Shown: piece by piece, positions 1 through 64,000 of the stretch
Numbering within the stretch: position 1 is the first letter of the stretch
Layout: each line of letters opens with the position of its first letter
IMG/VR virus record: IMGVR_UViG_3300032321_001270
Location: 128,001 to 192,000 of that record
DNA from: a virus
Lineage: Duplodnaviria > Caudoviricetes
DNA length: 64,000 nucleotides
Strand: one strand, 5' to 3'
The notes under the pieces: generated by a model
Database searches by the model: none
Told to the model about the DNA's origin: nothing
What the model saw: only the letters and a program-made list of their open reading frames with translations
Made by a program: the position numbers and the translations under genes

Positions 1-560
1 TCATACTGCGTTACTGTTTCATTGCCGCAACCCACAGCAGGATTGAAGTCCGGGGCGGCTACAAAACGGTTGGCTACGCGACACGTGACGATAAGCGGGG
101 TTTTGTTATCTTTGCGGCCAATTCTCCGCAACTTTGCTTTCACATAACGATACTGCGCCGTGCTAATACGCGCGTAGCAGAACGGACAAAAATAAGACCT
201 GTTACACGGCCGAAACGTCTTGTCTTTTTTCCAGCGAAAGTACAAGAACGTAGGTCGGCAAAACAGGCAGCGTTGAAACGACAGCGCAAATTGTTTCAGG
301 TTAAAATCCGCTAAGTACGGATTTAACTCGCGACCACTGGGGTACCAAAGGTTTCGTGCCGCAAGATCTTTTAACTTTTGTGCCCAGCGTTTGCGCACCG
401 TGTTCGTGCGCCCGACGACAACCTTGTGTGTTTTGCTACCGTCGACGCCCAAAACAAAATGCTGGGCAAAAATATGCGACATCCTTCGGCCGATTCGCGC
501 AACGCGCCACACACGTAACCGATAGCGCCGCACATATGCCGCAAAGTCAAATACACTCAA
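1..560 (-). CDS. partial Cys-rich hypothetical protein (runs off left end)
   Basis: Manual translation from TTG at 560 (MSVFDFAAYVRRY...) is open to the window edge; contains CLFC and CNRSYFCPFC. Absent from the ORF track because it has no stop in the window. Confidence 0.6.
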   Translation of the reverse strand, partial: MSVFDFAAYVRRYRLRVWRVARIGRRMSHIFAQHFVLGVDGSKTHKVVVGRTNTVRKRWAQKLKDLAARNLWYPSGRELNPYLADFNLKQFALSFQRCLFCRPTFLYFRWKKDKTFRPCNRSYFCPFCYARISTAQYRYVKAKLRRIGRKDNKTPLIVTCRVANRFVAAPDFNPAVGCGNETVTQY

Positions 561-570
561 AGTGAATCTT

Positions 571-840
571 TCATTTTGTCCGCTCCAGCAGCGACCGCAG
601 CGTGGCGGGATCGCCGCATGTCTTGGCGTCAATCAGATCAGCGGCATTCTCAATCGCCTCCCGCTCCTCGTCGGTGAGCGAGGGCTGCGGCTGGCTGTAG
701 AGCGGAACCACCACGCCATTGCAACTCAGTGCAACGTCACCGGCAGTCGCGGCCGATGGGTAGACGAACTCGCAGTCGATCTCTTCGTTGTTGCCGCGCG
801 GCGTCACGGCCCATGCCACAGGCTCGTTTGTGTTGCTCAT
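571..840 (-). CDS. hypothetical protein
   Basis: MSNTNEPVAW start, ATGA overlap with the upstream MazG-like stop. Confidence 0.6.
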   Translation of the reverse strand: MSNTNEPVAWAVTPRGNNEEIDCEFVYPSAATAGDVALSCNGVVVPLYSQPQPSLTDEEREAIENAADLIDAKTCGDPATLRSLLERTK

Positions 841-1145
841 CTTGTCTCCTTCACAAAAATACCTTCTGGGGTTAACGTACCCTTGCGGTCTTTGATCTGC
901 TCGTACGCCATTGCAAGGCAGTATTCGGGTGTGATGCCGTGTAGCGCGCAATACAGAATCAGCGTCACGAGCACGTCGCCCACGCCGTCTACGATTTCCG
1001 TGCGATCGTTTTTAAGCGTCGCATCAGCCAGTTCGCCCAGCTCCGACATTGTCTTCATCAGCTGCGCGGTTGGGTTGCTGTTGGGGATAATCTGCCGATC
1101 CTTTGCCCACTGAATTACATTCTCTTCCAGTTCTTGATACGTCAT
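837..1145 (-). CDS. MazG-like nucleoside triphosphate pyrophosphohydrolase
   Basis: QLMKTMSELGELADA...EIVDGVGDVLVTL matches the EExxE / ExxD MazG-like all-alpha NTP-PPase pattern; typical C-terminal IKDRKG. Confidence 0.85.
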   Translation of the reverse strand: MTYQELEENVIQWAKDRQIIPNSNPTAQLMKTMSELGELADATLKNDRTEIVDGVGDVLVTLILYCALHGITPEYCLAMAYEQIKDRKGTLTPEGIFVKETR

Positions 1146-1371
1146 TCGAGCGTCCTTGTTGTCTAAGGTATTCCATCTGTTGCATTAATGCTTGATCGTG
1201 CAGCGATAGGAGTTCTAGTCCATACTCCTGCAGCTTGTGTTTCAATTTTTCGTATTCGGGGCGGAGGAGATTGAGCAACGCAAGAACGCTACGCATCTCT
1301 TGTGCGTTTAGCTCTCCCATCGCTAGCCGAATGGCCTGCCGGTCGCCGGCCCAAATAGGCTCAAGATTCAT
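1024..1371 (-). CDS. hypothetical protein
   Basis: MNLEPIWAG start; helical composition; the long 3' overlap with the MazG-like gene lowers confidence. Confidence 0.45.
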   Translation of the reverse strand: MNLEPIWAGDRQAIRLAMGELNAQEMRSVLALLNLLRPEYEKLKHKLQEYGLELLSLHDQALMQQMEYLRQQGRSNDVSRTGRECNSVGKGSADYPQQQPNRAADEDNVGAGRTG

Positions 1372-1855
1372 TTGCCGGCTGCGCCTCGTCAGCGGGATCC
1401 AGCGTATCGGGCAGGCTATCAAGCTTAGCCTGCTGTACGCCCATGCGAGCCTTGATCAGCTCCACTGCATGCTCAACGCTCTTGACCTCAATAAAGGGCA
1501 ACGTGGCCTGCAGGTGCTCCCACTTGGTTGGCCCGACGCCGGCGACGTTGATCTCGCCCGGCGCCTGATCAGCAAACTCTTCAAGATGCGCAATCGCGAC
1601 AGCCTCTTCGCGCGACGAGAACACAAGGATTTTGTTATCTATGTCGGAGAAGAATTTGACGCCGGTGTCATCGCAAATCACGTACTTCACCGCCGACTCT
1701 CCGGTATCGATGTAGCTGGCGGCTTTAGCGGCCGGAGCGTAGCTATTGCGGTTGCTCGGCGCGTCTGGGCTGTGGCAAGATTTAAACTTCTTGCCGCTTC
1801 CGCAGGGACACCGGTCGTTACGTTTGATAATGCTATTTTTGCGAATCGTCGTCAT
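1361..1855 (-). CDS. SEC-C (SecA Zn-binding) motif protein
   Basis: RNDRCPCGSGKKFKSCH is a canonical SEC-C motif. Confidence 0.8.
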   Translation of the reverse strand: MTTIRKNSIIKRNDRCPCGSGKKFKSCHSPDAPSNRNSYAPAAKAASYIDTGESAVKYVICDDTGVKFFSDIDNKILVFSSREEAVAIAHLEEFADQAPGEINVAGVGPTKWEHLQATLPFIEVKSVEHAVELIKARMGVQQAKLDSLPDTLDPADEAQPANES

Positions 1856-2126
1856 CGTTGGCCTCCGTGCTGGATACTGGACTCAGCGGCATGATCCGCC
1901 GACCCAAGTTTGGCATTGTCATCTTTTCTATCTTTGGCGCAAGACGAGCATAGTTCTCTTTAAACTGCGCCAACGATAACCCTGTCCGCGGTAGCGCTAT
2001 GTCTAACGTTAATGTCGGGCGCGCGTCCATGTTGTGCAGTGAGACGTTTAAAAGTATGCCGCCAAATAACTCGGCCACCGCATTTTGAAGCACGTGCATC
2101 GTGTCTTCGGGGTCGTCGTAGCTCAC
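1833..2126 (-). CDS. hypothetical protein
   Basis: GTG start in a GTGA overlap with the upstream stop. Confidence 0.55.
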   Translation of the reverse strand: MSYDDPEDTMHVLQNAVAELFGGILLNVSLHNMDARPTLTLDIALPRTGLSLAQFKENYARLAPKIEKMTMPNLGRRIMPLSPVSSTEANDDDDSQK

Positions 2127-2359
2127 AGGTACACCGTTACGGCAGCCGTGGTTTTGATACCCGTCTTGTCGACAACGGCCTGCCCGTGAATAAACGCGCG
2201 CTTGCCGACATAAGTGTCGCCGTTGTATATCACGCACGTATTTTCAGAATTTAGATAGTCAGGCAGAATGACCTTCTGCTTGCCCGCCGCAAGCGCCACC
2301 GTCTGCGGATTCGTTTCGCTGGGCTGCTGCGGAATCGTGACCACACCGGGCGTTGTCAT
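2123..2359 (-). CDS. hypothetical protein
   Basis: AAGGAG SD upstream of the ATG. Confidence 0.6.
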   Translation of the reverse strand: MTTPGVVTIPQQPSETNPQTVALAAGKQKVILPDYLNSENTCVIYNGDTYVGKRAFIHGQAVVDKTGIKTTAAVTVYL

Positions 2360-2787
2360 GGCGGGCTCCTTGGAAAAAGACGTTGTGGCAAACCTTGCCG
2401 ATCGGGCTGGTCAAAAGCGTGTTGAAGTCAAAAGCAGTTTCAGAACGCTCAGGGTGCTTTTTGGATTGCGTGTCCATGATTGGTCTCGCTGGTTGAAGCG
2501 CGGATTATGTTGTCATAATTGCGCCGGATTGCGTGTAAGGGGTAAAACGGTCAAAAAATCGCATCTAAGTAGTTGGCGCTATTGGGTTTGTGAAAACTCA
2601 TTTGAGCAATTTTTGTCCGATTTACTCGGACCTAGTGTAGGTAAACCTACAAGGAGGAAGACATTTTTTTGTGTGTTTTGAAACTGAGATGGATACTGTG
2701 TGATCGGGGGCTGTTTCAATAGGGTTTGGGATTTTGGGTAATTTGTGGTTACAGCCTGCTCAGTTTTGGATATCAAAAAAAGAGAAT

Positions 2788-2820
2788 GCGTAGGGGCGGG
2801 TTTTTAGCCCGCCCCTACGC
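2788..2820 (-). terminator. rho-independent terminator
   Basis: Perfect 13-bp inverted repeat GCGTAGGGGCGGG / CCCGCCCCTACGC, followed on the minus strand by ATTCTCTTTTTT, 21 nt after the 2842 stop. Confidence 0.8.
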
Positions 2821-2841
2821 GTAAAACAACAGTGTTGATCG

Positions 2842-3963
2842 TCAGCGTGTTATTCCTGCTGCACGTCGCTGGATTGGGACTGGCAGCGGGAAGCTGCCGT
2901 CGTGGTTGAGTGCCCGGATACGTCGGGACGTTGCTTCTTTGTGCTGCGCTACGTTGTTCCACGTGCGGATACACATCGCAAGCATGTCAATGCCTTCGAT
3001 CCGCGAGCCGTTTGGGCGGCTCTTATCTCGGATGATCTGCTCACGCAGCTGGTGCACCGGAGACTTCTCGTCAATGTTGGCACCCAGCGCTAGTCCGCGC
3101 ACAAAGCCGTTTGCCGCGGAGGTAGACTGGATTTCTGCGATGATGGCATGCACCGTAGCAATAACCGCCAAGGAAATCAGCGCTCGCGTCGTCGGGATGC
3201 CAAGGCCACTGCAGTATTCAACGGACGTCTGCAGCTGCGGAGACATCTGGAACAGTTCGAGGACGCGGTTGTTCGGCAACCGGTCACGCATGTTTTCCAT
3301 GTAGAACGGATTATCCGGCTCCAGTTCCTGCGTCAGATTTGCGTACTGCGTTTGCAACCGGATTGCGTGGCTCCAGACGCTCTCGTTGATATCCATCAGA
3401 TCAACTGCCGCCAAGCGCGCGCCAACATAAAGCGTGTCCTTGGTCGTGCGCTGGCGGCCGCAATCGAACGTGTCGAACACGCTCGGGTGCAGGCCAATGA
3501 TCGGAATCGACAGCAGGGGAGATACGAGCGTGTTGTTCGCTCTGCCGATTGCAAACGCGTTGATCACGCTTTGCAGCGTGTGCTGCTTATCCAGCAGCGC
3601 CGTGTTCGAAAACGGCAGCGTCGACGACAACCCGTTGAAACACCACTCGCCCTGCAAAATTGTCTGCGTCAGTTCGCGGACGTTGTTCTTGCTGGGCTTG
3701 CGGTTTACCGTGTTGTACGTCAGCAGCGCTTCGGCCACAACGTCGTCGATGACGATGGGCACAAAGGTATCAAAACGCTGCGGACTTCGCCGCGGATCGT
3801 TATCGGCCAGCGTGCGTCCTTCCGCGTCGACCGTCGGGCCGGGAATGGTAGCAGGCAACGTTCGCTTGGCCGGATCGCGCTGCTCGTGCAAGAGCATTTC
3901 CATCGCGAGCTGGTTCTGGTTATCGGGATAGGGCCAAAAACGTGTCTGTTCGTTCCTTGCCAT
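2842..3963 (-). CDS. ParB/Srx-like (DGQHR-type) domain protein
   Basis: NRKPSKNNVRELTQTILQGEWCFNG...LLDKQHTL...FDCGRQRT parallels the phage ParB-like NRxxS...W..NG...LDGQHRL...D.G..RT pattern; AAGGAG SD. Confidence 0.7.
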   Translation of the reverse strand: MARNEQTRFWPYPDNQNQLAMEMLLHEQRDPAKRTLPATIPGPTVDAEGRTLADNDPRRSPQRFDTFVPIVIDDVVAEALLTYNTVNRKPSKNNVRELTQTILQGEWCFNGLSSTLPFSNTALLDKQHTLQSVINAFAIGRANNTLVSPLLSIPIIGLHPSVFDTFDCGRQRTTKDTLYVGARLAAVDLMDINESVWSHAIRLQTQYANLTQELEPDNPFYMENMRDRLPNNRVLELFQMSPQLQTSVEYCSGLGIPTTRALISLAVIATVHAIIAEIQSTSAANGFVRGLALGANIDEKSPVHQLREQIIRDKSRPNGSRIEGIDMLAMCIRTWNNVAQHKEATSRRIRALNHDGSFPLPVPIQRRAAGITR

Positions 3964-3968
3964 TTTAT

Positions 3969-4310
3969 TTACTCCTTGGGTGACGAAACCGACTTGGGTA
4001 TCGGGATGAACGCAGACGCAATGACGCGCAGCTGCTGTCCATCAATTTCAACGGGTACAAGTTCGTCGTCGATAAGTTGACGCACGACTCTTGGGCCGCG
4101 TGTGTTTCCGCACAGAATGCTTTTTCCTGTGCTACTGGGTTTACGTTTGTCTTTGCCGATCAGCGGAATGCGCAACACAATGACGTCGTCTTCGAGTGTT
4201 GCGACAATCGTGCCAATCGGGCTTTTGCTCGGCATCTTACGTTCTTTGCCGCGCTTCACTGTGGGCTTTAACGAAATTTTTTCCACAAAGCACACTAACT
4301 GGTTAGGCAA
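3969..4310 (-). CDS. hypothetical basic protein
   Basis: ORF track; SSTGKSILCGNTRG resembles a small phage family. Confidence 0.6.
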   Translation of the reverse strand: MPNQLVCFVEKISLKPTVKRGKERKMPSKSPIGTIVATLEDDVIVLRIPLIGKDKRKPSSTGKSILCGNTRGPRVVRQLIDDELVPVEIDGQQLRVIASAFIPIPKSVSSPKE

Positions 4311-4632
4311 CTACTTCCGGTTCGTTGCTGGGTTTGGATTCTTCGGGCACTTCATACTCCGGTAGCATGTCGTACAGCCCCATCTCCATATCAAGGATCA
4401 GGCGGTCTGGTACGTCTGGCCCGCAGTAAATCATGCAGCGCATGTGCGGGTCGGCCGGCTTTCCGGCAATGTGCTCGTGGACCATGGCCCACGTAATAAC
4501 ATAGAACCGCCCGTCAGGCAGGCTGTTGACCAGATCCTGCGGCAGCGAGCGGTTGTAGTGCAGCACATCGCGCGAAAGGTGATTAATACGGTTGAGATAT
4601 TCTTTGTCGAGATATTTGTATTTTTGGGCCAC
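4303..4632 (-). CDS. hypothetical protein
   Basis: ORF track, operon packing. Confidence 0.65.
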   Translation of the reverse strand: MAQKYKYLDKEYLNRINHLSRDVLHYNRSLPQDLVNSLPDGRFYVITWAMVHEHIAGKPADPHMRCMIYCGPDVPDRLILDMEMGLYDMLPEYEVPEESKPSNEPEVVA

Positions 4633-4770
4633 TCAAACCTCGGTGTAGGCGACGCTCGAACCTTCGCCGTATTTTTTCACGGCTTTCTTTTCGGCTGCGT
4701 TGTGGCTGCCGGCTTTGATCAGCTCGGGCATTTCATTGCCCTTGGGGTCATACACGATGTACGTTTTCAT
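4633..4770 (-). CDS. small hypothetical protein (45 aa, MKTYIVYDPKG...)
   Basis: Manual translation; fills the gap, with an ATGA overlap on the upstream stop. Confidence 0.6.
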   Translation of the reverse strand: MKTYIVYDPKGNEMPELIKAGSHNAAEKKAVKKYGEGSSVAYTEV

Positions 4771-5030
4771 CGCTGTCTTGCCTGCTGGGCGTTGTGAAAC
4801 TTGATGATGGCGTCGGCAGCTTGGGTGGCTTCTTTGTCGCTATAGCCCTCCAGCTTGACGCGCTCCTTGGCGTACCGGTGCTCAAACGAACTCCGGGCGG
4901 GTTCAGGATTGAAATTGGCGCGATGCTCGCTGACTTTGCCAGAGAACATCATCGAAAACATCGTCCCCAGAACAAGGACAACAAAAAACACGGGCCAGAT
5001 ACTGCCATTGTTATTTTGTGTGTTGCTCAT
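4767..5030 (-). CDS. single-pass membrane protein
   Basis: Hydrophobic IWPVFFVVLVLGTMFSMMF segment. Confidence 0.65.
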   Translation of the reverse strand: MSNTQNNNGSIWPVFFVVLVLGTMFSMMFSGKVSEHRANFNPEPARSSFEHRYAKERVKLEGYSDKEATQAADAIIKFHNAQQARQR

Positions 5031-5302
5031 ACTTTGATCCTATTGTTGTGAATAGCCTCGACGGCTTTGGTTAGCTCTTGTATACGCTCGTGATCTTCAA
5101 ACATTCCGTCGCCTTCAGGCTGCGATTCATATACCGTGTCGCCGCCGCAATCTGGGACGTCGGCGCGAAAGTACCCGTGCCGAAGGCGCAGATACCCGAC
5201 CATCTCATTGTTGTCGTCGAAAACGTCATACTGCTCGGGGCACGCGAGGCTTGTCATCTTTAATGTGTATCCGTTGATCACAAGGTCGGCGCGGCTAATC
5301 AT
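5027..5302 (-). CDS. conserved phage hypothetical protein
   Basis: ACPEQYDVF...GYLRLRHG motif typical of a widespread phage family. Confidence 0.75.
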   Translation of the reverse strand: MISRADLVINGYTLKMTSLACPEQYDVFDDNNEMVGYLRLRHGYFRADVPDCGGDTVYESQPEGDGMFEDHERIQELTKAVEAIHNNRIKV

Positions 5303-5543
5303 CTGGGTGCACTCCGGTGATGTTGGGAAACTGGGCGCGAAACTGCCTGCCCGTCCAGAAAATATCTAAATCGCCGTCGGCTGCGCGTTCCATGTCGGAC
5401 TCCATCGGGTAATGGCGCAATACGCGCAACGCCCGCTGCCGAATTTCTTTTGGCACTTTTGGCGTTTTCTTGGGGTCCAATAGGTCGTAGAGAAATTCTC
5501 GTGCGTATCGCACAGCGCGAAAGCGCTCGTCTGGCATTGTCAT
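5295..5543 (-). CDS. BPSL0761-like protein
   Basis: MTMPDERFRAV...RALRVLRHYP signature. Confidence 0.7.
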   Translation of the reverse strand: MTMPDERFRAVRYAREFLYDLLDPKKTPKVPKEIRQRALRVLRHYPMESDMERAADGDLDIFWTGRQFRAQFPNITGVHPDD

Positions 5544-5553
5544 AGGTGCCCTT

Positions 5554-5889
5554 TCAATCGCGTAAATAACCGCCGGTACGTGCATCGTACGTGTACGACG
5601 GTATCTGCCAAGATTCGCGTTTCTGGCCGCAGTACCGCTGGTCGGCTTCTTTGGCTGACCAGCCGGCACGCGTTTCGGCCATGAGTTGTTCCAGCTCTTC
5701 TGGTGTGGGGTCAATGATCCGAGTTTTGCCGTTGTTGCCGTTTTCACGCGGCGGTAGCTTGTGTTGTTTTACAAGCCGGCGCAAATACGAATCACTAACA
5801 CCCAGCTGGATACAGATATCTTTGGTGTTAATTTCACTGCGCCAAAGTTTAAACAGCGTCGGAATCGGTACTTTCTTTCGCTGAGCCAT
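5554..5889 (-). CDS. putative HTH DNA-binding protein
   Basis: TKDICIQLGVSDSYLRRLVKQHKLP is HTH-like; followed by a DPTPEEL motif. Confidence 0.6.
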   Translation of the reverse strand: MAQRKKVPIPTLFKLWRSEINTKDICIQLGVSDSYLRRLVKQHKLPPRENGNNGKTRIIDPTPEELEQLMAETRAGWSAKEADQRYCGQKRESWQIPSYTYDARTGGYLRD

Positions 5890-6337
5890 CCGTGGTCTCC
5901 TCTGGTTCGTTTTCCAGCTCGTCTCCTGTGCGGCTCTGTATAGGCGTGTAACCGTGTTTTTCTGCTTTTGCCGGCGAGAGTGTTCGCAGCCAGAATCCTG
6001 TTGAACACAGCTGTCCGCGGTCGCCGGTGAGTTCACAGACCTTGTACGACAGGGCCTCGGCCATGGTGCATACAGCGCGTGTAAAATCGTCGCCGCCGTA
6101 ATGGTACAACCGCAGCCCGCCAAACTTCTCTTTAATTTGACTAAACCGAAACGGCGGTGTTTCTGGCGCGTACTCCATGTGATTTTGAATCACTTGGCAG
6201 GCTGTGTAGATCAAGTCAAACCAGCCGTCGTCGCAATCGCAGCCAAAACAGATCAGTGTTTCAGTGGGCGGTTTGTTGCGATCTCCAAATAGCTCTGGAA
6301 ACTTTGTGACCAATTGCTGCTCAAGTTCTTCTCTCAT
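5849..6337 (-). CDS. conserved phage hypothetical protein
   Basis: GW..LI...QIKEKFGGLRLY...CELTG signature. Confidence 0.75.
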   Translation of the reverse strand: MREELEQQLVTKFPELFGDRNKPPTETLICFGCDCDDGWFDLIYTACQVIQNHMEYAPETPPFRFSQIKEKFGGLRLYHYGGDDFTRAVCTMAEALSYKVCELTGDRGQLCSTGFWLRTLSPAKAEKHGYTPIQSRTGDELENEPEETTDGSAKESTDSDAV

Positions 6338-6632
6338 TTTTTCCGTCCTTGGGGGAGCGTTTCTTTGTTTTCTTTTTCGGCTTGTTCACCGTTTTTTCAA
6401 ACTTTTGCAATAACGCGTGTAGGGCGTCATGCACGTCAAATGTTTTATCTAGTTCGTCAAACGCGGCTGGCTCAGGAAGATACGGATCTTCGGTGCATTC
6501 TTTGAGGCTGGCGTTGTATTCGCGAATCAGCTCAATTTTGCGAGCCCCAAGGGCTGTGTTAACAACGCGCAGAGTTTCGTATACAAATTGCGCTTCTTGC
6601 GCTGTGAGTTTCATATTATTCAGCCATCGCAA
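6321..6632 (-). CDS. hypothetical protein
   Basis: ORF track, operon packing. Confidence 0.55.
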   Translation of the reverse strand: MRWLNNMKLTAQEAQFVYETLRVVNTALGARKIELIREYNASLKECTEDPYLPEPAAFDELDKTFDVHDALHALLQKFEKTVNKPKKKTKKRSPKDGKNERRT

Positions 6633-7140
6633 CGACTCTCCGTTTGGTTTTTCTCGACCCCAGCGCCACTGGTTCGACGTGCTTGAGCAATGACCCCGGA
6701 ATCAAAGCGGCCATGTGCCGCAGGAACGTCTGCTCAAATTCGACTTTGGTTAGGTTGTCGTAGCAGCCTGTGCCGTTTTTGTGGTATACCATGTCGCCCT
6801 TGTAGCGCAGCTGGCCTTCTTTGTCTATCAGGCACTTCCACTTCGCAAGGCAGCCGCTGCTGCGGCTCCAGACTTCTAGGCCGACAATCACGTCGTTTTT
6901 GCGGATGTACTTGCCGCATTTGCTGACGGGGATCTCTAGCTCTTCAAAGTCCTGATCGTAGTGCGTGACAATGATATCTTTGGCGCTGTCCCACACACCC
7001 GGAATGCACGTGTCCATGAAGGCCGTGTGCCGTCGGGCGATTACGTCATCTTTCTTCTTTTCTTTAGCCAGCAGTTCTTCGCAAATGGCGCGCTGGCTGG
7101 CCACGATCAATCCAAGCAGTTCATGATTTTGTTGTTCCAT
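6616..7140 (-). CDS. hypothetical protein
   Basis: ORF track; AAGGA SD. Confidence 0.65.
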   Translation of the reverse strand: MEQQNHELLGLIVASQRAICEELLAKEKKKDDVIARRHTAFMDTCIPGVWDSAKDIIVTHYDQDFEELEIPVSKCGKYIRKNDVIVGLEVWSRSSGCLAKWKCLIDKEGQLRYKGDMVYHKNGTGCYDNLTKVEFEQTFLRHMAALIPGSLLKHVEPVALGSRKTKRRVVAMAE

Positions 7141-7390
7141 GGTCGTCCTTTACGACATCCCACCCGATGTGTTTGAATACTTTTTTGGTGGCTTCAAAGT
7201 CTGCGTCGTCATCTTCTCCGGGCGCGATGAGCACAAGCCGCTTGGTTTTGTGCTCTACACGAAATATGGTGTGTGAGCGCGGAATGCCCCACACACCACC
7301 ATCGGCAATGATGCGCACGATGTTCTGGCACCACTCTAAAACTTCAGGCGCCGGATGATCCAGCTCAAAGCCGTTATTTAGCGCTACCAC
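7121..7390 (-). CDS. hypothetical protein
   Basis: GTG start with AGGAG SD; WGIPRS motif. Confidence 0.6.
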   Translation of the reverse strand: MVALNNGFELDHPAPEVLEWCQNIVRIIADGGVWGIPRSHTIFRVEHKTKRLVLIAPGEDDDADFEATKKVFKHIGWDVVKDDHGTTKS

Positions 7391-7871
7391 GTTTTCTCTC
7401 CTTGGCGGTGGCAACAGCTGTCGCGCGGAGATAGTCGCCCACCAGCAAGTCATGCCCAACTTCAAGGCTGGCAAACTGCCGAAGCGTGTCTTCCATATAA
7501 TCGTTGTCCATGGCAAGCACGTCGGGCCACGAAGCTGCTTCTTCGGCGTACAGCTGATCTGCGCCGTTTTCTTTGTACAGCCGGATGACCTCGTTGCAGT
7601 AAAACTTTTCTGCTTCGGGGCCGTGTAGAATCTTGGCTTCCACGGCGCTTTCTTCAGTATCGTCTTCGTCGTCGTAGGCTTCGGCGAGCCGGATCGAACA
7701 CAGGCAGCCAGAAAGCTGCGCAATGATCGTGGCTGTCATGTTGTCGGTTTGCTCGCCGCAAAAGCTACTCGCGAACGCGCGCAGCAGCAGCGTTTCCAAC
7801 ATGTCAGCGGTTACCGGCTCTTTGTTTGCGATCATGTACCGCAACCGCAGATCTTCTTTTTCAGCCATCAC
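7374..7871 (-). CDS. acidic hypothetical protein
   Basis: ORF track; GGAGG SD. Confidence 0.65.
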   Translation of the reverse strand: MMAEKEDLRLRYMIANKEPVTADMLETLLLRAFASSFCGEQTDNMTATIIAQLSGCLCSIRLAEAYDDEDDTEESAVEAKILHGPEAEKFYCNEVIRLYKENGADQLYAEEAASWPDVLAMDNDYMEDTLRQFASLEVGHDLLVGDYLRATAVATAKERKRGSAK

Positions 7872-8239
7872 GCCTCCGTTGGCACTGGGCCATCAAAGTG
7901 GTCAAAAATTGATTTCTTCCAAACCTCGGCCTGAAACCCGCGGCCGAACTTCGGCTCGGCTTCAATCTTGAGGTCGCGAACCATGCCGGACAGCACGTTG
8001 TAGCCGTAGACGCCGCGCATCTGGTTCACCGGCATTCCGGTTTTGTTATCAAAGATCGTCGACTTCGGGTTGCTGAAGTCGCTCTCAAACGTTTCGGTGA
8101 ACCGGTCCACGAGTGCCTGCGGCACTCCAACCTCGGAAAGCGCCGCCGGGTCAAAAATCCCGTGGCCGTCGCAAAGCTCCGCTGCGGCTTTGACGACCGC
8201 GGGCGGTACGTCGCTCCAGAGCATGTCAATGCTGGTCAT
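7868..8239 (-). CDS. hypothetical protein
   Basis: ORF track; ATGA overlap. Confidence 0.7.
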   Translation of the reverse strand: MTSIDMLWSDVPPAVVKAAAELCDGHGIFDPAALSEVGVPQALVDRFTETFESDFSNPKSTIFDNKTGMPVNQMRGVYGYNVLSGMVRDLKIEAEPKFGRGFQAEVWKKSIFDHFDGPVPTEA

Positions 8240-8487
8240 TCGTCTGTCTCCTCTTCTTGGTTGTCGTCGTAGTTTGCCTCGTCGGCCTCGTCAAGCCCCT
8301 CGTAGTCAAGGATGCAGTTGGCGCACACAAGCCGGTTGATCCACCGGTGGCTGTCGTTGACCTCGATCTGCTCGCCGCAACCGGCGCACGGAATAATCGT
8401 ATCACTGAGGTATTCGAGCAGTTTTTCTTCGTCGTGCAGCGCGTTGGTCAGCGCGCGATTGATGTCTGTGTCTTCAGCAGTGCTCAT
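8236..8487 (-). CDS. small Zn-ribbon protein
   Basis: CAGC...CANC; AAGGAG SD. Confidence 0.7.
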   Translation of the reverse strand: MSTAEDTDINRALTNALHDEEKLLEYLSDTIIPCAGCGEQIEVNDSHRWINRLVCANCILDYEGLDEADEANYDDNQEEETDE

Positions 8488-8498
8488 TGCTTTCTCCT

Positions 8499-8554
8499 TA
8501 AATGAAACCCGGGCGGTAGTTGTAGTGGCTACCGCCCGGGTGGGGATTCATTTA
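8499..8554 (-). terminator. terminator-like hairpin
   Basis: Perfect 13-bp IR 8507-8519 / 8529-8541 plus an outer 8-bp IR TAAATGAA / TTCATTTA; followed by TTCATTT on the minus strand. Confidence 0.65.
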
Positions 8555-8558
8555 GATA

Positions 8559-9206
8559 TCAGTCAAGAACGCGCGCGACGACGTTCTCTCGCGTCACCGT
8601 CCGCTGATAGGTGATCCGGTACGATCCCGGCGGAAGCAGCCAATCGCCGTGCTCCGGGTGCGTCACCGTGTTGGGCTCGGTCAGCGTGAAGATCGGGCCG
8701 GCAAACTGCAGCAGCGCGACGGCGTCAGAAATGTGCATATGCACACCGTCAGTCGTCGGGTTCTGCCGGCGATCTTCCCACTCGGCGTTACGCAGATCAG
8801 ACCGCCAATCGGGCATCGACGGCTTGATGTTGAATTGCGCCGCGATCTGCACCGCAACCTCATCGCTTTCGGCGTCGAGCGGCGAGTAAACAGTTACGCC
8901 GTTGCCGTGGGCGAGGCAGTGCCGGCTGCCTTTTGTATTACCCTCGGCAAGTTGCATCGGGAACGTCGGTTCCGACTGCCTATAGAGCATCGGCGCCTTG
9001 GTAACCGTATCAATCAGCTGAATATAGATGTCGCCCTGCCGAACGGCGTCGCCAATGCTGGCGGCTTCGGGAAACTGCTGGGGCGCGTCGTTCTTAATCT
9101 TTTCCACCGCCTCCTGCGCCTCGCGAAGCTGGCGGACGGCGGCGTTGTTCGTAATCGGGTTGTCGAGAACTGCAGTACTCATCTTTGTAAACTCCTTGGA
9201 AATCAC
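8559..9206 (-). CDS. RQGD-motif protein (usual partner of DUF6745)
   Basis: RQGDIYI...LAEGNTKGSRHCL...HPEHGDWLLPPGSYRITYQR. Confidence 0.75.
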   Translation of the reverse strand: MISKEFTKMSTAVLDNPITNNAAVRQLREAQEAVEKIKNDAPQQFPEAASIGDAVRQGDIYIQLIDTVTKAPMLYRQSEPTFPMQLAEGNTKGSRHCLAHGNGVTVYSPLDAESDEVAVQIAAQFNIKPSMPDWRSDLRNAEWEDRRQNPTTDGVHMHISDAVALLQFAGPIFTLTEPNTVTHPEHGDWLLPPGSYRITYQRTVTRENVVARVLD

Positions 9207-10636
9207 GATGCGCCGACCAACCGAATTGGGTTGGCGGCATAGGGAACACGGGTAGTATTACCGGAATCGGCCATCCACGCCTGAGCTTCCACGCAACTAC
9301 TGATGTTGCGCGGCACGCCCAGAAAATAACGCCGCCCGGTAGAGCGGCAGAACAATACCATGCGGTTTTGCCGGCTGGTCTGTGCGTCAGAATTAGGCGG
9401 GCCAACCAGCATTTCAATCGTGTTATCAATGTCGTTTACTCGGCGATCGAGCACCGGGCAATCGGCTTCAGCGATAAAGCGGTCCCAGCCAAACTTCTCG
9501 ATGGCGAGGCGGCGCGTTTCTTCGTTGCGGATCTTCAGGATGTGCTGCGTCGAGAGCTTTTGCGGCTCTTCAACGATAGTCCTGCCGCCCTCGTCCATAT
9601 AGTGGCCGTCGTTGAACCACAGAGCCGTGCCATCCGACCATTCCACAGCGGGACCAGTCGTGTTATGGAGATTGCCTTCTTCATTAACATGCATCTTCGG
9701 GCGGGCAGCCAAGATGATGCAGGACTGCTGGAACGCGGCAAACGACGTGCAGTGGTGAAACACTTCGTGCTCCCACGTCATTTCTGGATCGTCGATCTTT
9801 AGCATCCGACACAGAATCTCGGCGTCAATTGCCTTGGGCGTCGCTCCGAGAAACACCGTTCCGGTAGAGTCGCTATCTTCGGGCCGCAACAGATCAGAGA
9901 TATCTAAAGCCCGACGCAGGTCGCCGATGGCGCTGAGCGTCGTGTTGCTATCCCAGATCGCCTTGTTGGCAATCTCGTTCTGCTTGATTTGAGCTCTATG
10001 GGTGTCGTTGGTTATTGTACGTCCGTCCCAACCGCGACTCGTCGTTTGAACTGTGTCCAAACCAGTCGTGTCGTTGAGGGTCGAGCGCAGCATTTGCATA
10101 ACCAGCGTCAGGTCGTTCGTCCGGTAAGCAACCTGCACGTTGTTGCTGTCGTTATTCTGCCGGTTGCGCCACCACCGGCGCATGAGGCCGTTGGTCGTAG
10201 CAACAAGCTGTTCTCGGGACAGATACTCTTCTCGCACCGCCCGCAGCCACGTACGAGTGAACTCGTTGTTGGTCTGCTGCCACCAGCGTTCCCGTCCCGT
10301 GTTCCACCGGGCCAGCGAGTCCTTACGGATCCGGCCGAGAAAACTTCGCTCTATACCCAGCTCGCGGCAGAGCGTTTCGGCGTATCGTTTGGCCATGCGG
10401 CCGCGGGCAACCGACACGGCGATCATGAACGCCAGCGGCGACTGCACCGTGTGAAACGTGACGTCCATCTTCTTATAGCGATCGCTACGATGCGTGCCGA
10501 TGCCGTTTTCGTATGCCGCGCGCAGGCAGGTTTGCGCCTTTTCGATATTCGGGGTGCCTTCTGTCAGCGTCTGCACCCAACGTTCAATCGTGTTGTGCAC
10601 AATCGTGCGATTAACTTTGGAGATTTTGGACTTCAT
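9203..10636 (-). CDS. DUF6745 domain protein
   Basis: LHNTTGPAVEWSDGTALWFNDGH, IRNEETRRLAIEKFGW and CRSTGRRYFLGVP motifs. Confidence 0.75.
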   Translation of the reverse strand: MKSKISKVNRTIVHNTIERWVQTLTEGTPNIEKAQTCLRAAYENGIGTHRSDRYKKMDVTFHTVQSPLAFMIAVSVARGRMAKRYAETLCRELGIERSFLGRIRKDSLARWNTGRERWWQQTNNEFTRTWLRAVREEYLSREQLVATTNGLMRRWWRNRQNNDSNNVQVAYRTNDLTLVMQMLRSTLNDTTGLDTVQTTSRGWDGRTITNDTHRAQIKQNEIANKAIWDSNTTLSAIGDLRRALDISDLLRPEDSDSTGTVFLGATPKAIDAEILCRMLKIDDPEMTWEHEVFHHCTSFAAFQQSCIILAARPKMHVNEEGNLHNTTGPAVEWSDGTALWFNDGHYMDEGGRTIVEEPQKLSTQHILKIRNEETRRLAIEKFGWDRFIAEADCPVLDRRVNDIDNTIEMLVGPPNSDAQTSRQNRMVLFCRSTGRRYFLGVPRNISSCVEAQAWMADSGNTTRVPYAANPIRLVGAS

Positions 10637-10637
10637 G

Positions 10638-11024
10638 TCAATTTGTTACTGGAGTAGTGGTAGCGACAAAACCGCATGCTAATTCGTTTTCTAAATTTTT
10701 GCCTCGCCCGAACATCCACGAGTGTTCTGGTTTAATGCACTCAAACCAGTCGGCCATTGTGGGTATAAGTCCAAGGTCTTCTTTCACGTGCTGTTCCCCT
10801 ACGTAGCGCACTGGCACAACGCGGCCGTCGCTATTTGTGATCGTCTTACCGAAGATCTTTTCTAATAAGAAAATACCCTCAGAGTGGTGCCGCAGCGCAC
10901 GGTGCCGGAAATCAGCCATGTGCGCTTTGGACTCATCAAACCAGTCGTGGATTGGCTGGTAGTCTTCTACGCAGCCGCCCCACCTGCTAACTGATGACAG
11001 TGCGTGGTGATATGGATGTGCCAT
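10638..11024 (-). CDS. DUF6915 family protein
   Basis: HPYHHALSS..RWGG...IHDWFDESK...RHRALRHHSEG...GEQHVKED. Confidence 0.85.
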   Translation of the reverse strand: MAHPYHHALSSVSRWGGCVEDYQPIHDWFDESKAHMADFRHRALRHHSEGIFLLEKIFGKTITNSDGRVVPVRYVGEQHVKEDLGLIPTMADWFECIKPEHSWMFGRGKNLENELACGFVATTTPVTN

Positions 11025-11053
11025 TATTTACGCAACCTTCATGTTATTTGACT

Positions 11054-11554
11054 TCAACAGGTTGAAAATATTCGACGCCGCGCGTCTTCTCTGGCGACAA
11101 ACATTTCAATTGTTTCTCGCTTTTCTCGGCCGCCGTAGCCAAACCGGTCGTCAACCCAGCGGTCTAGGCCGTAGCCGCGCCATTCAATATCGACAGTCTT
11201 CTTGTTGACTTTGGTGACAACATAGTGCGCATATCCATCGCCTTTCGGCACCACAAACAATTTGCCGACTTGCAGGCCGTCGGGCAGGCTGTTTGCGTAT
11301 GCTTTTGCGCTGCGATAATGTTCTTCGACGTGCTGCGTGTATTCGTCCGGCGGTCGGAACGACATAGTAACCGGCGTTAAAACATCAACACTGACAACAT
11401 ATTGGTCTGGCGTTAGTGCGTCGTTAATAATTACTTGCCGGCCGGCGGCGTAATACTTGATTGATTCCGGGTCCCAGCGCGACACGATGCCGTATTGCAT
11501 GTAACCATTCTGCAGCCATTTCACCTGATACAGGTCGGGGATTGGGGTGTGCAT
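11054..11554 (-). CDS. hypothetical protein
   Basis: ORF track; GDGYAHYVVTKV motif. Confidence 0.7.
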   Translation of the reverse strand: MHTPIPDLYQVKWLQNGYMQYGIVSRWDPESIKYYAAGRQVIINDALTPDQYVVSVDVLTPVTMSFRPPDEYTQHVEEHYRSAKAYANSLPDGLQVGKLFVVPKGDGYAHYVVTKVNKKTVDIEWRGYGLDRWVDDRFGYGGREKRETIEMFVAREDARRRIFSTC

Positions 11555-11557
11555 GTG

Positions 11558-11767
11558 TTACTCGCTTGTGTAAAGGTCAAGAACGTGATGTAAATCGCTG
11601 TGCGTAGCTGACCAATCCATTTTGTCCTCAACGACTTCGGCGGCGTGTTCCCATTCGTCGTTATCTTCTCGATCAAACATATCTGCTGACCACCACGCAA
11701 GGATGATGCTTTTGGTGCCGCCGCGTTTGGCCGACTCTAGGTTTCTAATTGCGTCGTCAATCGTCAT
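11558..11767 (-). CDS. hypothetical protein
   Basis: MTIDDAIRNL start with GAGGA SD. Confidence 0.6.
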   Translation of the reverse strand: MTIDDAIRNLESAKRGGTKSIILAWWSADMFDREDNDEWEHAAEVVEDKMDWSATHSDLHHVLDLYTSE

Positions 11768-11951
11768 CGGACTCTTCCTCAAACGTGTCGTACGGGGCTT
11801 CGCACGCTTCGACCAGTTCTTTGTCAGATAACCTATTTACGCGTTCTAGCAGCGCCGCACGCAGTTGGGCGCCGGTAACGTCTTCTCCGGTCTCGTCTGT
11901 GCTGCCGGGAACCTCAAACCCGAATGTGTAGGCGTGATTGTATTTTGTCAT
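11757..11951 (-). CDS. hypothetical protein
   Basis: YNHAYTFGFEV...CEAPYDTFEE; GAGGA SD. Confidence 0.7.
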   Translation of the reverse strand: MTKYNHAYTFGFEVPGSTDETGEDVTGAQLRAALLERVNRLSDKELVEACEAPYDTFEEESDDD

Positions 11952-12199
11952 CAGTCGTCCTCGTTTTCTCCTTGATTAGCCAGCCGCGGGACGATGCGTT
12001 CGTGCTGTTCGTCGGGGTCTCCACTCGCGGCCAGCATGTTCTCCAAAACATCGATTTCTTCGTCAAACGCTTCATCCGCCAGATCCATGTGGGTGAGGAT
12101 TTTATCTGTCGTTTTGGGATATTCCGTTACCGCCACACGAATAAATTCAAGAACTGTGATCACGGCATGATGCAGATCAGGTGAAAACTTCTTGGCCAT
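11951..12199 (-). CDS. hypothetical protein
   Basis: TAATG overlap with the upstream stop. Confidence 0.65.
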   Translation of the reverse strand: MAKKFSPDLHHAVITVLEFIRVAVTEYPKTTDKILTHMDLADEAFDEEIDVLENMLAASGDPDEQHERIVPRLANQGENEDD

Positions 12200-12648
12200 T
12201 ACCACTCCGATTCGCTGGTATTTACGTCGTTGACGCGTTCGTTGTGGACCATCCGTACTTTTCTGGTCGCGGTGTCAATTGTGATTTCGCCGTAGCTGCC
12301 GTCATTGATTTCCCAGCCGCCGGGCAGCAGGTCAAAGAATGCGTCACGAAACCTTTCGTACGCTTTTTCTGTGATGAGTGACGTTGGTTCAACCTTGGGA
12401 TCTTTGACGTATCGCATTTTGAACATGTGTTCGTTTAAAACCCGCTTGCTTTGGCTGGTTGTGCCCATGCTCACAGCCTGATCCGCCCGCGCGATCGGGT
12501 CATCAAAACGAAACTGCACAAAGTTGAAATCGCCTGAGTCGCCGCTGCCTTCGTATTCAGCCGTAATAGACGTAACACCGATGGCCTCAAACAGCGGGCA
12601 AATCTCTTTGAGCGTGTCGGCCGGCGTTAAGGTTTTTGCTTTTGCCAT
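12199..12648 (-). CDS. DUF6878 family protein
   Basis: GVTSITAEYEGSGDSG and GWEINDGSYGEITID motifs. Confidence 0.8.
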   Translation of the reverse strand: MAKAKTLTPADTLKEICPLFEAIGVTSITAEYEGSGDSGDFNFVQFRFDDPIARADQAVSMGTTSQSKRVLNEHMFKMRYVKDPKVEPTSLITEKAYERFRDAFFDLLPGGWEINDGSYGEITIDTATRKVRMVHNERVNDVNTSESEW

Positions 12649-12657
12649 AAAATCTCC

Positions 12658-13167
12658 TCAGTAAGACGCCAAGACGGTGCAGGGTTTACCAGTCTGCTTT
12701 TCTTTCTCTTCCGCCAACGTCACAAAATCTCTAAACGATTGCGTAACCCGCTCAGTCATGTCAGCGGCGTCGTCCGGGTAGAGCCGATGCTGGCGTTCAC
12801 GCACGGCTTCCTCTACCGTCATTGGTCGCGTAGTGTCAGTCTGCACTTCTGGGCCGATAACGTCGGCGCCGGCTGCGCGCATCATGTTTATCATCTCGGC
12901 CGCGAGTGTGTGTCCGCTGCCGGAATCGTGTCTCGCCGGTTCTGTTACGCGGGTCAACCGCTCGCGCATCACAGCGGCTGGAATTGCTGCGCGGCAGTCA
13001 TCGGCCTCGAACGCCTCGCGCACGAGAATTCGAGTGGCATAAGGTCCGCCGTGGTAAGCCTCGCGCAGATACCCGACGTTTCCCGACATAATCGAAAAAC
13101 CCGTGGCCTGCGCTTTTTTTTCTTCTTCCTCCATCCCGTCCCACTCCAAATAGATATCAATACCCAT
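12658..13167 (-). CDS. hypothetical protein
   Basis: MGIDIYL...GYLREAYHGG; TAATG overlap. Confidence 0.7.
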   Translation of the reverse strand: MGIDIYLEWDGMEEEEKKAQATGFSIMSGNVGYLREAYHGGPYATRILVREAFEADDCRAAIPAAVMRERLTRVTEPARHDSGSGHTLAAEMINMMRAAGADVIGPEVQTDTTRPMTVEEAVRERQHRLYPDDAADMTERVTQSFRDFVTLAEEKEKQTGKPCTVLASY

Positions 13168-13397
13168 TACTTGTTTGCCTTTTGCCGTTTGATGGTGTCG
13201 AGCCAAGCAGCTTTATCTGTTTCTGCAACAGAAATTGCAGAGCTGCGGCTAGCCGTCAACTTGACGATTTTTTTGTTGTCGCATTTGCCGACGTTAGCAG
13301 CAGTCATGGCGATCATTTCAGCCGCCTTTCTGTCGGCAGCGTTGACAACAAATTGTTGGTTTTCGCTGTCGGTAATGTCGATGTGGTAATAAGGCAT
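13167..13397 (-). CDS. hypothetical protein
   Basis: MPYYHIDI start with GGAG SD. Confidence 0.65.
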   Translation of the reverse strand: MPYYHIDITDSENQQFVVNAADRKAAEMIAMTAANVGKCDNKKIVKLTASRSSAISVAETDKAAWLDTIKRQKANK

Positions 13398-13416
13398 GTG
13401 TGCTCCAGTTAAATGA

Positions 13417-13458
13417 GGAGGGCGCCGGGGCCGAAACCCCGACGCCCTCCATGGCGTC
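13417..13458 (-). promoter_or_regulatory. overlapping terminator-like hairpin and CsrA-type ANGGAN hairpin (putative RNA switch)
   Basis: 14-bp stem 13417-13430 / 13437-13450 with a UUCG-containing loop; alternative perfect 6-bp stem GACGCC-AUGGAG-GGCGUC at 13441-13458. Confidence 0.65.
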
Positions 13459-13484
13459 AAAAGTAGTTACCTAGAGACGATAGT

Positions 13485-13823
13485 TCACCGACAGCCGCAG
13501 CTGCTGCAACCACCGCGACAGGCGCGGCCGGCGCGAACAACGCGCACCGGAGCGGCGACGACCGCTACCGGAACTGCAATCGTCGCGCGGGTTACCTTCC
13601 GCGTCCGTTCAATCGTGCGGCCAAACAGGGCGGGACGGCTCGAACTGCGGCAAGAGCTTTCCGTGCAACAGGTGCCTTCGGCGCACGCCGTGACGGGCGC
13701 AGCCACAATTGCCGGCGCAACCACTACTGGCTGCTTCAGCACGCTCTGCGGTTCGCCGGCATCACCAGCGAGAGCCACGGACGAAACGAACGCCAGAACC
13801 ACCGCGACAAAACAAGACTTCAT
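13485..13823 (-). CDS. secreted Cys-rich small protein
   Basis: Signal peptide MKSCFVAVVLAFVSSVALA; CAEGTCCTESSC and CRGGCSSCGCR; AAGGAG SD. Confidence 0.8.
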   Translation of the reverse strand: MKSCFVAVVLAFVSSVALAGDAGEPQSVLKQPVVVAPAIVAAPVTACAEGTCCTESSCRSSSRPALFGRTIERTRKVTRATIAVPVAVVAAPVRVVRAGRACRGGCSSCGCR

Positions 13824-13892
13824 GTCAATCTCCTTGAACTACCGAACGAACGCTGCAGCACGCGCTGCAGCCACCCGACTGGTTGTACTACT

Positions 13893-13942
13893 TGTATAGC
13901 CAATCAGGATTTGGAATCAATCCCAATTTCAACCGTGAAATT
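13893..13942 (-). promoter_or_regulatory. putative sigma70-like promoter with operator-like IR
   Basis: Minus strand TTGATT-16 nt-TATACA (13920-13893); AATTTC-N6-GAAATT at 13925-13942. Confidence 0.4.
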
Positions 13943-13956
13943 AGGGTATTTTGAAA

Positions 13957-14229
13957 TTATGTGCCGTTTTGCACGACGCTCACGTTGTGTTGCGTCATTT
14001 TTTCGTTGAGCCATTTATCCTCGGCCGCCAACGCCGCCGCCCGACATTTAAACCCGGTGAACAGCGGACCGCCGACTGGCGACAGGTCTGCCATCCACTC
14101 TCCGGGCTTTTCTTCATTTGGTTCGACGTGGCTGGCCCTTTTGATATCAAGACTGCCCAGCGTAGACAAATCGATGTCTTCGCCGTAAAGGCACTGGGCG
14201 GTCCCATTTGGTCTGATGTAAATGTTCAT
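13957..14229 (-). CDS. conserved hypothetical protein (AAA module partner)
   Basis: LYGEDIDL..LG.L.IKRASHVEP...W.ADLSPVGGP pattern, recalled from planctomycete AAA/DUF1257 clusters. Confidence 0.75.
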   Translation of the reverse strand: MNIYIRPNGTAQCLYGEDIDLSTLGSLDIKRASHVEPNEEKPGEWMADLSPVGGPLFTGFKCRAAALAAEDKWLNEKMTQHNVSVVQNGT

Positions 14230-15188
14230 ACGCCACCCATAGACATGAGACGTCTGGCTGGGACAAGCGCATCCATATTGACCGGCTGCGTTGTGGGCAT
14301 CAGGTGGTTTAGCGCGCGGGCTCTTTGGCTCCGCGGTACATTATACGCCTGAAACTGATCGTATCGTTCAATGGTTGCCGCAGGGAATATTGCGTCCTCT
14401 GTGACCGAGATACGGTCGTAGCCGTTAGTGGATGTGGGCGGCCTGAAAATGATGCGGCCGCCAATCACCATGCAATGACCGCCAAATACCAGCAGCGCGT
14501 TGATCGACTCGACATTTGCAATGACAGCAAAGTCAACGACCTTGAGCCGATTTTCGTCAAGTAGCGATGTGTCTGTGTTACCTTTGTATAAAGACAGTTG
14601 ATGCAGTTTGCTGGAAAGCACCTGCGCGTTGCCGGCGACAGTGACGTAACCCTGTAGCGTAGATTTGCACACGTGTGCGTCGCCTGCAATATACGCAGCG
14701 CCCTCCATCGACGTCATCATGACAACCGCTTCGCCGGCAATCCTCGAATCGCCGCGCATGGTGCAGCTTTTAACCGTCGGGTTTCCGAGCACAATTGCAC
14801 GATCCTGCAACACAGTGGAGCCCAGTAGCGTTCCGCCAATTACTCGCGCCATATGCAGCACGCGCGAATCATCAGCCGCCCGCGCTTGACCACCAACATA
14901 CGCCGTGTTTGTTACTTTTACGCGATCAGTGAGATGGGCATAACCACAAACCTGCGCTTTGTGCGTAATCTCTGCTCTACCTTCTACTACTGCGTGGTGA
15001 TATACCTGCGCAAATTTATTTACAAACGCTGTATCAGCTACTTTGGCTGTATCTGCAACCCAGCCGCCGCCGTTGGCGTGCCGGTGCGCAAAAACTCGAC
15101 CAAGACCGTCTTTAAAATCGTGCTTGGACGCCCGTTTCTTTCGAATCTTCTTCGCGGTCGCCGTAGACGATGTTTCCTCCATTCTCAC
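14226..15188 (-). CDS. left-handed beta-helix (hexapeptide repeat) protein
   Basis: HRHANGGGWVADTAKVADTAFV followed by regular A.V.g.A.I hexapeptides. Confidence 0.8.
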   Translation of the reverse strand: MRMEETSSTATAKKIRKKRASKHDFKDGLGRVFAHRHANGGGWVADTAKVADTAFVNKFAQVYHHAVVEGRAEITHKAQVCGYAHLTDRVKVTNTAYVGGQARAADDSRVLHMARVIGGTLLGSTVLQDRAIVLGNPTVKSCTMRGDSRIAGEAVVMMTSMEGAAYIAGDAHVCKSTLQGYVTVAGNAQVLSSKLHQLSLYKGNTDTSLLDENRLKVVDFAVIANVESINALLVFGGHCMVIGGRIIFRPPTSTNGYDRISVTEDAIFPAATIERYDQFQAYNVPRSQRARALNHLMPTTQPVNMDALVPARRLMSMGGV

Positions 15189-16129
15189 TCCATTCGCATG
15201 ACGCGTCGGCGTGGCGCGTCGGTGATCAGGCTGTCGAGCGAAACCTTGAGATCGCTCATCTGAGTACGAAGGGTCTGCTGCATTTCTTCGTTCTTGCGCA
15301 GTTCCTTCGGGTCGACGCCGGCGACCAGCGCGTTGGCTTGATCAATCAACGCCTCAAGCTGCGCGTTCGACCGCACATTCATGTGACGGAAATTCTCGTA
15401 GAACTCTTTGAAGTTCTCGATTGTCGACGCGGTGAATACCTTTTTCTTGCCGTCCGGTTCTTCTGTGAGCCGCTCGATAAGATGCGTGACAAGGCCCTGT
15501 AGCGTTTCTGCAAACGCGTCTTCGGCCATAGCCACGGCATTCTCAAATCGTCGTTGCACGCGGTTCTGCTCAGCCTGATAGACCCCCGGGTTGAGCGCCA
15601 CAAGATAACGTGGCGGCTCGATCGGCGGGTACTCCCACGAGATATCAAAAACGCCTTCCAGCGTCGCCGGGTAATCGTTGGGATTAAACAGGCTTCCAAG
15701 CTTTTCGCGGGCGGCATTTTTGATGGCGTCGTACTCAAGCTGCAGGTTTGCCACAGCGGCTGCGAGCTGATCTTTGTATCCGCTCATCGTTTCTTCAAAG
15801 CGCGCGACGTCTTCCTGCTTAATCAACCGCGTACCCTCTTGTGGATACGGCAGCGTAATACCGCGCCAAAAAGTCTGCGCCTGACTCTTGATCGCGGTGG
15901 CCGCGCGGTAGGCCGGATGCTTGGTGTCAATCAGTCTCTTCGACGCGGTGACCAGATCAGTCGCGGCGTCGAACGTGTCGGCAGCCTGCTTGGTCTGCGC
16001 ATCTGAAAGCTTGCGCTGAGTGCCAAGCCACGAGAAGGAAAGCCGGACCGCGCCCATCGTCTGACGCAGATCGTTCGCTGTCTGCTCTATTGAATTTGTT
16101 TCTGGTGTTGTAATTTCTGTTGTAGACAT
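15185..16129 (-). CDS. conserved helical protein (DUF3150-like), AAA module partner
   Basis: AVRLSFSWLG..RKL...ASKRLIDT...TLPYP..G.RLI...LF...DYP pattern. Confidence 0.65.
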   Translation of the reverse strand: MSTTEITTPETNSIEQTANDLRQTMGAVRLSFSWLGTQRKLSDAQTKQAADTFDAATDLVTASKRLIDTKHPAYRAATAIKSQAQTFWRGITLPYPQEGTRLIKQEDVARFEETMSGYKDQLAAAVANLQLEYDAIKNAAREKLGSLFNPNDYPATLEGVFDISWEYPPIEPPRYLVALNPGVYQAEQNRVQRRFENAVAMAEDAFAETLQGLVTHLIERLTEEPDGKKKVFTASTIENFKEFYENFRHMNVRSNAQLEALIDQANALVAGVDPKELRKNEEMQQTLRTQMSDLKVSLDSLITDAPRRRVMRME

Positions 16130-16708
16130 TCAGTCTTCCTCGTCTTCGTTAACCATCTCGTCAATATTGAACATTGTCACAAGATCTCGTGGCAGCGTAC
16201 TTTCGACCGCGGCGACTGTGTCGGGTATTTCGTACTCCTGTATCGCGCCGTTGTCGTAGATGCCGCAGAAATTTAATCCCGGCTCAAAAAAGTACGCTTT
16301 GACATTAAAGCCGCGAGACTGTCGCATGTACTCAAAGAATTCAACCGGCGGGGACCACGCGGAATCAAACCGAAGATTTACACGAGTGGCTGTCGGTCGT
16401 AGCGCCTGCCGACGCGGAGCATCTTTTTCGCGGCCCACATCCCATTTTGTACCCCAGTGACCCACTTGCCATTCGTACCAGTTTCTAGCGCCGTAGAGCT
16501 GAATGTTTTGCTGCTCTTGCGCCTCTAACGTTATTTGCTCAGGCGATCCAGCCGGCCCAGCACAACCAGCTACGGTATTTTTTAGTTCTGGCGGGCACGG
16601 CATAAATGTGCCCATAAGTTGTCCGCTATTCCATGCGCGCACAATGTTATTTAATTCTTTCAGATCTTCGTGTTTAAACGTCACATAGTTGGTGCACCAG
16701 TTTGGCAT
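16130..16708 (-). CDS. DUF1281/YubB ferredoxin-like domain protein
   Basis: MPNWC.N, NWYEW...HWGTKWD, FDSAWSPP and FEPGLNFCG motifs. Confidence 0.85.
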   Translation of the reverse strand: MPNWCTNYVTFKHEDLKELNNIVRAWNSGQLMGTFMPCPPELKNTVAGCAGPAGSPEQITLEAQEQQNIQLYGARNWYEWQVGHWGTKWDVGREKDAPRRQALRPTATRVNLRFDSAWSPPVEFFEYMRQSRGFNVKAYFFEPGLNFCGIYDNGAIQEYEIPDTVAAVESTLPRDLVTMFNIDEMVNEDEED

Positions 16709-16722
16709 AGCGTCTCCGATCA

Positions 16723-16769
16723 GCAATCCGCAGCTGCGGGGCAGTGACGCCCCGCAGCCGCAGTATTGC
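16723..16769 (-). promoter_or_regulatory. long intergenic hairpin without U-tract
   Basis: Perfect 10-bp core 16733-16742 / 16749-16758, extendable to about 20 bp with G-U pairs on the minus strand. Confidence 0.6.
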
Positions 16770-16776
16770 CAATACT

Positions 16777-18261
16777 TTAGCCCTTGGCGGGCGCGGCCAC
16801 GCGGCGGCGACCGGCGACCGGCACAGCGGCCTTACCGACACGCGTATAGATACCGCGCGTATCCGCAGACAGGCAGCGGCCCTCGGCCCACTGGCGCAAG
16901 CGCTCGATCTGCTCAGCAGACGTAACCGAAACCGGAACCACGTTCTGCGCCGCTTCGACGAGCGGGATGTCGAGCAGCGCCGCCAGACGGCAGCAGCTCT
17001 TGATCTCGGCGCCAGTCCAGTTGGTGTCGTCGGGGCGCTCCTGTGAAGCGTCAACGCCAAACTGATTTAGATAGATATCCCAGATCGCCGACCGCTGGTC
17101 AGGGCCGGGCAGATCCACGAAGAAAATGCCGTCGAAACGCTCGGCGCGGGCGAACGGCGCGGGCAGCTGGCTCGCGTCATTGCAGGTGCCGATAAAGAAC
17201 ACGTCCGACGTGTGATCGTTCAACCACGTTAACAGCGTACCGAATAGACGCGCCGACACACCCGAGTCAGTCTGGCCGGAGCTACCGACGCCCGCCAGAC
17301 CCTTCTCGATCTCGTCGACGAACAGCACGCACGGCGCCATCGCGTCGACCTGTCGAAGCGCACGCCGCATGTTACCCTCGGACTCGCCCACGAACTTGCC
17401 CATGAGCGAACCGAAATCGAGCATGACGGTCGGACGACCTACTTCGTTACCAAGTGCCTTGGCAAACTGCGACTTGCCGCAGCCCGGCGGGGACAGCAGC
17501 AGTACACCCTTGGGGCGCTTGTCCACGTTCGTTTCGCCCTGACGCCGCATGGCGCGCAGGCAGAACGACTTGAGATTTTCAAGGCCGCCAAGGTTCTCGA
17601 AATTCGCGTCGCCGCGATACAGGGTCATGGTGCCGCTCTTTTCGAGCGTCTGCGCCTTGATGCCCCAGATCGTGTCCGGCGACAGTTTGTTATTACGCAC
17701 CAGCGACAGCGCGTACGCGTTCTCGGCCTCCTGCCGTGTCAGACCGCGGGAAGCGTCTACGACAGCGTCAACTTCCTGCGCGGTCGGCTTGGTAAACGCG
17801 CAGCCTTCCGGGAACAGATCGTTGCATACCGTCGTGAGCTGCGAGAGATCCGGCAACTCGTGATGAACCACCGTGAACAGCTTTTCAACCTCGGGCTGGA
17901 GCTGCAGAACCGGCGCCACAATGATGATGTGCTTGCCGTCGCCCTTGCCCTGCACAACCCGATTTGCCAGCGCCTGCAGAACCTCGGGGTTACCAAGGAA
18001 CCGGTGGAAGTTCTTCAGCACCAGAAGCATCGGCTGCTTCGGCTGCGGCTGGTCAAGAAACCGGAGAGCCTGCAGCGGGCCGGGAGCCGGAGCAATACCC
18101 GAATATAACTGGCGGTCGATGTCCCAGACGTCGAAGCCCCATTCCTTCTCTTCGGTTACCCTGCGAATCGACGCAATCGCATCGTCGCACTCCTGCGATT
18201 CAACCCAGATGCCGGAAAAGCCGGCGCAGACCAGCTCTTTGATTTCTTTTTCGAGTGACAT
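16777..18261 (-). CDS. Ycf46-type AAA+ ATPase
   Basis: Walker A SPPGCGKS, Walker B VLFVDEIEK, RAERFD arginine finger; inactive N-terminal domain as in Ycf46. Confidence 0.9.
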   Translation of the reverse strand: MSLEKEIKELVCAGFSGIWVESQECDDAIASIRRVTEEKEWGFDVWDIDRQLYSGIAPAPGPLQALRFLDQPQPKQPMLLVLKNFHRFLGNPEVLQALANRVVQGKGDGKHIIIVAPVLQLQPEVEKLFTVVHHELPDLSQLTTVCNDLFPEGCAFTKPTAQEVDAVVDASRGLTRQEAENAYALSLVRNNKLSPDTIWGIKAQTLEKSGTMTLYRGDANFENLGGLENLKSFCLRAMRRQGETNVDKRPKGVLLLSPPGCGKSQFAKALGNEVGRPTVMLDFGSLMGKFVGESEGNMRRALRQVDAMAPCVLFVDEIEKGLAGVGSSGQTDSGVSARLFGTLLTWLNDHTSDVFFIGTCNDASQLPAPFARAERFDGIFFVDLPGPDQRSAIWDIYLNQFGVDASQERPDDTNWTGAEIKSCCRLAALLDIPLVEAAQNVVPVSVTSAEQIERLRQWAEGRCLSADTRGIYTRVGKAAVPVAGRRRVAAPAKG

Positions 18262-18274
18262 GTGTTTCCTTTAG

Positions 18275-18466
18275 TTAGTTGCTCTCGGCGATCTGCTCGT
18301 CGTTGCTGGCGTTGTAGAACTCGCCAGTCAGCTGCTCATCAACCTTGGCGCCCAGCGCCTGCTCCAACGCGCGGGTCGCATCCTGACATGAACTACCGGT
18401 GTAGCCGCTCGTTTCGATCTTGGTGCCGCCCTTGGGGTCGACGATGATCTGGATAGTCTTGGTCAT
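18275..18466 (-). CDS. DUF2997 domain protein
   Basis: IIVDPKGGTKIETSGYTGSSCQDATRALEQALG...TGEFY. Confidence 0.9.
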   Translation of the reverse strand: MTKTIQIIVDPKGGTKIETSGYTGSSCQDATRALEQALGAKVDEQLTGEFYNASNDEQIAESN

Positions 18467-18468
18467 GT

Positions 18469-18834
18469 TCAGAAACCTCCCGTCAGATTGAGTTTGATGG
18501 AACCGTCCTGCAGCGTCTCTTCGTACACCGAATAGCCGCCCTTCTGAGCCTCGTAGATCGCCTTTTCAACCGCATACGCCTGCAGGAACTTGTCCAGCTC
18601 CGCCTGCTTGCCCCACGCGCCGTTGTAGTTGTCGTAGTTTGCGGCGCCGGTCTCGGTATTAAACACGGCCGGATACTGCCAGCCGGGAAGCTTTACAGCC
18701 ATGCCGTCGGCGCTCTGACCGGCGAACAGCACATGGTGCCCGGTCTTGGGCGCTTCCAGCCCTAGTCGACGGCACGCCGCTTCAACGGCCGCCGCATCCT
18801 TCACTTCCGTCTTGATCTGAACGATATGAGACAT
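18469..18834 (-). CDS. DUF1257 (Ycf35-like) protein
   Basis: MSHIVQIKTEVKD...YDNYNGAWG...FLQAYAVEK...GYSV.E....GSIKL. Confidence 0.9.
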   Translation of the reverse strand: MSHIVQIKTEVKDAAAVEAACRRLGLEAPKTGHHVLFAGQSADGMAVKLPGWQYPAVFNTETGAANYDNYNGAWGKQAELDKFLQAYAVEKAIYEAQKGGYSVYEETLQDGSIKLNLTGGF

Positions 18835-18836
18835 TG

Positions 18837-19157
18837 TTAGCCCCGTGTATCCTTTTTTGAAAGGTGATGTTGAAGTGCGCACATAATTGTGCTTTCAAAT
18901 TGTTCGGGCGAGATGTAATCAGTGCCCGCAAAGTATTCCAATAAAGCAACCGCCGTTTTGCGGTCATATACAAACTTAAATTGCCTCGGTCCGCGCGGCG
19001 TGTCTAAATGGTATTCCGTGATGTCGTGCAACGTCACGACTTCAGGAATGGCCAACACGTCGCTGTATTCGCGGCGCAGCCTGTCTAACGAGTCGAGCGC
19101 TGTTAAGATGCGCTCGCGATCTTCGTCTTGCAGTTTTTCTTCGTTGTATGGCGTCAT
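18837..19157 (-). CDS. hypothetical protein
   Basis: ORF track; ATGA overlap. Confidence 0.6.
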   Translation of the reverse strand: MTPYNEEKLQDEDRERILTALDSLDRLRREYSDVLAIPEVVTLHDITEYHLDTPRGPRQFKFVYDRKTAVALLEYFAGTDYISPEQFESTIMCALQHHLSKKDTRG

Positions 19158-19462
19158 CGGTACGCCACAACCTCGGCGCGTGTTTCAACCCAGACGTGCG
19201 CGCCACAAGAGAGCGGCGCGTCTGGCGAGTAGACAACCCGCGATTCTCCGCGGACGTCTACGTTTTTTGCTGCGTATGTTTTATTACGCCACTTTATGGT
19301 GAGCGGCGGTACGCGTATGTTTTGCTTTTTATTGTCTCGAATAATGTGCTGGTTAACGTGAATACGTTTAATTGTTCCAGCCGGCATCGTCATTTCATCG
19401 GCATCGCCCGGAAACCGGAGCGGAATGCGTGGTTCGAGCAGGCAGACATTGTCTGTCGCCAT
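19154..19462 (-). CDS. conserved phage hypothetical protein
   Basis: IHVNQHIIR.N...VYSPDAPLSCGAHVWVET signature; AAAGGA SD. Confidence 0.75.
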   Translation of the reverse strand: MATDNVCLLEPRIPLRFPGDADEMTMPAGTIKRIHVNQHIIRDNKKQNIRVPPLTIKWRNKTYAAKNVDVRGESRVVYSPDAPLSCGAHVWVETRAEVVAYR

Positions 19463-19510
19463 GGTCTGATCCTTTCGTCTGCAGAGGGCAGACAAGATAA
19501 AGATATCTAA

Positions 19511-19553
19511 CCCGCTGTGGTACCGGCCATCCGTGACCAGTACCTGCAGCGGG
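19511..19553 (-). promoter_or_regulatory. CsrA-type binding hairpin (CACGGAUG apex)
   Basis: About 17-bp stem (G-U pairs only on the minus strand) capped by C-ACGGAU-G. Confidence 0.65.
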
Positions 19554-19565
19554 CAGATAATACGC

Positions 19566-20390
19566 TCAGCGGCTCATCATTGCGCCGAGCTGCTTGTGCG
19601 CGGTGAGAATTTCACCGGCCGTGTCGTAGCAACCATCGCAGGCTTCCAGAAACGCTGTCGCCGCTTTGAGCTGCCCCATCGGCAACATCGTGGTCTTCGA
19701 CGGCGCCGACTCGACGGCCCGATGCTTCGGAGTAACGCGAGGAGCCTCGGCCGCGCCGACGCGCTTGCCCTTTGCCGCAACGAAACTCTTTTCTTCCGAT
19801 CCGGCCTTGACGCCGCGTTTGGTCGGCTTGACGCCGGCTTTCTTGAGCAACTGGCTCACCTGAGCCGGGCTCACAACAACGCGCTTCTTGGCGAGCGCCG
19901 CCACGATATCGACACCGCGCAGCGAGTCACCAGATTCCTGACGACGCTCGATTTCCTCGCGGATGTGATCGGCGCCACTCTTCTTATCAGCCATGGCATT
20001 CACTTTCTTTTTGGTGCCGGACGTTTCTTCGGCCGACACAGTGGGATCATCATCTTTGTCGCTCTCCACAACGGAGTCGACCTCATCATCGCTTTCGTCA
20101 ACTACCTCGTCGCCTTCTTCAGGTTCGTACTCAGTTTCGTCTTCGTCTTCTGTCGCGTCGCTTTCTTCAAGCTCAGCAGCTTCGACGTAGGCAGCTTCGT
20201 TATCATCTTCAAGGACCGCATCTTCTTCAAGCTCTGCATCGACGTCCAAGTCAATGTCGTCGTCTTCTTCGTTGGTCCGCATCCGTGGGGCCTTTTCTTC
20301 CTTCTTCTCTTTTGCTGGCTTGCTGGTAGATCCGGGCAGTGGTTTGCCCCACAGATTTGCGGGGCTGATCAGGTCATCAGCTTTCGCCAT
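19566..20390 (-). CDS. acidic N-terminus plus planctomycete-type basic nucleoid-like domain
   Basis: D/E-rich first half; KKSGADHIREE...DIVAALAKKRVVVSPAQVSQLLKK...LKAATAFLEACDG pattern; AGGAG SD. Confidence 0.7.
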   Translation of the reverse strand: MAKADDLISPANLWGKPLPGSTSKPAKEKKEEKAPRMRTNEEDDDIDLDVDAELEEDAVLEDDNEAAYVEAAELEESDATEDEDETEYEPEEGDEVVDESDDEVDSVVESDKDDDPTVSAEETSGTKKKVNAMADKKSGADHIREEIERRQESGDSLRGVDIVAALAKKRVVVSPAQVSQLLKKAGVKPTKRGVKAGSEEKSFVAAKGKRVGAAEAPRVTPKHRAVESAPSKTTMLPMGQLKAATAFLEACDGCYDTAGEILTAHKQLGAMMSR

Positions 20391-20496
20391 AACGCTCTCT
20401 CCTAGTGCGCCGCGGCCGAAAACACTTCGGCTGTCCTGCGGCTAAATGAAAAATACATCCCAGAAAACAAAAAGCAACTCAACAGCAAAAATGCCG

Positions 20497-20859
20497 TTAA
20501 TTACCTGTTTTATAGGCTTCGGGAATGTTGCCGTCGGCGTCCCGAAGTTTTCCGGCGTTTAGTTCTGGCCACTTCTGGTAAGAGTGGATTGCGCCGAGCA
20601 GGTTCCAAGAAGCGTGCGCCAAATGGTTTTCTGAACGATCGCCGTTTAAAAAACTGTAGATGTGCGCGATCGCATGATTCAGCAGGTCCGAAACTGGCAT
20701 TCCGTTTTCCCAGTTGTACGGACCAAATTTTTGCGCACCTTCGTGGTACGTTTCAGCTAAAGCGCGCAACGCCACCGGCGAGATCAAATCGTATCGTACG
20801 GCATCACAGTCTGCGCTTCGAACGGCGCCAGTGTCGTACTCATGTCGCGCCGCGGTCAT
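20497..20859 (-). CDS. dATP/dGTP diphosphohydrolase-domain (DUF5664) protein
   Basis: GAVR...RYDLISP.AL..LA.....GA.KFG..NWE.GM...HLAHA.WN. Confidence 0.85.
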   Translation of the reverse strand: MTAARHEYDTGAVRSADCDAVRYDLISPVALRALAETYHEGAQKFGPYNWENGMPVSDLLNHAIAHIYSFLNGDRSENHLAHASWNLLGAIHSYQKWPELNAGKLRDADGNIPEAYKTGN

Positions 20860-21160
20860 GGTCAACCTTCGTGGGTTTGAATGAGAAATAAAATCTCGGC
20901 TCGTCATTGAATGCGACGGTGCCGGCCAGCGCGTCACGTTTTCGAATCACGTGCACGTACGGCGGATCAAAGTGCGACACTTCGAATTCTTCTAGCAGTT
21001 GTTCGCTGTTCCACACCTGCTCGCCATATTGTTTTTTCAATACGTCTCGTATTTCGTCTGCGCCGCGTTTGGCTAATTGATCCTGCAGCACGTGAATCAG
21101 CGTCTGCCGCGCATTATCAAGCTTGATATGCGTTGCAAAATTTTCAACCTTGTTGGGCAT
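20840..21160 (-). CDS. conserved hypothetical protein
   Basis: YG.QVW...L..EFEV..F.PPYV.V.RK......F...PRFYF pattern. Confidence 0.7.
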   Translation of the reverse strand: MPNKVENFATHIKLDNARQTLIHVLQDQLAKRGADEIRDVLKKQYGEQVWNSEQLLEEFEVSHFDPPYVHVIRKRDALAGTVAFNDEPRFYFSFKPTKVDHDRGAT

Positions 21161-21545
21161 TTGTGGTGTCGTCTGGTGCAAGCTTGTCCAGTGCGTCTTT
21201 CTGTGTTTTGATTTGTTCGGCAACATGCGCAGCATACTGGTCAAGCATACGAATCTGGCCAACGAGATCTTTGTGCACATCGACGCTGAATAGCGACAGC
21301 CGCCTGAGCAAGCTCAGAAGACTGGATGTAAACGGCGGTTCTTTGATGCGCAGGCTAAGAATGCCGGGAGGCGCGTTCTCGGGCTGCGAGTTCCATAACG
21401 GAACTAATGCAATCCCGTGTAGTTCAGGTACAGCAGCTAAGAGCGCGTCGCAAAATTCTTCACTGCGTTTCATAAACTCGACGTCAAATGATAATCGCGT
21501 TTGCGCGTTTTCTGGTTGCTGATCTGTTTGCTGCGGCGCATCCAT
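21144..21545 (-). CDS. hypothetical protein
   Basis: ORF track; C-terminal coiled coil. Confidence 0.65.
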   Translation of the reverse strand: MDAPQQTDQQPENAQTRLSFDVEFMKRSEEFCDALLAAVPELHGIALVPLWNSQPENAPPGILSLRIKEPPFTSSLLSLLRRLSLFSVDVHKDLVGQIRMLDQYAAHVAEQIKTQKDALDKLAPDDTTNAQQG

Positions 21546-21561
21546 GTAGTAAAAATCCTTG

Positions 21562-21909
21562 TTATTGGGTATATCTCGATTCTTTCGGGAGAAGGCCGTC
21601 AAGCACGTTCCCGAGACGCGTGGCGGCCAGACTGTAGATCACCAGCCGGACGCACACGTCAAAAATACCGCCGATATTGTTTCCTGCCAAGAGCAGCAAA
21701 AACAGATAAAACGGCGCATGATATGACTTGCAGAACGGGCAGTTGATCAGTTCCAGTATTTTTCCGCGCAAACTGTCGTATGGGGTCACATCTTGCCACG
21801 CCTGCGCGTACGCGCGAGCTGTTTCAAAAATAGATCCCTTGTGCCAAACTTCAATAATTGCGCCTGCGGCCAGCGTGACTGCAAAAAAATCAAACAAAGT
21901 TATTGTCAT
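21562..21909 (-). CDS. DUF1360-like membrane protein
   Basis: Two hydrophobic segments and ELINCPFCKSYH, similar to the ELLxCPWC motif. Confidence 0.6.
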   Translation of the reverse strand: MTITLFDFFAVTLAAGAIIEVWHKGSIFETARAYAQAWQDVTPYDSLRGKILELINCPFCKSYHAPFYLFLLLLAGNNIGGIFDVCVRLVIYSLAATRLGNVLDGLLPKESRYTQ

Positions 21910-22088
21910 TGCCGCCTGCGTTTAGTTGATTCGGCTGTGTATCCGCCCATGAAACAGGCGCCGCTGTACACAACGCTTGCTGCAATCAGCAGACCAACTA
22001 TACCAATTTCTGGAAGGGCGCATACCCCGCCAATGAGAGCAAGTGCGGCGTATCCAGCGAATGTTGTATTTGGATCTGACCGTGCCAT
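21906..22088 (-). CDS. small membrane protein (holin-like topology possible)
   Basis: Two hydrophobic stretches and a basic C-terminus (KRRRQ). Confidence 0.55.
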   Translation of the reverse strand: MARSDPNTTFAGYAALALIGGVCALPEIGIVGLLIAASVVYSGACFMGGYTAESTKRRRQ

Positions 22089-22089
22089 T

Positions 22090-22314
22090 TTATGTCGCTT
22101 GGTTGTCGCCGTGCGGCCACACCTGTGTACGTGTAGTATCCGGCGCGGCAGGGTTAAACTGGTACTGGGGTAGCGGCAACGGTGCCTCAAGTTTAAGATG
22201 GTTTACGGCGTTATCGGAGATGTGCAGCTGCGGACCGGGCCCGCGGCGTGTACCTTCCGTATAGTTTTGTTTACGCTCTTGATACAGTTTTGCTGAACGT
22301 CCAACGTTGGCCAT
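22090..22314 (-). CDS. hypothetical protein
   Basis: GGAGG SD. Confidence 0.65.
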   Translation of the reverse strand: MANVGRSAKLYQERKQNYTEGTRRGPGPQLHISDNAVNHLKLEAPLPLPQYQFNPAAPDTTRTQVWPHGDNQAT

Positions 22315-22372
22315 AAAACCTCCAATAAGTGAGCGACCGGGTCACCGTTTAGTATACCCAGTTGCTCACCGT

Positions 22373-22537
22373 TCACTTGCGAGTAGTTTCTTTCATGGCA
22401 GCTGTGGCTACTTCACACATGTAGCCCAATACATTTGCCAATCCAGCGAGTCCGTAGACGAAAACACATCCCGTATATTTGAGACTGTCTTCGACCCACT
22501 GAAACTCCCACTCGTTACCCGGGTTATTGTGGTTCAT
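22373..22537 (-). CDS. small hypothetical protein (54 aa, MNHNNPGNEWEF...)
   Basis: Manual translation; TAGGT upstream; one hydrophobic segment; shorter than any ORF in the track. Confidence 0.5.
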   Translation of the reverse strand: MNHNNPGNEWEFQWVEDSLKYTGCVFVYGLAGLANVLGYMCEVATAAMKETTRK

Positions 22538-24446
22538 GGTTAAACCTAATAAAGCAATTAAAGCGCTTGATATGCCCTCCGCGGGCGTACAAACGCTTAT
22601 ACAAGAATTAATCTCAATCGACCCAACGGACGTGAAAGCTGTTCACGAGCGTGCGGTTGTTTTGCAGCATCTTGCAAACAAACATGCGTTTCCGTCGCTT
22701 GAACCCATTCTTCCGTTAGTCTTAAACCTTAATGGACGTCCGTACAGCCTACAGAACCATTTTCCGTTTGCCCCCCTATTCAGACTACTCACCCCTAAAA
22801 ATCAGGTGTGGTGTACAGGGCGGCAGGTATCAAAATCGACCAGCCTAGCAGCGCACGGAGTTGTAGTTGCCAACTCTATCCCGTTTTTCAAAACGTTATT
22901 TATCACGCCGCTCTATGAGCAGATTCGGCGTTTCTCGAACAACTATGTGCGCCCGTTTATTGACCAGTCGCCGGTGAAAGCGCAGTGGAGTGGTACGTCA
23001 ACTGAAAACTCTGTGTTGCAGCGTTCGTTCAAGAACAATTCAATGATGTTGTTCAGTTTTGCTTTGTTAGACGCTGACAGAATCCGCGGTGTTTCCGCGG
23101 ATCGTGTGTGTATTGACGAAGTGCAGGATATGGATCCAGATCACGTACCGATCATCCAAGAGACAATGTCTTACTCGCGCTGGGGGACTAGTTATTACAC
23201 GGGTACTCCAAAGACGCTCGATAACTTAATTTACGGTTTGTATAAACGATCCTCACAGGCCGAGTGGTTCATTCCGTGTCATTCTTGTAAACACTGGAAT
23301 ATACCAGCGCTTGAATATGACTTAAACGCAATGATTGGCCCATACAGCGATCACATCAGCGAGAAGTATCCGGGCACCGTATGCGCAAAATGTCAAAAGC
23401 CCGTAAGCCCACGACATGGTCGCTGGGTGCACAGATATCCCGAACGCCGCTGGCAGTTTGCCGGGTATCACGTACCGCAGATGATTCTGCCACTTCATTT
23501 CTCCGACCCTGAAAAGTGGTCTACGCTCTTGTTGAAACGAGAAGGCTTTGGGAACATGACCCAAGCCCAGTTTTACAACGAAGTTATGGGAGAAAGTGTT
23601 GATACCGGCCAGAAGCTCATCAGCGAAACTGATTTGAAAGCTGCGTGCGTACTAGACTGGGAAAACAAGAAAGAACCAGAACCCAAATGCTTCGCAAATC
23701 TGTCGCATTACAAACACCGCATTTTAGCGGTCGACTGGGGCGGTGGCGGAGAAGCCGGTATTAGTTTCACCGTGCTGTCTGTGCTGGGATTCCGGCCCGA
23801 TGGAACAATCGATGTGCTATGGGCCAAACGGTTGCTCATTGGTGGCGACCACTTGGCTGAAGCCGTTGAATGTATGCGCTGGTCTAACTTGTTTAATTGC
23901 GATTTTGTCGCTCATGATTACACCGGTGCAGGCACGGTCCGTGAGACGGTCATGGTGCAGGCAGGGTTTAATCTTGACCGAGTACTTGCGATGCGGCTCG
24001 TCCGTTCCGCGTCGCAAGATTTGATGGTGTATAAACCACCAACGGAAATCAATCACCGCGCACACTACAGCCTTGATAAGACGCGGTCGTTGCTGTACAC
24101 GTGTCAGGCTATCAAACTAAAGCAGATCCGGTTCTTCCAGTATGACTGGTCGTCGCAGGACTCGCCGGGTTTGATATCAGATTTCTTAGCGTTGGTAGAA
24201 GAAAAAGCCGAATCCCGATTGGGCGGCGATATTTATACCATCACTAGAAACACACTATTGACTGACGACTTTGCGCAGGCTGTCAACTTGGGGTGCGCGG
24301 CGTTGTGGCACGTAAACAACGCGTGGCCAAACTTCGCCGAGATTGCCGGCGTTGCTCGACTAAGCGCGCGCGCCGTACAAGCCGAGACGCCGATGGACGA
24401 CGACTGGGCTGACGACGCAATCGGCAACAACTATTTTGGTTATTGA
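22536..24446 (+). CDS. terL: terminase large subunit, gpA-like
   Basis: Walker A GRQVSKS, Walker B CIDEVQD, coupling motif TGTPKT, Zn motifs CHSC and CAKC, nuclease AVDWG. The start could alternatively be 22572. Confidence 0.9.
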   Translation: MVKPNKAIKALDMPSAGVQTLIQELISIDPTDVKAVHERAVVLQHLANKHAFPSLEPILPLVLNLNGRPYSLQNHFPFAPLFRLLTPKNQVWCTGRQVSKSTSLAAHGVVVANSIPFFKTLFITPLYEQIRRFSNNYVRPFIDQSPVKAQWSGTSTENSVLQRSFKNNSMMLFSFALLDADRIRGVSADRVCIDEVQDMDPDHVPIIQETMSYSRWGTSYYTGTPKTLDNLIYGLYKRSSQAEWFIPCHSCKHWNIPALEYDLNAMIGPYSDHISEKYPGTVCAKCQKPVSPRHGRWVHRYPERRWQFAGYHVPQMILPLHFSDPEKWSTLLLKREGFGNMTQAQFYNEVMGESVDTGQKLISETDLKAACVLDWENKKEPEPKCFANLSHYKHRILAVDWGGGGEAGISFTVLSVLGFRPDGTIDVLWAKRLLIGGDHLAEAVECMRWSNLFNCDFVAHDYTGAGTVRETVMVQAGFNLDRVLAMRLVRSASQDLMVYKPPTEINHRAHYSLDKTRSLLYTCQAIKLKQIRFFQYDWSSQDSPGLISDFLALVEEKAESRLGGDIYTITRNTLLTDDFAQAVNLGCAALWHVNNAWPNFAEIAGVARLSARAVQAETPMDDDWADDAIGNNYFGY

Positions 24447-24451
24447 CCGTT

Positions 24452-24775
24452 TTAATAGATGCGCCAACAGTATTTTTCTATCTTTTGCCGTAGCGCGGCT
24501 GAGTGCCGAATTGGAATGTCTTCAATGACATCAACTACGGCGCGCGCCGCTTTTTCAAGCGCCGCCGCAGCTTCGTCGCAATCCATTGACGACGCGTACA
24601 GCTCCCATGCGGCGCCTGTACGAGGAACAGCGGGTGATTTTCCGTCGAGGGCGGCGTCCAGTAATCTTTGAAATATTCCGTCCGGTTCTGAGTCTCGGGC
24701 GCCGTACTTGCTGTATTTTTCCTGTGTCGCCTCGAAAGCTTTGATCAGCGTATCAAGCTTTTCCAGCGGGGTCAT
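24452..24775 (-). CDS. hypothetical protein
   Basis: YSKYGARDSEPD motif; ATG refined. Confidence 0.65.
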   Translation of the reverse strand: MTPLEKLDTLIKAFEATQEKYSKYGARDSEPDGIFQRLLDAALDGKSPAVPRTGAAWELYASSMDCDEAAAALEKAARAVVDVIEDIPIRHSAALRQKIEKYCWRIY

Positions 24776-25229
24776 CGTATTCGCTGACAACGTGCATACC
24801 CTTTTCAGTAACCGAGAAAGCAAAAGCATCTTTCTCGAAATCATATTCGGCGTCGAGGAGTCCTTGTTTCACGCCAGCCGCCATGACGTTCGACAGCAAC
24901 CGGGCACCGAGAGCGCGGAACAAACCAAGCATCTTTTCTTTGTACTCTTCAAACGAGTTGGCGCCGATGCCGTACATACCGTCATGCGAAACATCGCTAA
25001 GCTCTTTTACGATGTTTTCAACCTCCCAAATCTCTAAGAACTGACGCTGATGCTCTATTGCGTCAGTTACGTTTTGACCACTCACGTGAGACAGAAAATG
25101 GCCAAACACGCACAGAACGTGATCGCGTAAACCTTCGATTGAGTTGCACACGTGGTGCTGCACGTCGTCATCGTCGTCACCGGCTTTGTTTTCAAAATCC
25201 TCAAACATTTGAACCTCACTTGGTTTCAT
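24753..25229 (-). CDS. hypothetical protein
   Basis: ORF track, ATG refined. Confidence 0.6.
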   Translation of the reverse strand: MKPSEVQMFEDFENKAGDDDDDVQHHVCNSIEGLRDHVLCVFGHFLSHVSGQNVTDAIEHQRQFLEIWEVENIVKELSDVSHDGMYGIGANSFEEYKEKMLGLFRALGARLLSNVMAAGVKQGLLDAEYDFEKDAFAFSVTEKGMHVVSEYDDPAGKA

Positions 25230-25527
25230 TGCTGAGCCGGGCACGTGCCAGCGCGGCATCATACGAGCCGCGGGCCAAAATACGATTCTCGACGGCGATG
25301 CGCAACTGGGCGAGATAATCGGCGTACTGGCTGTCACCGTGAACACCGGCCTCTGCGCTGGAGAAGCTGTGCGGCTTGCCGGTCAGCGGGTTGTCTCCAG
25401 CGCTCATGATGCGGCCGATGGCGCCAAACTTGACATTGTGACGGTTGTCTTCCATTTCCATCTCGGTCTTGACGGCGACAGCCAACCGCTGGGCTGCTGT
25501 CTCAATTTCTTTTGCAAAATCAGCCAT
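25216..25527 (-). CDS. hypothetical protein
   Basis: AAGGAG SD; NPLTGKPHSFSSAE motif. Confidence 0.7.
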   Translation of the reverse strand: MADFAKEIETAAQRLAVAVKTEMEMEDNRHNVKFGAIGRIMSAGDNPLTGKPHSFSSAEAGVHGDSQYADYLAQLRIAVENRILARGSYDAALARARLSNETK

Positions 25528-25798
25528 TATCAGTTCTCCTTGCAAGGTGGTCCCGCACCGCGGTCAAATCGCGGATAGCGGTGTCGATCATGTGCACGGC
25601 TTCTTCTCGGTCGCCGGCATCGGACATTTCAAATATCAAAAACGCGAAGAGAGTGTCGCCACACTGGCGAATTGCGTTTTTGCTTTGGCGGTTGATGTAG
25701 TCGTGAAAGGACTCGCCAACTTCCGGCGGATCTATGCCTAGCAGATCTGAAACCGGGTATGAATCGTAAACTTCTTTTGGTATAACTGGGTTACTCAT
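25520..25798 (-). CDS. hypothetical protein
   Basis: CGDTLFAFL..E motif; GAGGA SD. Confidence 0.7.
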   Translation of the reverse strand: MSNPVIPKEVYDSYPVSDLLGIDPPEVGESFHDYINRQSKNAIRQCGDTLFAFLIFEMSDAGDREEAVHMIDTAIRDLTAVRDHLARRTDNG

Positions 25799-26000
25799 CC
25801 TCTTTCCATCGTTGACGCTCTTTCCGGGTTGGAATGCGTTTGGGGAATTTTTCCGGGTGACACAGCTGGCATGAGGCGCGGTTACAGCCGTTGTGGGTTT
25901 TGCGGTAACGACCCGGTGCGCCGTATTCTCCGCCGTTTAGCTGGCGGGCTTCTTCCCGGCGGCGGAAGATGATGTGTTTTTCTTCGTGGTAGCGTTTCAT
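25791..26000 (-). CDS. small basic Cys/His protein
   Basis: GCNRASCQLCHPEK. Confidence 0.6.
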   Translation of the reverse strand: MKRYHEEKHIIFRRREEARQLNGGEYGAPGRYRKTHNGCNRASCQLCHPEKFPKRIPTRKERQRWKEDE

Positions 26001-26001
26001 G

Positions 26002-26442
26002 TTATGGATCGCAGTAAGTGACAACGTTGCAGCCGCATTTGCTCGCTAGCTTTATGACGTCATGTGCGTAGACAGCCACGACCTTGTTTCGGTCTATGTG
26101 TCCGGCCGCAATGAGCGCTGTCAGCCCAAGCTTTGCAATTCCGCGGCGGCGATAGTCTGGGTCAACAAAACATTCCACGGTTTGTACAATTGTCTGGCGC
26201 CCCTTGAATTTTTCAGGCCACGGGCGTGTACCCACCCAGCCAGCAAGTACATCATCCAGCCAGACTAGAGCTAGCGCCATTTCTGGGTGTGGGCCGGGTT
26301 CTGGCTCGCCGTACCGCTTGTGCAACTCTTTTTGAATCGAGCTGCTGCTGCCAGAATCAGGCCACGAAAGCCGCGACATAAGCGCGGTGACATCAATTAA
26401 CGCAAGCTTGTTGATGTCTTTGATTTTGATAACAAATTCCAT
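26002..26442 (-). CDS. GNAT family acetyltransferase
   Basis: Motif A FVDPDYRRRGIAK; GGAGG SD. Confidence 0.8.
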   Translation of the reverse strand: MEFVIKIKDINKLALIDVTALMSRLSWPDSGSSSSIQKELHKRYGEPEPGPHPEMALALVWLDDVLAGWVGTRPWPEKFKGRQTIVQTVECFVDPDYRRRGIAKLGLTALIAAGHIDRNKVVAVYAHDVIKLASKCGCNVVTYCDP

Positions 26443-26476
26443 GGGCAGCCTCCGCGCTTACCCATGAATTATACAA

Positions 26477-26549
26477 AGCCGGCGGTCGGACTCGAACCGA
26501 CGACCTACTGATTACAAATCAGTGGCTCTACCAACTGAGCTACACCGGC
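26477..26549 (-). tRNA. tRNA-Thr(UGU)
   Basis: Full cloverleaf: acceptor GCCGGTG/CGCCGGC, D arm GCTC/GAGC, anticodon stem ACTGA/TCAGT with loop TTTGTAA, T arm GTCGG-TTCGAGT-CCGAC. CCA is not encoded. Confidence 0.97.
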
Positions 26550-26555
26550 GTCACA

Positions 26556-27023
26556 TCAAACTGGTTCTGCTACCAACCCTGCGGGCCAGTAGTATGGCAG
26601 ATCAATTGGCTCTAGCCAACCAAACCGCGAATAGTGGCGATAGTCTTTTCGCAGTAGGTTGCTGCGGTGACTCGCGTGAAATGTTTCGTCGCCCACCCAC
26701 GGCGGGTAGCGATTAACTGTTATTTGTGCCCGCAACTGAACGTAGCTGCGCATGAATTGCGGGCACAGTGTGTCGTTGAAGCCGCGGTGAATCCACTCGC
26801 GGCAAACTACTATGGCGTATACAGTCAGCGCGGTTTCAAAACCCAACCACATTCGAACAGCCGGGTGATTGCGCCAGCTTGATGTGCCGGGCTCGTGCTC
26901 GCCGACTGGTACGCCCAAGCAGAGTAATATCTGCTTGCATTCAACCCTTTGCTTGCCTAGACGTTTATTATCCAAGCAGGCAGCCGAGGTTTTAAACCGC
27001 GGCAGCGGCAAAAAGGTTTGCAT
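26556..27023 (-). CDS. pyrimidine-dimer DNA glycosylase-like (MSMEG_6728/DenV family)
   Basis: MQTFLP...LDNKRLGKQRVE..QIL...HPAVRMW...SHRSNLLRKD...LPYYWP. Confidence 0.9.
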   Translation of the reverse strand: MQTFLPLPRFKTSAACLDNKRLGKQRVECKQILLCLGVPVGEHEPGTSSWRNHPAVRMWLGFETALTVYAIVVCREWIHRGFNDTLCPQFMRSYVQLRAQITVNRYPPWVGDETFHASHRSNLLRKDYRHYSRFGWLEPIDLPYYWPAGLVAEPV

Positions 27024-27032
27024 GTATGCCTA

Positions 27033-27371
27033 TTAGTCCTCGTCATCAAAATTGTCGTTCTCGTCTACTTCAAAGTTTTCGTCATATGACGGCTCGTCTT
27101 CATCTTCATCTTCATAGTCTTCGTCGTCGTCCCAGTTCTCATCGTCTTCATCGGTTTCTTCTTCGTCGTCTTCGTAGTCTTCGTCGTCGTCCTCTTCTTC
27201 TTCCTCGTCATCAAAGAAGTAGTTTGGTTTCGGCGTATCCATGAGACTGTCGTCGTCATCGTCTTCGTCGTCAACGAATTGCCATTCTTCTTCGATAAAA
27301 TCGTCGTCAAGGCCGTCGTCACGTTTCGATTTAGCGTCACGGCGAAAAGAAGCTGGCTCAAGATAGCGCAT
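27033..27371 (-). CDS. hyperacidic low-complexity protein
   Basis: About 64 of 112 residues are D/E by manual count. Confidence 0.7.
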   Translation of the reverse strand: MRYLEPASFRRDAKSKRDDGLDDDFIEEEWQFVDDEDDDDDSLMDTPKPNYFFDDEEEEEDDDEDYEDDEEETDEDDENWDDDEDYEDEDEDEPSYDENFEVDENDNFDDED

Positions 27372-27373
27372 AA

Positions 27374-30007
27374 TTATCCGATTTCCCGGGCGGCGTTTAG
27401 ATCAGACAACAAGTACTGGTCGCACAATTCTGTTGTTACAAGAATGCCGGGCATGCCGTGAACAATAGCTTCGCCTTTAAAAGCGTCGTTAGCCGTCAGC
27501 TGCTCGACAATCTGTAACCAGTTTGGTGGCAATGCTTTGCAACTATAAAAATAACGATCAATGGCCCTTTGATTCAACCACCAGTGTTCTTTTTTTCGCA
27601 AAATGTAATTTGTCGGTTGATCTTTTTTGCGCGGTTGCGGGAGTACGTCGATTTTTCCGGTTTGTATACCGGCGTAAACAGCGGCTAAAAACGCGGTATC
27701 AGCAGTGGTTTGCGTACTTAACCTGCCGGCGGCGTACTCCAGCTGGAACGTGGCGCCATACGCTGTGTTCAACCACTCCGAAACGTCTGCCAGTACCGCG
27801 AGGGTTGTGTTTTGGTCGAGGAGGCTGAGCCGCATCCTATTTTTGAGGGTGTGTTGGATGTACGCCGGCAGAACGTAACGTAGAACGGAAAAATCAGTTG
27901 ATTTGCTGCTCGCGCGACCGTCAACCACTTGCCACCCGTAACTTTGCGCGGCGGCCGCGGCGATTGAGGATAGTTTTACGAGTAGCGGGCGGTTGTGGCA
28001 TTTCGGAACGATTGGACTCACGCTTGTATCGTCAAACGTGCTCGATACAAATGTTGGCCACAGGCATTCGTTTGTTTTGTCGTAGATGTGTTTGCTGACG
28101 TCGGCGCGGCGCAAAATAGCTGCCTGCAAATGCTCGCAGCCCAGCATCTCACCAATTTTTACGGCAGTGTCGAAGTTTTCGCCTGTGACGGCGGTAGCAA
28201 CATGTTCGCGGCGCAAGATCGGGTTGATTAGCCCGGCGGCAACTGAAGCAAAAATACTCCACGTGAACGCATTCTCAGGACTGGGTGTGAGTAACGTTCG
28301 GATGCTTGGCGGGGCGACTTTTACCGGTTCAGGAAACGTCACGCGGCGGTGTTTTTTTGTAGGCGACAGCGTCTCTGCTGTTGTGCCGTCGTTTTTAATT
28401 TCGTAGTTAGCGAAACGAAAAACGTTTGCTTTGTCATCCCACCCAAGCCGATTTGAAACGTTGATGAATTCCGGGTTGTTCAGCTCTATGGATATTAAGT
28501 GGCTGCGCCGATTCCATGTTCGATCAAAAACCAGCAGTTTGCGATACTGCGCGACGTGTGCTTCCGCAAACGCTAATAATCCCATGCGCTCAATTTTGTT
28601 GGCGCTGTCTGAGAACGGGAACTCTTCGCCGGCAAGATAGATGACGCCGCTGTACGTTTTTTCGCCGTCGTCTGAATGCACGATCTTATTGATGACGACG
28701 TTCGCCGAGCATATGCGTTGATTCGTCACGCTCCACCAGCCGTCGCTACGCGGAGTGACCAACCAGCGCCACGACAGTTTTGGCGTCGTGGCCGACGGCA
28801 TGGTGTTCACCTGCGACAGCACGCGATCAGCAAATCCGGCAGAAAACCGTTCTGATATCTTTTTCAGAAACACGGTCAGTTTGTCCGGCGTGATCGTCAG
28901 GCGGGAGGCGAACGAGTGCGCGGCAATCTCGCTCATACTACTCATGGCGCGGTACAAGCTTGTTTGCCATGTTTCTGCGTTTACGCGCATGGCGGTGAGT
29001 CGGCTCAGCGCGTCTGTACTTAGCCGGCGCTGTAACCGCTGCGTCTGCGACATAATCGTTACGTAACCGCGGGCTGTGCAGGCGCGGCTTACAAGTTCTG
29101 GATTTATGGCGCGACTCTGGAAGATTCGGCTCAATGGCGGAAAAGAATGCCAGTTCAACCCGTAGCTGTTGGCTTCATGTCCGGTATAGCTGCACATTAA
29201 CGGGAGCAGGGGTAGTCCACGCTGCAGGTGCTCGCATTGCATGCTCAGCGCCCAGAACGGATTGTCGACAATGAACTGGGTATTTTTTAACAGCTCTCCG
29301 ACTGGTTGCAGCGCGGTCTTGAGCAGGAAGTACCCGGCTTCTGGTCGGCGGCGTTTGTACCCGGTGGTTGGCACGAAAGTTTGTTTGGCTTCAAACTCTT
29401 CGGTGTATTGCACAAGTAAGACGCCGGTAAGCCGTCCGGGCAAGTCGTAATATGGAAAGACAAGACTCGTGCCTTTTGGGCGGACGCTTCGCGGTTTTGC
29501 CCTGCCAAGCGCGCGGCAGATCTTTTCAATCTGATCCGGGTACGCCACGCCAACTAGTCCGGCCGCGTTGATCTCATGTTGCACGCCCAGCTCGCGGAGG
29601 CGGCACGCGATTAAGTCGTCGCTGTGGTTCCATATCTGCGCTTCGGCGTCAAACCAAAAGTTCTCTATTTCACGGTGCCGGGTTATGGCGCGGTCGTACT
29701 CGCCCGCCATATTGTCTTTTTCGCCGTGATTTACGAGATTTAGGTCAGCGAACCTGTTAAGCGCGTCGGGTAGGCTTGTATTCCATAATGACGCGCCAAA
29801 GGTTATGATATCTCCATGGACTTGACACGAATTACAGTGCAGCCATATACCGTCTGTGGCTAGGTCGTCAAACAGGTGCAGAGTATTCTGTTGACATAAC
29901 GGACAATTCACGACGGCCGGAAAAGTCACATTTTCTGGCGCAACGCCCAACGCCGATAGGGCGCTCACATGGTGTTGTCGGCTGACTAAACAGGTAGGAA
30001 AACCCAT
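27374..30007 (-). CDS. degenerate primase-helicase-like protein
   Basis: N-terminal CPLC...CNSC..HGD.I.F Zn domain, LVFPYYDLPGRLTG primase-like segment, RLGWDD DUF927-like segment; no intact catalytic motifs seen. Confidence 0.6.
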   Translation of the reverse strand: MGFPTCLVSRQHHVSALSALGVAPENVTFPAVVNCPLCQQNTLHLFDDLATDGIWLHCNSCQVHGDIITFGASLWNTSLPDALNRFADLNLVNHGEKDNMAGEYDRAITRHREIENFWFDAEAQIWNHSDDLIACRLRELGVQHEINAAGLVGVAYPDQIEKICRALGRAKPRSVRPKGTSLVFPYYDLPGRLTGVLLVQYTEEFEAKQTFVPTTGYKRRRPEAGYFLLKTALQPVGELLKNTQFIVDNPFWALSMQCEHLQRGLPLLPLMCSYTGHEANSYGLNWHSFPPLSRIFQSRAINPELVSRACTARGYVTIMSQTQRLQRRLSTDALSRLTAMRVNAETWQTSLYRAMSSMSEIAAHSFASRLTITPDKLTVFLKKISERFSAGFADRVLSQVNTMPSATTPKLSWRWLVTPRSDGWWSVTNQRICSANVVINKIVHSDDGEKTYSGVIYLAGEEFPFSDSANKIERMGLLAFAEAHVAQYRKLLVFDRTWNRRSHLISIELNNPEFINVSNRLGWDDKANVFRFANYEIKNDGTTAETLSPTKKHRRVTFPEPVKVAPPSIRTLLTPSPENAFTWSIFASVAAGLINPILRREHVATAVTGENFDTAVKIGEMLGCEHLQAAILRRADVSKHIYDKTNECLWPTFVSSTFDDTSVSPIVPKCHNRPLLVKLSSIAAAAAQSYGWQVVDGRASSKSTDFSVLRYVLPAYIQHTLKNRMRLSLLDQNTTLAVLADVSEWLNTAYGATFQLEYAAGRLSTQTTADTAFLAAVYAGIQTGKIDVLPQPRKKDQPTNYILRKKEHWWLNQRAIDRYFYSCKALPPNWLQIVEQLTANDAFKGEAIVHGMPGILVTTELCDQYLLSDLNAAREIG

Positions 30008-31181
30008 GACAAATATCCCGCTCGATCAGTCACACGATGTCAGTGGTTGCGAAACGCACCGGCTTACCACTCTGTACCCGCAGCCCGACTTTGTTAAAAG
30101 TGCCGCGCATGACAGACTCACCGGCGGCTCTGAGTTAGCACGCCATTTGTATGCTGATCAGCGCAATAAACTTTATCCGTGTCACACGGCGCCCGCAACA
30201 TGGATGTCCGCGCTTTTCTTCGCGGACAAGCAAGCGCAGTTTGACCCGCGCGACGCCGACACTATTAAAACTAGGATACACCAAGCGGCTGAATATTTTG
30301 GCATTGCCGGTGCTGTGGCGGAACTAGAAGAAAAGGTCGCCGCGGCCAACAGCCATGACATTAATGCGCTGCCAGACTCCGAGTTTGCGATTGTCTGGGT
30401 CAGCGACATGGGCGGTAAAGAACGGCACTGGCCGCTACGCAACGCCTCCGAAGTCAAGTTTGCCGCAGCCCACTTCAAGGAATTTCGCGACAACTTTGTG
30501 TTTGCCGACCGTCATATCATCGCCAGCAAAATCCTCGAAAAGGCGGCTGAATACAGCGCAGATGTTTCTGAGGCTGACGGCTCGCTTGAACTTGCTGCCG
30601 GCCTTGGTGCTTGTGCCGCCAAGGTTGCCAGCCAAATGCTTAAAGACCGCGTACGGCTCACCCAACGGCAGCACGCCGATCTGGCCGCTGAGTTGTCCAA
30701 GTTGGCTGAGGTCATTGACCAGAACCCCGAAAGGGCTCGCGAGGTTGAGACCCGGTTGAAGTTGGCGAGCGCGGTCGACAATTTTGATAGGAATACCCAG
30801 CTTTACCGGCTATACGACGCCGGCGGGCTTCCACGGCCTGAAGAAGTATTATTTGCAATCACCGAAAAGGTAGCCCGCGAGTTCATGAACCAGAACGTCG
30901 AAACCACGACCGGCAACGTCTACGCCCTCGAAGATCTTGAGAAGCTGGCGGTTGAAGACGTGCGTGAGTGGCTTGGCGACGAGTTCGCTGATGCCGTGAG
31001 CGCCGGCGGAGTGTACATGGACCGGGACAAGCTCGCGGCCATTGTGCCCACGCTTGACCGCGGTATGGCCGCCACGCTGGACCGACTGGTGCAGCAGAAG
31101 ACGGCCGGCGCTGTTGTTAAGTCAGCGGCGGCGGACAGTCTTCTTTCGCTTGAGCGCCTTCGCGAACTTGCCCGGGGCTGA
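30006..31181 (+). CDS. hypothetical protein with DUF6582-like motif (possible head/scaffold-associated)
   Basis: LPDSEFA...RHWPLRN..EV..AAAHF; related earlier segment KLYPCHT..ATW.SA..F; AGGA SD. Confidence 0.75.
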   Translation: MTNIPLDQSHDVSGCETHRLTTLYPQPDFVKSAAHDRLTGGSELARHLYADQRNKLYPCHTAPATWMSALFFADKQAQFDPRDADTIKTRIHQAAEYFGIAGAVAELEEKVAAANSHDINALPDSEFAIVWVSDMGGKERHWPLRNASEVKFAAAHFKEFRDNFVFADRHIIASKILEKAAEYSADVSEADGSLELAAGLGACAAKVASQMLKDRVRLTQRQHADLAAELSKLAEVIDQNPERAREVETRLKLASAVDNFDRNTQLYRLYDAGGLPRPEEVLFAITEKVAREFMNQNVETTTGNVYALEDLEKLAVEDVREWLGDEFADAVSAGGVYMDRDKLAAIVPTLDRGMAATLDRLVQQKTAGAVVKSAAADSLLSLERLRELARG

Positions 31182-31655
31182 AAGCTTTTTCTTAGGTTTT
31201 CGCTTTGGCTTTGGTTTCGACTGCGCAAACAATTTTGTAATACGCCCAAGCACGGCGTTCGCCGTCGTTTTTTTGTAGTCGACTTTGTCCCACGCTTGGT
31301 GCGTTTCTTTTGCCAGCCCGCGGCGGCTCGCTTCAAGGTCGTGAAACAGGCTGTACTGTGGGTTGTACCACTTGTAAGCGCTGCCCTTGCCCTTGCAGCT
31401 TACGTAGTCGCAAACCGAGATTTCAAAAACAGTGCTTGTCACACTGTCCATGATGATCTGCGCGCCGGCAATAAACCCGGTTGCGCGCGGGTCATCTTTT
31501 TGCGGACGCGGTCCGATGCGAGACGCGTCGATTATTACGGCGTTCCGCCCATAACAATCCCAGCAGTATTTTTCGGCGCTATCAATCGTGTACTTGCACG
31601 CTTGGAAAAAGCGTGCAAGTTGTTCAAACCCGCAGTGGTCAATTTTTGTCGACAT
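31122..31655 (-). CDS. hypothetical protein with basic tail
   Basis: Y.W.CYG..A and AYKWYNP motifs, AWD.VDY. Confidence 0.7.
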   Translation of the reverse strand: MSTKIDHCGFEQLARFFQACKYTIDSAEKYCWDCYGRNAVIIDASRIGPRPQKDDPRATGFIAGAQIIMDSVTSTVFEISVCDYVSCKGKGSAYKWYNPQYSLFHDLEASRRGLAKETHQAWDKVDYKKTTANAVLGRITKLFAQSKPKPKRKPKKKLSAPGKFAKALKRKKTVRRR

Positions 31656-31884
31656 GTGCGATATGTTTTATCCGTTTGACAAGTTCGCGCAACGCCGCAA
31701 GCGCTGGGTTTTCGCGAACCTTGGGCGTGAGAGCGCCCGGGTCGATGTTTTGAGATGAGAGGCCGCTAAGTTCTTCTTGGCGGCAAGATTCTAAATAGTG
31801 ATGCCAGTTATCGTAGGCGTCACGGTCTTCGTCTGATTCGTACGGTCTGTATGGTTCGTCAAGAAGTCTGTCGTTCCAACCCAT
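31639..31884 (-). CDS. hypothetical protein
   Basis: ORF track, operon packing. Confidence 0.6.
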   Translation of the reverse strand: MGWNDRLLDEPYRPYESDEDRDAYDNWHHYLESCRQEELSGLSSQNIDPGALTPKVRENPALAALRELVKRIKHIAHVDKN

Positions 31885-32053
31885 CTTTCTTTTTGTCCTC
31901 GTTTTTGACTAATAGTTCACCGCGCACGATGGACGTGGCTTTGGGCGCGGTTAAGCCGATCTTTACTCTATCGCCGGTAATCCCCAGCACTTTGACGACA
32001 ATGCCGTTACCAATTACGACTTCCTGTTCCTTCTTCCTTGAGAGTACAAGCAT
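31859..32053 (-). CDS. csrA: carbon storage regulator CsrA/RsmA
   Basis: MLVLSRKKEQEVVIGNGIVVKVLGITGDRVKIGLTAPKATSIVRGEL aligns with CsrA; the R6- and R44-equivalent RNA-binding residues are retained. Confidence 0.93.
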   Translation of the reverse strand: MLVLSRKKEQEVVIGNGIVVKVLGITGDRVKIGLTAPKATSIVRGELLVKNEDKKKDGLERQTS

Positions 32054-32063
32054 GATGGCTCCA

Positions 32064-32735
32064 TCATTCTGTTGCAGATTTTTGCAGTAACTCAACCACG
32101 GACTTCGTGTTGCCGTTTTGCAAATCTAACGCCGCGAGTTGTTTGATAAGTAATCCAGTTTTCAAACGAATTGACTGGTTAATGTCTTCTGTTTTTCCGG
32201 CCTCTACGTCATACACAGCGTTGAACATCTCAGGATCATCCGAGAAGTCTTGAATGGAGGGCGACACGCGGGCGGCTCTGAGTGCCACGCGCAGGATGTC
32301 GGGGGCGTTGATGATTCCTTCACTGTCGAGCACGGAACCGATGTAGGCGCGTATCTCATCTGTAAACGGTTCCGGGTCTTCATCGTCGGGCGGGGAGATT
32401 AGCAAGGCTTCTGTAATCCCCCACGCCACTTCTTCGGCGTCAGCGGGATCCCACATATCTGGTCGGTATGTGTCGCCGCCTAGAACGTTGCAAAAATTAA
32501 TGAAATCGGGCAGGCTTTTAAAGAACTGATCTGTGGTGAGAAGCTGAATGGCGACCAGCAGCTTGTCGAGTGACAACTGGGGAAGCTCGACGTCAAACTC
32601 TTCTTCAATTTCGAGGGTGATGGTGGCTGGGTCCCAGTGCAACGCTTCCATCCCAAATTTGTCAAGAAACAGCGTCAGTAGTACTGTCGCAAACGTCTCC
32701 CGGCTCTTCCACGCTTCCTGCATTATTTTTGACAT
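32064..32735 (-). CDS. conserved hypothetical protein
   Basis: ORF track; well-formed acidic helical protein. Confidence 0.75.
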   Translation of the reverse strand: MSKIMQEAWKSRETFATVLLTLFLDKFGMEALHWDPATITLEIEEEFDVELPQLSLDKLLVAIQLLTTDQFFKSLPDFINFCNVLGGDTYRPDMWDPADAEEVAWGITEALLISPPDDEDPEPFTDEIRAYIGSVLDSEGIINAPDILRVALRAARVSPSIQDFSDDPEMFNAVYDVEAGKTEDINQSIRLKTGLLIKQLAALDLQNGNTKSVVELLQKSATE

Positions 32736-33207
32736 TGAGGCCAGCCCTGTTCTCAATCAGCCGCACACCCCGGTGGCGCAGCTCGACTAGATTATACGCG
32801 ATTGTCTCTAGCGGCGTCCTTGGAAGAGTCGTAACCCGTTCTCCAGACTCAAGATCCGTCCAGCCAAATTGCCCGCTCCACGTGGCAAACCGCCCATCCG
32901 CGAAAGCGATCTGTTGGGCGCAGCACGGGTGGTTGTCTGCCGTCTCAGGCCAGTCTTCCATGTGCCGCGACGCCCACATCAGCTCTAGCAGCAGCAAGCG
33001 CTGTTCTGCAGACAGAAACGCAAGGTTTTCCATCATGTCAGCGATCAGGATGTAAAACACCGCATCTTCGGCAAGCGGGGCGTCTGGAGCCGGGGCCGTC
33101 TTTTTCATTACAGCCGAAAAAAGATTGCGTATTTGCAACTTGCTAAGTTTTACGACCCGCATTACCATATCGAGCGTCAGGTCTTTTTTCACTTCGGAGG
33201 TAGCCAT
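32662..33207 (-). CDS. hypothetical protein
   Basis: Protein-like segment from MATSEVKK; start uncertain (33207, 33219/33222 or internal). Confidence 0.6.
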   Translation of the reverse strand: MATSEVKKDLTLDMVMRVVKLSKLQIRNLFSAVMKKTAPAPDAPLAEDAVFYILIADMMENLAFLSAEQRLLLLELMWASRHMEDWPETADNHPCCAQQIAFADGRFATWSGQFGWTDLESGERVTTLPRTPLETIAYNLVELRHRGVRLIENRAGLNVKNNAGSVEEPGDVCDSTTDAVS

Positions 33208-33484
33208 GTCTGTTTCCATCATCGACAACCTTTCTAACATTACGTCTGGTCGCGCTGAATTCGTCGTCAGCGCCAATGGTATCGAAGAACTTCTGTCGTC
33301 GGCAACTGCAAACGTCGTGCTGCAAAAAGCTGCGGAAGCCGGACTGAACCGCCCGGGGGTTTCGAGCGCGAGCGGCCCATATCCGGTTGACGCTGACGGC
33401 AAGACCGACGACGAGTTGATGATGGGCAAGCGCGGCCCGGTCGCCGGTTACCGTCGAGATTTTGTTATCTTAGCTTCGATTTGA
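33206..33484 (+). CDS. hypothetical protein
   Basis: GGAGG-5 nt-ATG; GPYPVDADG motif; stop abuts the opposite-strand stop. Confidence 0.75.
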   Translation: MSVSIIDNLSNITSGRAEFVVSANGIEELLSSATANVVLQKAAEAGLNRPGVSSASGPYPVDADGKTDDELMMGKRGPVAGYRRDFVILASI

Positions 33485-33823
33485 TCAGGCGTCGTCTGGC
33501 CGGTCGACGATGAGCATATCCGTAGGTTTGCCGTTATCAAATCCGACAACGGCAAAACATATTGGTGTGCCGCAATCTATATCGAGTTTCTTGGCGGCAG
33601 CGTATGCGGCGCGGCGGCTCATTGACGTTGCCGCGTGGCACGCCGCGGTAAGTGTGCCAAATAGGCCGACAGGCACGTCGTCCATTGTGTGCCGCCAGAC
33701 GACAAGATAGCCCGACAGCGCGTGCTTCTTTTGGTACTCGGGGCCGTACGGATTCTTTTTTGGCGTACCGGAGGCGCGCGACGCGCGCCTCTTCTTTTGC
33801 GTTTTTGATATTTTTGTCGTCAC
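33485..33823 (-). CDS. hypothetical protein
   Basis: GTGA overlap; YLVVWRHTMDDVPVGLF. Confidence 0.65.
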   Translation of the reverse strand: MTTKISKTQKKRRASRASGTPKKNPYGPEYQKKHALSGYLVVWRHTMDDVPVGLFGTLTAACHAATSMSRRAAYAAAKKLDIDCGTPICFAVVGFDNGKPTDMLIVDRPDDA

Positions 33824-34293
33824 TCTTCTACTCCAAACGTGTCGATATGCGCCAACCGGGCGCAGTAGAATTCTGCGACCATCCCGGCTGCTTTTTGAAA
33901 CCGCTTGACGATATCCGGGATCACTTGCTCATTAAAGACGCGAATGATCACCTTACGAAACTTCGCGATTGCTTCTGGTGTGTAGCCTTCTTCGCGGGCT
34001 TTTTCTGCCGCCCGGCGGACATCTTGATTGCCGTCGAGCTGGACTTGGAGGAAGGCTGGGTTAAGAAATTCAATAATGTGGCCATACGTCTGACGAACTT
34101 CGTACGGGTACGTAACGTCAAACACGCCGGGCCCGGGCCATCGTTCTCCATCGATTATCTCCTCGGATAAATATCTCAGTTTGCCGAGCGTCCACCCGAA
34201 CGCAGCGGCATCGTCATTTGGGTCAGCCATTACAAAAGCTGGTTTTGGACCAGCCGGTGGCTTGTCGAGTTTTGCTTTGCTTTTGCGTGCCAT
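33820..34293 (-). CDS. hypothetical protein
   Basis: MARKSK start. Confidence 0.65.
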   Translation of the reverse strand: MARKSKAKLDKPPAGPKPAFVMADPNDDAAAFGWTLGKLRYLSEEIIDGERWPGPGVFDVTYPYEVRQTYGHIIEFLNPAFLQVQLDGNQDVRRAAEKAREEGYTPEAIAKFRKVIIRVFNEQVIPDIVKRFQKAAGMVAEFYCARLAHIDTFGVEE

Positions 34294-34412
34294 TGTGTAA
34301 TAGCTAAGGAAAATTGGAAAAGGTTTAGTTCTGACTGCGTAGCCGGGAATCACATCAGCCGTCATAAGACGAATAGATGTGTCCCGACTACACAGTCAGA
34401 ACACGCCGGAAA

Positions 34413-34787
34413 TTAATCTCCGGCGGTGCAGGCAAGGTACGCATGATATTGCGCAGTAACCTCAATACGAGGATCGATCTCTTTAAACACTGGCTCATCC
34501 TCCATGGATGCCAGTTCACCACGCAGCAATGCCGCAGTGTACTCGTTGTACAACCGCGCCATATGCCCGCGTAACTTTCGCGTGGTGCGCTTAAGCACAC
34601 GTTCCCGCAGAAACGCTGCTCGCTCCCAGAAGTTCGCTAGCCCCGAGATTTCATCTGCGAACTTCTCTGCAGTCCTGTCGAACAAACGATGCGCCTTTTC
34701 ATCTACGATCTGAAACTCCGGCGCTCGTTTCTTGCAACGAGTGGTGACTGCTAGGCGGATTTTCTCCGCGGTAGCCGAAAGAGACAT
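34413..34787 (-). CDS. hypothetical protein
   Basis: AAGGGAG SD. Confidence 0.65.
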   Translation of the reverse strand: MSLSATAEKIRLAVTTRCKKRAPEFQIVDEKAHRLFDRTAEKFADEISGLANFWERAAFLRERVLKRTTRKLRGHMARLYNEYTAALLRGELASMEDEPVFKEIDPRIEVTAQYHAYLACTAGD

Positions 34788-34792
34788 GCGTT

Positions 34793-35045
34793 AACTCCCT
34801 TGTAACGCGTGGAAAGGGAGCTACTGATACGATACAGTAGCGACAATAAATATGCCGCGTTTTTGGGAAAAATTTAGCGTCGTCTGGAATTCGCGAATTG
34901 CGAACATCGTTGCAATTAAACGACTTACGGCGCAAAGTATCGTGTTCTAGAAAATGGAAAATGCAACCGCCGCCCCGCGCTGACCTAGGGCATGGAGCCC
35001 GTTGGCCGCGTGGAACGCAGCCGTTCAGTCAGCGCAGGGCGGCGG
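34793..35045 (-). ncRNA. structured intergenic RNA / leader (three-way junction plus SD-sequestering hairpin)
   Basis: 18-bp stem 34967-34984 / 35028-35045 enclosing two hairpins; further hairpins at 34795-34820 and 34820-34841. Confidence 0.5.
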
Positions 35046-35075
35046 AAGATCGCAGCCTACACGTGGCAGGTGCGG

Positions 35076-35378
35076 CTAGAACGTGAGCTGTACAGTTTGC
35101 CCGCCAGCGTTCACATAGACCACGCGAATTTTACTGGCGTCAAGTAACGATTTGAGAAGTGTCTTTTTCTCGGAACTCATTCCGGCAAGGCACGATTTAA
35201 TTTGCGCCATCGCACTTCGTTGCTTTTCTTGTTTTTTACGGGCACATGCGCCACACCCGCCAGCCTCAGTGCGGAACAAATCTTTTTTGTTGAACAGGCA
35301 GGGAATGCTTTGCGCGTATTCCGGGTTGTTCATCATTGAGATAATTGTACTGTCTTCAAGTACTACCATGTCGCGCAT
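35076..35378 (-). CDS. Cys-containing hypothetical protein
   Basis: GGCGACA; GAGG SD. Confidence 0.7.
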   Translation of the reverse strand: MRDMVVLEDSTIISMMNNPEYAQSIPCLFNKKDLFRTEAGGCGACARKKQEKQRSAMAQIKSCLAGMSSEKKTLLKSLLDASKIRVVYVNAGGQTVQLTF

Positions 35379-35385
35379 AATAACC

Positions 35386-35913
35386 TCACGGTGAAACTGG
35401 CGCAGGACCGATCCATACCGCGCCGCCGGGCAGCAGGTGGTCTGCCGTGTCTAGCGTGCTCTTAAGCCGCTGAACATCCTCGACAACGTTTTCAATAAAT
35501 TCTTTAACTTCGGATCGCGACCTGAGCAGCACGTCTACGTAATTCAACCGGAACCACGCCGGACGGTCATTTGGAATCGGATCGTCTTCGGGATACTCTT
35601 CCAGATCCGTCGGCGAACAGACGTGGTCAAATGCGCCTACGCGGGCTTCGGCGCCCGGCTTGAGGGGCAGCAGTTGATAGGCGAAGATTTTATCGGACAT
35701 GTCTACGGGATCGCTCGCTGTAATGCGCACCCGAATGCCGTCTGTCGAATGGAAGTTGTAACGACTCACGCTCCATGTCAGTTTTACACGGCGACTGCTG
35801 GTAGACGGCGGCGGAGGATTTAACTCCGGCGTATAAAAATTGAGTCCCAGCGTATCCGGCAAATTGATAATTGGGTCAAGTGGGTCTGGTTCGCAACTTG
35901 AGCAGTTTGACAT
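35386..35913 (-). CDS. putative virion protein
   Basis: ORF track; position at the end of the tail module. Confidence 0.65.
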   Translation of the reverse strand: MSNCSSCEPDPLDPIINLPDTLGLNFYTPELNPPPPSTSSRRVKLTWSVSRYNFHSTDGIRVRITASDPVDMSDKIFAYQLLPLKPGAEARVGAFDHVCSPTDLEEYPEDDPIPNDRPAWFRLNYVDVLLRSRSEVKEFIENVVEDVQRLKSTLDTADHLLPGGAVWIGPAPVSP

Positions 35914-35916
35914 GAC

Positions 35917-36195
35917 TTATCCTTGTAGAGGCAAGACGCGCGCAGTGATGTTTACAGGCCCCGGGGTTGTCGAACGCACATAGGCCAGCGCCAAACCCTC
36001 GTCGTCTGTGATCCCCGGTTGTGTGATTTGTACGGTGTTGACGTCCGCTATGATTTCAGCCTGTCGCCCTGCTACCGGCCGATCCCAAGGATCTCGTAGT
36101 CTGATTTTGATGACAGCGGCGTGCGTACCGTCGGCCAACACATGCGGTTTTGCGCCGTGCAAAAGTTTTGAACGTTCTGGGCTGACGCAACTCAT
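35917..36195 (-). CDS. Big-1 (invasin-type Ig-like) domain protein
   Basis: ADGTHAAVIKIRLRDPWDRPVAG...TDDEG.A.AYVRSTTPGPVNITARV. Confidence 0.75.
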   Translation of the reverse strand: MSCVSPERSKLLHGAKPHVLADGTHAAVIKIRLRDPWDRPVAGRQAEIIADVNTVQITQPGITDDEGLALAYVRSTTPGPVNITARVLPLQG

Positions 36196-36560
36196 GGAAA
36201 CGTGTGCCTCTGGGGCGCGGAGCCGTCTGGGGGCGAGTAATATATTGTAACGCCAGTCGTTTCAATGTTAGGCGTTTTGGCTACAAATTGAATAAATTGC
36301 CGCATTGTTTCTTGGTCGTTTTCTTTGGCGTGCAGCAGTGCTTCGATAAATGCCGTCATGCACGGAGAAAGAACATTGTTGTCGGCGCGGCATCGGCAAC
36401 CGCGTTCGCTGGCTGATTTGTCGTAGGCGGCGCGACAGGCTTCAAACTGTGGTTGAAGATTTGCTAGTCCGGGAACAGCGTCAAAAAACGGCTGCTGTTG
36501 TGCAAACTGCATAATGTTATCGCGGCTGATTGAAATCATGCGTGTAATACGCTGCGTCAT
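36192..36560 (-). CDS. Cys-containing hypothetical protein
   Basis: RGCRCR; GAGGA SD. Confidence 0.7.
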   Translation of the reverse strand: MTQRITRMISISRDNIMQFAQQQPFFDAVPGLANLQPQFEACRAAYDKSASERGCRCRADNNVLSPCMTAFIEALLHAKENDQETMRQFIQFVAKTPNIETTGVTIYYSPPDGSAPQRHTFP

Positions 36561-36613
36561 AGATAGTCCTCGCGTAAGTGCGATCGCATTCTAGCCGTGT
36601 ATTAAAAACAACG

Positions 36614-37516
36614 CTACGCTAACGCCGCCGCTTTTATGGCGGCTCGTAGTGTCGCGTTAGTTTGAATTGCGGCAATAAGCTGCGCGATAGTCAGTTCACC
36701 TTGCGGACCTGTGGGGCCGGTTGGCCCTACGTTGCCGCACGGGCCTGTAGCGCCCGTATGACCGACACCTGACGCGCCTGTTGCGCCGTAGGGTCCGGTA
36801 GGTCCAGCTGGTCCGCGCGGACCTGTGGCGCCACGCGCACCTGTAGATCCTGTATCGCCTTTTGAGCCTCTGGAGCCCGCCGGCCCAGATGGTCCTTGCG
36901 GCCCCTGTCCGCCGACCGAGCCGGCAACGCCTTGCGGCCCCATTAAACCCTGCGGGCCAATTAAACCTTGTAGCCCCTGTGCGCCCTGCAGTCCGCGGTC
37001 TCCTTTCGGGCCGGTGGCTCCGCGCGGCCCTGTGGCCCCTGTAGCCCCGTTAACGCCCGTAATACCTCTGGGCCCTGTCGGGCCAGTCGCGCCTTTTGGG
37101 CCCGTTATACCGTTCGCGCCGGCCTTGCCTTGCGGCCCGGTAGCCCCCGTCGCGCCTTTGACCCCGGTTGCGCCGGTGGCTCCTTTTAAACCTGTTGCGC
37201 CGGTAGCCCCGGCGACACCTGTAGCGCCTGTCGCGCCTACCGGCCCCGTCGCGCCTTTCGCTCCAGTAGCACCTGTTTTTCCTTGTGGACCGCTAACACC
37301 AGTGGCGCCTTTAGGGCCAGTCATGCCTACATTGCCCTGCGCGCCTTGCGGTCCGCGGGCGCCAGCTGGCCCGGCAGGACCTTGCGGGCCGTCATTTCCT
37401 TGTGGGCCTTGTGGGCCAGCTGGACAGACGCCACAGCCGCCGCCGCTGTCGGCCATTGTGATGCCGTCGTACGGCACCATCTCGACTGGCGCGTCGTTAT
37501 TTAATGGGTCGGTCAT
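36614..37516 (-). CDS. collagen-like fibre protein
   Basis: About 80 contiguous Gly-X-Y triplets (GAT/GPT/GPQ). Confidence 0.9.
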
Positions 37517-37522
37517 GGTGGT

Positions 37523-40500
37523 TTAGTTATTTAAAACGGCGCGGACAGCGTTACGCAGGTTCGTGTTTGTATTCAATTGCGCGATAAACTCGTTTAAAAA
37601 CGCGCCCGAGCGGACTAACTCGGCAATATTGATGTTAATGTTTCCGTTAATCGCCGACGTGGTTGCTGTAATTGTGCCGCTACCCACGGCAGATGGTGTA
37701 AATGTAATTGTACCACCGGCGGGTATTACTCCGGTTGCACCTTGCGGACCCGCTGCGCCTGTAGCGCCAACATTGCCACACGGCCCTGTCGCACCTTCTG
37801 GACCCGTCGCTCCGGCGGTACCAGTGGCCCCCTGCGGGCCAGTAACGCCGCGTGGGCCTGCAACACCTGTTGCGCCGGCAACGCCTGTGGCGCCCTGTAA
37901 ACCGCGTTGGCCGGTTGTTCCCGCCGGTCCTTGTGGTCCCGTAGCGCCTTGAATACCTGTTGCGCCGATTTGACCGTTTTGACCGTTTTGACCGCTTGGC
38001 CCAGTTGCTCCGCGCGGGCCAGTAGCACCAGCCACGCCGGTTGAGCCTGTATCGCCCTTTGGGCCGGTGGCGCCGCGCAAACCCTGCGCGCCTGTAACAC
38101 CACGCGGTCCGGTTGGGCCAACCGGGCCTGTAATACCGCGCGGGCCGGTAGCGCCAGCTGCGCCCGTAGCACCAGCAGAACCAGCAGCGCCAGCAGCACC
38201 CGCAGCGCCAGCTGGGCCAGTTACGCCGGTCGCACCACGAGCACCTGATACTCCAGCGGCTCCAGCAGGGCCGACTGGACCAGTTGAGCCTGTATCGCCC
38301 TTGGGGCCCACAGGACCTATTGGGCCGGTTACACCGCGGGGACCGATCGGGCCTGTTACGCCTTTTTCGCCTTTGTCGCCCTTCTGGCCTTTCGCGCCAG
38401 TGGGTCCGGTATTGCCTGTATCGCCTTTGGCGCCGGCGGGACCTTGCGGGCCAGATTGACCGGGATCGCCTGTGCAACCAGTCGGACCCATCTCGCCTTG
38501 AGGCCCGATAATACTTGCACCCGGAAGACCCTGCGGCCCGATGTCGCCGTTCTCGCCTTTCTCGCCTTTCTCGCCTTTCTCGCCTTTCTCGCCTCTGTCG
38601 CCCTGATTGCCTTGCATGCCGCCAAAGCCTGCAGGGCCGCGCGGGCCTGCAGGACCAGCCGGACCTTGTGGCCCGCCGGCGCCGGCGGGACCTTGCGGAC
38701 CCTGTACGCCCGGTTCACCTTTTTCGCCTTGCGGCCCCTGTTGACCGACGCCGTCTTCACCCGGCTCACCCGGTTCTCCTTTGTCTCCCTTGTCGCCCTT
38801 CTCGCATGATCCGCTTCCACCGCCGCCGCTGCCACTGCCGCTGCCACTGCTCGTTGCAGGGCACTCGGTTGTGTTTAAGTCAATGTTGATGGTGAGCTGA
38901 CCTGTTTCCGTATCAACTTCAATGCTGCCGGTTCCGACACCGCTGGGTTTGATATTAACCGTGCCGCCCGAGATACCTGTCGGGATGTATGCATATCCTT
39001 GCACTTCATATTTGCACGTAGTTGTCTCAACGATGTCGACATGTATTTCCGGTGTGCCGCCGCCGTACGGTCGCATCTCCAAACTGGCGCCCGTAAACTC
39101 TGGTACGCACGGTACGGGTACGCCGATAGTTAACTCAATGTCGTACGTACATACGCCCGGCTCGTCACCGCTACTGCCGCCTACCTGTGACGGCGTGACG
39201 TAACCGTAACCATACGGATACTCAGATTCGACAACATCAATGTTGACCTCTATCTGCGGGCACGGTTGCGGCGGGCATTTAGGGATCCAGATGTACGGCG
39301 TTATTTTGAATTCGCATAGATCGAGCTGTTCAACAAGAATCTCTGCGCGCGGTTCTATGCCGCAACCAGTAAGAGCAATTCCCTCGCCGCCTTGAATTTT
39401 CGGGATGCACGGCTTCGGGATGCCGATATAAAACGGTATGACTACGTCGCAGTAGTAACCCTCGTCAAAATTGAATATCGGGGAACTGGCGAACGCATAC
39501 GGATCTGCCTGTGGTGGCAGAACGCGCATATCAACCATCATGGAGACAGTCGTGCACGGCGGCTTTGGAATCTGAATATCGATTTCAAAGTCAATCTCGT
39601 AGCAGCAAACCGGCGGATCATTTGTGCCGCGCTTTTCGTCGTATTCCGGGCATTTTTGAATTTCAAACTTGAACTTAGGTGGCACGTCATAGCCAACCTG
39701 ATGTTCAAGGTTTTTGACGCGTACTGTCGTGCACGGCGGCCGAGGTTGCGGAACGTCAACGTGGATATCAAATAGAAATGTGCATGACCCCGGATCATTA
39801 CACGTAGCCGGGGTTGTAGTTGCAATAAGATTGAAAAAACTCGGCGTATTGTTGAGCCGACCAGCCGGGCCATCTTTGTAATGGCTGTTGACGGTCATGA
39901 ACTTCATCAACGTCGGGCATTTTGGTCGCGGAATCGGAATAACTAGATCTAGGTAGACATTGAAATCGCATGTCTCTGGTTGATCGCAGCCCGAGGCCGG
40001 CGTCACTTCCGTGACAATTTCAAATTTAGACGACCCGCTTACACACGTAGTGCCGGTGTAACCAACTTTCTGGGTAAACGATTTTTTTGTAATTTTTATG
40101 CATGGTGGCGGCGGAATTGGCACCACAATTTCAAGATCGATATCAAAATCACACTGGTCTGGTGTGTTGCAATTACCGGGCGTAATAGTCGAGGTAATTT
40201 CAAACTTGTTCGATTTGCCCTGCACGCATGTCGAGTCAGCGTAACCACTCGTGACCTCAAACGAATTAACGTTGATATTTGGGCACGCTGGTTTTGGAAT
40301 CGGAATTGAAAGCGTCAGATCAAAATCAAATTCGCACTGATCGGGCGTATTGCACCCACCCGGGATTGAGCGCGATGTGATGGTGAAAGATGAGTCACCG
40401 CCCGCGCCGCACGTCGGGTCGTCATAGCCGACCGCAAGCTTGAACGTCGGCGAATTAAGAATTGGGCATGGCGTTCGCGGGATCGGTACAACAATTTCAA

Positions 40501-42064
40501 GATCAACATTAAACTCACACTGTCCCGGGTCGTCGCACGAGCCCGCGGTGTGGCTTGTTGTAATCTCAAATTTTGAACCACCTTGCGCGCACGTTTGATC
40601 GGCGTAACCTGTTGTGATTTTAAATGTTGGCGAATTGATGATTGGGCATGGCGGACGCGGAATTGGAATATTGATCTCTAACTCAACGTCAAATTCGCAC
40701 TGGTCGGGTGTCTTGCAGTCGCCGGGCGTGTGCTTAGGCGTGATAGTGAACTTTGAATCAGGCTGCGTGCAGTTCTGATCGTTGTAGCCGGTTTTTACAG
40801 TCAGTGCAGGTGAGTTGATGATCGGGCATGGCGGCCGTGGAATTGGGATATTGATTTCAAGATTAACGTCAAACTCGCACTGATCCGGCGTGTTGCAGTC
40901 GCCGGCCGTATGTTTTGTTGTGATCGTGAAAATCGAATCTGGCGGCACACAGGTTTGATCGTCAAAGCCGGTGTTCACTACAAACGTTGGCGAGTTGATG
41001 ATCGGGCAGGGCGGTCGCGGAATTGGGATGACGATTTCTAAGTCAAAATTAAATTCGCACTGGTCGGCGTTATTGCAGTCACCGGGTATAACGCGCGTTG
41101 TGATTTCAAACCGGTTCTCGCCCGTGATGCACGACGAGTCGTCATAACCGGAGGTAACTTTTAATACTGGCGGGTTGAGCGTCGGACACGGCGGGCGCGG
41201 TATTGGAATGGCAATCTGCAGGTCAACGTCAAATTCACATCGCGCGGGCGTATTGCAGTCGCCCGGTATTTCGCGGCTGGTGATATTGAAGTAGTTCTGT
41301 TTGCCCAACAAGCAATCGCCGTCCGAGTAACCACTGTCGACGGTAAAGTTTGTCAGGTTAATAAGCGGGCACGGCGGCCGAGGAATTGGCACCGCAATTT
41401 CAAGCTCTATTTCAAACCGGCACTGATCAGCGGTGTCGCAATCGCCGGCCGTGATTACCGGCGTTAACGTGAATTTGTTTTGCGCGTCCGTCATGCACGA
41501 GGAATCGGCATACCCAGAATTGACGGCAAAATTAGTAATGACGATTTGCGGGCACGGCGGTTTCGGCACCGGGATCTTTAGATCCAAATCAATGACAAAT
41601 TCGCAGCTGTCTGGCGTGGTACAATCGCCGGGCGTGATAATTGGTGTGATGCGTATTTCGCTGGTTTGCGTGACGCAATCCTGATAACCGACTTCCAAAC
41701 CAAACTCGCCGGCGGTAAGCGTGCTGCACGGTATGCGCGGAACAGGAATGTTCAGGTCGAGCGTGACTTCGTATTTACACGGATCGATATCTGTTTGTTC
41801 AATCTTGAGCTCGTTTTTAGCGGAGTCGCACGCGCCTGTTCCGCTGGTATCTACAAAGTTGACGCCCAGCGTCGTCACTGCCGAGAAGTCTGGGCAGCGA
41901 ATGCCCACTTCGGTCGGCGGCTCGCGCGGGATGATCGGCGCCTGACAGCCGTAGATCGGCGGCGGCAGCGGCGCAATCTCGCACACCGACGAAATAAAAT
42001 CGAAATCCGCTTTTGGTACGGGTTCGATCGGGCACTGCGAGTCTTTGAAAAGATTTTCAGCCAT
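37523..42064 (-). CDS. large fibre protein: Cys/Pro-rich tandem repeats plus collagen domain
   Basis: About 16 repeats ending in IPxPRPPC-like motifs, a GS linker, then about 120 Gly-X-Y triplets. Confidence 0.9.
38550..38594. repeat. perfect 9-bp tandem repeat (TTCTCGCCT)x5
   Basis: Read directly; encodes GEK collagen triplets. Confidence 0.95.
39060..41900 (-). repeat. ~180-bp coding tandem repeat array (60-aa Cys-rich unit)
   Basis: [30 protein letters not shown] recurs at about 180-nt spacing; units near 40500-41200 are most alike. Confidence 0.9.
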
Positions 42065-42065
42065 G

Positions 42066-42980
42066 TTATGTGCAGTTTACCTGCGCGTTTGGTTTCTTCT
42101 GCACCTTGATTGTTCCGTCGTCAATCAAAATGTTAATTCCAGCGCCGCCAATGATATTGATATTTGTACCGCCAACACCGTTTACTGTCGTGATGAGTTC
42201 GTCACAGGCCGGACCACCGCTAAAAAATTTGCTGTCTGCCGCGAGCGGTTCTGCCGGGTACAGCGGTATTTCGCTTCCGTGCGCACACAATTCTGCGCTC
42301 GTTGACCCGGCTCCAGCGCCTTTAGTCGCGCTGACACTCAACTCATTGGCGCGGTCTGTTTGTGTAATTAAGCAGTTATAACCTTCTTTGAGCCGAATGT
42401 CGCCCTTTATGCAGCGCGCATTTAGGATGATTGGCCGGTTATCGTTCGTGCCGGTGACGCCGCAAGCTGGCACACGAACGCGGTCGTAATTTCCAACACT
42501 GATTGAACGCAAATATGCCTTGTTTAAATTTTGAATAAGCGCCGGTTCAACGCGGTAATCATTGTCGGTAAAAGACCACGTGCCGGATGAAAAAACATCA
42601 CGAAGCGCGCCGAGCGGGCCGGTAGCAATAAACCCAGACCAAATTGGTTCTTCGGCGCATTGTTTGCTGTTAAGCGGCGCGGACTCGGCATACTCGTTTA
42701 ACCACTCGTTAGATTCTTGCTCGCGAAAAAATGACAGTGTGGCACTACTGGCATTTGTTTTAAACACAAACTCAAACACCGGCACCGTATCAACCACAAC
42801 GCTGTTAATTGCCGACAACCAAACGGTGTGCTGCGTCTCGTCAAAATACGCGTCGAGACCCATTACAAAACCGGCGTCAACAATTACGCTCGTTGGCAGC
42901 GGGGGCAATGTGGCTGGTTTGTCGTAAACGAACGGATACGCGCGGTATTCGTTATCGTTGTAAAATCCGGGACGAGGCAT
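42066..42980 (-). CDS. tail fibre/baseplate accessory protein, paralogue family
   Basis: FYNDNEYRAYPF ... GDIRLKEGYN ... ITTVNGVGGTNINI. Confidence 0.75.
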   Translation of the reverse strand: MPRPGFYNDNEYRAYPFVYDKPATLPPLPTSVIVDAGFVMGLDAYFDETQHTVWLSAINSVVVDTVPVFEFVFKTNASSATLSFFREQESNEWLNEYAESAPLNSKQCAEEPIWSGFIATGPLGALRDVFSSGTWSFTDNDYRVEPALIQNLNKAYLRSISVGNYDRVRVPACGVTGTNDNRPIILNARCIKGDIRLKEGYNCLITQTDRANELSVSATKGAGAGSTSAELCAHGSEIPLYPAEPLAADSKFFSGGPACDELITTVNGVGGTNINIIGGAGINILIDDGTIKVQKKPNAQVNCT

Positions 42981-43759
42981 TACACAACGCTCCTACCAAC
43001 GGTATCGACGACAATTGTCTCGCCGTCAACATAAATTCGCAACACGGCGTCGTTGACCAGTTGATTTGTAGCAGTAAACGTAAAACTGCCGTATTCGTCG
43101 GGGCCGCAGCCGTTGATGGTTTTTAAATAAGGTTTGGACGGAAAATTCTCGCCTTGCGGTTCACACAGGAATCTTTTAAATAGCGGGACGCCGATAATGT
43201 CAAATCGAATCACATGCGGGCCGTCTTGGCGCAGCACAACGCCTTGATCGCCAACCAGCCAGATGTCGCCTGTTAAGAACTGCTTTTTTTCTGTTTGGAT
43301 AGCGCGCACACCGGGTTCATTCGCCGGGATCACTACCGTAGATACAAACTCTGTTTCGCCCTGCGTAAACGGATAGGCGCCAATTGCCCACGCAGAAAAA
43401 CGCGCAAGCGCTATTGGAGTTGATAGCAACATTCCGGCCGGGCGACCATAGATATCTGAAAACAACAGTATCCCGTCCGCCGGTGGCGACAGCGGATTGT
43501 AACGCGAAAAAATTCGGCTTGTTAGATCAGAATCGCCAACCGTGATCGTGACTTGTTGCGCCGTTACGTCTATCGACGAGATATACGCGCGAGTACCACC
43601 ACCGATCGCAAAGAATGACGCGTCAATAAAAGTGTCTGGCGCAATTTGAATTGTTTCAGCTGCCGCGCTTTGCAGCGTGGCTGTATCTGCAAACGGGTAA
43701 CGTGACGTCAACTGTTCGTCGCGAAACTCTGGAAATAAAATACGCGCGTCGGTCATCAC
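42980..43759 (-). CDS. tail fibre/baseplate accessory protein, paralogue family
   Basis: SRYPF ... GDIWLVGDQG ... LKTINGCGPDEYGSF. Confidence 0.75.
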   Translation of the reverse strand: MMTDARILFPEFRDEQLTSRYPFADTATLQSAAAETIQIAPDTFIDASFFAIGGGTRAYISSIDVTAQQVTITVGDSDLTSRIFSRYNPLSPPADGILLFSDIYGRPAGMLLSTPIALARFSAWAIGAYPFTQGETEFVSTVVIPANEPGVRAIQTEKKQFLTGDIWLVGDQGVVLRQDGPHVIRFDIIGVPLFKRFLCEPQGENFPSKPYLKTINGCGPDEYGSFTFTATNQLVNDAVLRIYVDGETIVVDTVGRSVV

Positions 43760-45489
43760 TGCACCACAAATTTGTTAAAAAACGTATAAGACTGGTTTGT
43801 AAATAAACCAACAGAACCCGTAACCTCGCCGGGATTGGTGATGCTTGTGAAACCAGTTGCAGCGTGCGTGCCGTCAAGTTCTGATACAGAAAAATTTACA
43901 GTAAGCGCATTACCGTTGAGATTTAAACTTGTATACAGGCGATACCACGTGTTTACTTTTGCGTTGTAGTTTACCGACAGCTCTTCGGTAAATATGTCGT
44001 TGTTGTAACGCAGCACACGGATTTTTGCTCGGGTAGCATCAACAAGTACAACAAGGTACCGGGTAACGACTTGGTTTAATTCAAGTGTCTGCAAATAATT
44101 CAGCACAACGCCGCCGTTACGCGCGATGCCGTTCGTACCGATTTTGAATTCTGTCATGATTGTGCGACTTAGCGCCCAATCTGTTGCGCAGTTTTTCAGT
44201 GCCGCTACGTTCACTCCGCCTATGCCGGCGGAGGCGTATGTGCCGTGATTAGTCAGCGCGCTTCCGATATTTGGATTGAATTCTGCAATCGAGCAGTTTC
44301 CACAAACCGGCGGCGCTTTTGTTTCGGCGGCTGAGAACACCCCTGTTTTTGTTTCAAAGTAAGCGCTTGGCTGGCACGAGCTAAAGTCGGCACACAGCGG
44401 TATTGGAAGACACGCGTAATCGCGGTCTGTCAATGTTTCGTCAACAATAAGATCTATGGCTGTTGTCGGGTCCGGCCAGCAATATTCATCGATAACAATA
44501 TCGGTTTCGTTGTAATTGCTGCCTTCCCAGCGATATACCTTGTTTGTGTCAAACGCCAGATATAATTTATTTAGTTCGCCGGCTGGCGGAAAAGCTGCAA
44601 CATTAGCAAACGTATAAATGTTTTCGCCGGTGAGCGTGCAACACAAATCTTTGAACTCTTGCGGTTTTTTTGGTGTATTGGCAGCGCACACTGACGTCAG
44701 GCCAACATCTGTCACGATGTCGGCGCCACCGCAACCAGCGAAATTGATATTTGTAAAACCATCAAATACGATGTTGATGTTTCCGGCACAATCTGGCGCA
44801 ACACCGTTGATAGTTTCAATTGGTGTTTTTGGGCAGGTACCGCTTTCTGGTCGTTGGCCGCAGGGACCAATAAATGTCTGTAATGGGTTGTATTCGCCCG
44901 TGATTAACGCCGCGTCTAATCGAAATACAACAGCCGGGTAATCGACGCCCTCGTATTGAATAGTTTCGTATTTAGCGGTAACGGGCGAAGATCCTATTAG
45001 ATTGACGACGCCCTGTAGCGCTGTACCAAGATTTATTTTGCCGATAGTAGGGATCGGCAGTGGTCGGTAGGGGCGTGCGTTTCTAGTCTGAATTAGTGTC
45101 TGCGTTGGCCGACTATATCTACCGGCAAACGCTGTATCTACGCCGGGGCCAAAAGCAACCCAGCCAGAAACTCCCGGCACAAGTGGCGTCACACTGTAAT
45201 TAACATAAGGCGAAGCTGGTTGCGGTACAGACACCGCGCAGATTGTTTGCCCCTGCGTGTCAGCCGGTGATTCAACGACACCAAAAACGACTGTAACAAT
45301 TCCAGCAGATACAGTTAAACCCTGCACGTATAAATACTGACCGAGCGGCCGCGGAAACCTAATATGGCAATCAACAAGAATGTCGTCGCGAATAAATGCG
45401 CCGTTGTTGTCGAGACCGCTAGACAGATCGTCAAGCGGGTAGCGCCGCGTTGACTGGAGGTTGTACCAATTCTGGTTGCGTATAGACAT
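43756..45489 (-). CDS. tail fibre protein, paralogue family with C-terminal lectin-like beta-sandwich
   Basis: WYNLQSTRRYPL ... IETINGVAPDCAGNI; fibre module FPPAGELNKLYLAFDTNKVYRWEG; C-terminal GSVGLF..F.KFVV. Confidence 0.75.
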   Translation of the reverse strand: MSIRNQNWYNLQSTRRYPLDDLSSGLDNNGAFIRDDILVDCHIRFPRPLGQYLYVQGLTVSAGIVTVVFGVVESPADTQGQTICAVSVPQPASPYVNYSVTPLVPGVSGWVAFGPGVDTAFAGRYSRPTQTLIQTRNARPYRPLPIPTIGKINLGTALQGVVNLIGSSPVTAKYETIQYEGVDYPAVVFRLDAALITGEYNPLQTFIGPCGQRPESGTCPKTPIETINGVAPDCAGNINIVFDGFTNINFAGCGGADIVTDVGLTSVCAANTPKKPQEFKDLCCTLTGENIYTFANVAAFPPAGELNKLYLAFDTNKVYRWEGSNYNETDIVIDEYCWPDPTTAIDLIVDETLTDRDYACLPIPLCADFSSCQPSAYFETKTGVFSAAETKAPPVCGNCSIAEFNPNIGSALTNHGTYASAGIGGVNVAALKNCATDWALSRTIMTEFKIGTNGIARNGGVVLNYLQTLELNQVVTRYLVVLVDATRAKIRVLRYNNDIFTEELSVNYNAKVNTWYRLYTSLNLNGNALTVNFSVSELDGTHAATGFTSITNPGEVTGSVGLFTNQSYTFFNKFVVQ

Positions 45490-45492
45490 GGC

Positions 45493-47100
45493 TCAGCACG
45501 GCCCCTCGGTTTTACCGTCAGCATTACAGTGTAACGTCTGCACTGTCTCTGATACGGCCGCAGGTGGTGGAAAACCATCAGCGAGATTAACGCCGCAATT
45601 TGTCAGAATAGGCGAGTTATCGCTTAGGAGAGCTCCGGTTAAAACACCGGTAATTACATAAGGACCGCGGGCTCGTGTTTCAACCGACGGCGTTTGCGTG
45701 TCATCTAGTTGAGTAAATTTTACGCGAAATTGTACATAAGCAGACGACCCCGGTTTAAGTTGTGGAAATGCTGCTGTGTAGTTGCGCCCGTCGCTGCTGA
45801 CCGTGATGCCGATTGCGCCGCCGCGGATGCCGGGCGCGTACATAGCCGTGTGACCGCATTCTAATGACGGCGTCACGTGTACCGGTGTTTGTTGCCCCGG
45901 CAGCGCCACTAAATCACCGGATACGTCCAGAGTTACAGTCAGACGAGACGGATTAACACATGTTTCGCAGGGATTGCACAACATCATTACGACGTCCATG
46001 TATGCACAACGCTGCGGAACAAGAAACAGCCGTAGCGGACGTTGCACGCTGCATGCGCGCTGGTCAAGCCACCGCGCTATATTGTTTTCGTGCTCTGTGC
46101 GCACTTTGTCCGCCCGCTGGCCAATAAGCCGGTATCTGTAGCTCGTATCGTTCATGTATTTTGCTGTAGCGGCGTAGTCGTTGCAGCTGCAGCACGGCTC
46201 GCAGTCGGCGCCAATCTGCTGATGTGCTGTAGTAGAAGGATTTACCGCATACGGCGGCGATATCCCGACAGACACGGGGCGGCGGGCCCACAAGCAATCA
46301 GTGCCAGAAATTCGAAAATCGCCGTTGTCGCTGCTGAGTCCGTTAATTTTTGTAAGCGGTACACCTACGTTGCCGCCGCAATTTCCATATCGTCCCAAAC
46401 CGGTACCGGCAACAGCGGTAAAATTTATTTTTGTGTTGTTACGGAAGTTTTTTGTTTCTGCTGTACCGGCCACAATTTCTGTGTTGTACCCATTCACAAA
46501 TTTTATTGATTCGGTATACCGCGGACTGATTGCGTTGCCGTTGCGTACGCGTAGCGTTAACAACCGTTTAGGCATTTTGTAAACAGCGCGTTCATCTAAC
46601 CGCGCGTTCGACGGGGCGAGATATTTATCGTATTGCCGTCGCGTGTCATCATCTATTTGTTGGTTGTCGTCGTTTGGCCACGTGGTATAGGTAACAAGGC
46701 GGCATACAGCGCGCGCAGTCTTCCACTCGTAAATACGGTAATCGGCGCCCCACGCGCTGACGTTAAACAATACGTCCTCGTGATTTGTGTCAAGAATGAC
46801 GCGGTTATGGGAATCCACAACAACGATGTCTGCCGCGTGGACTGAAACCGGAAAACCGGGGGCTGGAGTATTCTCAACACATCCGATGCCGTATAGATAT
46901 TTAATTCGCAGCGGGTGGGTTGCTTTCGGGGCGCCGGAGTCGTATTCGCCAGCGTCGTCATACGACAGATGTAGGTCAGCGACAAGATATTGAATATCTT
47001 CTGACGGCGAGACTAAAGGATAATCTAAGCCGCTTTGCGGTTGCACTACGCCGAGCCCGCTGCGGCCGGATTTTGATGTGGTGTAGTCGGGGCACGTCAT
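45493..47100 (-). CDS. tail fibre/baseplate accessory protein, paralogue family
   Basis: DYPL ... IKFVNGYN ... LTKINGLSSDNGDF ... CEPCCSC. Confidence 0.75.
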   Translation of the reverse strand: MTCPDYTTSKSGRSGLGVVQPQSGLDYPLVSPSEDIQYLVADLHLSYDDAGEYDSGAPKATHPLRIKYLYGIGCVENTPAPGFPVSVHAADIVVVDSHNRVILDTNHEDVLFNVSAWGADYRIYEWKTARAVCRLVTYTTWPNDDNQQIDDDTRRQYDKYLAPSNARLDERAVYKMPKRLLTLRVRNGNAISPRYTESIKFVNGYNTEIVAGTAETKNFRNNTKINFTAVAGTGLGRYGNCGGNVGVPLTKINGLSSDNGDFRISGTDCLWARRPVSVGISPPYAVNPSTTAHQQIGADCEPCCSCNDYAATAKYMNDTSYRYRLIGQRADKVRTEHENNIARWLDQRACSVQRPLRLFLVPQRCAYMDVVMMLCNPCETCVNPSRLTVTLDVSGDLVALPGQQTPVHVTPSLECGHTAMYAPGIRGGAIGITVSSDGRNYTAAFPQLKPGSSAYVQFRVKFTQLDDTQTPSVETRARGPYVITGVLTGALLSDNSPILTNCGVNLADGFPPPAAVSETVQTLHCNADGKTEGPC

Positions 47101-47103
47101 ATG

Positions 47104-48045
47104 TCACCCCGTTGAACAACCAGAGTCGCCGAGCTGGCTACCGAGCACGACGAGGCTCATTTGCGTTACTTCAGATCCAAGTCGCGTGATAAAGTTCTGT
47201 AGCGTAGTGACGCCGTCGCCAAAGCGATTAATCTGGTCGACGATTGCGTCCAGCTCTGTGCAGCCACAACAAGGTTGCGCACACGTATCTGCAAATTTTA
47301 ATCCGTTACTCATCGGCGTAATCTGAATACAGTCGTCGGGCGCGATAATAAAATTGCCGTCTGAACTGCATACACCGTTGATACACCGAATACACTCGCC
47401 GGTTGTTGGTGTATCGCAGTAACACTCTTCATTCAGATTTGTGTTCGCAATAGCGTCAAAAACAATTTCTGTTTCAGCGCCAAAATTAGCGGCCGTAATC
47501 CGAATGTTGTTTCCGGCGACAAGCGTGACATCGCCGTAAATGGGAGCACTAAGTTCGCTGTTGTTTGAGACGCGCAGTCGGGTTACGGCCCGCAACATTG
47601 GCCGAATAGCGTCTGTCTCTAGCTCGCCGTCTGCGGGTTCAAACTCGTACAACCCCGGCGGAAGTAAATCAACCTCGTCTAGTACGCCGAGCACGACGCG
47701 GCCCACGCAGTCGTCGAAGTCGCCTAGACCGCCGAGCGCGTAAGACCGGTTTGGTTGATAGTTGCTGCGAATAATATTGGCAGCGGCGACGTCTACGGTT
47801 TGACCGCCAGCGGCATAGCCAACTGTGATATTAAAACCGGTTGGCGCAATCAGTATGCTTTTGATGTAAAAGTTATTTGGCGCAAACGACAGGCCAGAGT
47901 GGATAGGCAGGTACAAGCCAACAATAAAGCTGTCTGGCAGCCTAATCGTTTTGCTGACGTCTGTTTTTGTGGCGCGCTCTGTCAGCGGGTATGACCGCTG
48001 CGAGTTGTGATTGAGCCACTGTAGATTCCAGTTTCCAATTGGCAT
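47104..48045 (-). CDS. tail fibre/baseplate accessory protein, paralogue family
   Basis: WLNHNSQRSYPL ... GDVTLVAGNN ... IRCINGVCSSDGNF ... CAQPCCGC. Confidence 0.75.
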   Translation of the reverse strand: MPIGNWNLQWLNHNSQRSYPLTERATKTDVSKTIRLPDSFIVGLYLPIHSGLSFAPNNFYIKSILIAPTGFNITVGYAAGGQTVDVAAANIIRSNYQPNRSYALGGLGDFDDCVGRVVLGVLDEVDLLPPGLYEFEPADGELETDAIRPMLRAVTRLRVSNNSELSAPIYGDVTLVAGNNIRITAANFGAETEIVFDAIANTNLNEECYCDTPTTGECIRCINGVCSSDGNFIIAPDDCIQITPMSNGLKFADTCAQPCCGCTELDAIVDQINRFGDGVTTLQNFITRLGSEVTQMSLVVLGSQLGDSGCSTG

Positions 48046-48058
48046 GGCGGCTCACCTA

Positions 48059-49987
48059 TTATGTTGCGCTATAGACGATACCTGTGACGCGCAACACGCC
48101 AATTTCTCCGTATACGTTATCTTCTGTGCGTCCAATCGTGACGAGCACGGTGTCGCCTTCTTCCACAGAAAACTCCGCGCTGTCGCGCTGAATTGCGTGA
48201 TCGATGAACAAGTTAGCGCTCGAATCAAAAATCAGTGGTACGTCGGCTGTTTCCAGCTTTTCACCGTCTGTTGCCGTCGAAGCCGGTTCTGAAAGAATGC
48301 GGCGCGTCATATACAGCGACGGCATAACTTTACGTGCGCCTAGTGGTGCCGCGCCGCCGTCGCGACCAAATAGCTGCACGCGAATTTTCATCTTTAAGTT
48401 ATCGCCAATATTGCTTCCGGGCACGTTAAACCGCAACCGCAATAGCGCTTCTTGCCCGCTCGGAAAACCCAAGTACGGAATATCCATGTACAGGCGCTCA
48501 ACGGTGTCGCTAAGGCGAATAATTTGCGGTGAAATTTCGCGTTCAACCAGTTGATCAGTGTAGTCAATTTTCAAAATACCCTGATGCAGGGTAATCGGCG
48601 CGGTGGTAGTCAGATCGAACTGTTGCTTTTCGCTGGTTGTCAAGTTGCGCGGCGCACCACGAGAACCTGTAATTGAAATTTGATTTGATGTGGTAAAGGC
48701 ACCCTCGGCAATCCAACCGCGCGTTAACTGGTGCCGATTGATCACACCCTTAATAGCCTGTCCGCCGCTGGCTTCTTCCGCAGCAATTTGCAGATCCAAA
48801 TTTAACTGTAAGTCGCCAGTCGATGCCGGCATATCTGCGCAGTTTGTAATAGCAATCGGGCTGTTGACCGTGGCAGCAGCTGGTGTTGTTGTCGTGGCAA
48901 TGTTATTTGACGCAGCAACGTCTTTAACAACACTTGTCACTGACTTACGATCGTTGCCGACCAGCATGCGTAGGTAGACCACAGCGAGGCGCAGAGTTTC
49001 GTTGCGCGGGCACTCACCTGTCGGCGGCGGATCTTCTTCGGTGACTGGGGTTTCCGACCACGGTACGTCTCCCGTGCAATTGCTCATCCACCAAATGCCG
49101 TTGGTATCGCAAATTGCCAAGCCATTGCGGCCGAGCGGGATTTCTGTGGCGCCAACGTGGTCAGCTCCTTTGTCCCAGAGCATGGCCACTGATTGAATCG
49201 GCAGGGGCGGCCACACATTAGCCAGCGCTGAATGCTGGCTCAGGTTGTAACCAAACAGCGCGCCGTTCGGGGCCTTGCCGTTAAAAACAGAATGACTTGC
49301 TGGCAGCCATCCGGGCAACGCTGGGTTTGGGTTGGTAATAACGCGATGACTTGCGCCGTTATGAACGATTGCGGCTGTCGTACCGGCGGGCTGGGCAACA
49401 AGATCAAAACGATAGTGCGTGTGCTCGTCGATGAAGTCTCGAATGTGCGGCATAACCACAACGCGCGGCACACTGGAACAGTTATTTTTTGGTCCTTGTA
49501 CGTGGCAAACGCTAACGGTAACTGCCGGTTTCTGCCGGACTAGTTTTCCGGGCTCAGCCGACGACAGGTAATAACGCCCCGGCTCAATTGGGCCGTCGAT
49601 CGCGTTCTGCAAATCCGGCACATTAACAATGCCGCGCAACACGATATCGCCGAGCGTTTCAGATCGTTTGGTGAGGCAGATCCCGACGCAATCCGACGAC
49701 GGCTGAACTGCAAGCGCCTGCGTTTCGCTGTTGGTCGTTACGGCTGCCAGCGCCTTTTCGTAACGATGCTCGACCCAGTTCCAATACACCGGCTGGCCGG
49801 GAAGTACGTCTGAGCAAATCGTCGCGCCGTTGTCTACGAGCGCCTGCCCGAGAGCCGCTGCGTCGAGACGGTCTTTGAGATAGTCAGTGCGGTCCTCTAG
49901 CGTACGGTCTGGGCGGGAAACAATGCCCGCTTGGACCGGCTCGCCGGGATTGACGTGTTTGATATTATGCAGCCAGTTACCGGACAT
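48059..49987 (-). CDS. tail fibre / baseplate attachment protein
   Basis: N-terminal SRPDRTLEDRTDYLK, similar to the fibre NRPxxxLxxRTxYL anchor; GRYYLS...PG.L. Confidence 0.65.
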   Translation of the reverse strand: MSGNWLHNIKHVNPGEPVQAGIVSRPDRTLEDRTDYLKDRLDAAALGQALVDNGATICSDVLPGQPVYWNWVEHRYEKALAAVTTNSETQALAVQPSSDCVGICLTKRSETLGDIVLRGIVNVPDLQNAIDGPIEPGRYYLSSAEPGKLVRQKPAVTVSVCHVQGPKNNCSSVPRVVVMPHIRDFIDEHTHYRFDLVAQPAGTTAAIVHNGASHRVITNPNPALPGWLPASHSVFNGKAPNGALFGYNLSQHSALANVWPPLPIQSVAMLWDKGADHVGATEIPLGRNGLAICDTNGIWWMSNCTGDVPWSETPVTEEDPPPTGECPRNETLRLAVVYLRMLVGNDRKSVTSVVKDVAASNNIATTTTPAAATVNSPIAITNCADMPASTGDLQLNLDLQIAAEEASGGQAIKGVINRHQLTRGWIAEGAFTTSNQISITGSRGAPRNLTTSEKQQFDLTTTAPITLHQGILKIDYTDQLVEREISPQIIRLSDTVERLYMDIPYLGFPSGQEALLRLRFNVPGSNIGDNLKMKIRVQLFGRDGGAAPLGARKVMPSLYMTRRILSEPASTATDGEKLETADVPLIFDSSANLFIDHAIQRDSAEFSVEEGDTVLVTIGRTEDNVYGEIGVLRVTGIVYSAT

Positions 49988-50011
49988 CCTTGTCCTCCGG
50001 CAGTTAGTTGA

Positions 50012-50644
50012 TTACAGGAATGCGATATCCCAAGTGATGCCGATTTGCGACGACGCTTCCTTGGTCACCTGATTATTTTCGGCAAACACCGTGCGCGCAA
50101 AAACAACGTCCTTCGACCGGTCACTCATTACCGGCGCAGCCACTAATGCCGCCGCATAGACGCGGCTATTACTGCTGGCACGAAATGCTTTATTTTCGCC
50201 TTCGTACACCACGCGTGCTTCGGACGTTTGCGCAAAAAACGTTAATTGATTGCCAGATTGATTCACCGGCAGATTGGCCTCGTAGCCTGTAGACACGCTC
50301 AGCGCCGGTTCAATGGTCAGCGGCACGCGTATAAAATTTCGCGTTTCCGAGTCGACGAGCGAGTTGTAATACGATATGTCAGCGCTACGGCCAAGCGACA
50401 CGGGCGAGATGGTTAGTTCTGGGTCTAGGTTTTCGTACTCGATGTACATCGCCGAAATGTGGTAATCGAGGCGGTCTGGTTGGCGTTGGTAGCCGAGCTG
50501 CCTTGCGGCGATAAAACCCCAGCCGTATTGAATCTGGTTGGGCTGCGACCACAACGGCAGCTTCAGACCGGTTTTTTCATCTACACGCCACAAAGACACG
50601 TGTCCGCGAACGCCGAAGATAGGGTCAATGTTATCAGCAGCCAT
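50012..50644 (-). CDS. baseplate wedge / fibre-anchor protein
   Basis: NQI...G N-terminus, ends I.ITWDIAF; position after the wedge genes. Confidence 0.55.
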   Translation of the reverse strand: MAADNIDPIFGVRGHVSLWRVDEKTGLKLPLWSQPNQIQYGWGFIAARQLGYQRQPDRLDYHISAMYIEYENLDPELTISPVSLGRSADISYYNSLVDSETRNFIRVPLTIEPALSVSTGYEANLPVNQSGNQLTFFAQTSEARVVYEGENKAFRASSNSRVYAAALVAAPVMSDRSKDVVFARTVFAENNQVTKEASSQIGITWDIAFL

Positions 50645-50653
50645 TGTTCTTCC

Positions 50654-52381
50654 TTATTGACAGGTGCCAGACACCAGCCGAGCAGACGCGCCAAGATCTT
50701 GTACAAGTTCTACGGGTATGGCGTCTCCCAGCGGTTCTGCTCCGGTAAATTTCGAGATGGCCTCAGAAATGGCGTTTTCGGGGATTATGTTATCTTTGTC
50801 GGCAGTTAACTCGAAAATTACGATCATTGCCGTTTGCGGCGGCAATAATCTACGTAGGTGCCTAATATTGTACAATCCGAGCTGATTTAACCCTAGGGCG
50901 CTCACGGAAATTCTGACGACAAACACGTTATTGCGTAGCACATTTTCTACGAGAAAACGCAATGGGTTAATTGTCTTCGGTAAATGCGCGGCAGACGGCT
51001 CTGTTTCTGCGTTTGCGCGCCTGTCAAACAGGTGGGCTAACGTCCCAATACGGCGTTTTGCGGCGCACGGGTCTTGCGCTTTTCGTGCCGTCGCGGCAGC
51101 AATACCGCGGGCGTGTACTTCGTCAAAAAAGCGTTCGAGGTCGGCGGGGTAGCCGCCAAGTTGAAATTTTACATACGTATACCCGCTTGGGTGAGCTGTA
51201 TCAATCTCAAGCGGAACGACCTTGTTTTCGAACACAATATCGCCATAAAAACAAGCCGACAAGAAACCGCTATCGAGGGCAAGGGCGGCGATATTTTTTC
51301 GAACCGGCTGGCACGGCTCCATATTCGGATCGAGCAGCAAGTCGTCGTCGGTTTCGGTGGTGAGATTCTCCCACGCGCTATTGGTCAAGATATCGTTTGG
51401 GGGTGGGCAACAAATAACCGGCTGCGCGTTGTCGCTCCGGGCATAAACGTTACCGACAAAAAACTCGTGAATATCAACGCCGTATATTAATTGCGTACCA
51501 GCGGTGATAACCTGTTCAACTTCAACGCGCGGTACTGCGTTTTCTGTGAAACGGTAAACAGCTTTATCCGTGACTATGAGTAATCCGCGGGCGTCAGTGT
51601 CCACGAACTCCACGGTTTCGACCGGACCTACGCTTACCGGTATACCACAGATAGCCGCCAACGCGCTGTCAAGAATCGCCGCTGTCGCGCCGCCTTCTAC
51701 CAACCCAGAGATGATGGCGTTCGTCAAGTCTTTGTAACCTTGACTTGTTCGCAGCTTTACACCTACGGCATACGCAAACTGATTAAAAACGTTGTCGTAA
51801 TCAAACTTGCCGCAGAACGCCCATAGAGTAAGTTCCGTGTCGCCCGGATTGTCTGGCGCGACGCGTTTTGTAAACAGCGTGTTTGCAAACGGGTCTTGCG
51901 CAAAAACAATTACTTGACGGTCTAGGTCGATCAAGAAATCTGTATTTTTAATCAGCGCGCCAGTTGGAAACGTAATGCGATTAAACAGTTGGGTTACGTC
52001 CGCGAGATTGTCGGGGAGCGGGAACGAAAAAAACCGAGACGCGGGCGCGCGGTCAAAGCTTATCGTGTCATTATTAAAAGTCGTGGTTGTTTTATCGAAT
52101 CTGACGCTGCTCGTGCGCAGTGTGTTGCACTCTGATTTTTTGAGCACGACAGGCGATAAAAATTCAGTGTGAAACAGTGGCACATCGTACCGACTCATCG
52201 ACTCCACAGCTTCGATCAAATTTTGATAACTTTGATTGACAAGCTGTGCGGTAGCCAGCGTGTACGAGTGCACCTGATCGACGCCGTCGTAGAGCTTAGA
52301 CCAGAAGCTACCTAGCGCCGCGATAAGGTTGCGACTGCGGTCGAGGTCTGAGCCGGGATAGACAAACTCTGGTTTTTTCAT
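50654..52381 (-). CDS. baseplate wedge protein
   Basis: LGSFW N-terminus; follows baseplate J. Confidence 0.6.
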   Translation of the reverse strand: MKKPEFVYPGSDLDRSRNLIAALGSFWSKLYDGVDQVHSYTLATAQLVNQSYQNLIEAVESMSRYDVPLFHTEFLSPVVLKKSECNTLRTSSVRFDKTTTTFNNDTISFDRAPASRFFSFPLPDNLADVTQLFNRITFPTGALIKNTDFLIDLDRQVIVFAQDPFANTLFTKRVAPDNPGDTELTLWAFCGKFDYDNVFNQFAYAVGVKLRTSQGYKDLTNAIISGLVEGGATAAILDSALAAICGIPVSVGPVETVEFVDTDARGLLIVTDKAVYRFTENAVPRVEVEQVITAGTQLIYGVDIHEFFVGNVYARSDNAQPVICCPPPNDILTNSAWENLTTETDDDLLLDPNMEPCQPVRKNIAALALDSGFLSACFYGDIVFENKVVPLEIDTAHPSGYTYVKFQLGGYPADLERFFDEVHARGIAAATARKAQDPCAAKRRIGTLAHLFDRRANAETEPSAAHLPKTINPLRFLVENVLRNNVFVVRISVSALGLNQLGLYNIRHLRRLLPPQTAMIVIFELTADKDNIIPENAISEAISKFTGAEPLGDAIPVELVQDLGASARLVSGTCQ

Positions 52382-52383
52382 TG

Positions 52384-54099
52384 TTAGCTCGCCCAACCGC
52401 CTGATACAACGGAAATAGAGATATCTTCCGGTCGTGTTAAAAACGCGGTTGTGCGCCCGGTGACTAAACGCGCAACATCGTCCGGTATTTGCAGAATTGT
52501 ATTGTCTCGAATACGGGCGGTAGTGCCGTCAGGCCGCCGAATCCGACCGAACATGTCAACGCTACCGACGGCTTGACGCCCGCTCAAATACCTATGCACT
52601 ACGTTTGTGATAACAGACGCGTGCAACTGGCCAGAGAACCCAATCGCCCCAATGGCTGTGCTGATGCTTTTTTTGATAGCCTCAAGATTTGGCGCGGCTT
52701 CGGCAGCTGGCTTGCGGATTTCAAACGAAATCTTTGTAAAACACGGCACCGGCGCTTTAACCAGTATGTCAGTCGCACGCGGTCTCGTTTCTCGACCCGT
52801 CAAGTAGTCCTGCAGTTCGGCGATTAGCGGCATACCTACAGTTGTTACACCGTACAGCTTTTTTGTCTGGCCGGCGACGAGTGTCGGATTCGGCTGTATA
52901 TCGGTATTCACAAAACGAATAACCGCAGTTTGGTATCGCGTGTATGCACTTTCGGGTATGTACATGATGTCAGGCACAAAATCTAACTCTGAAAAATCGA
53001 CGTGGCGCGTGTCGAGCAGCACAGAGTAATTCACGGGTTGCGCCACAGTCGGATCGACGACACTGACAACTTCATAAAAACCCGGCGCGGCTTCGCGGTT
53101 GATCGACACCTGCCACACAGTGCCGGTCGTCGTTCCGCCCACCAGCGCGCGTTCAGCGCAGTCGCCCGAAGAGTTTGTTGGCGGCAAATATGGTTCGACG
53201 TACGTGGCCGTCAACATGTGTTCTTTTTCTTGCGCATACATATTGGTCTGCGCGTAAATATCTATTTTGCCGCCGCCTGATACAGGAAACAGCGTGTGTT
53301 GGTCGCGCTGCTGCTCAGCATCACCGCAGCCTAGAATCGATAGGTTTTTGATATTAGAAAATGCTGACTGCGTAGTCAGCGCGGCTTCGTAGCTTTGCCG
53401 GCTGCCAATTGTTTTGGCCGCCAGCCCGCTCGCCAACCGTTGTAGGTATTGAGAGTTTGTGGCCGCATCAGAACCTTCGATGAAGTCAGTGGCGGCGTAC
53501 GCGGCGGCGACATTATTGATCACGCTATTTGGCGTTAGGTTTACGCCGCGCTTAATGTTCCCAGCTGAGCCAACTGACAGCGCGATCACTGTGATTGTTG
53601 CGGCGAACGTTCCGTCGCCGACTGGAATCATTTTTCTTTGGTTTGTTTCTGTAGCCTTGTCTGCTGAAGCTGCAGAAAAAACAACAAACGAGTTTGTCGG
53701 CACAAAAACGACGCCGGCGTCTTCGGCAGCAAACCGTACGGCGCTGGAAATCTCTGTTCGTGTGTCGGAGTTGAAAATGATTGTTAGCGCGCCTGTTGCT
53801 GGCGTACCGTTGTCGCGCGTCAGGTTGAAATTGGACAGAACCTGATCAACCAAGTCGGCGTCAGCGAGTTCCGGGTTTTCGGTTATTTTGAGCAGGCTTT
53901 TGCTCTGCTGCACGCGGTCGATATTTTCTTGAATGGCGGCATTCAACAAGCCGTCAAAATAAAGCACTAGATCGTGAAATACGCCGCGCGTTAATTCCAC
54001 TTCTGGGTGACGTTCCGCCATAAGCTGCGACAACGTCGCAACCATTGCTTGCACCTTTTCTGGGTTTAACTGCGTCAGGCTTGAAATTTCAATTGGCAT
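52384..54099 (-). CDS. baseplate J-like protein
   Basis: DLV...N..LTRDNG.PATG.L.I, GSAGNI, G.DA.T...Y..RL, GGGKIDIY: baseplate J pattern. Confidence 0.85.
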   Translation of the reverse strand: MPIEISSLTQLNPEKVQAMVATLSQLMAERHPEVELTRGVFHDLVLYFDGLLNAAIQENIDRVQQSKSLLKITENPELADADLVDQVLSNFNLTRDNGTPATGALTIIFNSDTRTEISSAVRFAAEDAGVVFVPTNSFVVFSAASADKATETNQRKMIPVGDGTFAATITVIALSVGSAGNIKRGVNLTPNSVINNVAAAYAATDFIEGSDAATNSQYLQRLASGLAAKTIGSRQSYEAALTTQSAFSNIKNLSILGCGDAEQQRDQHTLFPVSGGGKIDIYAQTNMYAQEKEHMLTATYVEPYLPPTNSSGDCAERALVGGTTTGTVWQVSINREAAPGFYEVVSVVDPTVAQPVNYSVLLDTRHVDFSELDFVPDIMYIPESAYTRYQTAVIRFVNTDIQPNPTLVAGQTKKLYGVTTVGMPLIAELQDYLTGRETRPRATDILVKAPVPCFTKISFEIRKPAAEAAPNLEAIKKSISTAIGAIGFSGQLHASVITNVVHRYLSGRQAVGSVDMFGRIRRPDGTTARIRDNTILQIPDDVARLVTGRTTAFLTRPEDISISVVSGGWAS

Positions 54100-54106
54100 G
54101 TGTCAC

Positions 54107-54574
54107 CTATGGCAGCGTGGCTACCGGTAAAATAACGGCGCGCTCGTCGCCGGCTAAACTTGTAATCATAACACGCATGTTCAGATATCCCGGCAATATG
54201 GCAACAGACAGTAATTCTGCGTCATCAAAACGCTCGTCGTCTGGCATGCCGTCGTATTCTTCAGCTTGCAGTGTGACTCGTACGCGTAGATTTGCGGCAT
54301 TAAAACTTTGGGTAACGTCTAGTTGCGTGCGCAGCATTCCCTGCCGCAACAGCGTCATAAAGTCGCTGCCGCGGGCGGGCAGGCCGGGCATGGAACCTTT
54401 TTCAGTTAAAAATTCAAGCGCCCACCGCTGGGCCAGTTTTTGTATACCGGCGCAAATTTTGCCGCTGTTATCTTCGTCATATAGCACAAGTCCCAGCTTG
54501 CTCTCCCGTAACGTGTTAACGTTTTGCAAGGCGAGAAAGTCGTATTTACGCTCAGCGAAATCTTGAAGACCCAT
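54107..54574 (-). CDS. gp25/GP46-like baseplate wedge subunit
   Basis: GIQKLAQRW..EFLTEKGS....RGSDF. Confidence 0.7.
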   Translation of the reverse strand: MGLQDFAERKYDFLALQNVNTLRESKLGLVLYDEDNSGKICAGIQKLAQRWALEFLTEKGSMPGLPARGSDFMTLLRQGMLRTQLDVTQSFNAANLRVRVTLQAEEYDGMPDDERFDDAELLSVAILPGYLNMRVMITSLAGDERAVILPVATLP

Positions 54575-54581
54575 AAATCAC

Positions 54582-55103
54582 CTATGCCAGTCCGGCAGCT
54601 CCGCCGGGATTGATGTCGCCCGTAAAACCGTCAGATCCGCCGGCGGCCCCGGCGTCGATATGTGACTGAACATTGTCTTTGAAAAACGAGAAGACGCTCT
54701 TTTTTGCCATACCGTGACCGTGCAGCCGGCCGTGCATAAACGACATACAGCGAGCATAGCTAGCGTGCCGTGTCCGCCACGCCCGTTCCTCGACGGCCAT
54801 AAAGTCTGCCTGCCACTTCATGGCAATCAAATCACCCGTTGTCCCGCCTTGCTTTTCTGGTCCTGCAAGAACGCTTTCCGAGTAGATTTGATTGATGTTG
54901 TTTCTGTCCCAGCTGGGAAAGCTCATACCGGGGACGTCCATCAACTCTTTTGTTTTAATTTCATCGGGGGTGTGCCACGGCCGCCAATCAGTCATATAGG
55001 TGTCGAACACCTCGGCCATTTTTTTAGCCCGCTCTTCGAGTTGGTTGATACGGGCTTCAAATTTCCCGTCGACCTGTCCTTTACTTGCGCCAATGCCAGC
55101 CAT
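54582..55103 (-). CDS. hypothetical protein in baseplate cluster
   Basis: ORF track; AAGGAG SD. Confidence 0.65.
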   Translation of the reverse strand: MAGIGASKGQVDGKFEARINQLEERAKKMAEVFDTYMTDWRPWHTPDEIKTKELMDVPGMSFPSWDRNNINQIYSESVLAGPEKQGGTTGDLIAMKWQADFMAVEERAWRTRHASYARCMSFMHGRLHGHGMAKKSVFSFFKDNVQSHIDAGAAGGSDGFTGDINPGGAAGLA

Positions 55104-55118
55104 AGTTACGTCTTCTCC

Positions 55119-55940
55119 TTAAAATCCACCTTGGGTGTACTGTTTATCGAGCAGGGACTGAATCTTGGCGGCACGTTGGCTGACGGCACCCGGCGTGATA
55201 TTTAATCGGCGCGCAATGTCTTGCGTGCTGGCTTTACGCCGGCCATTACGTCCTAACGTCATATCGGCAATCAACTTGTCGACCGGCCCAAGATCGTCAT
55301 AGACAAAGTTGAACCATGCATCCGCAGAGCGTGTGCTGTTTGGAATGTTACTAGCTACATCGCCGCCGTACGCTTCATCGTCGCCAACTTCGCGCGTCGT
55401 CATGCCCTCGGATACCGGCTGGTTGAATGCGCGAATTTTTTGTATCCGTTTTTTTGACAACCCGGTTTGGTCCGCGAGTTCGTCGTCTGTCGGGTCGCGC
55501 CCAAGTTGATCGCGCAGTTCGCCTTCACTTTCGTTGAGTCGCGAATAATCCAAACCGACTTGCTCTGGGATAGTTATGATATTTTGTGCCTGCGCTGACA
55601 GTCGCCGTAAGCTCTGCAGTTGAGACAGAAGATGCGTGCGCACATTCCCGCGCTTGGGGTCGTACGTGTCGAGCGCTTTTAAGGCCATCATTTTCGCGCG
55701 AGACCGAATGGTTGGGCTCGCGTTCTGTCCGGCATAGCTCATGACGGCTGTGTCTATAACGGGCTGCAGCGTCCCCAACAACGCCGTATTCGTTTCGGGC
55801 GTTTTGGTCGTCTGCCACGTTTGGTACGCCGTATCAAAAGCTGAGCTGACACCTGTCGGTTTTTTGTCAGAAAAAGGGGCAGGAATATCGCCCAAAATGG
55901 ACGGCATGCCAGTAGGTTTTTTTACAGTATCGTTTTGCAT
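55119..55940 (-). CDS. sigma-70 family RNA polymerase sigma factor
   Basis: Region 2 KALDTYDPKRG, region 3 LGRDPTDDELADQTGLSKKRI, region 4 HTH STQDIARRLNITPGAVSQR. Confidence 0.85.
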   Translation of the reverse strand: MQNDTVKKPTGMPSILGDIPAPFSDKKPTGVSSAFDTAYQTWQTTKTPETNTALLGTLQPVIDTAVMSYAGQNASPTIRSRAKMMALKALDTYDPKRGNVRTHLLSQLQSLRRLSAQAQNIITIPEQVGLDYSRLNESEGELRDQLGRDPTDDELADQTGLSKKRIQKIRAFNQPVSEGMTTREVGDDEAYGGDVASNIPNSTRSADAWFNFVYDDLGPVDKLIADMTLGRNGRRKASTQDIARRLNITPGAVSQRAAKIQSLLDKQYTQGGF

Positions 55941-57580
55941 TATTCTGGTTTCCGTAATGGACCACCCGGCCATTTCGTGCCCTCTACGTACAGCGGCGCG
56001 TACTCTTTCGACACAAGCGTCGTGTCTTTGTCTTCTTCCTCAGTGCGCAGATACGACAGCGCAAACGACGTGCCGGCAAGCGCACGTTCAGCGTTAATTG
56101 CATACGACACTTGCGTTACTGCGCCAATCATCGACCCGTCTGACTGAATTTCTGACGTCGGCATTTCAATTTTAACAATACTGCCCGGTGCGATGTCGAA
56201 ACGTAATTTGCCGGATAGTTCGCCGTACCGCTGGCTTAAAAACTCGGTCTTGTAGAAATGTTCAGCAAAACGCGAGCACACCTTGTCCGACATGGCGTCT
56301 GCGATATCTGGAGCAGGTAACCAGTCAGGTGGTGGATTTTCTTCGCCTGTTTGCGGCGCTAAACAGCAGCCGCCGCGTTTGCCGTTCACGCTGGTTGTGG
56401 CCGCACTAAAAATAGGCCACGGCGACATGTTTGTCAGCCATGTCGGTAAATCTTTAAACAGCTTCAACCCGTCACGCTCTGTGTCGCCTTTTGGCGGATA
56501 CTGGCCGGCTGGCTGCGTGTAGCTATCGGTAGTTCGAACTTGCCCGCCAACTTCAAGCATTGGGTCGAGTTGGCTTGGCCAGAACACTACAACACTGTCA
56601 ATAAGCTGACTTAGCGACGCGTTAAAATTTGCGTAACTGTATTCGTCGCCTTTGATCACGTACTTTTGATTTCCGTCGTGTTGAAGCCCGCCAAAAAACG
56701 GAATCACACACGCATGTTCAATACTTGGGGATACCGCAAAGAAAAATTGTGGTGCATACTCCCCAACAAGTTTTCCCCAAAACGATGTGTAAGCAAACGA
56801 CTCCAGCGCGTCTTTTGTTAGCGCTGTACGCACCGATTGCTCAATGTTGTGCCCGGGTAAATCGGTCACGTCAATGGCTAGTGGTGTTGTTTGTACGGAA
56901 GCTGCTTGCGCGCCCATGGGGTCGCCTTTGGGCATTCTTTCAAGCGCTTTTAACGCAGCATTATTTGGTTTTGCTTGCGGTAGATCCCACTCAGCGATCT
57001 TTTTAAAGATAGGTTTGATGACCTTGGCCCACAGGTCGCTGCCGATGTTTGCTTTGGTAACAAGTTCTTCGTCAGAGTCGATCACTGGCACACTAGAGTG
57101 CGTAGTGCCCTCTGTCGTCTGCAGCGCCACGAAAGCCGCGTTGGTCGCCATCAGGAACGGCGCGTTTTGAAACCACTTGCCGTTGAGCGCCGACGAGTTA
57201 TTTAAGTTGTCGAGCCAGTGAATCAGCTGCACGACGTAGTTTGCGCTGTTGTGCGACCGTTGATATCCGACACCAGCCACCATACCTTCAAATATCAAAA
57301 ACCGGCCCGACTCCATTTTTGATGTTTTACCGGCTTCCGGTGTAATTGTGAGCCAGACTTTGGCTTCGTCGCGCGGCTTGATCTGTTTTCGCAGCGTATG
57401 AATCGTCGCTTCTTTTTGACGTCCTGTGCGCGCGTCGTGACCTACCGCCATAGTGAGTGACGCGGTCGGAATACTATTCAAACCGAAAGTAGCTGAAATC
57501 GCCACGATATCGTCGAACTTACGTCCGGCAATTTCGGCGTCTATTTTGAACTTTGAGTATACGTACGGAATTTCAGCCAT
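55940..57580 (-). CDS. baseplate hub protein (gp27/GpD-like)
   Basis: LNSIPTASL N-terminus, IFEG.V.G, RFDIAPGS.VKI C-terminus; position. Confidence 0.65.
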   Translation of the reverse strand: MAEIPYVYSKFKIDAEIAGRKFDDIVAISATFGLNSIPTASLTMAVGHDARTGRQKEATIHTLRKQIKPRDEAKVWLTITPEAGKTSKMESGRFLIFEGMVAGVGYQRSHNSANYVVQLIHWLDNLNNSSALNGKWFQNAPFLMATNAAFVALQTTEGTTHSSVPVIDSDEELVTKANIGSDLWAKVIKPIFKKIAEWDLPQAKPNNAALKALERMPKGDPMGAQAASVQTTPLAIDVTDLPGHNIEQSVRTALTKDALESFAYTSFWGKLVGEYAPQFFFAVSPSIEHACVIPFFGGLQHDGNQKYVIKGDEYSYANFNASLSQLIDSVVVFWPSQLDPMLEVGGQVRTTDSYTQPAGQYPPKGDTERDGLKLFKDLPTWLTNMSPWPIFSAATTSVNGKRGGCCLAPQTGEENPPPDWLPAPDIADAMSDKVCSRFAEHFYKTEFLSQRYGELSGKLRFDIAPGSIVKIEMPTSEIQSDGSMIGAVTQVSYAINAERALAGTSFALSYLRTEEEDKDTTLVSKEYAPLYVEGTKWPGGPLRKPE

Positions 57581-58466
57581 ATGTATGCGTTCTAACGCTT
57601 TCTATTCTGTAAATAAAAGCTGTGACTAAACCGGCCAGTCGGTAGGCCGGCAATGGGTGATCAAACCACATGTTTTTAAACGTAGCGTACGGTTCTTCGT
57701 CTGTCACCCCAAATAGCTCAAGAAACAGCGGTTCGCCGAGCAATTCTAGTGCTGGCAAAAGTGTTGTAATTGCCGGAGCTGGATTTGAGTCTAAAACTAC
57801 GTACCACCGACCCGTAAGTGTTAGCGGGTCGGTAGACAAGCGTTCCATACGTAATCGCACCTGTGTTTCAGGTAAGGTGATCGGGGGTAATTCGACGGCA
57901 AACTCCGCGGTAGTATCTGATTCAGGTGTGGAAACCGTTTGCGCTGTTAAAAATAATTCTGTGTCTGGTTCTAGTTCTTCTGTCACCACGCCGTTGCCCT
58001 CTTCAAGCGTCAAGTTGGCCAGCTGCTCGGCGGCTAGCGCATCTGGATTGGCGGGGTACAGACCAACTGTGTACAAACGTGTGGCGCGACCGATATTGTT
58101 ATTGGCCACAAAATCGCCGCCTACAGCCACAGACCTTTTTGCGCCGTCAACTTGCGTTATGCGTATCGCTGGCTGATATTTAAAAACAGTTTCTGATATC
58201 TCCGGCCAGTATGTTATGCGTGAATCAAGTTTGTATAGGTAGTCGGCCAGCGGCGTCTGATGTATGTAACTCAGAAGTTCGCGGCTGCGCAAATTTAAAA
58301 AGCGCTGGTCGGGATTGCTGCCAAATAGAATTTTACGGACGGTTTTTAGTGCAGTTGGAAGCACAAGGGGTCTGTATGAGTTGGAAATGTACTCATAGCC
58401 TGCTTGCTGTTTCTGCGCGCTTTGCGCCCAGATATTCAATAGTAGTGTGCGGCCGTGATTGATCAT
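57573..58466 (-). CDS. putative virion protein
   Basis: ORF track; tail module position. Confidence 0.6.
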   Translation of the reverse strand: MINHGRTLLLNIWAQSAQKQQAGYEYISNSYRPLVLPTALKTVRKILFGSNPDQRFLNLRSRELLSYIHQTPLADYLYKLDSRITYWPEISETVFKYQPAIRITQVDGAKRSVAVGGDFVANNNIGRATRLYTVGLYPANPDALAAEQLANLTLEEGNGVVTEELEPDTELFLTAQTVSTPESDTTAEFAVELPPITLPETQVRLRMERLSTDPLTLTGRWYVVLDSNPAPAITTLLPALELLGEPLFLELFGVTDEEPYATFKNMWFDHPLPAYRLAGLVTAFIYRIESVRTHTYG

Positions 58467-58468
58467 GA

Positions 58469-58927
58469 TTATTTCTTTGGCAGGATGTTAAAGCGCAACG
58501 ACCACTGCCCAACGAGTGTTTGCGGATCTTGAAGTTCGAGGCGCATACCTGTGAGAAACGCCCAAAAATTTGCATCTGGACAATCGCCAATCTGTACTGA
58601 CAAGTCGCCTTTTTCTTTAATGCGGTTGTCCTGATAGAACTTAAAAACATTGCACAGTTTTGCGTCTTCAGCGCCGGCGCATGTTTTTGTAAAACCAAAA
58701 CCAGACACTGTCAGCTCACCGATGCGATCGCCAAAAGCGTACACGTAAATAAAATCATTTACTGTGTGTAGAAACTGATAATTACCGTTTAACTCCATGG
58801 CAAATCCGGCCATTGGCGCAGTTAGTTTTCCTTTTGCGCCGTTGAATTTGATAGAGAATACAGATTCTTCGCTGCATCCTTTAATTTTTGCAACCGCACC
58901 CACGCACGGACTAAACACTGTTGGCAT
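58469..58927 (-). CDS. tail tube-fold / baseplate adaptor protein
   Basis: YVYAFGDRIGELTVSG motif; directly after the tape measure gene. Confidence 0.6.
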   Translation of the reverse strand: MPTVFSPCVGAVAKIKGCSEESVFSIKFNGAKGKLTAPMAGFAMELNGNYQFLHTVNDFIYVYAFGDRIGELTVSGFGFTKTCAGAEDAKLCNVFKFYQDNRIKEKGDLSVQIGDCPDANFWAFLTGMRLELQDPQTLVGQWSLRFNILPKK

Positions 58928-58930
58928 ATA

Positions 58931-61900
58931 TCACCTACCTTGCCGTGAGCCAGTAGCATTTGCCATGTCGACGGGTGGCCCACCGTCGGGCGTGTCTTCC
59001 ATACGCCGGCCGGAAGCTGCAAGCACAGCTTCAGACAGACCCTGCAGCACAAGTGTGCCGTTGATATTCATGTCGCCTCCGCCGGCCCCACCCATCCCAG
59101 CTGCTCGACGTTCTTGTTGAGCAACTTGATCTTTGAGGAAGTTGTAACGTACTTGATCCTTCTCGTCGGCGAAGTACTCCTGACCGTTCCAGCCGCGTTT
59201 CTTTTTACCTTCAAGGTCGTGAAGACGCTGCGTCGCTGCCTGCAGCGGATCTTCAGACCCAGCATTCAGCATCGCCTGTTCAGCCAACAACTTGATGTGC
59301 GGTTTCTGAACGACTTGCGAAACGCTACCGTCGGGGTTTGTGACGTTAACGCGTTTCGCGCCGTTCTTTTTGAAATCTGCTTTTTCTTGTGCCGTGCCGT
59401 AACGTTCGACGTCGAGAGCGGCCTGCTCTTCTGTGTAGTTTGGATTGTGCGGTATAAACACACGTTCAGATGCGTCCTGCGTGCCGCCAAACATAGTCCA
59501 CGTCGCTTCGCCGCGCACCTCGCGCATTGAGATATCTAAACCGGGCAGTTTGCCCTTGGCGCCAAACGGATCGTATGTTGTGATTTGATCGCCGGTTCGC
59601 GGCGCAGAAATGCTTTGCCGGCGAGACTGCAGCTCTTCCCACTGTTTTTGGTCTTCCGGGTTATCAAATTTTGTTTCTGTTCTTCCCCTGCCGCCAGCTG
59701 ACCAATACGTTTTGCCGCGTTTCTGCAACGCTGCCATTTCGGCGTCGACCTCTTTCAGCGCGTCAGCTTTGCTCGTTACGTGTGTTGTGGCTTGGCCGAC
59801 GCCGCCGGCAGAAACTGGTCCGCCCGTCGCTGGGCCGTGGCCGCGGCGATTGAGCTGTTGCACTTGCTCCGGCGTCAGATTCTGCGACGACACGCCCTGT
59901 TGCGCGGCGTTGCTTTCGTTGATCGCGTCTTTAATGCGTCCCACGTTTGCGCGTTCAGACTCGTCAAGACGCCACGAGTACAAGCCGTTTTGTGCGCTCT
60001 CTAGCGCCGCCATACCTTCACGCTGCGCTTCCGGCGTGAACTTTTTAAACAACGATACGGCGTCGGCGTTCGGTAGCGTTAGCAATAGCTGCCGTTTTGT
60101 TTTGTCCATCATCGCGGCTTTCATGCCCGCGCCAGACGGATCGGATCCGACCTCGTCTAATAGTTTTTGCTGTTCAGTCGTAACCTTATCGGTGGCTTCG
60201 GCCACACCCATGCCGCGCTCGCGCTTTGCGTTGTTAGCGCCAGTTAGAATATTGTTTAACCGCTCTGTCACTTTTTCTGGGTCAGAACCCATGACGGCGA
60301 CTAATTCTTTACGCGCCTGCGCCTGAGCCTCTTCGGGGTCCATACCCTGTAGTACAAATTGCTGCGCGAGCTGGGCTGTTATTTTTTTGCCCATAATCTC
60401 GGCGCGCTTTTCGGCTGTTTCTCCGGCGGTCCCGCCCATCTGGTTCACCGCGACTTCAGCTGCGGCGACGCTGATCATGCGCATGCGCTTTTTACGTTGC
60501 GTCTCAAACTGCGCGTCCGACATACCCTTTGGACGCAACTTCTCATATTCAGCGCGGTCGTAGCCTTGTTCCATCTTGTCATAGACGGCTTTGCCGACAT
60601 CGCCAACGACGGCATTAGCTTTCGCGGTTGGCCGCTTTTGCGCCTTGGCTACATCTTCCGGTGTTTGTTCAAGGCCGGCGCCAGCTAAACCACCAATGTC
60701 TTGCGCAACCCGCAACGATTGCGCGATGGCGCGCGCCTGCGCTTGCTTCTCGTCGCTAAGTCCGCCGCCAAACAACCCGCGCTTCATTTGATCTTCAAAC
60801 GACTTGGAGTCTGAGCTGAGCGCCGCGGTGGCAAACTTTTCAATCTGCTCTTTAGACGCCCCCGGCCCGAACATTTGCTCTGCCATGGCGCGAGCCGCAG
60901 CGTTTACGTCTTCTTTGTTACCGGTATTGAACCCCTTCATGATCAATTCGGCTTGTTTGCGCTGCTGCTCGCTTTGTTTCTTTTCAGCGTCAGTTGTGCC
61001 CTTGGCCGTATCGGCAGACTTCATGATGGCGCGATTTTTAATCTCGTCGATTTTGGCCGGGTCGAGCGGTTCTTTTGCATCAACCCCCGCAAGTTTTTTC
61101 AACTGCGTCGCCTCGGCGCCGGCAGGGTTTTTTTGCGCAGCTTCTGCCAGCTTTTCAATCTGGCTCGGCGTGATCGTCGCCTGCGTGTACATTTTGGCTG
61201 CTGCGACCAAACCTTCTTGCATATCTGGGGCGTAACTCTGCAGCAAGTCGTCTTCCGACGTAACATTAAAAATAGCTTTCAACGCGTCGGACCGCGTCCC
61301 GGCGTTATCGTCGGCGAGTTTTTCAAGCTCCTCGCCAACGCGCTGCATAGTTGTTGATTCTTTACCCTTGGCCGACGCCGCAAATCGTTTTGCTCGGCGC
61401 TGATTGACTACCATCTTTGTGTCGGCTTCAGACAGCGCGTCTTTGTCGTACTGTTGTTTCAACGCCTCTATGCTGACGCCAGTACGCTGCTGGGCGATCG
61501 CACTTGTTTCAGAATATGTTGCAAGCAAGTTGTCGCGGCGTTTTTCAGCCGTGTCGCCGTAAATAGCCTCAAAGTACTGATTAGCGGCCTTCTCCGCCGC
61601 GCCCTGTTTCATGTTGCCGCCAGCGCTGCTCTTGAAGTATTTAACTAACTCTTCTCGTCCGCGCTTCTCTAACGTTGCAACGCGTTCCTCAGAAGACATG
61701 TCGGCCGTCTCGTCGATCATTATGCCAGTCATCGCATACGACAACCCGCCGGCCAACGCCGTGTTTTTTGATCTAAAGTCTGCGTCTGACATACCCGCGG
61801 GTTTGAGCTTTTTAAACTCTGCGCTGCCCATGCGATCTTGAATAACACCCTCGTGCGCGCGCGACAAATTCCTCTGCAACTCAAAACGTTGCGCCTTATA

Positions 61901-63613
61901 GGCGTACCCGGCATTGAGATATTCTTCTGTACCAATCTGGTCATTTTGATAAGCGCGGAAAAGTCTGTCGTCCGCACCACCCTCGCGGGCCATGTTATAG
62001 ATGGCCTTCATGCCGCCACGACCTGCCTGCTCAGACAGGTTGTAAGATTTTCCCTTATACTCGTATGTGTCGGAACCGGTGCGATACGCCTGCATCGCCG
62101 CTTCAAGTTGTGTGCCTTTGTATTTGTCTGGGTTTTCAGACACCATGCGATTCAATACTGCCATGCCGCGGCCAACCGCGGAAGCGTCGGCACGGGTAGA
62201 CAAAGCGGCAGATCTCGATTCGGCTTCTGCGCGATTCAGCTTCCCGAAACCCGGCTTTTCAAACACACCCGCGTCGGCCATCGCTTGCCCGCGCATCAGA
62301 TCGCTAGTCATGCCTTTTTCGGCTGTTACTTCTGATAATCCAAGTTGCCGCGCCTGTGCTTTTTTCTCGTACATCAAGGCGTTTAGATTTTTCAGATCTG
62401 TATTTGAATCGCGCGCGGCCATACGCATCTCACGCACGAGCGATTCAACCTTACCGGCACCCATGCTGCTTTGCGCCCCGTTTGTCAGGTGCTGCAAATT
62501 TGCAATGAGTTCTTGAATCGGCGCGTTGGGGTTGCCGTTGTCGCCGAATATTTCACGAATAGCCGACACTGCGCCGTTGTATTCTTTGACAGCTTTTGAA
62601 ACGTTCTTAGCGTCGAGCGCGTTAGCGGCGAGACCGAACCCTTCCATCTGTTCGATTTCTTCGGCCGACTTTGCCCGTTTGTCGCCGGCTTTGTACTTGT
62701 CGATTTCCGAGAACGTATCGCCGAGGCGTTTTTTAAACTCGGGAAGTTTGTCCGCGAGCATAATTTTGCGTTCTTCGTCTGACGCGTTGGCGTAGTCGTA
62801 GTCGCGTTCCATTAGTTCTGAGTGGCCGAACTGCTGCGCAAGACTCGTCATGGTCTTGTCATCGCGCTTACCGCGGCCGATCGCTTTTACCCGGTCTGCC
62901 GGCTTGAGCGCGCCGATACTCTGCGGAAGCCGGCCTTGCTGAAACAACACGTCCATCATCTCGCCGCTGGCCACTGCACCAAACCCATGCATCTCGTCTA
63001 GATTGGCATCGGGTCCGTACAAGTTTTGATACATATTCTGCGAGAACTGCTGCAGCGATTCAGATGACATCCTGCGGCCGCCAGTTGCGGCGTCTGGCCT
63101 AAAAAAACCAACCCGCGAGGCGGCAGACGCAAGCGCGGTCGGATCGCCGCGCCGACCAAACATAATCCCCTCTAAATTTTCAGCACCAATCTGCGCGGCA
63201 GCAAACTGTTTAAATATCGGGTTATTCAGTACCGCAGCGCCGACATTGGCATGCTCTCGGTCGAGCCGCGTTAATTCTTGTCCGCCGTTAACAACCCGCT
63301 GAAACCCAAGCAATTTTTTAGCGACTTGCTCGTTGCCGGCCATATTAGCTGCTTGCACGGCGGCGGCACCGTGGCGCTGGTAGCGGGCTGCTGTATACTG
63401 GTCCAGCCGCGCTTGTCCGGGCGCCTGATGCGCCAAAAAGGCGTCCTCGCCGAACAGCCCCTGTACGATCCCGGGGCCGTATAAATTAGCCATATACCCG
63501 AACGCGTCGTCAACGTGGGCGGCGTTCTGAAACGGCGAATAAACAGGCGGTGCGTACGGATTATTGGTGTCGTTTTGTACGTACCCGGCGGCGCCGTACT
63601 GGCTTGCTTTCAT
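58931..63613 (-). CDS. tape measure-like protein
   Basis: 1560-aa Ala/Gln/Lys/Glu-rich helical protein upstream of tube-like and hub genes. Confidence 0.75.
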   Translation of the reverse strand: MKASQYGAAGYVQNDTNNPYAPPVYSPFQNAAHVDDAFGYMANLYGPGIVQGLFGEDAFLAHQAPGQARLDQYTAARYQRHGAAAVQAANMAGNEQVAKKLLGFQRVVNGGQELTRLDREHANVGAAVLNNPIFKQFAAAQIGAENLEGIMFGRRGDPTALASAASRVGFFRPDAATGGRRMSSESLQQFSQNMYQNLYGPDANLDEMHGFGAVASGEMMDVLFQQGRLPQSIGALKPADRVKAIGRGKRDDKTMTSLAQQFGHSELMERDYDYANASDEERKIMLADKLPEFKKRLGDTFSEIDKYKAGDKRAKSAEEIEQMEGFGLAANALDAKNVSKAVKEYNGAVSAIREIFGDNGNPNAPIQELIANLQHLTNGAQSSMGAGKVESLVREMRMAARDSNTDLKNLNALMYEKKAQARQLGLSEVTAEKGMTSDLMRGQAMADAGVFEKPGFGKLNRAEAESRSAALSTRADASAVGRGMAVLNRMVSENPDKYKGTQLEAAMQAYRTGSDTYEYKGKSYNLSEQAGRGGMKAIYNMAREGGADDRLFRAYQNDQIGTEEYLNAGYAYKAQRFELQRNLSRAHEGVIQDRMGSAEFKKLKPAGMSDADFRSKNTALAGGLSYAMTGIMIDETADMSSEERVATLEKRGREELVKYFKSSAGGNMKQGAAEKAANQYFEAIYGDTAEKRRDNLLATYSETSAIAQQRTGVSIEALKQQYDKDALSEADTKMVVNQRRAKRFAASAKGKESTTMQRVGEELEKLADDNAGTRSDALKAIFNVTSEDDLLQSYAPDMQEGLVAAAKMYTQATITPSQIEKLAEAAQKNPAGAEATQLKKLAGVDAKEPLDPAKIDEIKNRAIMKSADTAKGTTDAEKKQSEQQRKQAELIMKGFNTGNKEDVNAAARAMAEQMFGPGASKEQIEKFATAALSSDSKSFEDQMKRGLFGGGLSDEKQAQARAIAQSLRVAQDIGGLAGAGLEQTPEDVAKAQKRPTAKANAVVGDVGKAVYDKMEQGYDRAEYEKLRPKGMSDAQFETQRKKRMRMISVAAAEVAVNQMGGTAGETAEKRAEIMGKKITAQLAQQFVLQGMDPEEAQAQARKELVAVMGSDPEKVTERLNNILTGANNAKRERGMGVAEATDKVTTEQQKLLDEVGSDPSGAGMKAAMMDKTKRQLLLTLPNADAVSLFKKFTPEAQREGMAALESAQNGLYSWRLDESERANVGRIKDAINESNAAQQGVSSQNLTPEQVQQLNRRGHGPATGGPVSAGGVGQATTHVTSKADALKEVDAEMAALQKRGKTYWSAGGRGRTETKFDNPEDQKQWEELQSRRQSISAPRTGDQITTYDPFGAKGKLPGLDISMREVRGEATWTMFGGTQDASERVFIPHNPNYTEEQAALDVERYGTAQEKADFKKNGAKRVNVTNPDGSVSQVVQKPHIKLLAEQAMLNAGSEDPLQAATQRLHDLEGKKKRGWNGQEYFADEKDQVRYNFLKDQVAQQERRAAGMGGAGGGDMNINGTLVLQGLSEAVLAASGRRMEDTPDGGPPVDMANATGSRQGR

Positions 63614-63622
63614 ATGCCACCG

Positions 63623-63991
63623 TTAATTGCCGTGAAGTTCTTTGTAGCGTTTAATCAATTCCTGCGCCGAACTATCCAGTATTGTATCTTCTTGCACCGC
63701 CTGATTTGCAGCCGCGGTGTCGGTTTTATCGGCCACTAGCCACGGATACACCAATTTTTGAATAAGCTGTAACAGGTCGTTTGCGTGTTTTTTGGCGTCT
63801 TTAAAGCTATCTTCCGTCAGGTTGCCGTGAGATAACAGCGCCAGCCAATGCTTGTGCGCGACCGTCAGCAGTTCATAATCTTCCCGACGCTCCATTTCTT
63901 GCAGTAACAGTAAGTGCTTAATTCGCCATTTTCTGTCTTGGGGATCGGCACTGGTGTAATCAATTGCACCGGTGACGGCGGCTCGCACCAT
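63623..63991 (-). CDS. putative tail assembly chaperone
   Basis: Small helical ORF immediately upstream of the tape measure gene. Confidence 0.5.
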   Translation of the reverse strand: MVRAAVTGAIDYTSADPQDRKWRIKHLLLLQEMERREDYELLTVAHKHWLALLSHGNLTEDSFKDAKKHANDLLQLIQKLVYPWLVADKTDTAAANQAVQEDTILDSSAQELIKRYKELHGN

Positions 63992-64000
63992 TAAGGCCGC

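Follow-up and report, generated by a model that had tools for sequence, protein, structure and literature searches.

A conserved terminator hairpin overlapping a candidate CsrA-type site in a 205-kb phage genome

Can a CsrA-family protein decide whether transcription runs past the end of a phage gene? The question is raised by two overlapping RNA hairpins in a single 205,188-bp virus genome (54% GC), of which we analysed bases 128001-192000 (64,000 nucleotides; hereafter the window, to which coordinates refer unless the genome is mentioned). An earlier note on this DNA had proposed that a small hairpin with an ANGGAN loop competes with a terminator-like stem and that CsrA, encoded in the same window, gates read-through into the operon behind it by binding the small hairpin. 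The minus-strand sequence of the element reads as quoted there.

The locus and its relatives

In a simple gene model of the whole genome, 230 of the 236 genes lie on the minus strand, which is therefore the sense strand throughout. The element is intergenic on this strand and sits in an 87-nt gap between two minus-strand genes, bordered by the stop codon of the upstream gene (13487-13485) and the start codon of the next (13397-13395). The upstream gene, P0002 (13485-13823, minus strand), encodes a protein of 112 aa in which Cys-rich and Arg-rich parts come after a signal peptide, the cysteines occurring in clusters; the protein had no match in Pfam or PHROG, and homologues were found with tblastn at the same place in 16 related loci. 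The downstream gene, P0003 (13167-13397, minus strand; 76 aa), is kept in some relatives only; in those without it, the P0004 homologue begins about 20 nt after the terminator. Behind P0003 a series of tightly packed genes follows (9203-13167, minus strand), comprising a member of the P0004 family, DUF6878, small ORFs, DUF6915 and DUF6745; the three DUF genes are indeed located downstream of the element, as had been said before, and read-through would reach P0003 and all members of this series. Most of the neighbouring proteins are of unassigned function (Pfam, PHROG). BLAST found no counterpart of the region among deposited phage genomes, and Rfam gave no family at the site at gathering thresholds and only chance-level hairpin matches at E-values up to 10.

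Some other features of the sequence can be mentioned here. A DUF3800-VIII RNA motif (Rfam RF03075, 47.7 bits) is found at 34969-35043 and a tRNA gene at 26477-26549, both on the minus strand. The two ends of the record (genome 1-920 versus 204282-205188) form a 920-bp direct repeat of only 86% identity, which is too diverged for simple terminal redundancy; the repeat could represent paralogous ends or two variants joined in assembly.

A search with the protein encoded by the next-but-one gene, P0004, yielded 32 viral and 80 metagenomic loci, mostly on freshwater contigs, several of which are near 200 kb. The element was sought in these loci without bias, as the strongest hairpin upstream of the P0004 homologue. 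The same element was recovered in almost every relative above ~50% P0004 protein identity, always 3' of a P0002-type gene and with P0003 intervening in some relatives only. The alignment used below (A2) contains 30 distinct versions of the element, taken from related uncultivated phages.

The large hairpin and the P0002 cassette

The large hairpin (fold B; 13417-13450, minus strand) has a stem of 15 bp, a UUCG loop and a predicted free energy of -33.6 kcal/mol for the hairpin alone (RNAfold). Its presence had been described correctly, with a stem of 14 bp; RNAfold gives 15 pairs, since an extra U-G pair closes the UUCG tetraloop. In its 101-nt context the hairpin has a z-score of -3.5, none of 200 shuffled sequences folding as well, and it is among the handful of strongest hairpins in the 205-kb genome. 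It is weaker on the plus strand because of its U-G pairs. Over the 30 versions, 97.5% of the cells that make up the stem are paired and seven pairs have compensatory changes on both sides, values that were reached by none of 500 shuffles, while the upper stem and the loop vary freely and the length of the stem varies as well. The covariation in related phages that the earlier note had named as a check is thus clearly present for this hairpin. A DNA operator at the large inverted repeat was ruled out, since its spacer varies between 14 and 20 nt and yet stays complementary, indicating that selection acts on the RNA fold.

The stem is followed by UCAUUUAAC (13408-13416, minus strand), a poor and degraded U tract, and a consensus terminator scan of the window did not list the site. 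Most relatives have CUUUUUAC, UUUUUUAC or something similar at this position, i.e. a canonical U tract, and the alignment columns 62-64 directly after the stem are nearly invariant (T in 27-29 of the 30 versions). The degraded tail suggests that the terminator in the window itself is probably weaker than those of the relatives. Taken as a family, and judged by its sequence conservation, the large hairpin is near certain to be a conserved Rho-independent (intrinsic) terminator, as the description of a terminator-like stem had implied.

Two more strong hairpins were observed in the window. The first (2788-2820), which we used as a control, is a strong terminator with -29 to -33 kcal/mol on either strand and a U tract behind it; in relatives, a complementary A-rich stretch lies 5' of the stem, a bidirectional-type design. 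Its stem, too, is nearly invariant among close relatives (five relatives compared). The second (16728-16763, minus strand) is a very strong intergenic hairpin of 16 bp (-33.2 kcal/mol) without U tract, placed between the genes at 16777-18261 and 16130-16708.

In the interval from the stem to the next start codon a promoter scan detected nothing promoter-like, with the limit that phage-type promoters are undetectable by such a scan. In several relatives the terminator is only ~20 nt away from the next gene, which leaves no room for a promoter and suggests that the downstream genes are transcribed through the terminator. Some read-through would then have to occur, and the terminator would be leaky or regulated.

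The terminator is not the only conserved element around P0002. A sigma-70-like promoter is found upstream (13893-13920, minus strand; TTGATT, a 16-nt spacer and TATACA), for which the relatives have TTGCAA, 16 nt and TATACA (alignment A3); it is followed by a leader hairpin (~13852-13871, minus strand), the arms of which covary in the relatives (A3), and by a conserved Shine-Dalgarno (SD) sequence AAGGAG (13830-13835, minus strand). The upstream region (13824-13956, minus strand) contains another conserved hairpin, located 5' of the promoter-like element.

In phages, a moron-type cassette consists of a promoter, a gene and a terminator. The promoter-like element, the leader, P0002 and the terminator together would make up such a moron-like cassette, and the distribution of the element types over the P0004 tree is mosaic, which looks like exchange of the whole cassette between phages. 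What differs from morons is that the P0002 cassette resides in a lytic-looking 205-kb genome and that its terminator carries an extra conserved hairpin. The mosaicism is apparent from the P0004 protein tree, in which two element types are interleaved: two relatives with almost identical P0004 proteins (L002 and L004) have different element alleles, and the same holds for the window compared with L001. Recombination therefore moves the element together with the P0002 cassette, the apparent breakpoint being directly after the terminator. In this respect the element goes with the upstream cassette for the secreted protein and not with the DUF operon named in the earlier note.

The small hairpin and its competition with the terminator

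The small hairpin (fold A; 13441-13458, minus strand), the candidate antiterminator, consists in the window of a 5' arm (13458-13453), a C-G closed hexaloop AUGGAG (13452-13447) with the GGA at 13450-13448, and a 3' arm (13446-13441). The loop with its closing pair, CAUGGAGG, fits the core CANGGANG of CsrA/RsmE sites. Predicted energies are -5.1, -9.7 and -12.6 kcal/mol for stems of 4, 6 and 10 bp, the last including four extra U-G pairs. The 6-bp stem that had been described is present in the window, while among the relatives only the inner four pairs (CGCC/GGCG) are conserved: these hold in 26-30 of the 30 versions, and together with the hexaloop they are kept in 24, whereas the outer two pairs are paired in ~45% of the versions and display no covariation. 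When the RNA is folded as a nascent transcript with 14-22 nt of 5' flank, 22 of the 30 versions have the hexaloop hairpin, its GGA unpaired, as their minimum-energy structure. Extending the upstream side by another 40 nt, into the 3' part of the preceding ORF, brings in pairings that compete with the small hairpin in this genome; ribosomes finishing that ORF would, we infer, probably clear them.

Since the GGAG and the GGCG are also terminator bases, only the conserved ACGCCA directly 5' of the terminator stem (13452-13457, minus strand) is independent evidence for the small hairpin; its CGCC (13456-13453) forms the 5' arm and its last A (13452) is the first base of the loop. The information content rises from 0.05-0.6 bit in columns 2-15 of the alignment to 0.9-1.5 bit at ACGCCA, the N of A-N-GGA is a low-information column (0.65 bit), and the following GGAGGGCG reaches 1.4-2.0 bit. 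ACGCCA as an extension of the terminator stem was ruled out, as no complement to it is present after the stem, unlike at the flank of the control terminator (2788-2820).

The covariation check gave a mixed outcome for the small hairpin: next to the conserved inner pairs there is effectively one compensatory type, and the covariation score was reached by 15 of 500 shuffles. This type is UGCC/GGCA; all four distinct versions with a GGCA stem have UGCC upstream, and the same four versions carry a matching U in the 3' arm of the terminator, a three-way change that is expected only if both folds matter but that is probably a single event.

Two other candidate functions of these bases were discarded. 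The ATG in the loop (13452) was ruled out as the start of a small ORF, since relatives read ACG or AAG, and TTGACG at 13460 was ruled out as a promoter as it is not conserved and no -10 element follows. The motif GCCANGGAGGGC has one copy in the genome and is not repeated elsewhere in it. A motif scan over all viral contigs gave mostly chance matches, with a real hairpin in 22.

Four relatives (L001, L004, L005 and L007) read UAGAGGGCG and have neither the GGA nor the CGCC, the terminator being intact. The upper stem and loop of these versions resemble those of L008, which does have the GGA hairpin, and the GGA-less allele therefore looks derived, by a small deletion. Two further versions keep AUGGAG without the CGCC arm, and one relative keeps the upper hairpin only. 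The distribution suggests that the GGA hairpin is widespread and probably ancestral, yet dispensable. The conserved hexaloop hairpin has, in our estimate, about an even chance of being a CsrA-family site.

One alternative is that the P0002 cassette ends in an ordinary terminator that is partly leaky and works without any protein, the small hairpin only slowing down folding and thereby setting a fixed level of read-through, or ACGCCA being conserved for a reason unrelated to that hairpin. Much of the above is compatible with it: fold B is the only strongly supported structure and the covariation of fold A is marginal, the loss allele shows the GGA to be dispensable, the GGAG is required by the terminator stem anyway, and the stem of the control terminator is nearly invariant among close relatives as well. 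What it leaves unexplained is the A at position 1 of the loop with a free N at position 2, the exact hexaloop geometry of a CsrA site and the presence of the same module at other conserved sites in this csrA-encoding phage (see below), and for these reasons we consider a protein-free terminator unlikely.

The two folds are mutually exclusive, as had been claimed, because bases 13450-13441 belong to both. Fold B is ~24 kcal/mol more stable than fold A, and even a fold-A state that keeps the upper hairpin is 8-19 kcal/mol worse than fold B on finished transcripts. Equilibrium thus favours the terminator and only a kinetic, co-transcriptional switch is possible.

The earlier note had added that the CUCC freed in fold A could mask the next SD sequence. 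The SD GGAG of the next gene (13403-13406, minus strand) contains a second GGA, 44 nt after the first, and when fold A is enforced in this genome it is predicted to be paired with the freed CUCC (P = 0.98-1.0); by our reading of the constrained folds, the same pairing occurs in about half of 23 versions. The masking is thus predicted here, but in this model it would be transient and generic to any anti-SD-like tail.

It follows that CsrA might bind the hexaloop hairpin and act on translation or stability instead of termination, the first downstream gene being repressed on read-through RNA either by a dimer that bridges the GGA and the SD GGAG 44 nt downstream or by the freed CCUCC covering that SD. 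Such an action would be in line with the position of the second GGA, with the predicted pairing of the SD in the window and in about half of the relatives, and with translational repression being the usual mode of CsrA (PMC7652899), but finished transcripts favour the fold in which the GGA is hidden, any CCUCC will pair with any SD so that the helix is not specific, and the element is constant among relatives that differ in the downstream gene and in its SD. We regard an effect restricted to translation or stability as improbable.

csrA, other GGA hairpins and a possible mechanism

The csrA gene announced for the window (31859-32053, minus strand) is real: it encodes 64 aa, matches the Pfam CsrA family with an E-value of 8e-20 and can be aligned along its entire length with the solved structures of CsrA and RsmE. 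The protein retains L2, L4, R6, K7, the GxxAPK motif and R44, of which L2, L4, R6 and R44 align with the solved CsrA/RsmE proteins. All five near-complete relatives tested contain csrA, including two with the GGA-less allele, and for that reason the presence of csrA does not discriminate with respect to the presence of the GGA hairpin. The start codon of csrA and its SD (within AUGAUGGAGCCAUCAUG) lie in an inverted repeat of 6-7 bp (32052-32070, minus strand), suggesting that the csrA SD may be structured and may itself be a GGA site.

Hairpins of this type are enriched in the genome. On the sense strand of the whole genome we counted 32 ANGGAN hexaloops with stems of at least 4 bp, compared with 14.1 +/- 3.6 in dinucleotide shuffles, and 17 with stems of at least 5 bp, compared with 5.7 +/- 2.3; such stems flank 5.6% of the ANGGAN sites versus 2.1% of all hexamers. 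Half of the 32 hairpins (16) are intergenic and about a dozen have the GGA 9-15 nt before a start codon. Known high-affinity CsrA/RsmE sites consist of an ANGGAN hexaloop on stems of 4 bp or fewer, with two sites per target, and by the properties published for such sites the GGA-hexaloop hairpins of the phage match them (PMC7652899).

In about a dozen genes the SD (A-N-GGA-G) is presented by the hexaloop of a short hairpin (4-5 bp) located a few nucleotides 5' of the start codon, for instance at genome positions 204807-204822, 526-541, 91549-91564, 62443-62458, 59339-59354, 14944-14957 and 1144-1157 and at window position 55111-55124 (all minus strand). Outside the window, at genome 32018-32063 (minus strand; L122:338-383, minus strand), two 7-bp hairpins with the hexaloops ACGGAU and AUGGAU lie 6 nt apart, the second GGA being 11 nt before a start codon. 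Both loops are kept in four relatives, in which the first stem is wholly swapped for other complementary arms, and on the strength of its sequence this tandem pair is a textbook two-site CsrA-type leader.

The window contains a second intergenic CsrA-type hairpin (19519-19544, minus strand), with a 10-bp stem and a C-G closed hexaloop ACGGAU, 70 nt before the next start. In four relatives GGUC, A(C/U)GGAC and GACC are kept and the lower stem covaries, a pattern that supports the idea of a putative GGA-hairpin regulon of the phage.

A factor different from CsrA could also read the conserved flank, be it a second RNA-binding protein, a small RNA, an RNase or a protein that binds the ACGCC ... 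GGCGT repeat as DNA. This would fit with GCCANGGAGGGC being unique in the genome, unlike a regulon site, and with the absence of an Rfam match and of assigned functions for most nearby proteins. We consider it improbable: a conserved, asymmetric loop in which a single position is free typifies RNA recognition and not a DNA palindrome, the spacer of the large inverted repeat stays complementary at lengths of 14-20 nt, pointing to selection on the RNA fold, and no alternative ligand can be named.

We tentatively favour, at somewhat less than an even chance, a leaky terminator with a CsrA-family site as its antiterminator hairpin, so that antitermination would be gated by CsrA. The earlier interpretation as a CsrA switch thereby keeps the conserved terminator, the overlapping A-N-GGA-G hairpin and a csrA gene in the phage and in the five relatives tested, and loses the outer pairs of the small hairpin and, in one allele, the GGA. 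The element would be the 3' end of a self-contained unit with a promoter, a leader hairpin and a gene for a small secreted Cys-rich protein; this P0002 unit sits inside a one-directional phage genome. On the nascent RNA, ACGCCA and the first bases of the 5' arm of the terminator would form the small hairpin first, with 4-6 bp and a C-G closed A-N-GGA-G hexaloop. A CsrA dimer, either that of the phage or that of the host, may then clamp this hairpin, so that, during passage of the polymerase over the U tract, its 3' arm and the GGAG could not be used to form the eight lowest pairs of the terminator. With CsrA bound, transcription would be expected to continue into P0003, P0004 and the DUF genes, a direction and timing that we infer from the arrangement of the two folds; without CsrA, the far more stable terminator would displace the small hairpin and transcription would stop.

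On a wider scale, and here we are more doubtful, this family of ~200-kb freshwater phages could run a CsrA regulon of its own, with some fifteen GGA-hexaloop sites located mostly at ribosome-binding sites and, at the present locus, merged with an intrinsic terminator. csrA genes carried by phages have been compiled before, with host genes such as CRISPR-Cas as their presumed targets, and none of these papers names a target in a phage genome (PMC8450108, PMC7366521). What CsrA is known to affect is translation, the decay of mRNA, a riboswitch and a single Rho-dependent terminator, and no intrinsic terminator is known to be under its control (PMC7652899). If the regulon exists, the present locus would be the first case of a Rho-independent terminator gated by CsrA, and also the first cis target to be defined for a CsrA that a phage encodes. 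A direct action of CsrA on an intrinsic terminator would extend its repertoire by one mechanism. The element and the other conserved GGA hairpins are concrete RNAs of ~40 nt that can be studied in vitro with the 64-aa protein, even though the phage is uncultivated.

The candidate site shares with the hairpins bound by CsrA/RsmE (RsmE-hcnA, SELEX ligands, CsrB/RsmZ repeats) the C-G closed ANGGAN hexaloop with the core CANGGANG, a short stem (4 bp conserved here) and a second GGA in a nearby SD (PMC7652899). It differs from them in that it is not located at the SD, in that its 3' arm and GGAG double as the 5' arm of a strong terminator, and in that the flanking bases depart from the (A/U)...(U/A) consensus. 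Antiterminators that overlap terminators and are stabilised by a protein are represented by RAT with BglG, SacY or LicT, and attenuators are also controlled by HutP, PyrR and TRAP. As in the RAT/BglG type, a weak hairpin here has bases in common with an intrinsic terminator of much higher stability, and a bound protein could choose between the folds during transcription, as a switch that can only be kinetic; in contrast to that type, the candidate protein belongs to the CsrA family, no PRD or ligand control is evident, and the site is located in an intergenic gap behind a complete ORF instead of in a 5' leader. The only described effect of CsrA on elongation is that on E. coli pgaA, where it exposes rut sites and promotes Rho-dependent termination (PMC7652899). 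In the proposed model, as at pgaA, the binding of CsrA would remodel the RNA and alter whether transcription continues, but whereas termination is promoted at pgaA, in the phage CsrA would block a Rho-independent terminator and promote read-through.

Follow-up and report, generated by a model that had tools for sequence, protein, structure and literature searches.

In the leader of Escherichia coli glgC, a CsrA dimer at an upstream hairpin bridges to the SD, and in the pgaA leader CsrA-dependent remodelling is associated with Rho-dependent termination. The known sponges CsrB and RsmZ bear many CsrA sites. In phage T4, the translational repressor RegA has many operators on T4's own ribosome-binding sites.

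The extended consensus for RsmE/CsrA is (A/U)CANGGANG(U/A), and the SELEX consensus is 5′-RUACARGGAUGU, in which the hexaloop ARGGAU is closed by C-G (PMC7652899, PMC6849547). SELEX ligands mostly have four contiguous pairs or fewer, and very stable stems may hinder binding; the published range for bridging between paired sites is 10–63 nt (PMC7652899). Phages also encode CsrA homologues, and csrA is present in about 1% of phage genomes (Sobrero and Valverde 2020, PMC7366521). According to a paper of 2025, the role of phage csrA in the life cycle was previously untested, and knockdown of gp28, the homologue in E. coli phage PTXU04, led to small plaques (PMC11879866). These reports name no RNA targets, and a literature search found no paper naming an RNA target or cis-target of a phage CsrA. 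The genome studied here likewise carries an intact csrA, and in it we mapped candidate cis targets.

The genome is a 205,188-bp IMG/VR virus record (linear, CheckV complete) with a G+C content of 54% and about 97% of its genes on the minus strand. The window, the whole stretch of 64,000 nt that was analysed, comprises its bases 128001–192000. The locus of interest is a long hairpin between two cistrons (Table 1). A distant-mode DNA similarity search with 18000–21000 against isolated phages gave no match.

The apex of this hairpin has the same A-N-GGA-N loop and C-G closure as high-affinity CsrA/RsmE ligands (RsmE-hcnA, PDB 2JPP, and the CsrB/RsmZ repeats), and has in common with them a U-A or U·G pair beneath the closing pair. 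It differs from them in being a predicted site on a 24-pair stem in a phage transcript, with no overlap with an SD or a start codon. As in glgC, an upstream GGA hairpin is combined with an unstructured A-N-GGA at the next SD; in contrast to glgC, the two GGA sites stand at the upper limit of the spacing range with a long rigid helix between them, and most phages with this apex have no site at the SD. The likeness to pgaA is in CsrA-type sites coupled to a termination decision; a sibling site (13447–13452) overlaps the 5′ arm of a terminator-like hairpin (13417–13450). The motif at 19529–19534 is, however, a hairpin apex rather than a competitor, so binding there should not block stem formation. 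The likeness to T4 RegA is functional only: the proteins are unrelated, and RegA operators are not hairpin loops.

The intercistronic hairpin and its leader

Every feature named in a preliminary description of this leader was present on the minus strand where it had been placed. The hairpin of about 17 bp described for 19511–19553 has 18 pairs in that stretch and extends beyond it on both sides (Table 1). Its proposed bias to the sense strand through G·U pairs was reflected in the folding energies, −36.8 kcal/mol on the minus strand and −28.0 kcal/mol on the plus strand. The whole leader (19455–19570) has an MFE of −51.5 kcal/mol (z −4.9, 200 shuffles).

The cap C-ACGGAU-G was found at 19528–19535. 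In the MFE structure, the A and the U of the apex pair with each other and leave a CGGA tetraloop; the GGA (19530–19532) is in the apical loop of the MFE structure, likewise in 10 of 10 relatives of the subclade defined below. The apex pattern GTCANGGANGRC has a single match in the whole genome. Curated Rfam families searched over 19300–19700 gave chance-level scores (15 and 11 bits against gathering scores of 86 and 90).

Table 1. Positions in the window of the hairpin, its neighbours, the phage csrA and sibling hexaloops
Feature	Position	Strand	Remarks
Upstream gene, 274-aa acidic protein	19566–20390	−	TGA at 19566–19568, 7 nt before the hairpin
Long intercistronic RNA hairpin	19504–19559	−	24 pairs (3 G·U), one internal loop, one bulge
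Apex block GUC-ACGGAU-GGC	19526–19537	−	hexaloop A-N-GGA-N at 19529–19534; closing C-G 19535/19528
U-rich tail UCUUUAUCUU	19494–19503	−	directly 3′ of the extended stem; U at 7/10
Second small hairpin	19475–19495	−	core GUCUGC/GCAGAC at 19477–19493, loop CCUCU
SD AAAGGA, unstructured A-N-GGA	19470–19475	−	GGA 7 nt from ATG
Downstream 102-aa gene	19154–19462	−	phrog_8676, no assigned function; ATG at 19460–19462
Five-gene unit: 102 aa, 106 aa, DUF1257, DUF2997, AAA ATPase	16777–19462	−	Pfam matches
Second strong hairpin, ending the five-gene unit	16719–16773		−43 kcal/mol
Phage CsrA, 64 aa	31859–32053	−	PF02599, 70 bits; PHROG 'CsrA-like regulator'
Hexaloop AUGGAG, 10-bp stem	13447–13452	−	49 nt before the ATG of gene 13167–13397
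Hexaloop ggac-AAGGAU-gucc	49986–49991	−	start codon of gene 48059–49987 overlaps the 3′ end of the loop and the closing G
Hexaloop uuuu-AAGGAG-aaga	55115–55120	−	SD in loop, before gene 54582–55103
Hexaloop uuu-AAGGAG-aaa	8494–8499	−	SD in loop, before gene 8236–8487

Downstream of the long hairpin, the second, 6-bp hairpin that had been placed at 19477–19493 proved to have the core GUCUGC/GCAGAC, and the claimed distance of 60 nt holds between the GGA of the loop and the GGA of the SD. The loop site itself is 66 nt from its ATG. In the MFE structure of the leader, UCUUU (19499–19503) pairs with AAGGA of the SD and thereby encloses the second hairpin.

The 274-aa protein upstream matched no Pfam or PHROG family. 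The N-terminus of the 102-aa protein downstream is kept among relatives. Within the five-gene unit that starts with this protein, neighbouring genes overlap or are separated by 13 nt or less. The preliminary description had proposed that the leader controls the genes running into the DUF1257-DUF2997-AAA module. The tight packing and the strong hairpins at both ends agree with a single unit; control by the leader would be a further step.

Conservation of stem and loop among relatives

With the 274-aa protein as an anchor, 43 related loci were found on viral and metagenome contigs, and all 43 had some hairpin at the equivalent position. A subclade set was formed from 11 distinct sequences with at least 53% protein identity and the apex GGUC-A-N-GGA-N-GACC. 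Changes were counted by parsimony on a tree that was built from the coding DNA on the flanks and summed to about 2.1 substitutions per site. Along the six loop positions, Fitch parsimony gave 0, 4, 0, 0, 0 and 4 changes in the 11 sequences. The A, G, G and A of the loop and the closing C-G pair had thus not changed at all, whereas the two N positions had changed four times each and used all four bases. The other 20 stem and flanking columns had a mean of 2.7 changes. The pair next outside the closing C-G alternates between G-C and A-U on either side. The stem covaries, with compensatory G-C/A-U and U-A/C-G exchanges that RNAalifold placed at 4 of 13 pairs. The structure is conserved through compensatory change, and the loop is under selection.

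The frozen block GUCANGGANGRC fits the RsmE/CsrA consensus, and its six-base loop is closed by C-G in all sequences. Against the extended consensus, the window (UCACGGAUGG) scores 9/10 and most relatives (UCANGGANGA) score 10/10. The stem departs from the short, weak stems of the SELEX ligands: the upper stem here has 10–11 contiguous pairs, and most relatives have 5 there, delimited by a bulge.

Distant relatives have a long hairpin that shares the base CUACCCGC...GCGGGCUAG and the trailing motif GATATCTTTATC with the subclade but differs from it in the apex. Since the base and the tail are shared with them and the apex is not, we concluded that the stem is old and that the CsrA-type apex is a trait of the subclade. 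The trailing motif is kept well outside the subclade. It occurs once in the genome, and its reading as a recurring promoter was rejected on that count.

The hairpin resembles intrinsic terminators and T7-type RNase III hairpins in its G+C-rich stem after a stop codon, its U-rich tail (7/10) and a position conserved across a wide clade. It differs from them in a loop under selection of the protein-binding type and in a U-tract that is imperfect and, in several relatives, absent. Its 24 pairs, with two interruptions, can be set against the RNase III length criterion of about 20 bp or more of double-stranded RNA. For the stem, any of four roles is conceivable: terminator, attenuator, RNase III site or 3′ stabiliser. 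A role of the terminator or processing type is favoured by the U-rich tail and the adjacency to the stop codon; we do not choose further among the four, because several relatives are without a U-tract and the scan with a terminator consensus was negative.

Such a role could be the whole function of the hairpin. It would then be purely structural, acting as an intrinsic terminator or attenuator, as an RNase III-type processing site or as a 3′ stabiliser of the upstream mRNA, and what preserves the loop would not be CsrA but, for instance, a different phage RNA-binding protein, the stability of the loop or a contact between loops. Much about the locus is consistent with this. The hairpin is fixed near the stop codon (7 nt here, about 2–12 nt in relatives), and the next start lies anywhere between 32 and 74 nt away. 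UCUUUAUCUU follows the extended stem directly. In the wider clade the base and the trailing motif outlast replacement of the apex, and AC(U/C)GAUAA, one of the apexes found there instead, is likewise conserved, on stems that covary. The genome also has about 15 other long intergenic hairpins on the sense strand without GGA loops. What a purely structural function leaves unexplained is a frozen A, G, G, A next to N positions that run through all four bases, and the recurrence of the same hexaloop about 25 times on unrelated stems. The poor or absent U-tracts of several relatives and the failure of the terminator consensus scan to call the site also weaken it. As an account of the stem it fits with an operator at the apex, and the two compete solely over the reader of the loop. 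We consider a purely structural hairpin unlikely, though it is the alternative that deserves the most attention.

A family of hexaloop hairpins in the genome

Over the whole window and both strands, CANGGANG was not enriched (24 copies, 26.4 expected), and GGA anywhere in a loop of 4–8 nt on a stem of at least 5 bp was also at a flat level (27 against 22.0 ± 4.3). Taken by themselves, these counts would allow the CsrA-motif match in one loop to be a matter of chance. On the sense strand of the non-coding DNA of the 205-kb genome, however, CANGGANG occurred 29 times against 5.1 ± 2.2 in shuffles. The preliminary description had suspected an excess of this motif at hairpin apexes, and the genome-wide scan against shuffles agreed: 15 apex copies were found against 0.71, with a shuffle maximum of 3. 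Because the loose tests are flat, the enrichment is visible solely with the exact CsrA geometry. Together with the family statistics below, the conservation pattern excludes a chance match for practical purposes.

We defined a hexaloop hairpin as A.GGA. closed by at least three pairs, with permuted right flanks as the null. Among 115 copies of A.GGA. in non-coding sense DNA, 27–28 form such hairpins, against 6.7 ± 2.5 after permutation (z 8.4), and none of 500 permutations reached the count. Controls with other first loop bases, with four other registers, or with A.GAG. or A.AGG. in place of A.GGA. showed no excess. By far the commonest context of GGA is C-A...G, and in three genomes the loop geometry that ranks first has GGA preceded by two bases and followed by one.

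The same excess was seen in related phages. Where a pair of values is given below, non-coding sense DNA was defined in two slightly different ways. This phage (G000) has 27–28 hexaloop hairpins against 6.7–6.8 (z 8.4), G003 has 28 against 6.4–7.0 (z 8.6–9.7), G005 has 25–26 against 5.0–5.5 (z 9.3–10.0), and the distant relative G008 has 30–32 against 5.4–6.1 (z about 12). G009 has 19 against 5.4 (z 6.4). Phage T4, which has no csrA, showed no excess (8 against 6.3, z 0.7).

Orthologous leaders have 13, 11 and 11 hairpins in common, against 2.8, 2.2 and 2.4 expected (p about 1e-7 to 1e-8). The set of 11 against 2.4 was obtained with a relative at 56% median protein identity. In orthologous hairpins the stems diverge and the loop stays. 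For example, the leader at G000:32018–32081 has two tandem A-N-GGA-U hairpins adjoining the ATG, and in relatives one stem is wholly swapped with both loops kept. The site at 49986–49991 is identical in G008, and that at 13447–13452 is kept in G003, G005 and G008. The hairpin studied here is thus one member of a conserved, genome-wide family. A broader count of any trinucleotide kept in the loops of orthologous leaders did not discriminate (7 for GGA, with a top value of 11). A first comparison of loop trinucleotides had been confounded by SDs and a tRNA.

For the genes behind the hairpins, Pfam and PHROGs returned a tail-sheath-like protein, a matrixin with a PG-binding domain, an HD domain and a SprT-like protein, and almost nothing beyond these four.

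Most members of the family are on ribosome-binding sites. The SD is in the loop in 17–20 of the 27–28 hairpins of this phage, with the GGA 6–12 nt from the start, and in three hairpins the start codon is inside the loop or overlaps it. In the logo of the SD context, a C at −3 is weakly raised and is not diagnostic. Members more than 14 nt from a start are also enriched (7 against 1.5; none of 1000 permutations reached the count). Two members have long stems, the hairpin studied here and the site at 13447–13452.

The many loops that present an SD raise the question of whether the hexaloops are cis elements of translation, independent of CsrA, that serve SD presentation or ribosome standby, with the hairpin studied here as a displaced or decaying copy. 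The persistence of an undiminished family in G009, where no csrA was detected, would suit such elements as well. Yet a single register, with GGA at loop positions 3–5, and a single first base, A, are enriched, and SD presentation would tolerate others. C or U occurs as frequently as A at loop position 2, and this interrupts contiguous pairing with the anti-SD; the ribosome therefore does not account for the A that stays frozen two bases before GGA. Two further points against such elements are the enrichment of members far from a start, with the present site 66 nt from its ATG, and the absence of a similar excess in T4. We regard this explanation as improbable.

Candidate readers and mode of action

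An alignment of the phage CsrA with RsmE, E. coli CsrA and Bacillus subtilis CsrA spans the whole protein, in which residues L2, L4, R6, K7, I42, R44 and L47 are retained or conservatively replaced. Of the 12 relatives searched, 11 carry csrA, regardless of the type of apex. Because distant relatives with other apexes likewise carry the gene, co-occurrence of csrA and apex does not discriminate. The nearest cellular homologues are on an unclassified MAG contig (80%), in Pirellulaceae (54%) and in Ruminiclostridium (50%), and they gave no clear answer as to the host.

The exception among the relatives is G009 (167.8 kb, 82% complete), which has 27 nt between conserved neighbours where G005 and G008 have csrA. 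The gene was not found elsewhere within the 82% of the G009 genome covered. Since the hexaloop family is undiminished there, the phage CsrA is not demonstrably the reader of the loops. G009 could be explained by CsrA from the host, by a csrA lying in the missing 18%, by a loss that is recent, or by some other reader.

The consensus match, the evolution of the loop, the enriched hexaloop family and the presence of a phage csrA all support the CsrA-type site predicted in the preliminary description. The predicted CsrA-type loop tops a very stable stem 7 nt past a stop codon, which is terminator- or processing-like and weakens the bridging mechanism considered below. In the reading that we find slightly more probable than not, the apex would be an operator for a CsrA-family protein on top of an older terminator- or processing-like hairpin at the cistron end. 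Its reader would be the phage CsrA, the host CsrA or both, and its A-C-GGA-U loop with C-G closure on a U·G/G-C stem has the geometry of high-affinity CsrA/RsmE ligands. The subclade would have put a CsrA module onto the older structural hairpin.

The same high-affinity type of site could serve as a decoy, in which the hairpin at an abundant phage transcript end titrates host CsrA as a one-site sponge. A very stable cistron-end hairpin would persist as a 3′ fragment, and in most relatives the single site is without a partner. Sponges have multiple sites, however, and the large non-coding regions showed no clustering of GGA hairpins; moreover, a phage that supplies its own CsrA is unlikely to need titration. 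We think a decoy very improbable.

For an operator, the preliminary description had proposed that a CsrA dimer bridges the hairpin to the SD and represses translation. The 60-nt spacing lies inside the published range, at its edge. About 24 bp of rigid helix separate the apex from the base of the hairpin, so bridging to the SD would need the linker to fold back. Among the 11 phages with the apex, the second hairpin and the A-N-GGA at the SD are present in the window and in L039, L037 and L050, where the spacing from loop to SD is similar to that in the window (L039) or about 64–65 nt (L037 and L050). The other seven lack an SD with its GGA as well as the second hairpin, and their ATG comes about 32 nt past the loop, after an A/U-rich stretch. 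Therefore, dual-site bridging cannot be the conserved mechanism.

The likeliest effect of an operator here would be on read-through mRNA. Once tethered at the apex, a protein could reach the unstructured SD AAAGGAU 60 nt downstream or, alternatively, could stabilise the leader fold that pairs UCUUU with AAGGA. Either way, translation of the 102-aa gene would be lowered, and that of the DUF1257-DUF2997-AAA unit as well through translational coupling. We infer repression of the 102-aa gene and the coupled unit as the most economical outcome.

With its approximately 25 siblings, this hairpin provides concrete candidate operators, under clear selection, on the phage's own messages. The present site is among the few that are not on a ribosome-binding site, and it caps a long cistron-end hairpin. 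If CsrA reads it, this would point to control at the transcript end or of read-through rather than to simple SD occlusion. G009 is a natural experiment on whether the loops are read by the phage copy, a host copy or neither. More tentatively, we suggest that this clade of ~200-kb freshwater phages may have a virus-wide post-transcriptional programme with ~25–30 CsrA-type hexaloop operators per genome, most of them on ribosome-binding sites, and that a second, undescribed class on cistron-end hairpins (this site and 13447–13452) may tie the translation of the following unit to how the message before it is terminated, processed or stabilised; we hold this as a possibility rather than an expectation. 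Cistron-end coupling, if true, would have no described counterpart among the cellular targets of CsrA. The operators, if real, would make phage CsrA comparable to T4 RegA as a viral translational regulator.

The hexaloop hairpin family in related phages and in T4

The A-N-GGA-N hexaloop hairpins extend beyond the window. Upstream of a gene for a 203-aa protein, two of them lie in tandem, with the loops A-CGGA-U and A-UGGA-U, and the ATG of the gene directly adjoins them. The first stem of this leader is wholly different in the related phage genome G003 and in the loci L079 and L080, while A-N-GGA-U is kept in both loops. This arrangement has the layout of a textbook dual-site leader.

In the related phage G009, csrA was absent from its usual position, and the genes found on either side of csrA in the studied phage and in its relatives G005 and G008 lay only 27 nt apart. 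No csrA was found in a search covering 82% of the G009 genome. Even so, the hexaloop hairpin family was still enriched there (19 observed versus 5.4 expected).

As a control, we analyzed T4 (L117-L123), where A.GGA. hexaloop hairpins showed no excess. Hairpins of the form [CGT].GGA. were in excess in T4 (21 versus 10.2, z 3.5), to which the crude T4 gene calls may contribute.

A second exact copy of CACGGAUG was present in the window, around which a possible 5-pair bulged stem (GAG-A-CC / GG-CUC) was drawn by eye. This copy was left out of the non-coding family count because it is inside a called coding sequence.

Other elements and genes

Between the stop codon of the AAA ATPase gene and the following gene's SD, the whole gap is taken up by a hairpin that is very strong (-43 kcal/mol, loop GUCACU). 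Since it lacks a U-tract, it resembles a terminator less than it does a processing or stability element.

Four words, TTTTTTAG, TTTAGCTA, AGCTAAAT and GGCATATT, each occurred in 5-7 copies in non-coding DNA of the studied phage and were rare elsewhere. At the two sites inspected, the words combine into one motif, AGCTAAATATC followed about 15 nt on by (G/T)CATATCTA, which looks like a phage promoter.

Two RNAs matched Rfam above the gathering score. One gene encodes the N-terminal domain of dATP/dGTP diphosphohydrolase, a family known as the MazZ-type enzyme in phages whose DNA contains 2-aminoadenine. A search of the genome for an adenylosuccinate-synthetase (PurZ-like) gene gave no match.

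Features in the window and in related sequences
Feature	Position	Strand	Remark
CACGGAUG, second exact copy	window 5887-5894	minus	possible stem 5883-5899
Hairpin after AAA ATPase gene	window 16719-16773	minus	
GATATCTTTATC	window 19494-19510	minus	12-nt motif
Diphosphohydrolase-domain gene	window 20497-20937	minus	PF18909, E 9e-17
tRNA	window 26477-26549	minus	Rfam
DUF3800-VIII RNA	window 34969-35043	minus	Rfam
Tandem hairpins	L078:1519-1582 = G000:C1:32018-32081	minus	outside window
Promoter-like motif sites	near window -73123 and -79695		intergenic, outside window
Usual csrA position in G009	L143:19974-L144:2 = G009:C1:39974-40002		

The apex of the orthologous hairpin

In seven loci of more distant relatives (L040, L042, L046, L047, L051, L053 and L066), the orthologous intercistronic hairpin, located about 60-110 nt past the match end, carries a different conserved apex, AC(U/C)GAUAA. 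This apex is borne on covarying CCGC/GCGG or CCGG/CCGG stems within a CCCUUGG/CCAAGGG stem.

The motif GATATCTTTATC, 3′ of the hairpin, is conserved across the apex types, with orthologous sites in at least 20 loci, and occurs once in the genome. Where an SD is present, it is complementary to this motif, which is retained also in relatives without the SD. The hairpin seems to carry at its apex a recognition module that can be swapped.

What the first reader, a model, noticed from the sequence alone, without database searches (positions are those of the whole stretch)
29990..30030. Divergent genes share one CATG: both start codons overlap with zero intergenic space
Seen: CATG at 30005-30008 supplies the ATG of the 391-aa plus gene (30006) and the ATG of the 877-aa minus gene (30007). 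For both, it is the most upstream standard start in the ORF track, and the minus frame hits a stop 7 codons upstream. Each gene has an SD-like motif inside the other's coding region (AGGA; GCGGGA). Inference: promoters must be intragenic and the two mRNAs have complementary 5' ends, allowing mutually exclusive (antisense or collision) control, or the mRNAs are leaderless. The same geometry recurs at both other divergent junctions.
Basis: partly seen in the sequence, partly recalled or inferred. Interest (0 to 1): 0.8.

Follow-up and report, generated by a model that had tools for sequence, protein, structure and literature searches.

The report
Two phage genes sharing one CATG start
In a 205-kb uncultured phage, the replication primase-helicase gene and a conserved gene on the opposite strand really do begin on the same four bases (CATG), a rare but already known head-to-head overlap that relatives have kept for a very long time and that probably makes the two genes interfere with each other's expression.

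Summary
CATG at 30005-30008 supplies the ATG of the plus 391-aa gene (30006) and the ATG of the minus 877-aa gene (30007).

Both starts are authentic by comparative evidence:
- All 49 related viral contigs examined keep the shared CATG, as do four more distant contigs (877-aa protein down to 27% identity).
- In-frame indels have occurred on both sides of it.
- Both N-termini are conserved from residue 1.
- Codon periodicity begins at the CATG on both sides.
- No other start is conserved.

The 877-aa protein folds as a DnaG-type primase fused to an SF3 helicase. The 391-aa protein is helical and of unknown function.

The plus gene keeps a Shine-Dalgarno (AGGTAGGA) written in frozen rare codons 4-7 of the primase gene, so its mRNA is not leaderless. 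A second frozen block (29802-29815) is a candidate embedded promoter.

The layout resembles an excludon or noncontiguous operon, but mutual exclusion is untested because no RNA data were available.

The same CATG geometry occurs at TerL (22535-22538), conserved in about a third of relatives, and at 33205-33208, where the start is ambiguous.

This scan has already recorded and confirmed CATG start-start overlaps on other DNA. This is a well-supported new member of a known kind.

The parts
30005..30008 (.). Palindromic CATG shared by the two start codons (2-nt overlap of the ATGs; phase 1:2, 2:1, 3:3)
   Evidence: Kept in 49/49 IMG/VR loci and in L025, L026, L027, L165 and L167.
27374..30007 (-). 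877-aa gene: a Zn-ribbon (C35, C38, C58, C61) DnaG-type primase fused to an SF3 (Cch / SaPI Rep-like) helicase
   Evidence: AF2 model, pLDDT 87. Foldseek PDB hits 8tch and 5dgk (E about 1e-10) and 2au3 (6.5e-7). Family of 772 representatives. No Pfam or PHROG hit.
30006..31181 (+). 391-aa conserved, mostly helical protein of unknown function. It is the only plus-strand gene between minus-strand neighbours
   Evidence: Weak DUF6582 hit. Invariant residues start at D7.
29992..29999 (+). Shine-Dalgarno of the plus gene (AGGTAGGA, 6 nt before the ATG), lying within codons 3-6 of the primase-helicase gene (frozen codons 4-7: CCT ACC TGT TTA)
   Evidence: Third-position entropy is 0-0.6 at codons 4-7, although CCT, TGT and TTA are rare or minor codons. 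An SD-like element is kept in all clades, mean duplex energy -6.1 kcal/mol.
30016..30021 (-). Weak SD-like GCGGGA upstream of the minus ATG, inside codons 4-6 of the plus gene
   Evidence: Mean duplex energy is -4.4 kcal/mol. It is variable and is absent in the L141-L145 clade.
30026..30028 (-). In-frame TGA 7 codons upstream of the minus ATG. It closes the minus ORF
   Evidence: It is kept at 7 codons in 22 of the 23 sequences examined (9 codons in L012).
29802..29815 (.). Nucleotide-level conserved block GTTATGATATCTCC inside primase codons 65-69, 191-204 nt upstream of the plus ATG. It is a candidate embedded promoter or operator for the plus gene; the functional strand is unknown
   Evidence: This is the lowest third-position entropy window of the whole 877-codon gene (codons 63-70, z = -4.7, 43 distinct sequences). 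The rare codons GGA and ATA are frozen.
29775..29785 (.). Second, less strictly conserved block CTTGTATTCCA (primase codons 75-78)
31252..31274 (+). Terminator-like hairpin and T-run 70 nt after the plus gene's stop codon
   Evidence: Five relatives carry much stronger plus-strand-only intrinsic terminators 27-60 nt after the homologous stop.
22535..22538 (.). Second CATG start-start overlap: TerL (22536-24446, plus) with a conserved 54-aa ORF (22373-22537, minus)
33205..33208 (.). Third CATG: a 92-aa plus gene (33206-33484, GGAGG SD at 33196-33200) with a 181-aa minus ORF (32662-33207). The minus start is ambiguous

Best explanation
Shown by comparative evidence: two authentic protein-coding genes are interlocked head-to-head. 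The minus gene encodes the phage's replicative primase-helicase. The plus gene encodes a highly conserved 391-aa helical protein. Each uses one reading of the palindrome CATG as its start codon.

Shown: the plus gene is translated by ordinary SD-led initiation. Its SD, AGGTAGGA, lies within codons 3-6 of the primase-helicase gene, where rare codons (4-7) are held fixed.

Inferred: the plus gene is its own small transcription unit. Its promoter would be embedded in the first ~230 nt of the primase-helicase ORF, and the frozen block at 29802-29815 is the candidate. The unit would end shortly after its stop codon.

Inferred: the primase-helicase is transcribed leftward with its minus-strand neighbours, across the antisense of the plus gene. 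That makes the plus gene a reversed gene inside a leftward array, as in a noncontiguous operon or excludon.

Inferred consequence: the two mRNAs are perfectly complementary across both ribosome-binding regions, and the two polymerases must pass through each other's promoter or start region. High expression of one gene should therefore depress the other through transcriptional interference and RNA duplex formation. A plausible reading is a separation in time of replication from the plus gene's (possibly morphogenetic) function.
For: Both starts are real:
- The CATG is kept in 49/49 IMG/VR loci and in four more distant contigs, down to 27% identity of the large protein.
- In-frame indels and different N-terminal peptides occur on both sides. 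On the minus side MGFPTCL, MASLPVSL and MLISSII are seen; on the plus side MTNIPLDQ, MTTPLDQ and MDILDH.
- No alternative in-frame start is conserved before Zn-ribbon Cys35.
- The plus protein has invariant D7, D11, E16, H18 and R19.
- Third-position entropy far exceeds that of positions 1 and 2 from codons 1-10 on both sides.
- In the AF2 model the N-terminal helix 10-19 is confident.

SD and embedded elements:
- Codons 63-70 and 3-10 are the two most synonymously constrained windows of the 877-codon gene (z = -4.7 and -3.3).
- The frozen codons are rare ones: CCT 10%, TTA 11%, GGA 11%, ATA 10% of their amino acids.
- The plus SD is kept in every clade, and SD use is the norm in this genome.

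Discrete plus unit: strong plus-strand-only terminators lie 27-60 nt after the homologous stop in five relatives.

Reversed-gene context:
- Almost all genes are on the minus strand.
- The nearest copy of the phage's 9-copy promoter-like motif on the minus strand is at 34844-34880, upstream of the array.
- No convincing minus-strand terminator lies between 31122 and 30008.

Precedent: excludons and noncontiguous operons, four of them in phage 80alpha, give mutually repressed overlapping transcripts (PMC11034616; PMC7154746 and PMC12288877).
Against: - There is no transcript, TSS or ribosome data for this phage.
- No sigma-70-like promoter was found at 29000-32000. The frozen block at 29802-29815 matches no repeated motif in the genome, and its functional strand is unknown. 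It could instead serve the primase mRNA or a DNA-binding protein; it contains the palindrome GATATC.
- The window's own plus-strand terminator is weak, and most close relatives have none by my scan.
- The function of the 391-aa protein is unknown, so 'opposing functions' is a guess.
- Conservation of the CATG could be partly a mutational lock-in rather than selection for regulation.
Confidence: 0.6

Rival explanations
1. Neutral lock-in. Both starts are real and overlap, but the overlap has no regulatory role. It is simply a compact junction. Once formed it is hard to undo, because changing A or T destroys both start codons. Expression of the two genes would then be governed independently, for example by timing of distant promoters.
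For: - Junctions at strand switches in this region are tight at the tail ends too: 33484|33485 abut, 24446|24452 leave a 5-nt gap, and 31122-31181 overlap by 60 nt. This suggests general compaction.
- The TerL junction shows both overlapped and separated variants among relatives with no obvious consequence.
- One public contig is called with a 4-nt gap between the homologous pair.
Against: - A 2-nt tandem duplication (CATG to CATATG) would separate the starts without harming either gene. Yet every relative examined at the DNA level keeps the overlap, down to 27% identity of one partner.
- Whatever the selective cause, the conserved SD forces the plus leader to be antisense to the primase start region, so some interaction is hard to avoid.
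Confidence: 0.27
2. Bidirectional leaderless initiation. Transcription starts at the A of each ATG, since CATG gives C(-1)A(+1) on both strands. The primase-helicase mRNA at least would be leaderless, and the palindrome itself would be the functional element.
For: - The minus gene's SD is weak and is missing in the L141-L145 clade.
- The sequence just upstream of the minus ATG (GGGATATTTGTC) resembles the 3' box (CATAT) of the phage's 9-copy promoter-like motif (comparison by eye).
- Exact retention of the CATG would be expected under this model.
Against: - The plus gene keeps a selected SD, so it is not leaderless.
- The full promoter-motif matrix scores below 3 anywhere near the junction. 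All 9 strong copies have the upstream GCTAAAT box, which is absent here.
- SD-led initiation is the norm in this genome.
Confidence: 0.09
3. Annotation artefact. One of the two genes really starts at a downstream codon, leaving a normal intergenic gap that holds promoters.
For: - Automatic gene callers in public contigs do truncate one partner: 325 aa in L027, 348 aa in L167, and 855 instead of about 879 aa in L165.
- The first 24 residues of the 391-aa model are low-confidence.
Against: - The truncated calls ignore conserved, in-frame N-terminal sequence that aligns with the window's proteins from the CATG.
- No downstream start is conserved.
- Residues 7-20 of the plus protein are invariant.
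- Codon periodicity begins at codon 1.
Confidence: 0.04

Closest known systems
Head-to-head (divergent) overlapping genes of prokaryotes
   Same: Two genes on opposite strands overlap at their 5' ends. The phase (codon positions 1:2, 2:1, 3:3) is the one reported as commonest for divergent overlaps (59%) in a survey of 58 genomes (PMC2174442).
   Different: This class is the rarest kind of overlap (331 of about 14,960 in that survey) and is often suspected to be misannotation. Here both starts are backed by deep comparative evidence, and one gene's SD is demonstrably written into the other's codons.
Excludons and noncontiguous operons (Listeria, S. aureus; four in phage 80alpha)
   Same: A single reversed gene sits between co-directional genes, so overlapping sense and antisense transcripts are expected. 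The described outcome is mutual repression by transcriptional interference and RNase III (PMC11034616; PMC7154746 and PMC12288877).
   Different: Those loci are defined by transcript maps and usually have UTR overlaps with intergenic spacers. Here there is no spacer at all, the overlap includes both start codons, and no transcript data exist.
CATG start-start pairs recorded earlier in this scan on other DNA (for example RAZR-like prophage RNase with a small partner; Elp3 with a Trm9-like gene in CPR bacteria)
   Same: The four-base geometry is identical, and follow-up agents reported it as conserved among relatives.
   Different: The genes are unrelated. Here the pair is a replicative primase-helicase and a 391-aa phage protein in a 205-kb phage, and the geometry appears at up to three junctions within 11 kb.
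DnaG-primase / SF3-helicase fusion proteins (SCCmec Cch 5dgk, SaPIbov1 Rep 8tch; functional analogues T7 gp4 and Twinkle)
   Same: The predicted fold of the 877-aa protein has an N-terminal Zn-binding domain and Toprim primase like Aquifex DnaG (2au3), followed by a C-terminal Cch/Rep-like helicase.
   Different: No Pfam model (Toprim, DUF927, Zn_ribbon_DnaG) reaches significance in it or in 33 relatives. Sequence identity to the structural matches is 9-12%.

Membership tests
Divergent (head-to-head) overlapping gene pair | Both ORFs are real protein-coding genes | tested here: met
   Homologues number 360 or more and 772. Codon periodicity, positive codon scores and a confident fold for the large protein all agree.
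Divergent (head-to-head) overlapping gene pair | The authentic start codons (not just the ORFs) overlap | tested here: met
   This rests on comparative evidence only. The CATG is the only conserved start on both strands, and the N-termini are conserved from residue 1. No experimental start mapping exists.
Excludon | Overlapping transcripts from the divergent genes | not testable with these tools
An overlap of at least the plus leader is implied by the conserved SD.
Excludon | Mutually exclusive expression, with the stronger transcript repressing the other | not testable with these tools
   No expression data are available.
Noncontiguous operon | One or a few reversed genes flanked by co-directional genes | tested here: met
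   The gene map shows minus genes on both sides of 30006-31181: 27374-30007 and 31122-31655.
Noncontiguous operon | A single transcript joins the co-directional genes across the reversed gene | not testable with these tools
   The only indirect evidence is that there is no convincing minus-strand terminator at 30008-31122 and that relatives' terminators act on the plus strand only.
Leaderless mRNA | No SD or leader; transcription starts at the start codon | tested here: not met
   For the plus gene the SD is conserved and selected. For the minus gene the result is inconclusive: the SD is weak or absent and no TSS data exist.
DnaG-type primase fused to SF3 helicase | Four-Cys zinc ribbon at the N-terminus | tested here: met
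   C35, C58 and C61 are invariant and C38 is nearly invariant in 34 family members.
DnaG-type primase fused to SF3 helicase | Toprim primase fold and SF3 helicase fold | tested here: met
   Foldseek gives 2au3, 4e2k, 3b39 and 8dvf_H for the primase part, and 8tch and 5dgk for the helicase part.
DnaG-type primase fused to SF3 helicase | Match to the family HMMs (Toprim_2, DUF927, Zn_ribbon_DnaG) | tested here: not met
   There is only a sub-threshold Zn_ribbon_DnaG hit (E 0.087). None of the 34 members matches at E <= 0.001.
DnaG-type primase fused to SF3 helicase | Catalytic Toprim acidic residues and Walker A/B motifs | not tested
   These were not examined residue by residue.

The most novel reading that the evidence does not exclude
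The shared CATG would be part of a lineage-specific 'grammar' for embedding reversed genes in a one-strand phage genome. At each reversed gene (TerL, the 391-aa gene, the 92-aa gene) the two interlocked ribosome-binding regions would form an obligate either/or toggle. Plus-strand transcription from promoters hidden in the neighbouring ORF would switch the 11-kb region from replication (primase-helicase) to packaging and morphogenesis, while silencing the leftward genes by antisense.
Probability: 0.12. Interest if true: 0.7.

Novelty: new member of a known kind. Interest (0 to 1): 0.4.

Why it matters
1. Annotation. Public gene calls for this phage group systematically truncate one partner of the pair to avoid the overlap: 325 or 348 aa instead of about 391, and 855 instead of about 879. 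The true N-termini, including part of the primase's N-terminal domain, are therefore being lost.

2. Biology. This is one of the best comparative cases that a zero-spacer head-to-head overlap can be real and stable over deep divergence. One gene's ribosome-binding site is visibly imposed on the other's codon choice.

3. Experiment. If the interlock does act as a switch between the replicative primase-helicase and the reversed genes (including the terminase), it gives a simple, testable module. A 500-bp fragment with two reporters could be used to study antisense and collision control in phages.

Tried and rejected
- DNA and protein searches of the deposited-phage collection found nothing.
- PHROG and Pfam gave no significant family for either protein. 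Profile searches against PDB sequences gave nothing useful.
- The 391-aa model was too poor (pLDDT 66, pTM 0.31) to assign a fold. Its only real match is an unnamed viral homologue.
- A sigma-70 promoter scan of 29000-32000 found none.
- The phage's 9-copy promoter-like motif (GCTAAAT-N17-CATAT) was re-derived and scanned genome-wide. There is no copy near the junction.
- I searched for repeats of the frozen blocks elsewhere in the genome and upstream of the other plus genes. No shared motif emerged.
- A conserved block upstream of TerL (22343-22357) is loosely similar to the frozen block, but it may equally be the promoter of the minus gene at 22314.
- Inverted repeats and RNA folding around the junction were unremarkable (z = -1.55).
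- CATG pairs at window 7138-7141 and at genome 52337 were rejected as chance. In the first the plus ORF is not conserved; in the second the minus ORF has a negative coding score.
- A genome-wide count of CATGs with ORFs of at least 50 aa on both strands is uninformative: 130 observed against about 124 expected.
- Literature searches for a described CATG start-start rule found only general overlap statistics.
Full report
**Context.** The window is bases 128001-192000 of a single 205,188-bp virus record with 54% GC. A simple codon-score gene caller places about 209 genes. Nearly all are on the minus strand, with only a handful of isolated plus-strand genes. One plus gene is the large terminase, at 22536-24446. 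Tail-fibre and other structural genes lie on the minus strand. The deposited-phage collection has no relative. Uncultured ~200-kb viral contigs from metagenomes have many.

**The observation.**
- The sequence reads ...AACAGGTAGGAAAACC-CATG-ACAAATATCCCGCTCGATCAG..., with CATG at 30005-30008.
- The plus ATG at 30006 opens a 391-codon ORF, and the minus ATG at 30007 opens an 877-codon ORF.
- The minus frame is closed by a TGA 7 codons upstream, at 30026-30028.
- The plus frame is open for 38 codons upstream but contains no ATG, GTG or TTG.

**Are both starts real?**
- I fetched 22 and then 49 related IMG/VR loci through the 391-aa protein. I fetched more distant relatives through the 877-aa protein.
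- Every locus for which DNA was available keeps a CATG that starts both genes. Across them the 877-aa protein falls to 27-33% identity. The 391-aa protein was still 61-62% identical in the most distant loci where this was measured; it was not measured in L165 and L167.
- The flanks are not frozen. The minus protein begins MGFPTCL, MGLPISL, MASLPVSL, MLISSII, MLTGSIV or MNSVSSL. The plus protein begins MTNIPLDQ, MTTPLDQ, MDILDH or MTQIILDH. In-frame indels next to the CATG have therefore occurred on both sides while the overlap persisted.
- No other in-frame start is conserved before the first zinc-ribbon cysteine, C35.
- The plus protein has invariant residues from D7 onward.
- Third-codon-position entropy far exceeds that of positions 1 and 2 from the very first ten codons on both sides.
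- The AF2 model of the large protein includes a confident helix at residues 10-19.
- In three public contigs the automatic gene caller avoided the overlap by truncating one partner. The 'missing' N-termini are in frame, conserved, and begin at the CATG.
- The only possible exception is a 4-kb Logan contig in which the pair is called with a 4-nt gap. Its DNA could not be retrieved.

**What the genes are.**
- The 877-aa protein has no Pfam or PHROG hit. Its model (pLDDT 87) matches DnaG-type primases over the N-terminal half, including the Zn-binding plus RNA-polymerase domains of Aquifex primase. It matches SF3 replicative helicases (SaPIbov1 Rep, SCCmec Cch) over the C-terminal half. A language-model look-up agrees. 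I read it as the phage's primase-helicase.
- The 391-aa protein is mostly helical and poorly modelled. It has a sub-threshold DUF6582 hit, and all its homologues are 'hypothetical'. Its function is unknown.
I did not test that.

**Embedded signals.**
- I built a codon-aware alignment of 43 distinct sequences. In it, the two windows with the lowest third-position entropy in the whole 877-codon gene are codons 63-70 (z = -4.7) and codons 3-10 (z = -3.3). Both lie within 210 nt of the plus ATG.
- Codons 4-7 are CCT ACC TGT TTA. CCT, TGT and TTA are rare or minor codons in this genome at 10%, 26% and 11%, yet they hardly vary. On the plus strand they spell most of AACAGGTAGG, the SD region of the 391-aa gene.
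- An SD-like element at 5-11 nt is kept in every clade, even where the primase N-terminus differs: GAGGTAGGA, AGGCAGGA or TGGAGC.
- SD use is general in this genome, with GGAG and AGGA about 10-fold enriched upstream of starts. The plus mRNA is therefore not leaderless, and its leader is antisense to the first codons of the primase-helicase mRNA.
- Codons 65-68 are GGA GAT ATC ATA, with GGA and ATA rare at 11% and 10%. They are frozen as GTTATGATATCTCC on the plus strand, at 29802-29815. This is a candidate promoter or operator about 200 nt upstream of the plus ATG. It matches no recurring motif and no sigma-70 consensus, and its functional strand is unknown.
- The minus gene's SD is weak (GCGGGA) and is absent in one clade. 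Constraint on the first codons of the plus gene is modest (z = -2.4).

**Transcription context.**
I re-derived and scanned it. It occurs only on the minus strand, and the nearest copy is at 34844-34880, upstream of the leftward array that contains the junction. There is none near the junction.
- No convincing minus-strand terminator lies between 31122 and 30008.
- Five relatives carry strong intrinsic terminators that work only on the plus strand, 27-60 nt after the 391-aa homologue's stop. The window has a weaker one at 31252-31274.
- This fits a small plus-strand unit (embedded promoter, SD, gene, terminator) set backwards inside a leftward operon. That is the architecture called a noncontiguous operon, an extreme excludon, in which overlapping transcripts repress each other.
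- The fit is an inference, because RNA data could not be consulted.

**The other junctions.**
- At TerL, CATG at 22535-22538 is shared with a 54-aa minus ORF. That ORF is itself conserved at 52-89% identity in about 20 loci. The overlap, with a comparable antisense ORF, is kept in about 26 of the 72 loci whose TerL start could be examined (78 fetched). Elsewhere TerL has a different N-terminus and the starts are tens of bases apart.
- At 33205-33208 a 92-aa plus gene with a strong GGAGG SD shares CATG with a 181-aa minus ORF. Two of five relatives keep it. Three have TATG, and in-frame ATGs 4-5 codons further upstream could give a 14-17-nt overlap instead.
- The mechanical CATG pairs at 7138-7141 and at genome 52337 are chance. 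The divergent junction at genome 52148|52338 has a normal 189-nt spacer.
- The geometry is therefore recurrent in an 11-kb region, but only the primase / 391-aa junction is invariant.

**Comparison with what is known.**
- Divergent overlaps are the rarest overlap class: 331 of about 14,960 in 58 genomes. The explanation usually given is that initiation signals are hard to superimpose. The phase seen here is the commonest for that class.
- This scan has already recorded many CATG start-start pairs on other DNA, several of them confirmed by follow-up.
- The finding is therefore a new, unusually well-supported member of a known kind. What is specific here is the depth of conservation, the visible imprint of one gene's SD on the other's codon choice, the identity of one partner (a replicative primase-helicase), and the repetition at neighbouring reversed genes.

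**Verdict.**
- Observation: confirmed.
- Both starts real: about 0.9 on comparative evidence.
- Plus mRNA leaderless: rejected.
- Regulatory interlock (excludon-like): plausible but untested, about 0.45. The main rival is a neutral lock-in.

Noticed in passing
L027:2827-4002 (-), L167:1830-3002 (-), L165:2929-5568 (+): Public automatic gene calls truncate one partner of the pair to avoid the overlap: 325 and 348 aa instead of about 391, and 855 instead of about 879. The conserved N-termini start at the CATG.
   Followed up: yes
All nine copies are on the minus strand.
   Followed up: partly
L128:4212, L135:4216, L137:4219, L140:4221, L147:4210: Strong intrinsic terminators (10-12-bp GC stems followed by a T6-8 run) on the plus strand only, 27-60 nt after the stop of the 391-aa homologue. 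They are absent or weak in the window's closest relatives.
   Followed up: partly
window 22343-22357: A conserved intergenic block CACCGTTTAGTATAC lies between the 54-aa ORF and the next minus gene (ATG at 22314). It is loosely similar to the frozen block at 29802-29815 (GTTwwGwwwwC). It could be a promoter on either strand.
   Followed up: no
window 33206-33222: The minus ORF at the third junction has in-frame ATGs at 33219 and 33222 (MMETDMATSEV) with an AAAGG SD-like motif. The true divergent overlap there may be 14-17 nt rather than 2 nt.
   Followed up: partly
L009 / L115 (IMGVR_UViG_3300022752_000023): The primase-helicase ORF is open for only 317 codons in this 144-kb contig. This could be a frameshift, a broken gene or an assembly error.
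   Followed up: no
Logan contig with P0135 (ERR10034898), no DNA held: The homologous pair is called as 391 aa (-, ending at 1183) and 879 aa (+, from 1188). If the calls are right, this is a possible natural variant with a 4-nt spacer.
   Followed up: no
genome 52338-52661 (+), outside the window: An isolated plus-strand 107-aa gene with a signal-peptide-like N-terminus, a CxxC motif (thioredoxin-like by eye) and a strong AGGAGGG SD. The CATG at its start is coincidental.
   Followed up: partly
window 31122-31181: The 3' end of the 391-aa gene overlaps by 60 nt the lysine-rich C-terminal tail of the convergent 177-aa minus ORF (31122-31655). The tail-to-tail junctions of the other reversed genes are also nearly spacer-free (24446|24452 and 33484|33485).
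   Followed up: no
window 29992-29999 and 31859-32095: The phage's csrA (noted by earlier readers) lies two genes upstream on the minus strand. This synteny is kept in L027 and L165. The plus gene's SD region (ACAGGTAGGA) carries a GGA motif that a CsrA-type regulator could in principle bind.
   Followed up: no

Follow-up and report, generated by a model that had tools for sequence, protein, structure and literature searches.

The source record is a 205,188-bp virus whose completeness was judged to be 100% and in which terminase and baseplate J genes are present. On the minus strand of the window (the whole 64,000-nt stretch of DNA that was analyzed), a 64-residue gene lies between two genes that we call p223 and p81, and the features that matter for the present analysis are collected in Table 1. 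The product of the gene matched PF02599 with 71 bits (cut-off 27), covering profile positions 1–50 of 53, and a Pfam search with the whole genome gave a PF02599 match at 70.2 bits for the same gene. It also matched PHROG 9500, 'CsrA-like regulator', and it matched CsrA chains of the PDB (E 2e-8). The AF2 monomer (pLDDT 79.7) displayed the CsrA fold, i.e. a beta-strand core and a short C-terminal helix, and the top 15 PDB matches of the model were all CsrA, RsmA or RsmE chains, mostly with an rmsd of 1.7–1.9 Å over ~46 residues. The protein is basic (pI 9.9) and starts with MLVLSRK. The RNA-binding residues L2, L4, R6, R44, and E46 (E. coli numbering) are all present. Among 25 orthologues with 34–80% identity, M1, L2, V3, R6, G15, V30, G33, R44, and E46 are invariant and L4 is invariant or nearly so, which agrees with the claim of an earlier note on this DNA that the phage protein keeps R6 and R44. 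The results showed that the gene is a genuine csrA of a 205-kb uncultured phage, and its product is predicted to bind RNA.

Table 1. Positions of the csrA block, the csrA leader elements, and candidate CsrA sites in the window
Feature	Position	Strand	Remarks
p255, opening gene of the conserved block	32662..33429	(-)	end overlaps the p223 start by ~74 nt
p223, acidic, all-alpha gene upstream of csrA	32064..32735	(-)	best conserved member of the block
TGA stop of p223	32064..32066	(-)	within the 5' arm of the repeat; 10 nt ahead of the csrA start
Inverted repeat	32052..32067	(-)	mRNA AUGAUGG-AG-CCAUCAU; -4.2 kcal/mol; unconserved
Effective hairpin	AUGAUG 32067–32062, GAGC loop 32061–32058, CAUCAU 32057–32052	(-)	ViennaRNA
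csrA Shine-Dalgarno GGAG	32059..32062	(-)	5 nt before the AUG; first G alone in the stem
csrA CDS, 64 aa	31859..32053, stop included; ATG 32053–32051	(-)	PF02599, PHROG 9500, PDB, and AF2 matches
Three GGA in csrA codons 6–11 (AGG-AAG, AAG-GAA, CAG-GAA)	32022..32037	(-)	top 1–3% of genes; unconserved
p81, downstream gene	31639..31884	(-)	26-nt overlap of its start with the csrA end
GACGCC[AUGGAG]GGCGUC hexaloop hairpin, candidate CsrA site	13441..13458	(-)	
10-bp hairpin with G-U pairs and ACGGAU hexaloop, candidate CsrA site	19519..19544	(-)	
GGAC[AAGGAU]GUCC, holds the SD and start codon of a 642-aa gene	49982..49995	(-)	conserved in the related genomes G003 and G004

Phage csrA as such is an already known class: phage-encoded CsrA/RsmA homologues have been described (Campa et al. 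2021, PMC8450108; Sobrero and Valverde 2020, PMC7366521), and so has the csrA homologue PTXU04_00028 (Adler et al. 2025, PMC11879866). Like the known homologues of PHROG 9500, the protein studied here is a small phage-encoded member of the CsrA family with the full RNA-binding core. It differs from them in being fixed in its clade within a conserved and putatively translationally linked block, and in that the genomes of the clade are enriched in CsrA-type hairpins at ribosome-binding sites. We did not find this combination, a clade-fixed csrA together with CsrA-type hairpins at the phage's own ribosome-binding sites, described in the literature. A tblastn search with the phage CsrA matched 51 GenBank phage records with at most 49% identity, and a DNA search of GenBank phages with the 3 kb around csrA gave no match. 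Among cellular CsrAs, those of planctomycetes and Bacillota come nearest, with up to 60% identity; the phage copies group loosely with Planctomycetota in a 56-column tree that is unresolved, 74 of its 116 branches being open.

The gene order is p255-p223-csrA-p81. The synteny sample comprised 34 loci with a p223 at least 65% identical, and in 33 of them csrA is the gene that follows p223. This linkage of p223 and csrA persists while CsrA diverges down to 35% identity. The gene is thus fixed in a clade of ~200-kb phages. The gap between p223 and csrA is 10 nt here and in the closest relatives, and the overlap of csrA with p81 is mostly 26 nt across related loci. The N-terminus of p81, MGWND, is invariant among the relatives and its R6 nearly so. 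The predicted structure of p223 is confidently all-alpha (pLDDT 88), and a fold search of the PDB with this model gave no match; the one match that p223 had was an uncharacterised viral protein. As a side observation, the look-alikes of p223 in the atlas gave a weak hint of helicase-loader families.

The earlier note had proposed that csrA expression is translationally coupled. As judged from the spacing alone, translational coupling from p223 to csrA is plausible, since the gap is 8–24 nt in all orthologues and a 26-nt overlap follows at the other end of the gene. Most likely, ribosomes ending p223 10 nt upstream would start csrA by termination-reinitiation, and csrA would then hand translation on to p81, whose start falls within its final 26 nt. 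Scans for promoters and terminators around csrA remained at the level of shuffled sequences.

The junction of p223 and csrA carries the inverted repeat that had been interpreted as a hairpin locking both the Shine-Dalgarno sequence (SD) and the start codon of csrA. The sequence confirmed the repeat, along with the positions of the TGA, the GGAG, and the AUG. ViennaRNA folded it into a stem of 6 bp (AUGAUG/CAUCAU) capped by a GAGC tetraloop, with a stability of -4.2 kcal/mol alone and -5.3 kcal/mol with two flanking bases on each side; the inner G-C pair is unable to form because the arms are just 2 nt apart. The loop holds three of the four SD bases, and from the start codon only the A and the U are paired, as terminal A-U pairs. 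Thus, the SD is not locked, being mostly in the loop. The 81-nt context of the hairpin folds no better than shuffled sequences (z -0.37). Of 265 crude gene starts in the genome, 2 had a perfect hairpin of 6 bp or more that reached from the SD to the start; the whole genome has 393 such hairpins per strand, and at this density ~4 would be expected. The unpaired probability of the csrA start region, 0.33, corresponds to the 6th percentile of the 265 genes, which is mildly unusual and not extreme.

When the 29 distinct orthologous p223-csrA junctions were analyzed, none had a hairpin of at least 6 bp. Hairpins of 5 bp occurred at four of them, every one in another register, and the median unpaired probability of the orthologous junctions was 0.50 versus a genome median of 0.52. 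The 5' arm of the repeat is kept in the closest relatives (loci L052-L060) because it consists of the last codon, the TGA, and the SD. The 3' arm occurs in this phage alone. The SD of csrA in the relatives is GGUGA, AAGG, GGAA or similar, and in the closest relatives it is GGUGA, with no GGA. A stable and conserved hairpin sequestering the SD and the start was thus not found at the junction: the stem is weak, the SD is mostly looped, the frequency is that of chance, and the orthologues do not share it. The view that SD and start codon are locked is not supported.

With regard to CsrA binding, four GGA motifs, including that of the SD, are present at -20 to +45 of csrA, which places the gene within the top 1–3% of the genome. 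The three motifs of the coding region fit the peptide and the codon usage (P 0.12, synonymous recoding). Among the 29 orthologous leaders, 12 have a GGA upstream and 6 have no GGA whatever. Only one G-C pair closes the AUGGAG of the csrA leader, which is therefore not an ANGGAN hexaloop, the stable fold being the GAGC tetraloop. In E. coli, CsrA represses its own translation, binding several GGA sites in the csrA leader, one of them over the SD. The leader of this one phage is similar in having a GGA-bearing SD and more GGAs within ~45 nt of the start; unlike in E. coli, three of its four motifs are coding and expected from the peptide, and they are unconserved in the orthologues. The phage csrA also differs from that of E. 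coli in having no free 5' leader, because it starts 10 nt after the stop of another gene. Since the GGA cluster is unconserved and explained by coding, and the hairpin is weak, there is no evidence for the hairpin as an autoregulatory operator, and the autoregulation suggested earlier is unsupported.

The model behind that suggestion was that a selected hairpin hides the SD and the AUG, that ribosomes terminating on p223 melt it, and that CsrA binds AUGGAG and shuts off its own synthesis. The inclusion of the p223 stop codon in one arm (5') and of the first two bases of the csrA start codon in the other (3') would suit this model, as would the low unpaired probability of the start region, the use of AUGGAG, which is the commonest loop among the CsrA-type hairpins of the genome, and the four GGA motifs, with the self-repression of E. 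coli CsrA as a precedent. However, a stem of -4.2 kcal/mol that leaves most of the SD in the loop and occurs no more often than by chance, an AUGGAG that is not presented as an ANGGAN hexaloop, and the 29 orthologous junctions, in the closest of which the SD lacks GGA, all speak against it, and we regard the model as improbable. In our opinion, the 7-nt repeat is probably incidental to this one lineage, with csrA real and coupled translation the most likely mode of its expression. At most, the hairpin would slightly favour coupled over independent initiation. It may have a role confined to this one lineage, in which the accessibility is among the lowest 6% and the A(N)GGA content among the top 1–3%.

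Hairpins of a different kind occur elsewhere in the genome. Counting perfect stems of at least 4 bp, we found 18 ANGGAN hexaloops on the coding strand versus 2.4 expected (2.7 ± 1.6 in flank-swap controls), and ANGGAN ranked 1 of 256 loop patterns (P 1e-10). The enrichment is seen only in the register with GGA at loop positions 3–5 and A at position 1 of a hexaloop, and other loop sizes with GGA are at expectation. Most of the ANGGAN hairpins sit at ribosome-binding sites. In ribosome-binding regions, stems enclose 9 of 75 A.GGA. hexamers versus 23 of 4941 other hexamers (odds ratio 29). The SD hairpin of hcnA bound by RsmE and the SELEX ligands of CsrA (PDB 2JPP) have the consensus (A/U)CANGGANG(U/A), with GGA in a hexaloop, and the hairpin family of the genome has exactly this form, e.g. 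C[AUGGAG]G; the loop [ACGGAU] is identical to that of hcnA. The model of the phage CsrA superposes on RsmE with an rmsd of 1.9 Å. The csrA leader hairpin departs from the RsmE-hcnA form, with its pairing register shifted by 2 nt and its GAGC tetraloop.

The site at the capsid gene, GGAAC[AUGGAG]GUUCC, was examined for conservation of pairing. At this site, 85.5% of the cells pair versus 66% in shuffles, and 24 double-sided changes were counted versus 6.1, a value that none of 500 shuffles reached. One gene is preceded by tandem ANGGAN hairpins 26 nt apart. ANGGAN also ranked 1 in the related genomes G003, G004, and G006; the four genomes with this signal are not independent, because they belong to one clade. 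Two relatives without csrA, Arash and D69, showed no significant ANGGAN excess (~2-fold at most, on one strand). G005, G013, G014, and G016 encode CsrA yet have no capsid-gene hairpin, and the ANGGAN excess of G005 is just 1.9-fold. Among 10 more related contigs, there was no clean correlation between the presence of csrA and that of the capsid-gene hairpin.

The earlier proposal of a self-contained post-transcriptional circuit thus obtained independent, if indirect, support from the register- and strand-specific, covarying ANGGAN hairpins at other ribosome-binding sites, and none from the csrA leader. Through the ANGGAN hairpins, the SD of a phage gene, or for a few genes the start codon instead, would come to lie within a CsrA site of the canonical form. 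It is possible, if somewhat short of an even chance, that the main RNA targets of the phage CsrA are its own ANGGAN hairpins at ~17 ribosome-binding sites including that of the major capsid gene, and we offer only tentatively the wider reading that the captured CsrA acts in trans on a translational regulon within the phage, with ~17 conserved, covarying candidate hairpins. Among the candidate regulon genes are the major capsid gene and its two neighbours, so that a regulator made from the replication block would time or dose the synthesis of late proteins. The possibility also exists that the phage CsrA acts mainly on host mRNAs, taking over a host regulon of the Csr or FliW-CsrA type (e.g. 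one of defence, motility or carbon storage), and that the ANGGAN hairpins are independent of CsrA and expose strong SDs; an SD displayed in a hairpin loop may aid translation even where no CsrA acts. Host manipulation is what has been proposed in the literature: phage CsrA may repress host CRISPR-Cas, and phage and host CsrA co-occur (PMC8450108). The closeness of the phage protein to planctomycete and Bacillota CsrAs, as well as the relatives that encode CsrA without the capsid-gene hairpin, would fit such a function. What makes it rather unlikely is that the ANGGAN enrichment is limited to the exact CsrA register, with other GGA loop sizes at expectation, and that the two csrA-less relatives are without significant excess. 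The tandem pair of hairpins also speaks against it, having the dual-site geometry that CsrA dimers prefer.

The tight linkage of the block could also be explained if p223 or p81 were a dedicated partner or antagonist of the phage CsrA, like FliW or CesT. Both proteins are acidic (pI 4.1 and 5.2, respectively) versus the basic CsrA, the linkage is kept in spite of the divergence of CsrA, p81 was detected only next to csrA within the sampled loci, and the csrA of B. subtilis is immediately preceded by fliW. The phage locus resembles the FliW-CsrA switch of Bacillota, Campylobacterota, and Planctomycetota (PDB 5DMB) in the MLVLSRK N-terminus and the nearest cellular relatives, which are of the non-gammaproteobacterial type, and in the acidic gene upstream. 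However, neither the upstream gene (searched as 230 aa) nor the 81-aa downstream gene had a Pfam match, be it to FliW (PF02623) or to another family, the all-alpha p223 is unlike FliW or CesT, and conserved gene order is common in large phages. Distant relatives carry p223 without an adjoining csrA, and in one subclade the tail of CsrA is frameshifted while p81 is unchanged. Consequently, a partner role for either protein appears very unlikely, and p223 was rejected as a FliW-like partner on its confident all-alpha model, the lack of a PDB match, and its occurrence without an adjacent csrA. None of four sampled planctomycete csrA loci, which were among the nearest to the phage copies, adjoins fliW.

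As to known phage regulators, the RegA protein of T4 is a small RNA-binding protein that is encoded in the replication gene cluster and represses several phage mRNAs and its own. The phage CsrA is likewise a small phage protein of the replication region, predicted to bind RNA, putatively linked in translation to its upstream gene and with candidate operators over the ribosome-binding sites of other genes. It is unlike RegA in having an unrelated fold and another recognition motif, in that the candidate targets include late head genes, and in that self-repression is unsupported. If the phage-internal regulon is true, a global regulator of bacterial hosts would have been turned by the phage into a counterpart of T4 RegA in function. 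In the first functional test of a phage csrA that we found, knock-down led to small plaques, and the authors stated that the role was previously untested (PMC11879866). The csrA leader hairpin adds nothing to the question of phage CsrA function. The candidate RNA ligands that statistics and covariation support, namely the capsid-gene hairpin, the tandem leader, and the hairpins at 13441–13458, 19519–19544, and 49982–49995, make self-regulation of the phage by its CsrA directly testable.

Some other sequence signals were also considered. No Rfam Csr/Rsm RNA was found in the window, and there were at most 6 ANGGA per 300 nt genome-wide, which gives no indication of a sponge RNA. A lenient scan of ribosome-binding sites for GGA in any loop of 4–9 nt (G-U pairs permitted, stems of 4 bp or longer) gave 67 genes versus 65.7 ± 6.1 in flank-permuted controls, i.e. 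no enrichment. Motifs of the CANGGANG type are enriched in comparison with dinucleotide shuffles of the coding strand. The excess of CA at -3/-2 of the GGAs at ribosome-binding sites was not taken by itself as a CsrA signal, as it stems from the extended SD; at these GGAs C is not enriched at -3, and A is enriched at -1/-2.

The 64-aa csrA product matched PF02599 with 71 bits (cut-off, 27) and PHROG 9500, 'CsrA-like regulator', and its best solved relatives were B. subtilis CsrA, RsmE, and E. coli CsrA (E about 2e-8 to 3e-8). The AF2 model (pLDDT 79.7) matched CsrA/RsmA/RsmE chains only, with an rmsd of 1.7–1.9 Å. Residues M1, L2, V3, R6, G15, V30, G33, R44, and E46 were invariant in 25 orthologues (34–80% identity), the pattern expected of a functional RNA-binding CsrA. 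GenBank phage copies were at most 49% identical to it; the nearest cellular CsrAs, from Planctomycetota and Bacillota, reached 60%. In a 56-column tree, the phage copies lay loosely amid planctomycete sequences, with poorly supported branching. This csrA is an additional member of a recognised class, the CsrA homologues of phages (PMC8450108, PMC7366521, PHROG 9500). Knock-down of a phage csrA has been reported to give small plaques, the authors calling the life-cycle role previously untested (PMC11879866). We found no paper that connects a phage CsrA with hairpins in phage mRNAs.

The earlier note had described the Shine–Dalgarno (SD) sequence and start codon of csrA as locked in a hairpin. 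On re-reading of the sequence, the letters and coordinates of the inverted repeat were right, and the junction mRNA reads GAA-UGA-UGG-AGC-CAU-CAUG. With the arms just 2 nt apart, the inner G-C pair cannot form for steric reasons; in ViennaRNA the hairpin folds as six base pairs capped by a GAGC tetraloop, at −4.2 kcal/mol in isolation and −5.3 kcal/mol with two flanking bases per side. 'Locked' was an overstatement, because the loop holds three of the four SD bases, and of the start codon just the A and U pair, forming the A-U pairs at the end of the stem. The 81-nt context of the start folded no better than its own shuffles (z −0.37).

Positions of the csrA junction elements and of two hairpins of the ANGGAN family in the window
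Feature	Window position	Strand	Loop	Basis
5' arm AUGAUGG	32067-32061	minus		sequence
3' arm CCAUCAU	32058-32052	minus		sequence
TGA stop of upstream gene p223	32066-32064	minus		sequence
GGAG (csrA SD)	32062-32059	minus		sequence
csrA AUG	32053-32051	minus		sequence
ANGGAN-family hairpin	13441-13458		AUGGAG	
ANGGAN-family hairpin	19519-19544		ACGGAU	

The frequency of such hairpins was examined over 265 genes, obtained by crude calling on the 205,188-bp genome. Two genes, csrA being one, had a perfect hairpin (stem of 6 bp or more, loop of 3–8 nt) spanning SD to start; the 393 such hairpins per strand genome-wide lead to an expectation of about 4 at gene starts. The unpaired probability of the csrA start region was 0.33 against a median of 0.52 (lowest 6%), and its 50-nt folding energy was unremarkable (36th percentile). 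Two IMG/VR scans, queried with CsrA and with the upstream protein, respectively, gave 33 loci of the same gene order with 29 distinct p223–csrA junction sequences. No hairpin of 6 bp or more covered SD and start in any of the 29; four junctions formed 5-bp hairpins when G-U pairs were allowed, all in different registers, and the median unpaired probability was 0.50. The closest relatives retain the 5' arm, because it consists of the last codon, the TGA, and the SD, and their 3' arm is ACACA, ACAAG, ACACG, or CUACC versus CCAUC here; their SD is GGUGA, without GGA. The complementarity of the arms is private to this phage. The hairpin does exist in the sequence, but it is weak, of chance-level frequency, and unconserved.

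The region from −20 to +45 of csrA holds four GGA and three A(N)GGA motifs, counts equalled in 7/265 and 3/265 genes, respectively. Three of the four GGAs fall in codons 6–11 (R-K-K-E-Q-E), and recoding this peptide according to the codon usage of the phage gave at least three GGAs in 12% of trials. Among 29 orthologous leaders, six had no GGA at all and just 12 had one upstream of the start. Autoregulation through the leader, as had been proposed, is therefore unsupported as a property of the gene family, since GGA is not conserved in orthologues and the coding GGAs are expected from the peptide; self-repression confined to this one phage is possible.

The part worth pursuit is a candidate phage-internal CsrA regulon rather than the csrA leader hairpin. 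Under a lenient definition of GGA-loop hairpins there was no signal (67 genes vs. 65.7 expected). We then scored the canonical form, an ANGGAN hexaloop with four or more closing Watson–Crick pairs, against 300 control runs in which 3' flanks were swapped among ANGGAN sites. The coding strand held 18 such hairpins vs. 2.7 ± 1.6 in controls (maximum 8), and nine vs. 0.8 when the stem was 5 bp or longer; the other strand held none vs. 1.2. A.GGA. ranked first of 256 x.xxx. loop patterns (7.4-fold, Poisson P 1e-10; runner-up, P 3e-3), with the overall hairpin rate at random expectation. Hexaloops with GGA at positions 3–5 numbered 27 vs. 9.9 expected; other GGA loop sizes and positions were at expectation, save the 8-nt loop obtained when this hairpin loses one pair. 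In ribosome-binding regions, 9/75 A.GGA. hexamers were stem-enclosed vs. 23/4941 other hexamers (odds ratio 29, P 5e-10), and start regions are therefore not generally hairpin-rich.

Seventeen of the 18 hairpins lie at gene junctions, most with a loop that begins 11–16 nt upstream of the start codon; in a few, the loop contains or touches that codon. One capsid-gene site, read at both contig ends, accounts for two of the 18, leaving 17 unique sites. Both hairpin sites of the earlier note belong to the family; the csrA start region lies outside it, its AUGGAG being closed by a single G-C pair. The strongest site precedes a 308-aa protein matching the major capsid protein of Salmonella phage Arash, and the genes directly before and after the capsid gene have ANGGAN hairpins too. 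Directly before a 203-aa gene (about 32,030–32,060 of the full record), CGGUUAG[ACGGAU]CUAACCG and CACUGA[AUGGAU]UCAGUG stand 26 nt apart, a candidate dual-site leader of the kind bridged by CsrA dimers. This tandem pair lies 96 kb before the window start.

Excess of ANGGAN hexaloop hairpins in related genomes (observed/expected)
Genome	csrA	Count	Rank of A.GGA. among 256 patterns
G006	yes	coding strand 17/2.4	1
G003	yes	coding strand 16/2.9	1
G004	yes	coding strand 11/2.6	1
G005	yes, other locus	coding strand 11/5.9	10
Arash	none	two strands 7/3.6 and 3/3.8	15 and 153
D69	none	two strands 8/3.9 and 3/4.0	11 and 176

The four genomes positive for the excess (this phage, G003, G004, and G006) form one clade. 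At orthologous sites the loop is constant and the stems vary, as before a 254-aa gene (GGCAU/AUGCC, GGCAC/GUGCC, and GCGC/GCGC). Over 33 distinct orthologous sequences of the capsid-gene site, the 5-bp stem was paired in 85.5% of cells vs. 66% in shuffles, with 24 double-sided changes vs. 6.1; the covariation score was 0.417 vs. 0.116, reached by 0/500 shuffles and at most 0.195 in slid controls. Against the regulon reading, an SD held open in the loop could serve translation by itself, and the capsid-gene hairpin is absent from several CsrA-encoding relatives. The tests bearing on the family are the register, the loop-pattern ranking, the ribosome-binding-site control, the comparison with genomes that lack csrA, and covariation at the capsid-gene site; from sequence, the hairpins are putative sites of a candidate CsrA regulon within the phage. 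No sponge RNA was evident in an Rfam search of the window or in ANGGA density over the genome. In Arash and Vibrio phage D69 (loci L218–L236), the most over-represented hexaloop hairpin was CUUCGG, with 14 and 5 copies, probably terminator-type stem-loops.

The gene csrA is third in the block p255–p223–csrA–p81, which was found in 33/34 loci having p223 at least 65% identical. The most conserved gene is p223 (65–89% across loci; CsrA, 35–84%). The p223 stop precedes the csrA start by 8–24 nt in all loci, and p81 starts inside the csrA 3' end, with an overlap of mostly 26 nt. Read from spacing alone, termination–reinitiation coupling would be the most economical account of the block, favoured because of the tight gene packing. 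Window 31859–31884 is dual-coding: the 26 nt that end csrA also open p81. One frame there encodes the p81 N-terminus MGWNDR, with MGWND invariant and the R almost always kept, and the other encodes the conserved CsrA tail, NGLER(Q/P). One subclade has a frameshift through which the csrA frame continues across p81 to 96 residues, and p81 itself is unchanged; the CsrA tail is therefore not the target of selection.

The p223 protein is acidic (pI 4.1) and all-alpha (model pLDDT 88), with no fold match in the PDB; its model had a single viral look-alike, uncharacterised. The p255 end and p223 start (p223, window 32064–32735) overlap by about 74 nt in all relatives. More distant relatives have p223 without an adjacent csrA, one of them with csrA elsewhere in the genome. 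A DUF3800-VIII RNA Rfam match (window 34969–35043, minus strand; 47.7 bits vs. a gathering score of 40.2) lies in a structured intergenic region upstream of the operon containing csrA.

In whole-record searches, the majority of the wider family's complete genomes contained CsrA, and it was not found in the cultured distant relatives Arash and D69. Some relatives had two CsrA-family matches, side by side in G010 and far apart in G014. The 205-kb virus record, judged complete, encodes terminase, a baseplate J gene, and a collagen-like fibre; the 3 kb around csrA had no DNA-level match among GenBank phages. A tRNA-Thr (UGU) gene lies at window 26477–26549 (minus strand). The major capsid gene is present at both contig ends (203,879–204,802 and 3–521) with few differences, and the 'linear' record therefore probably contains an assembly overlap, the genome being circularly permuted.
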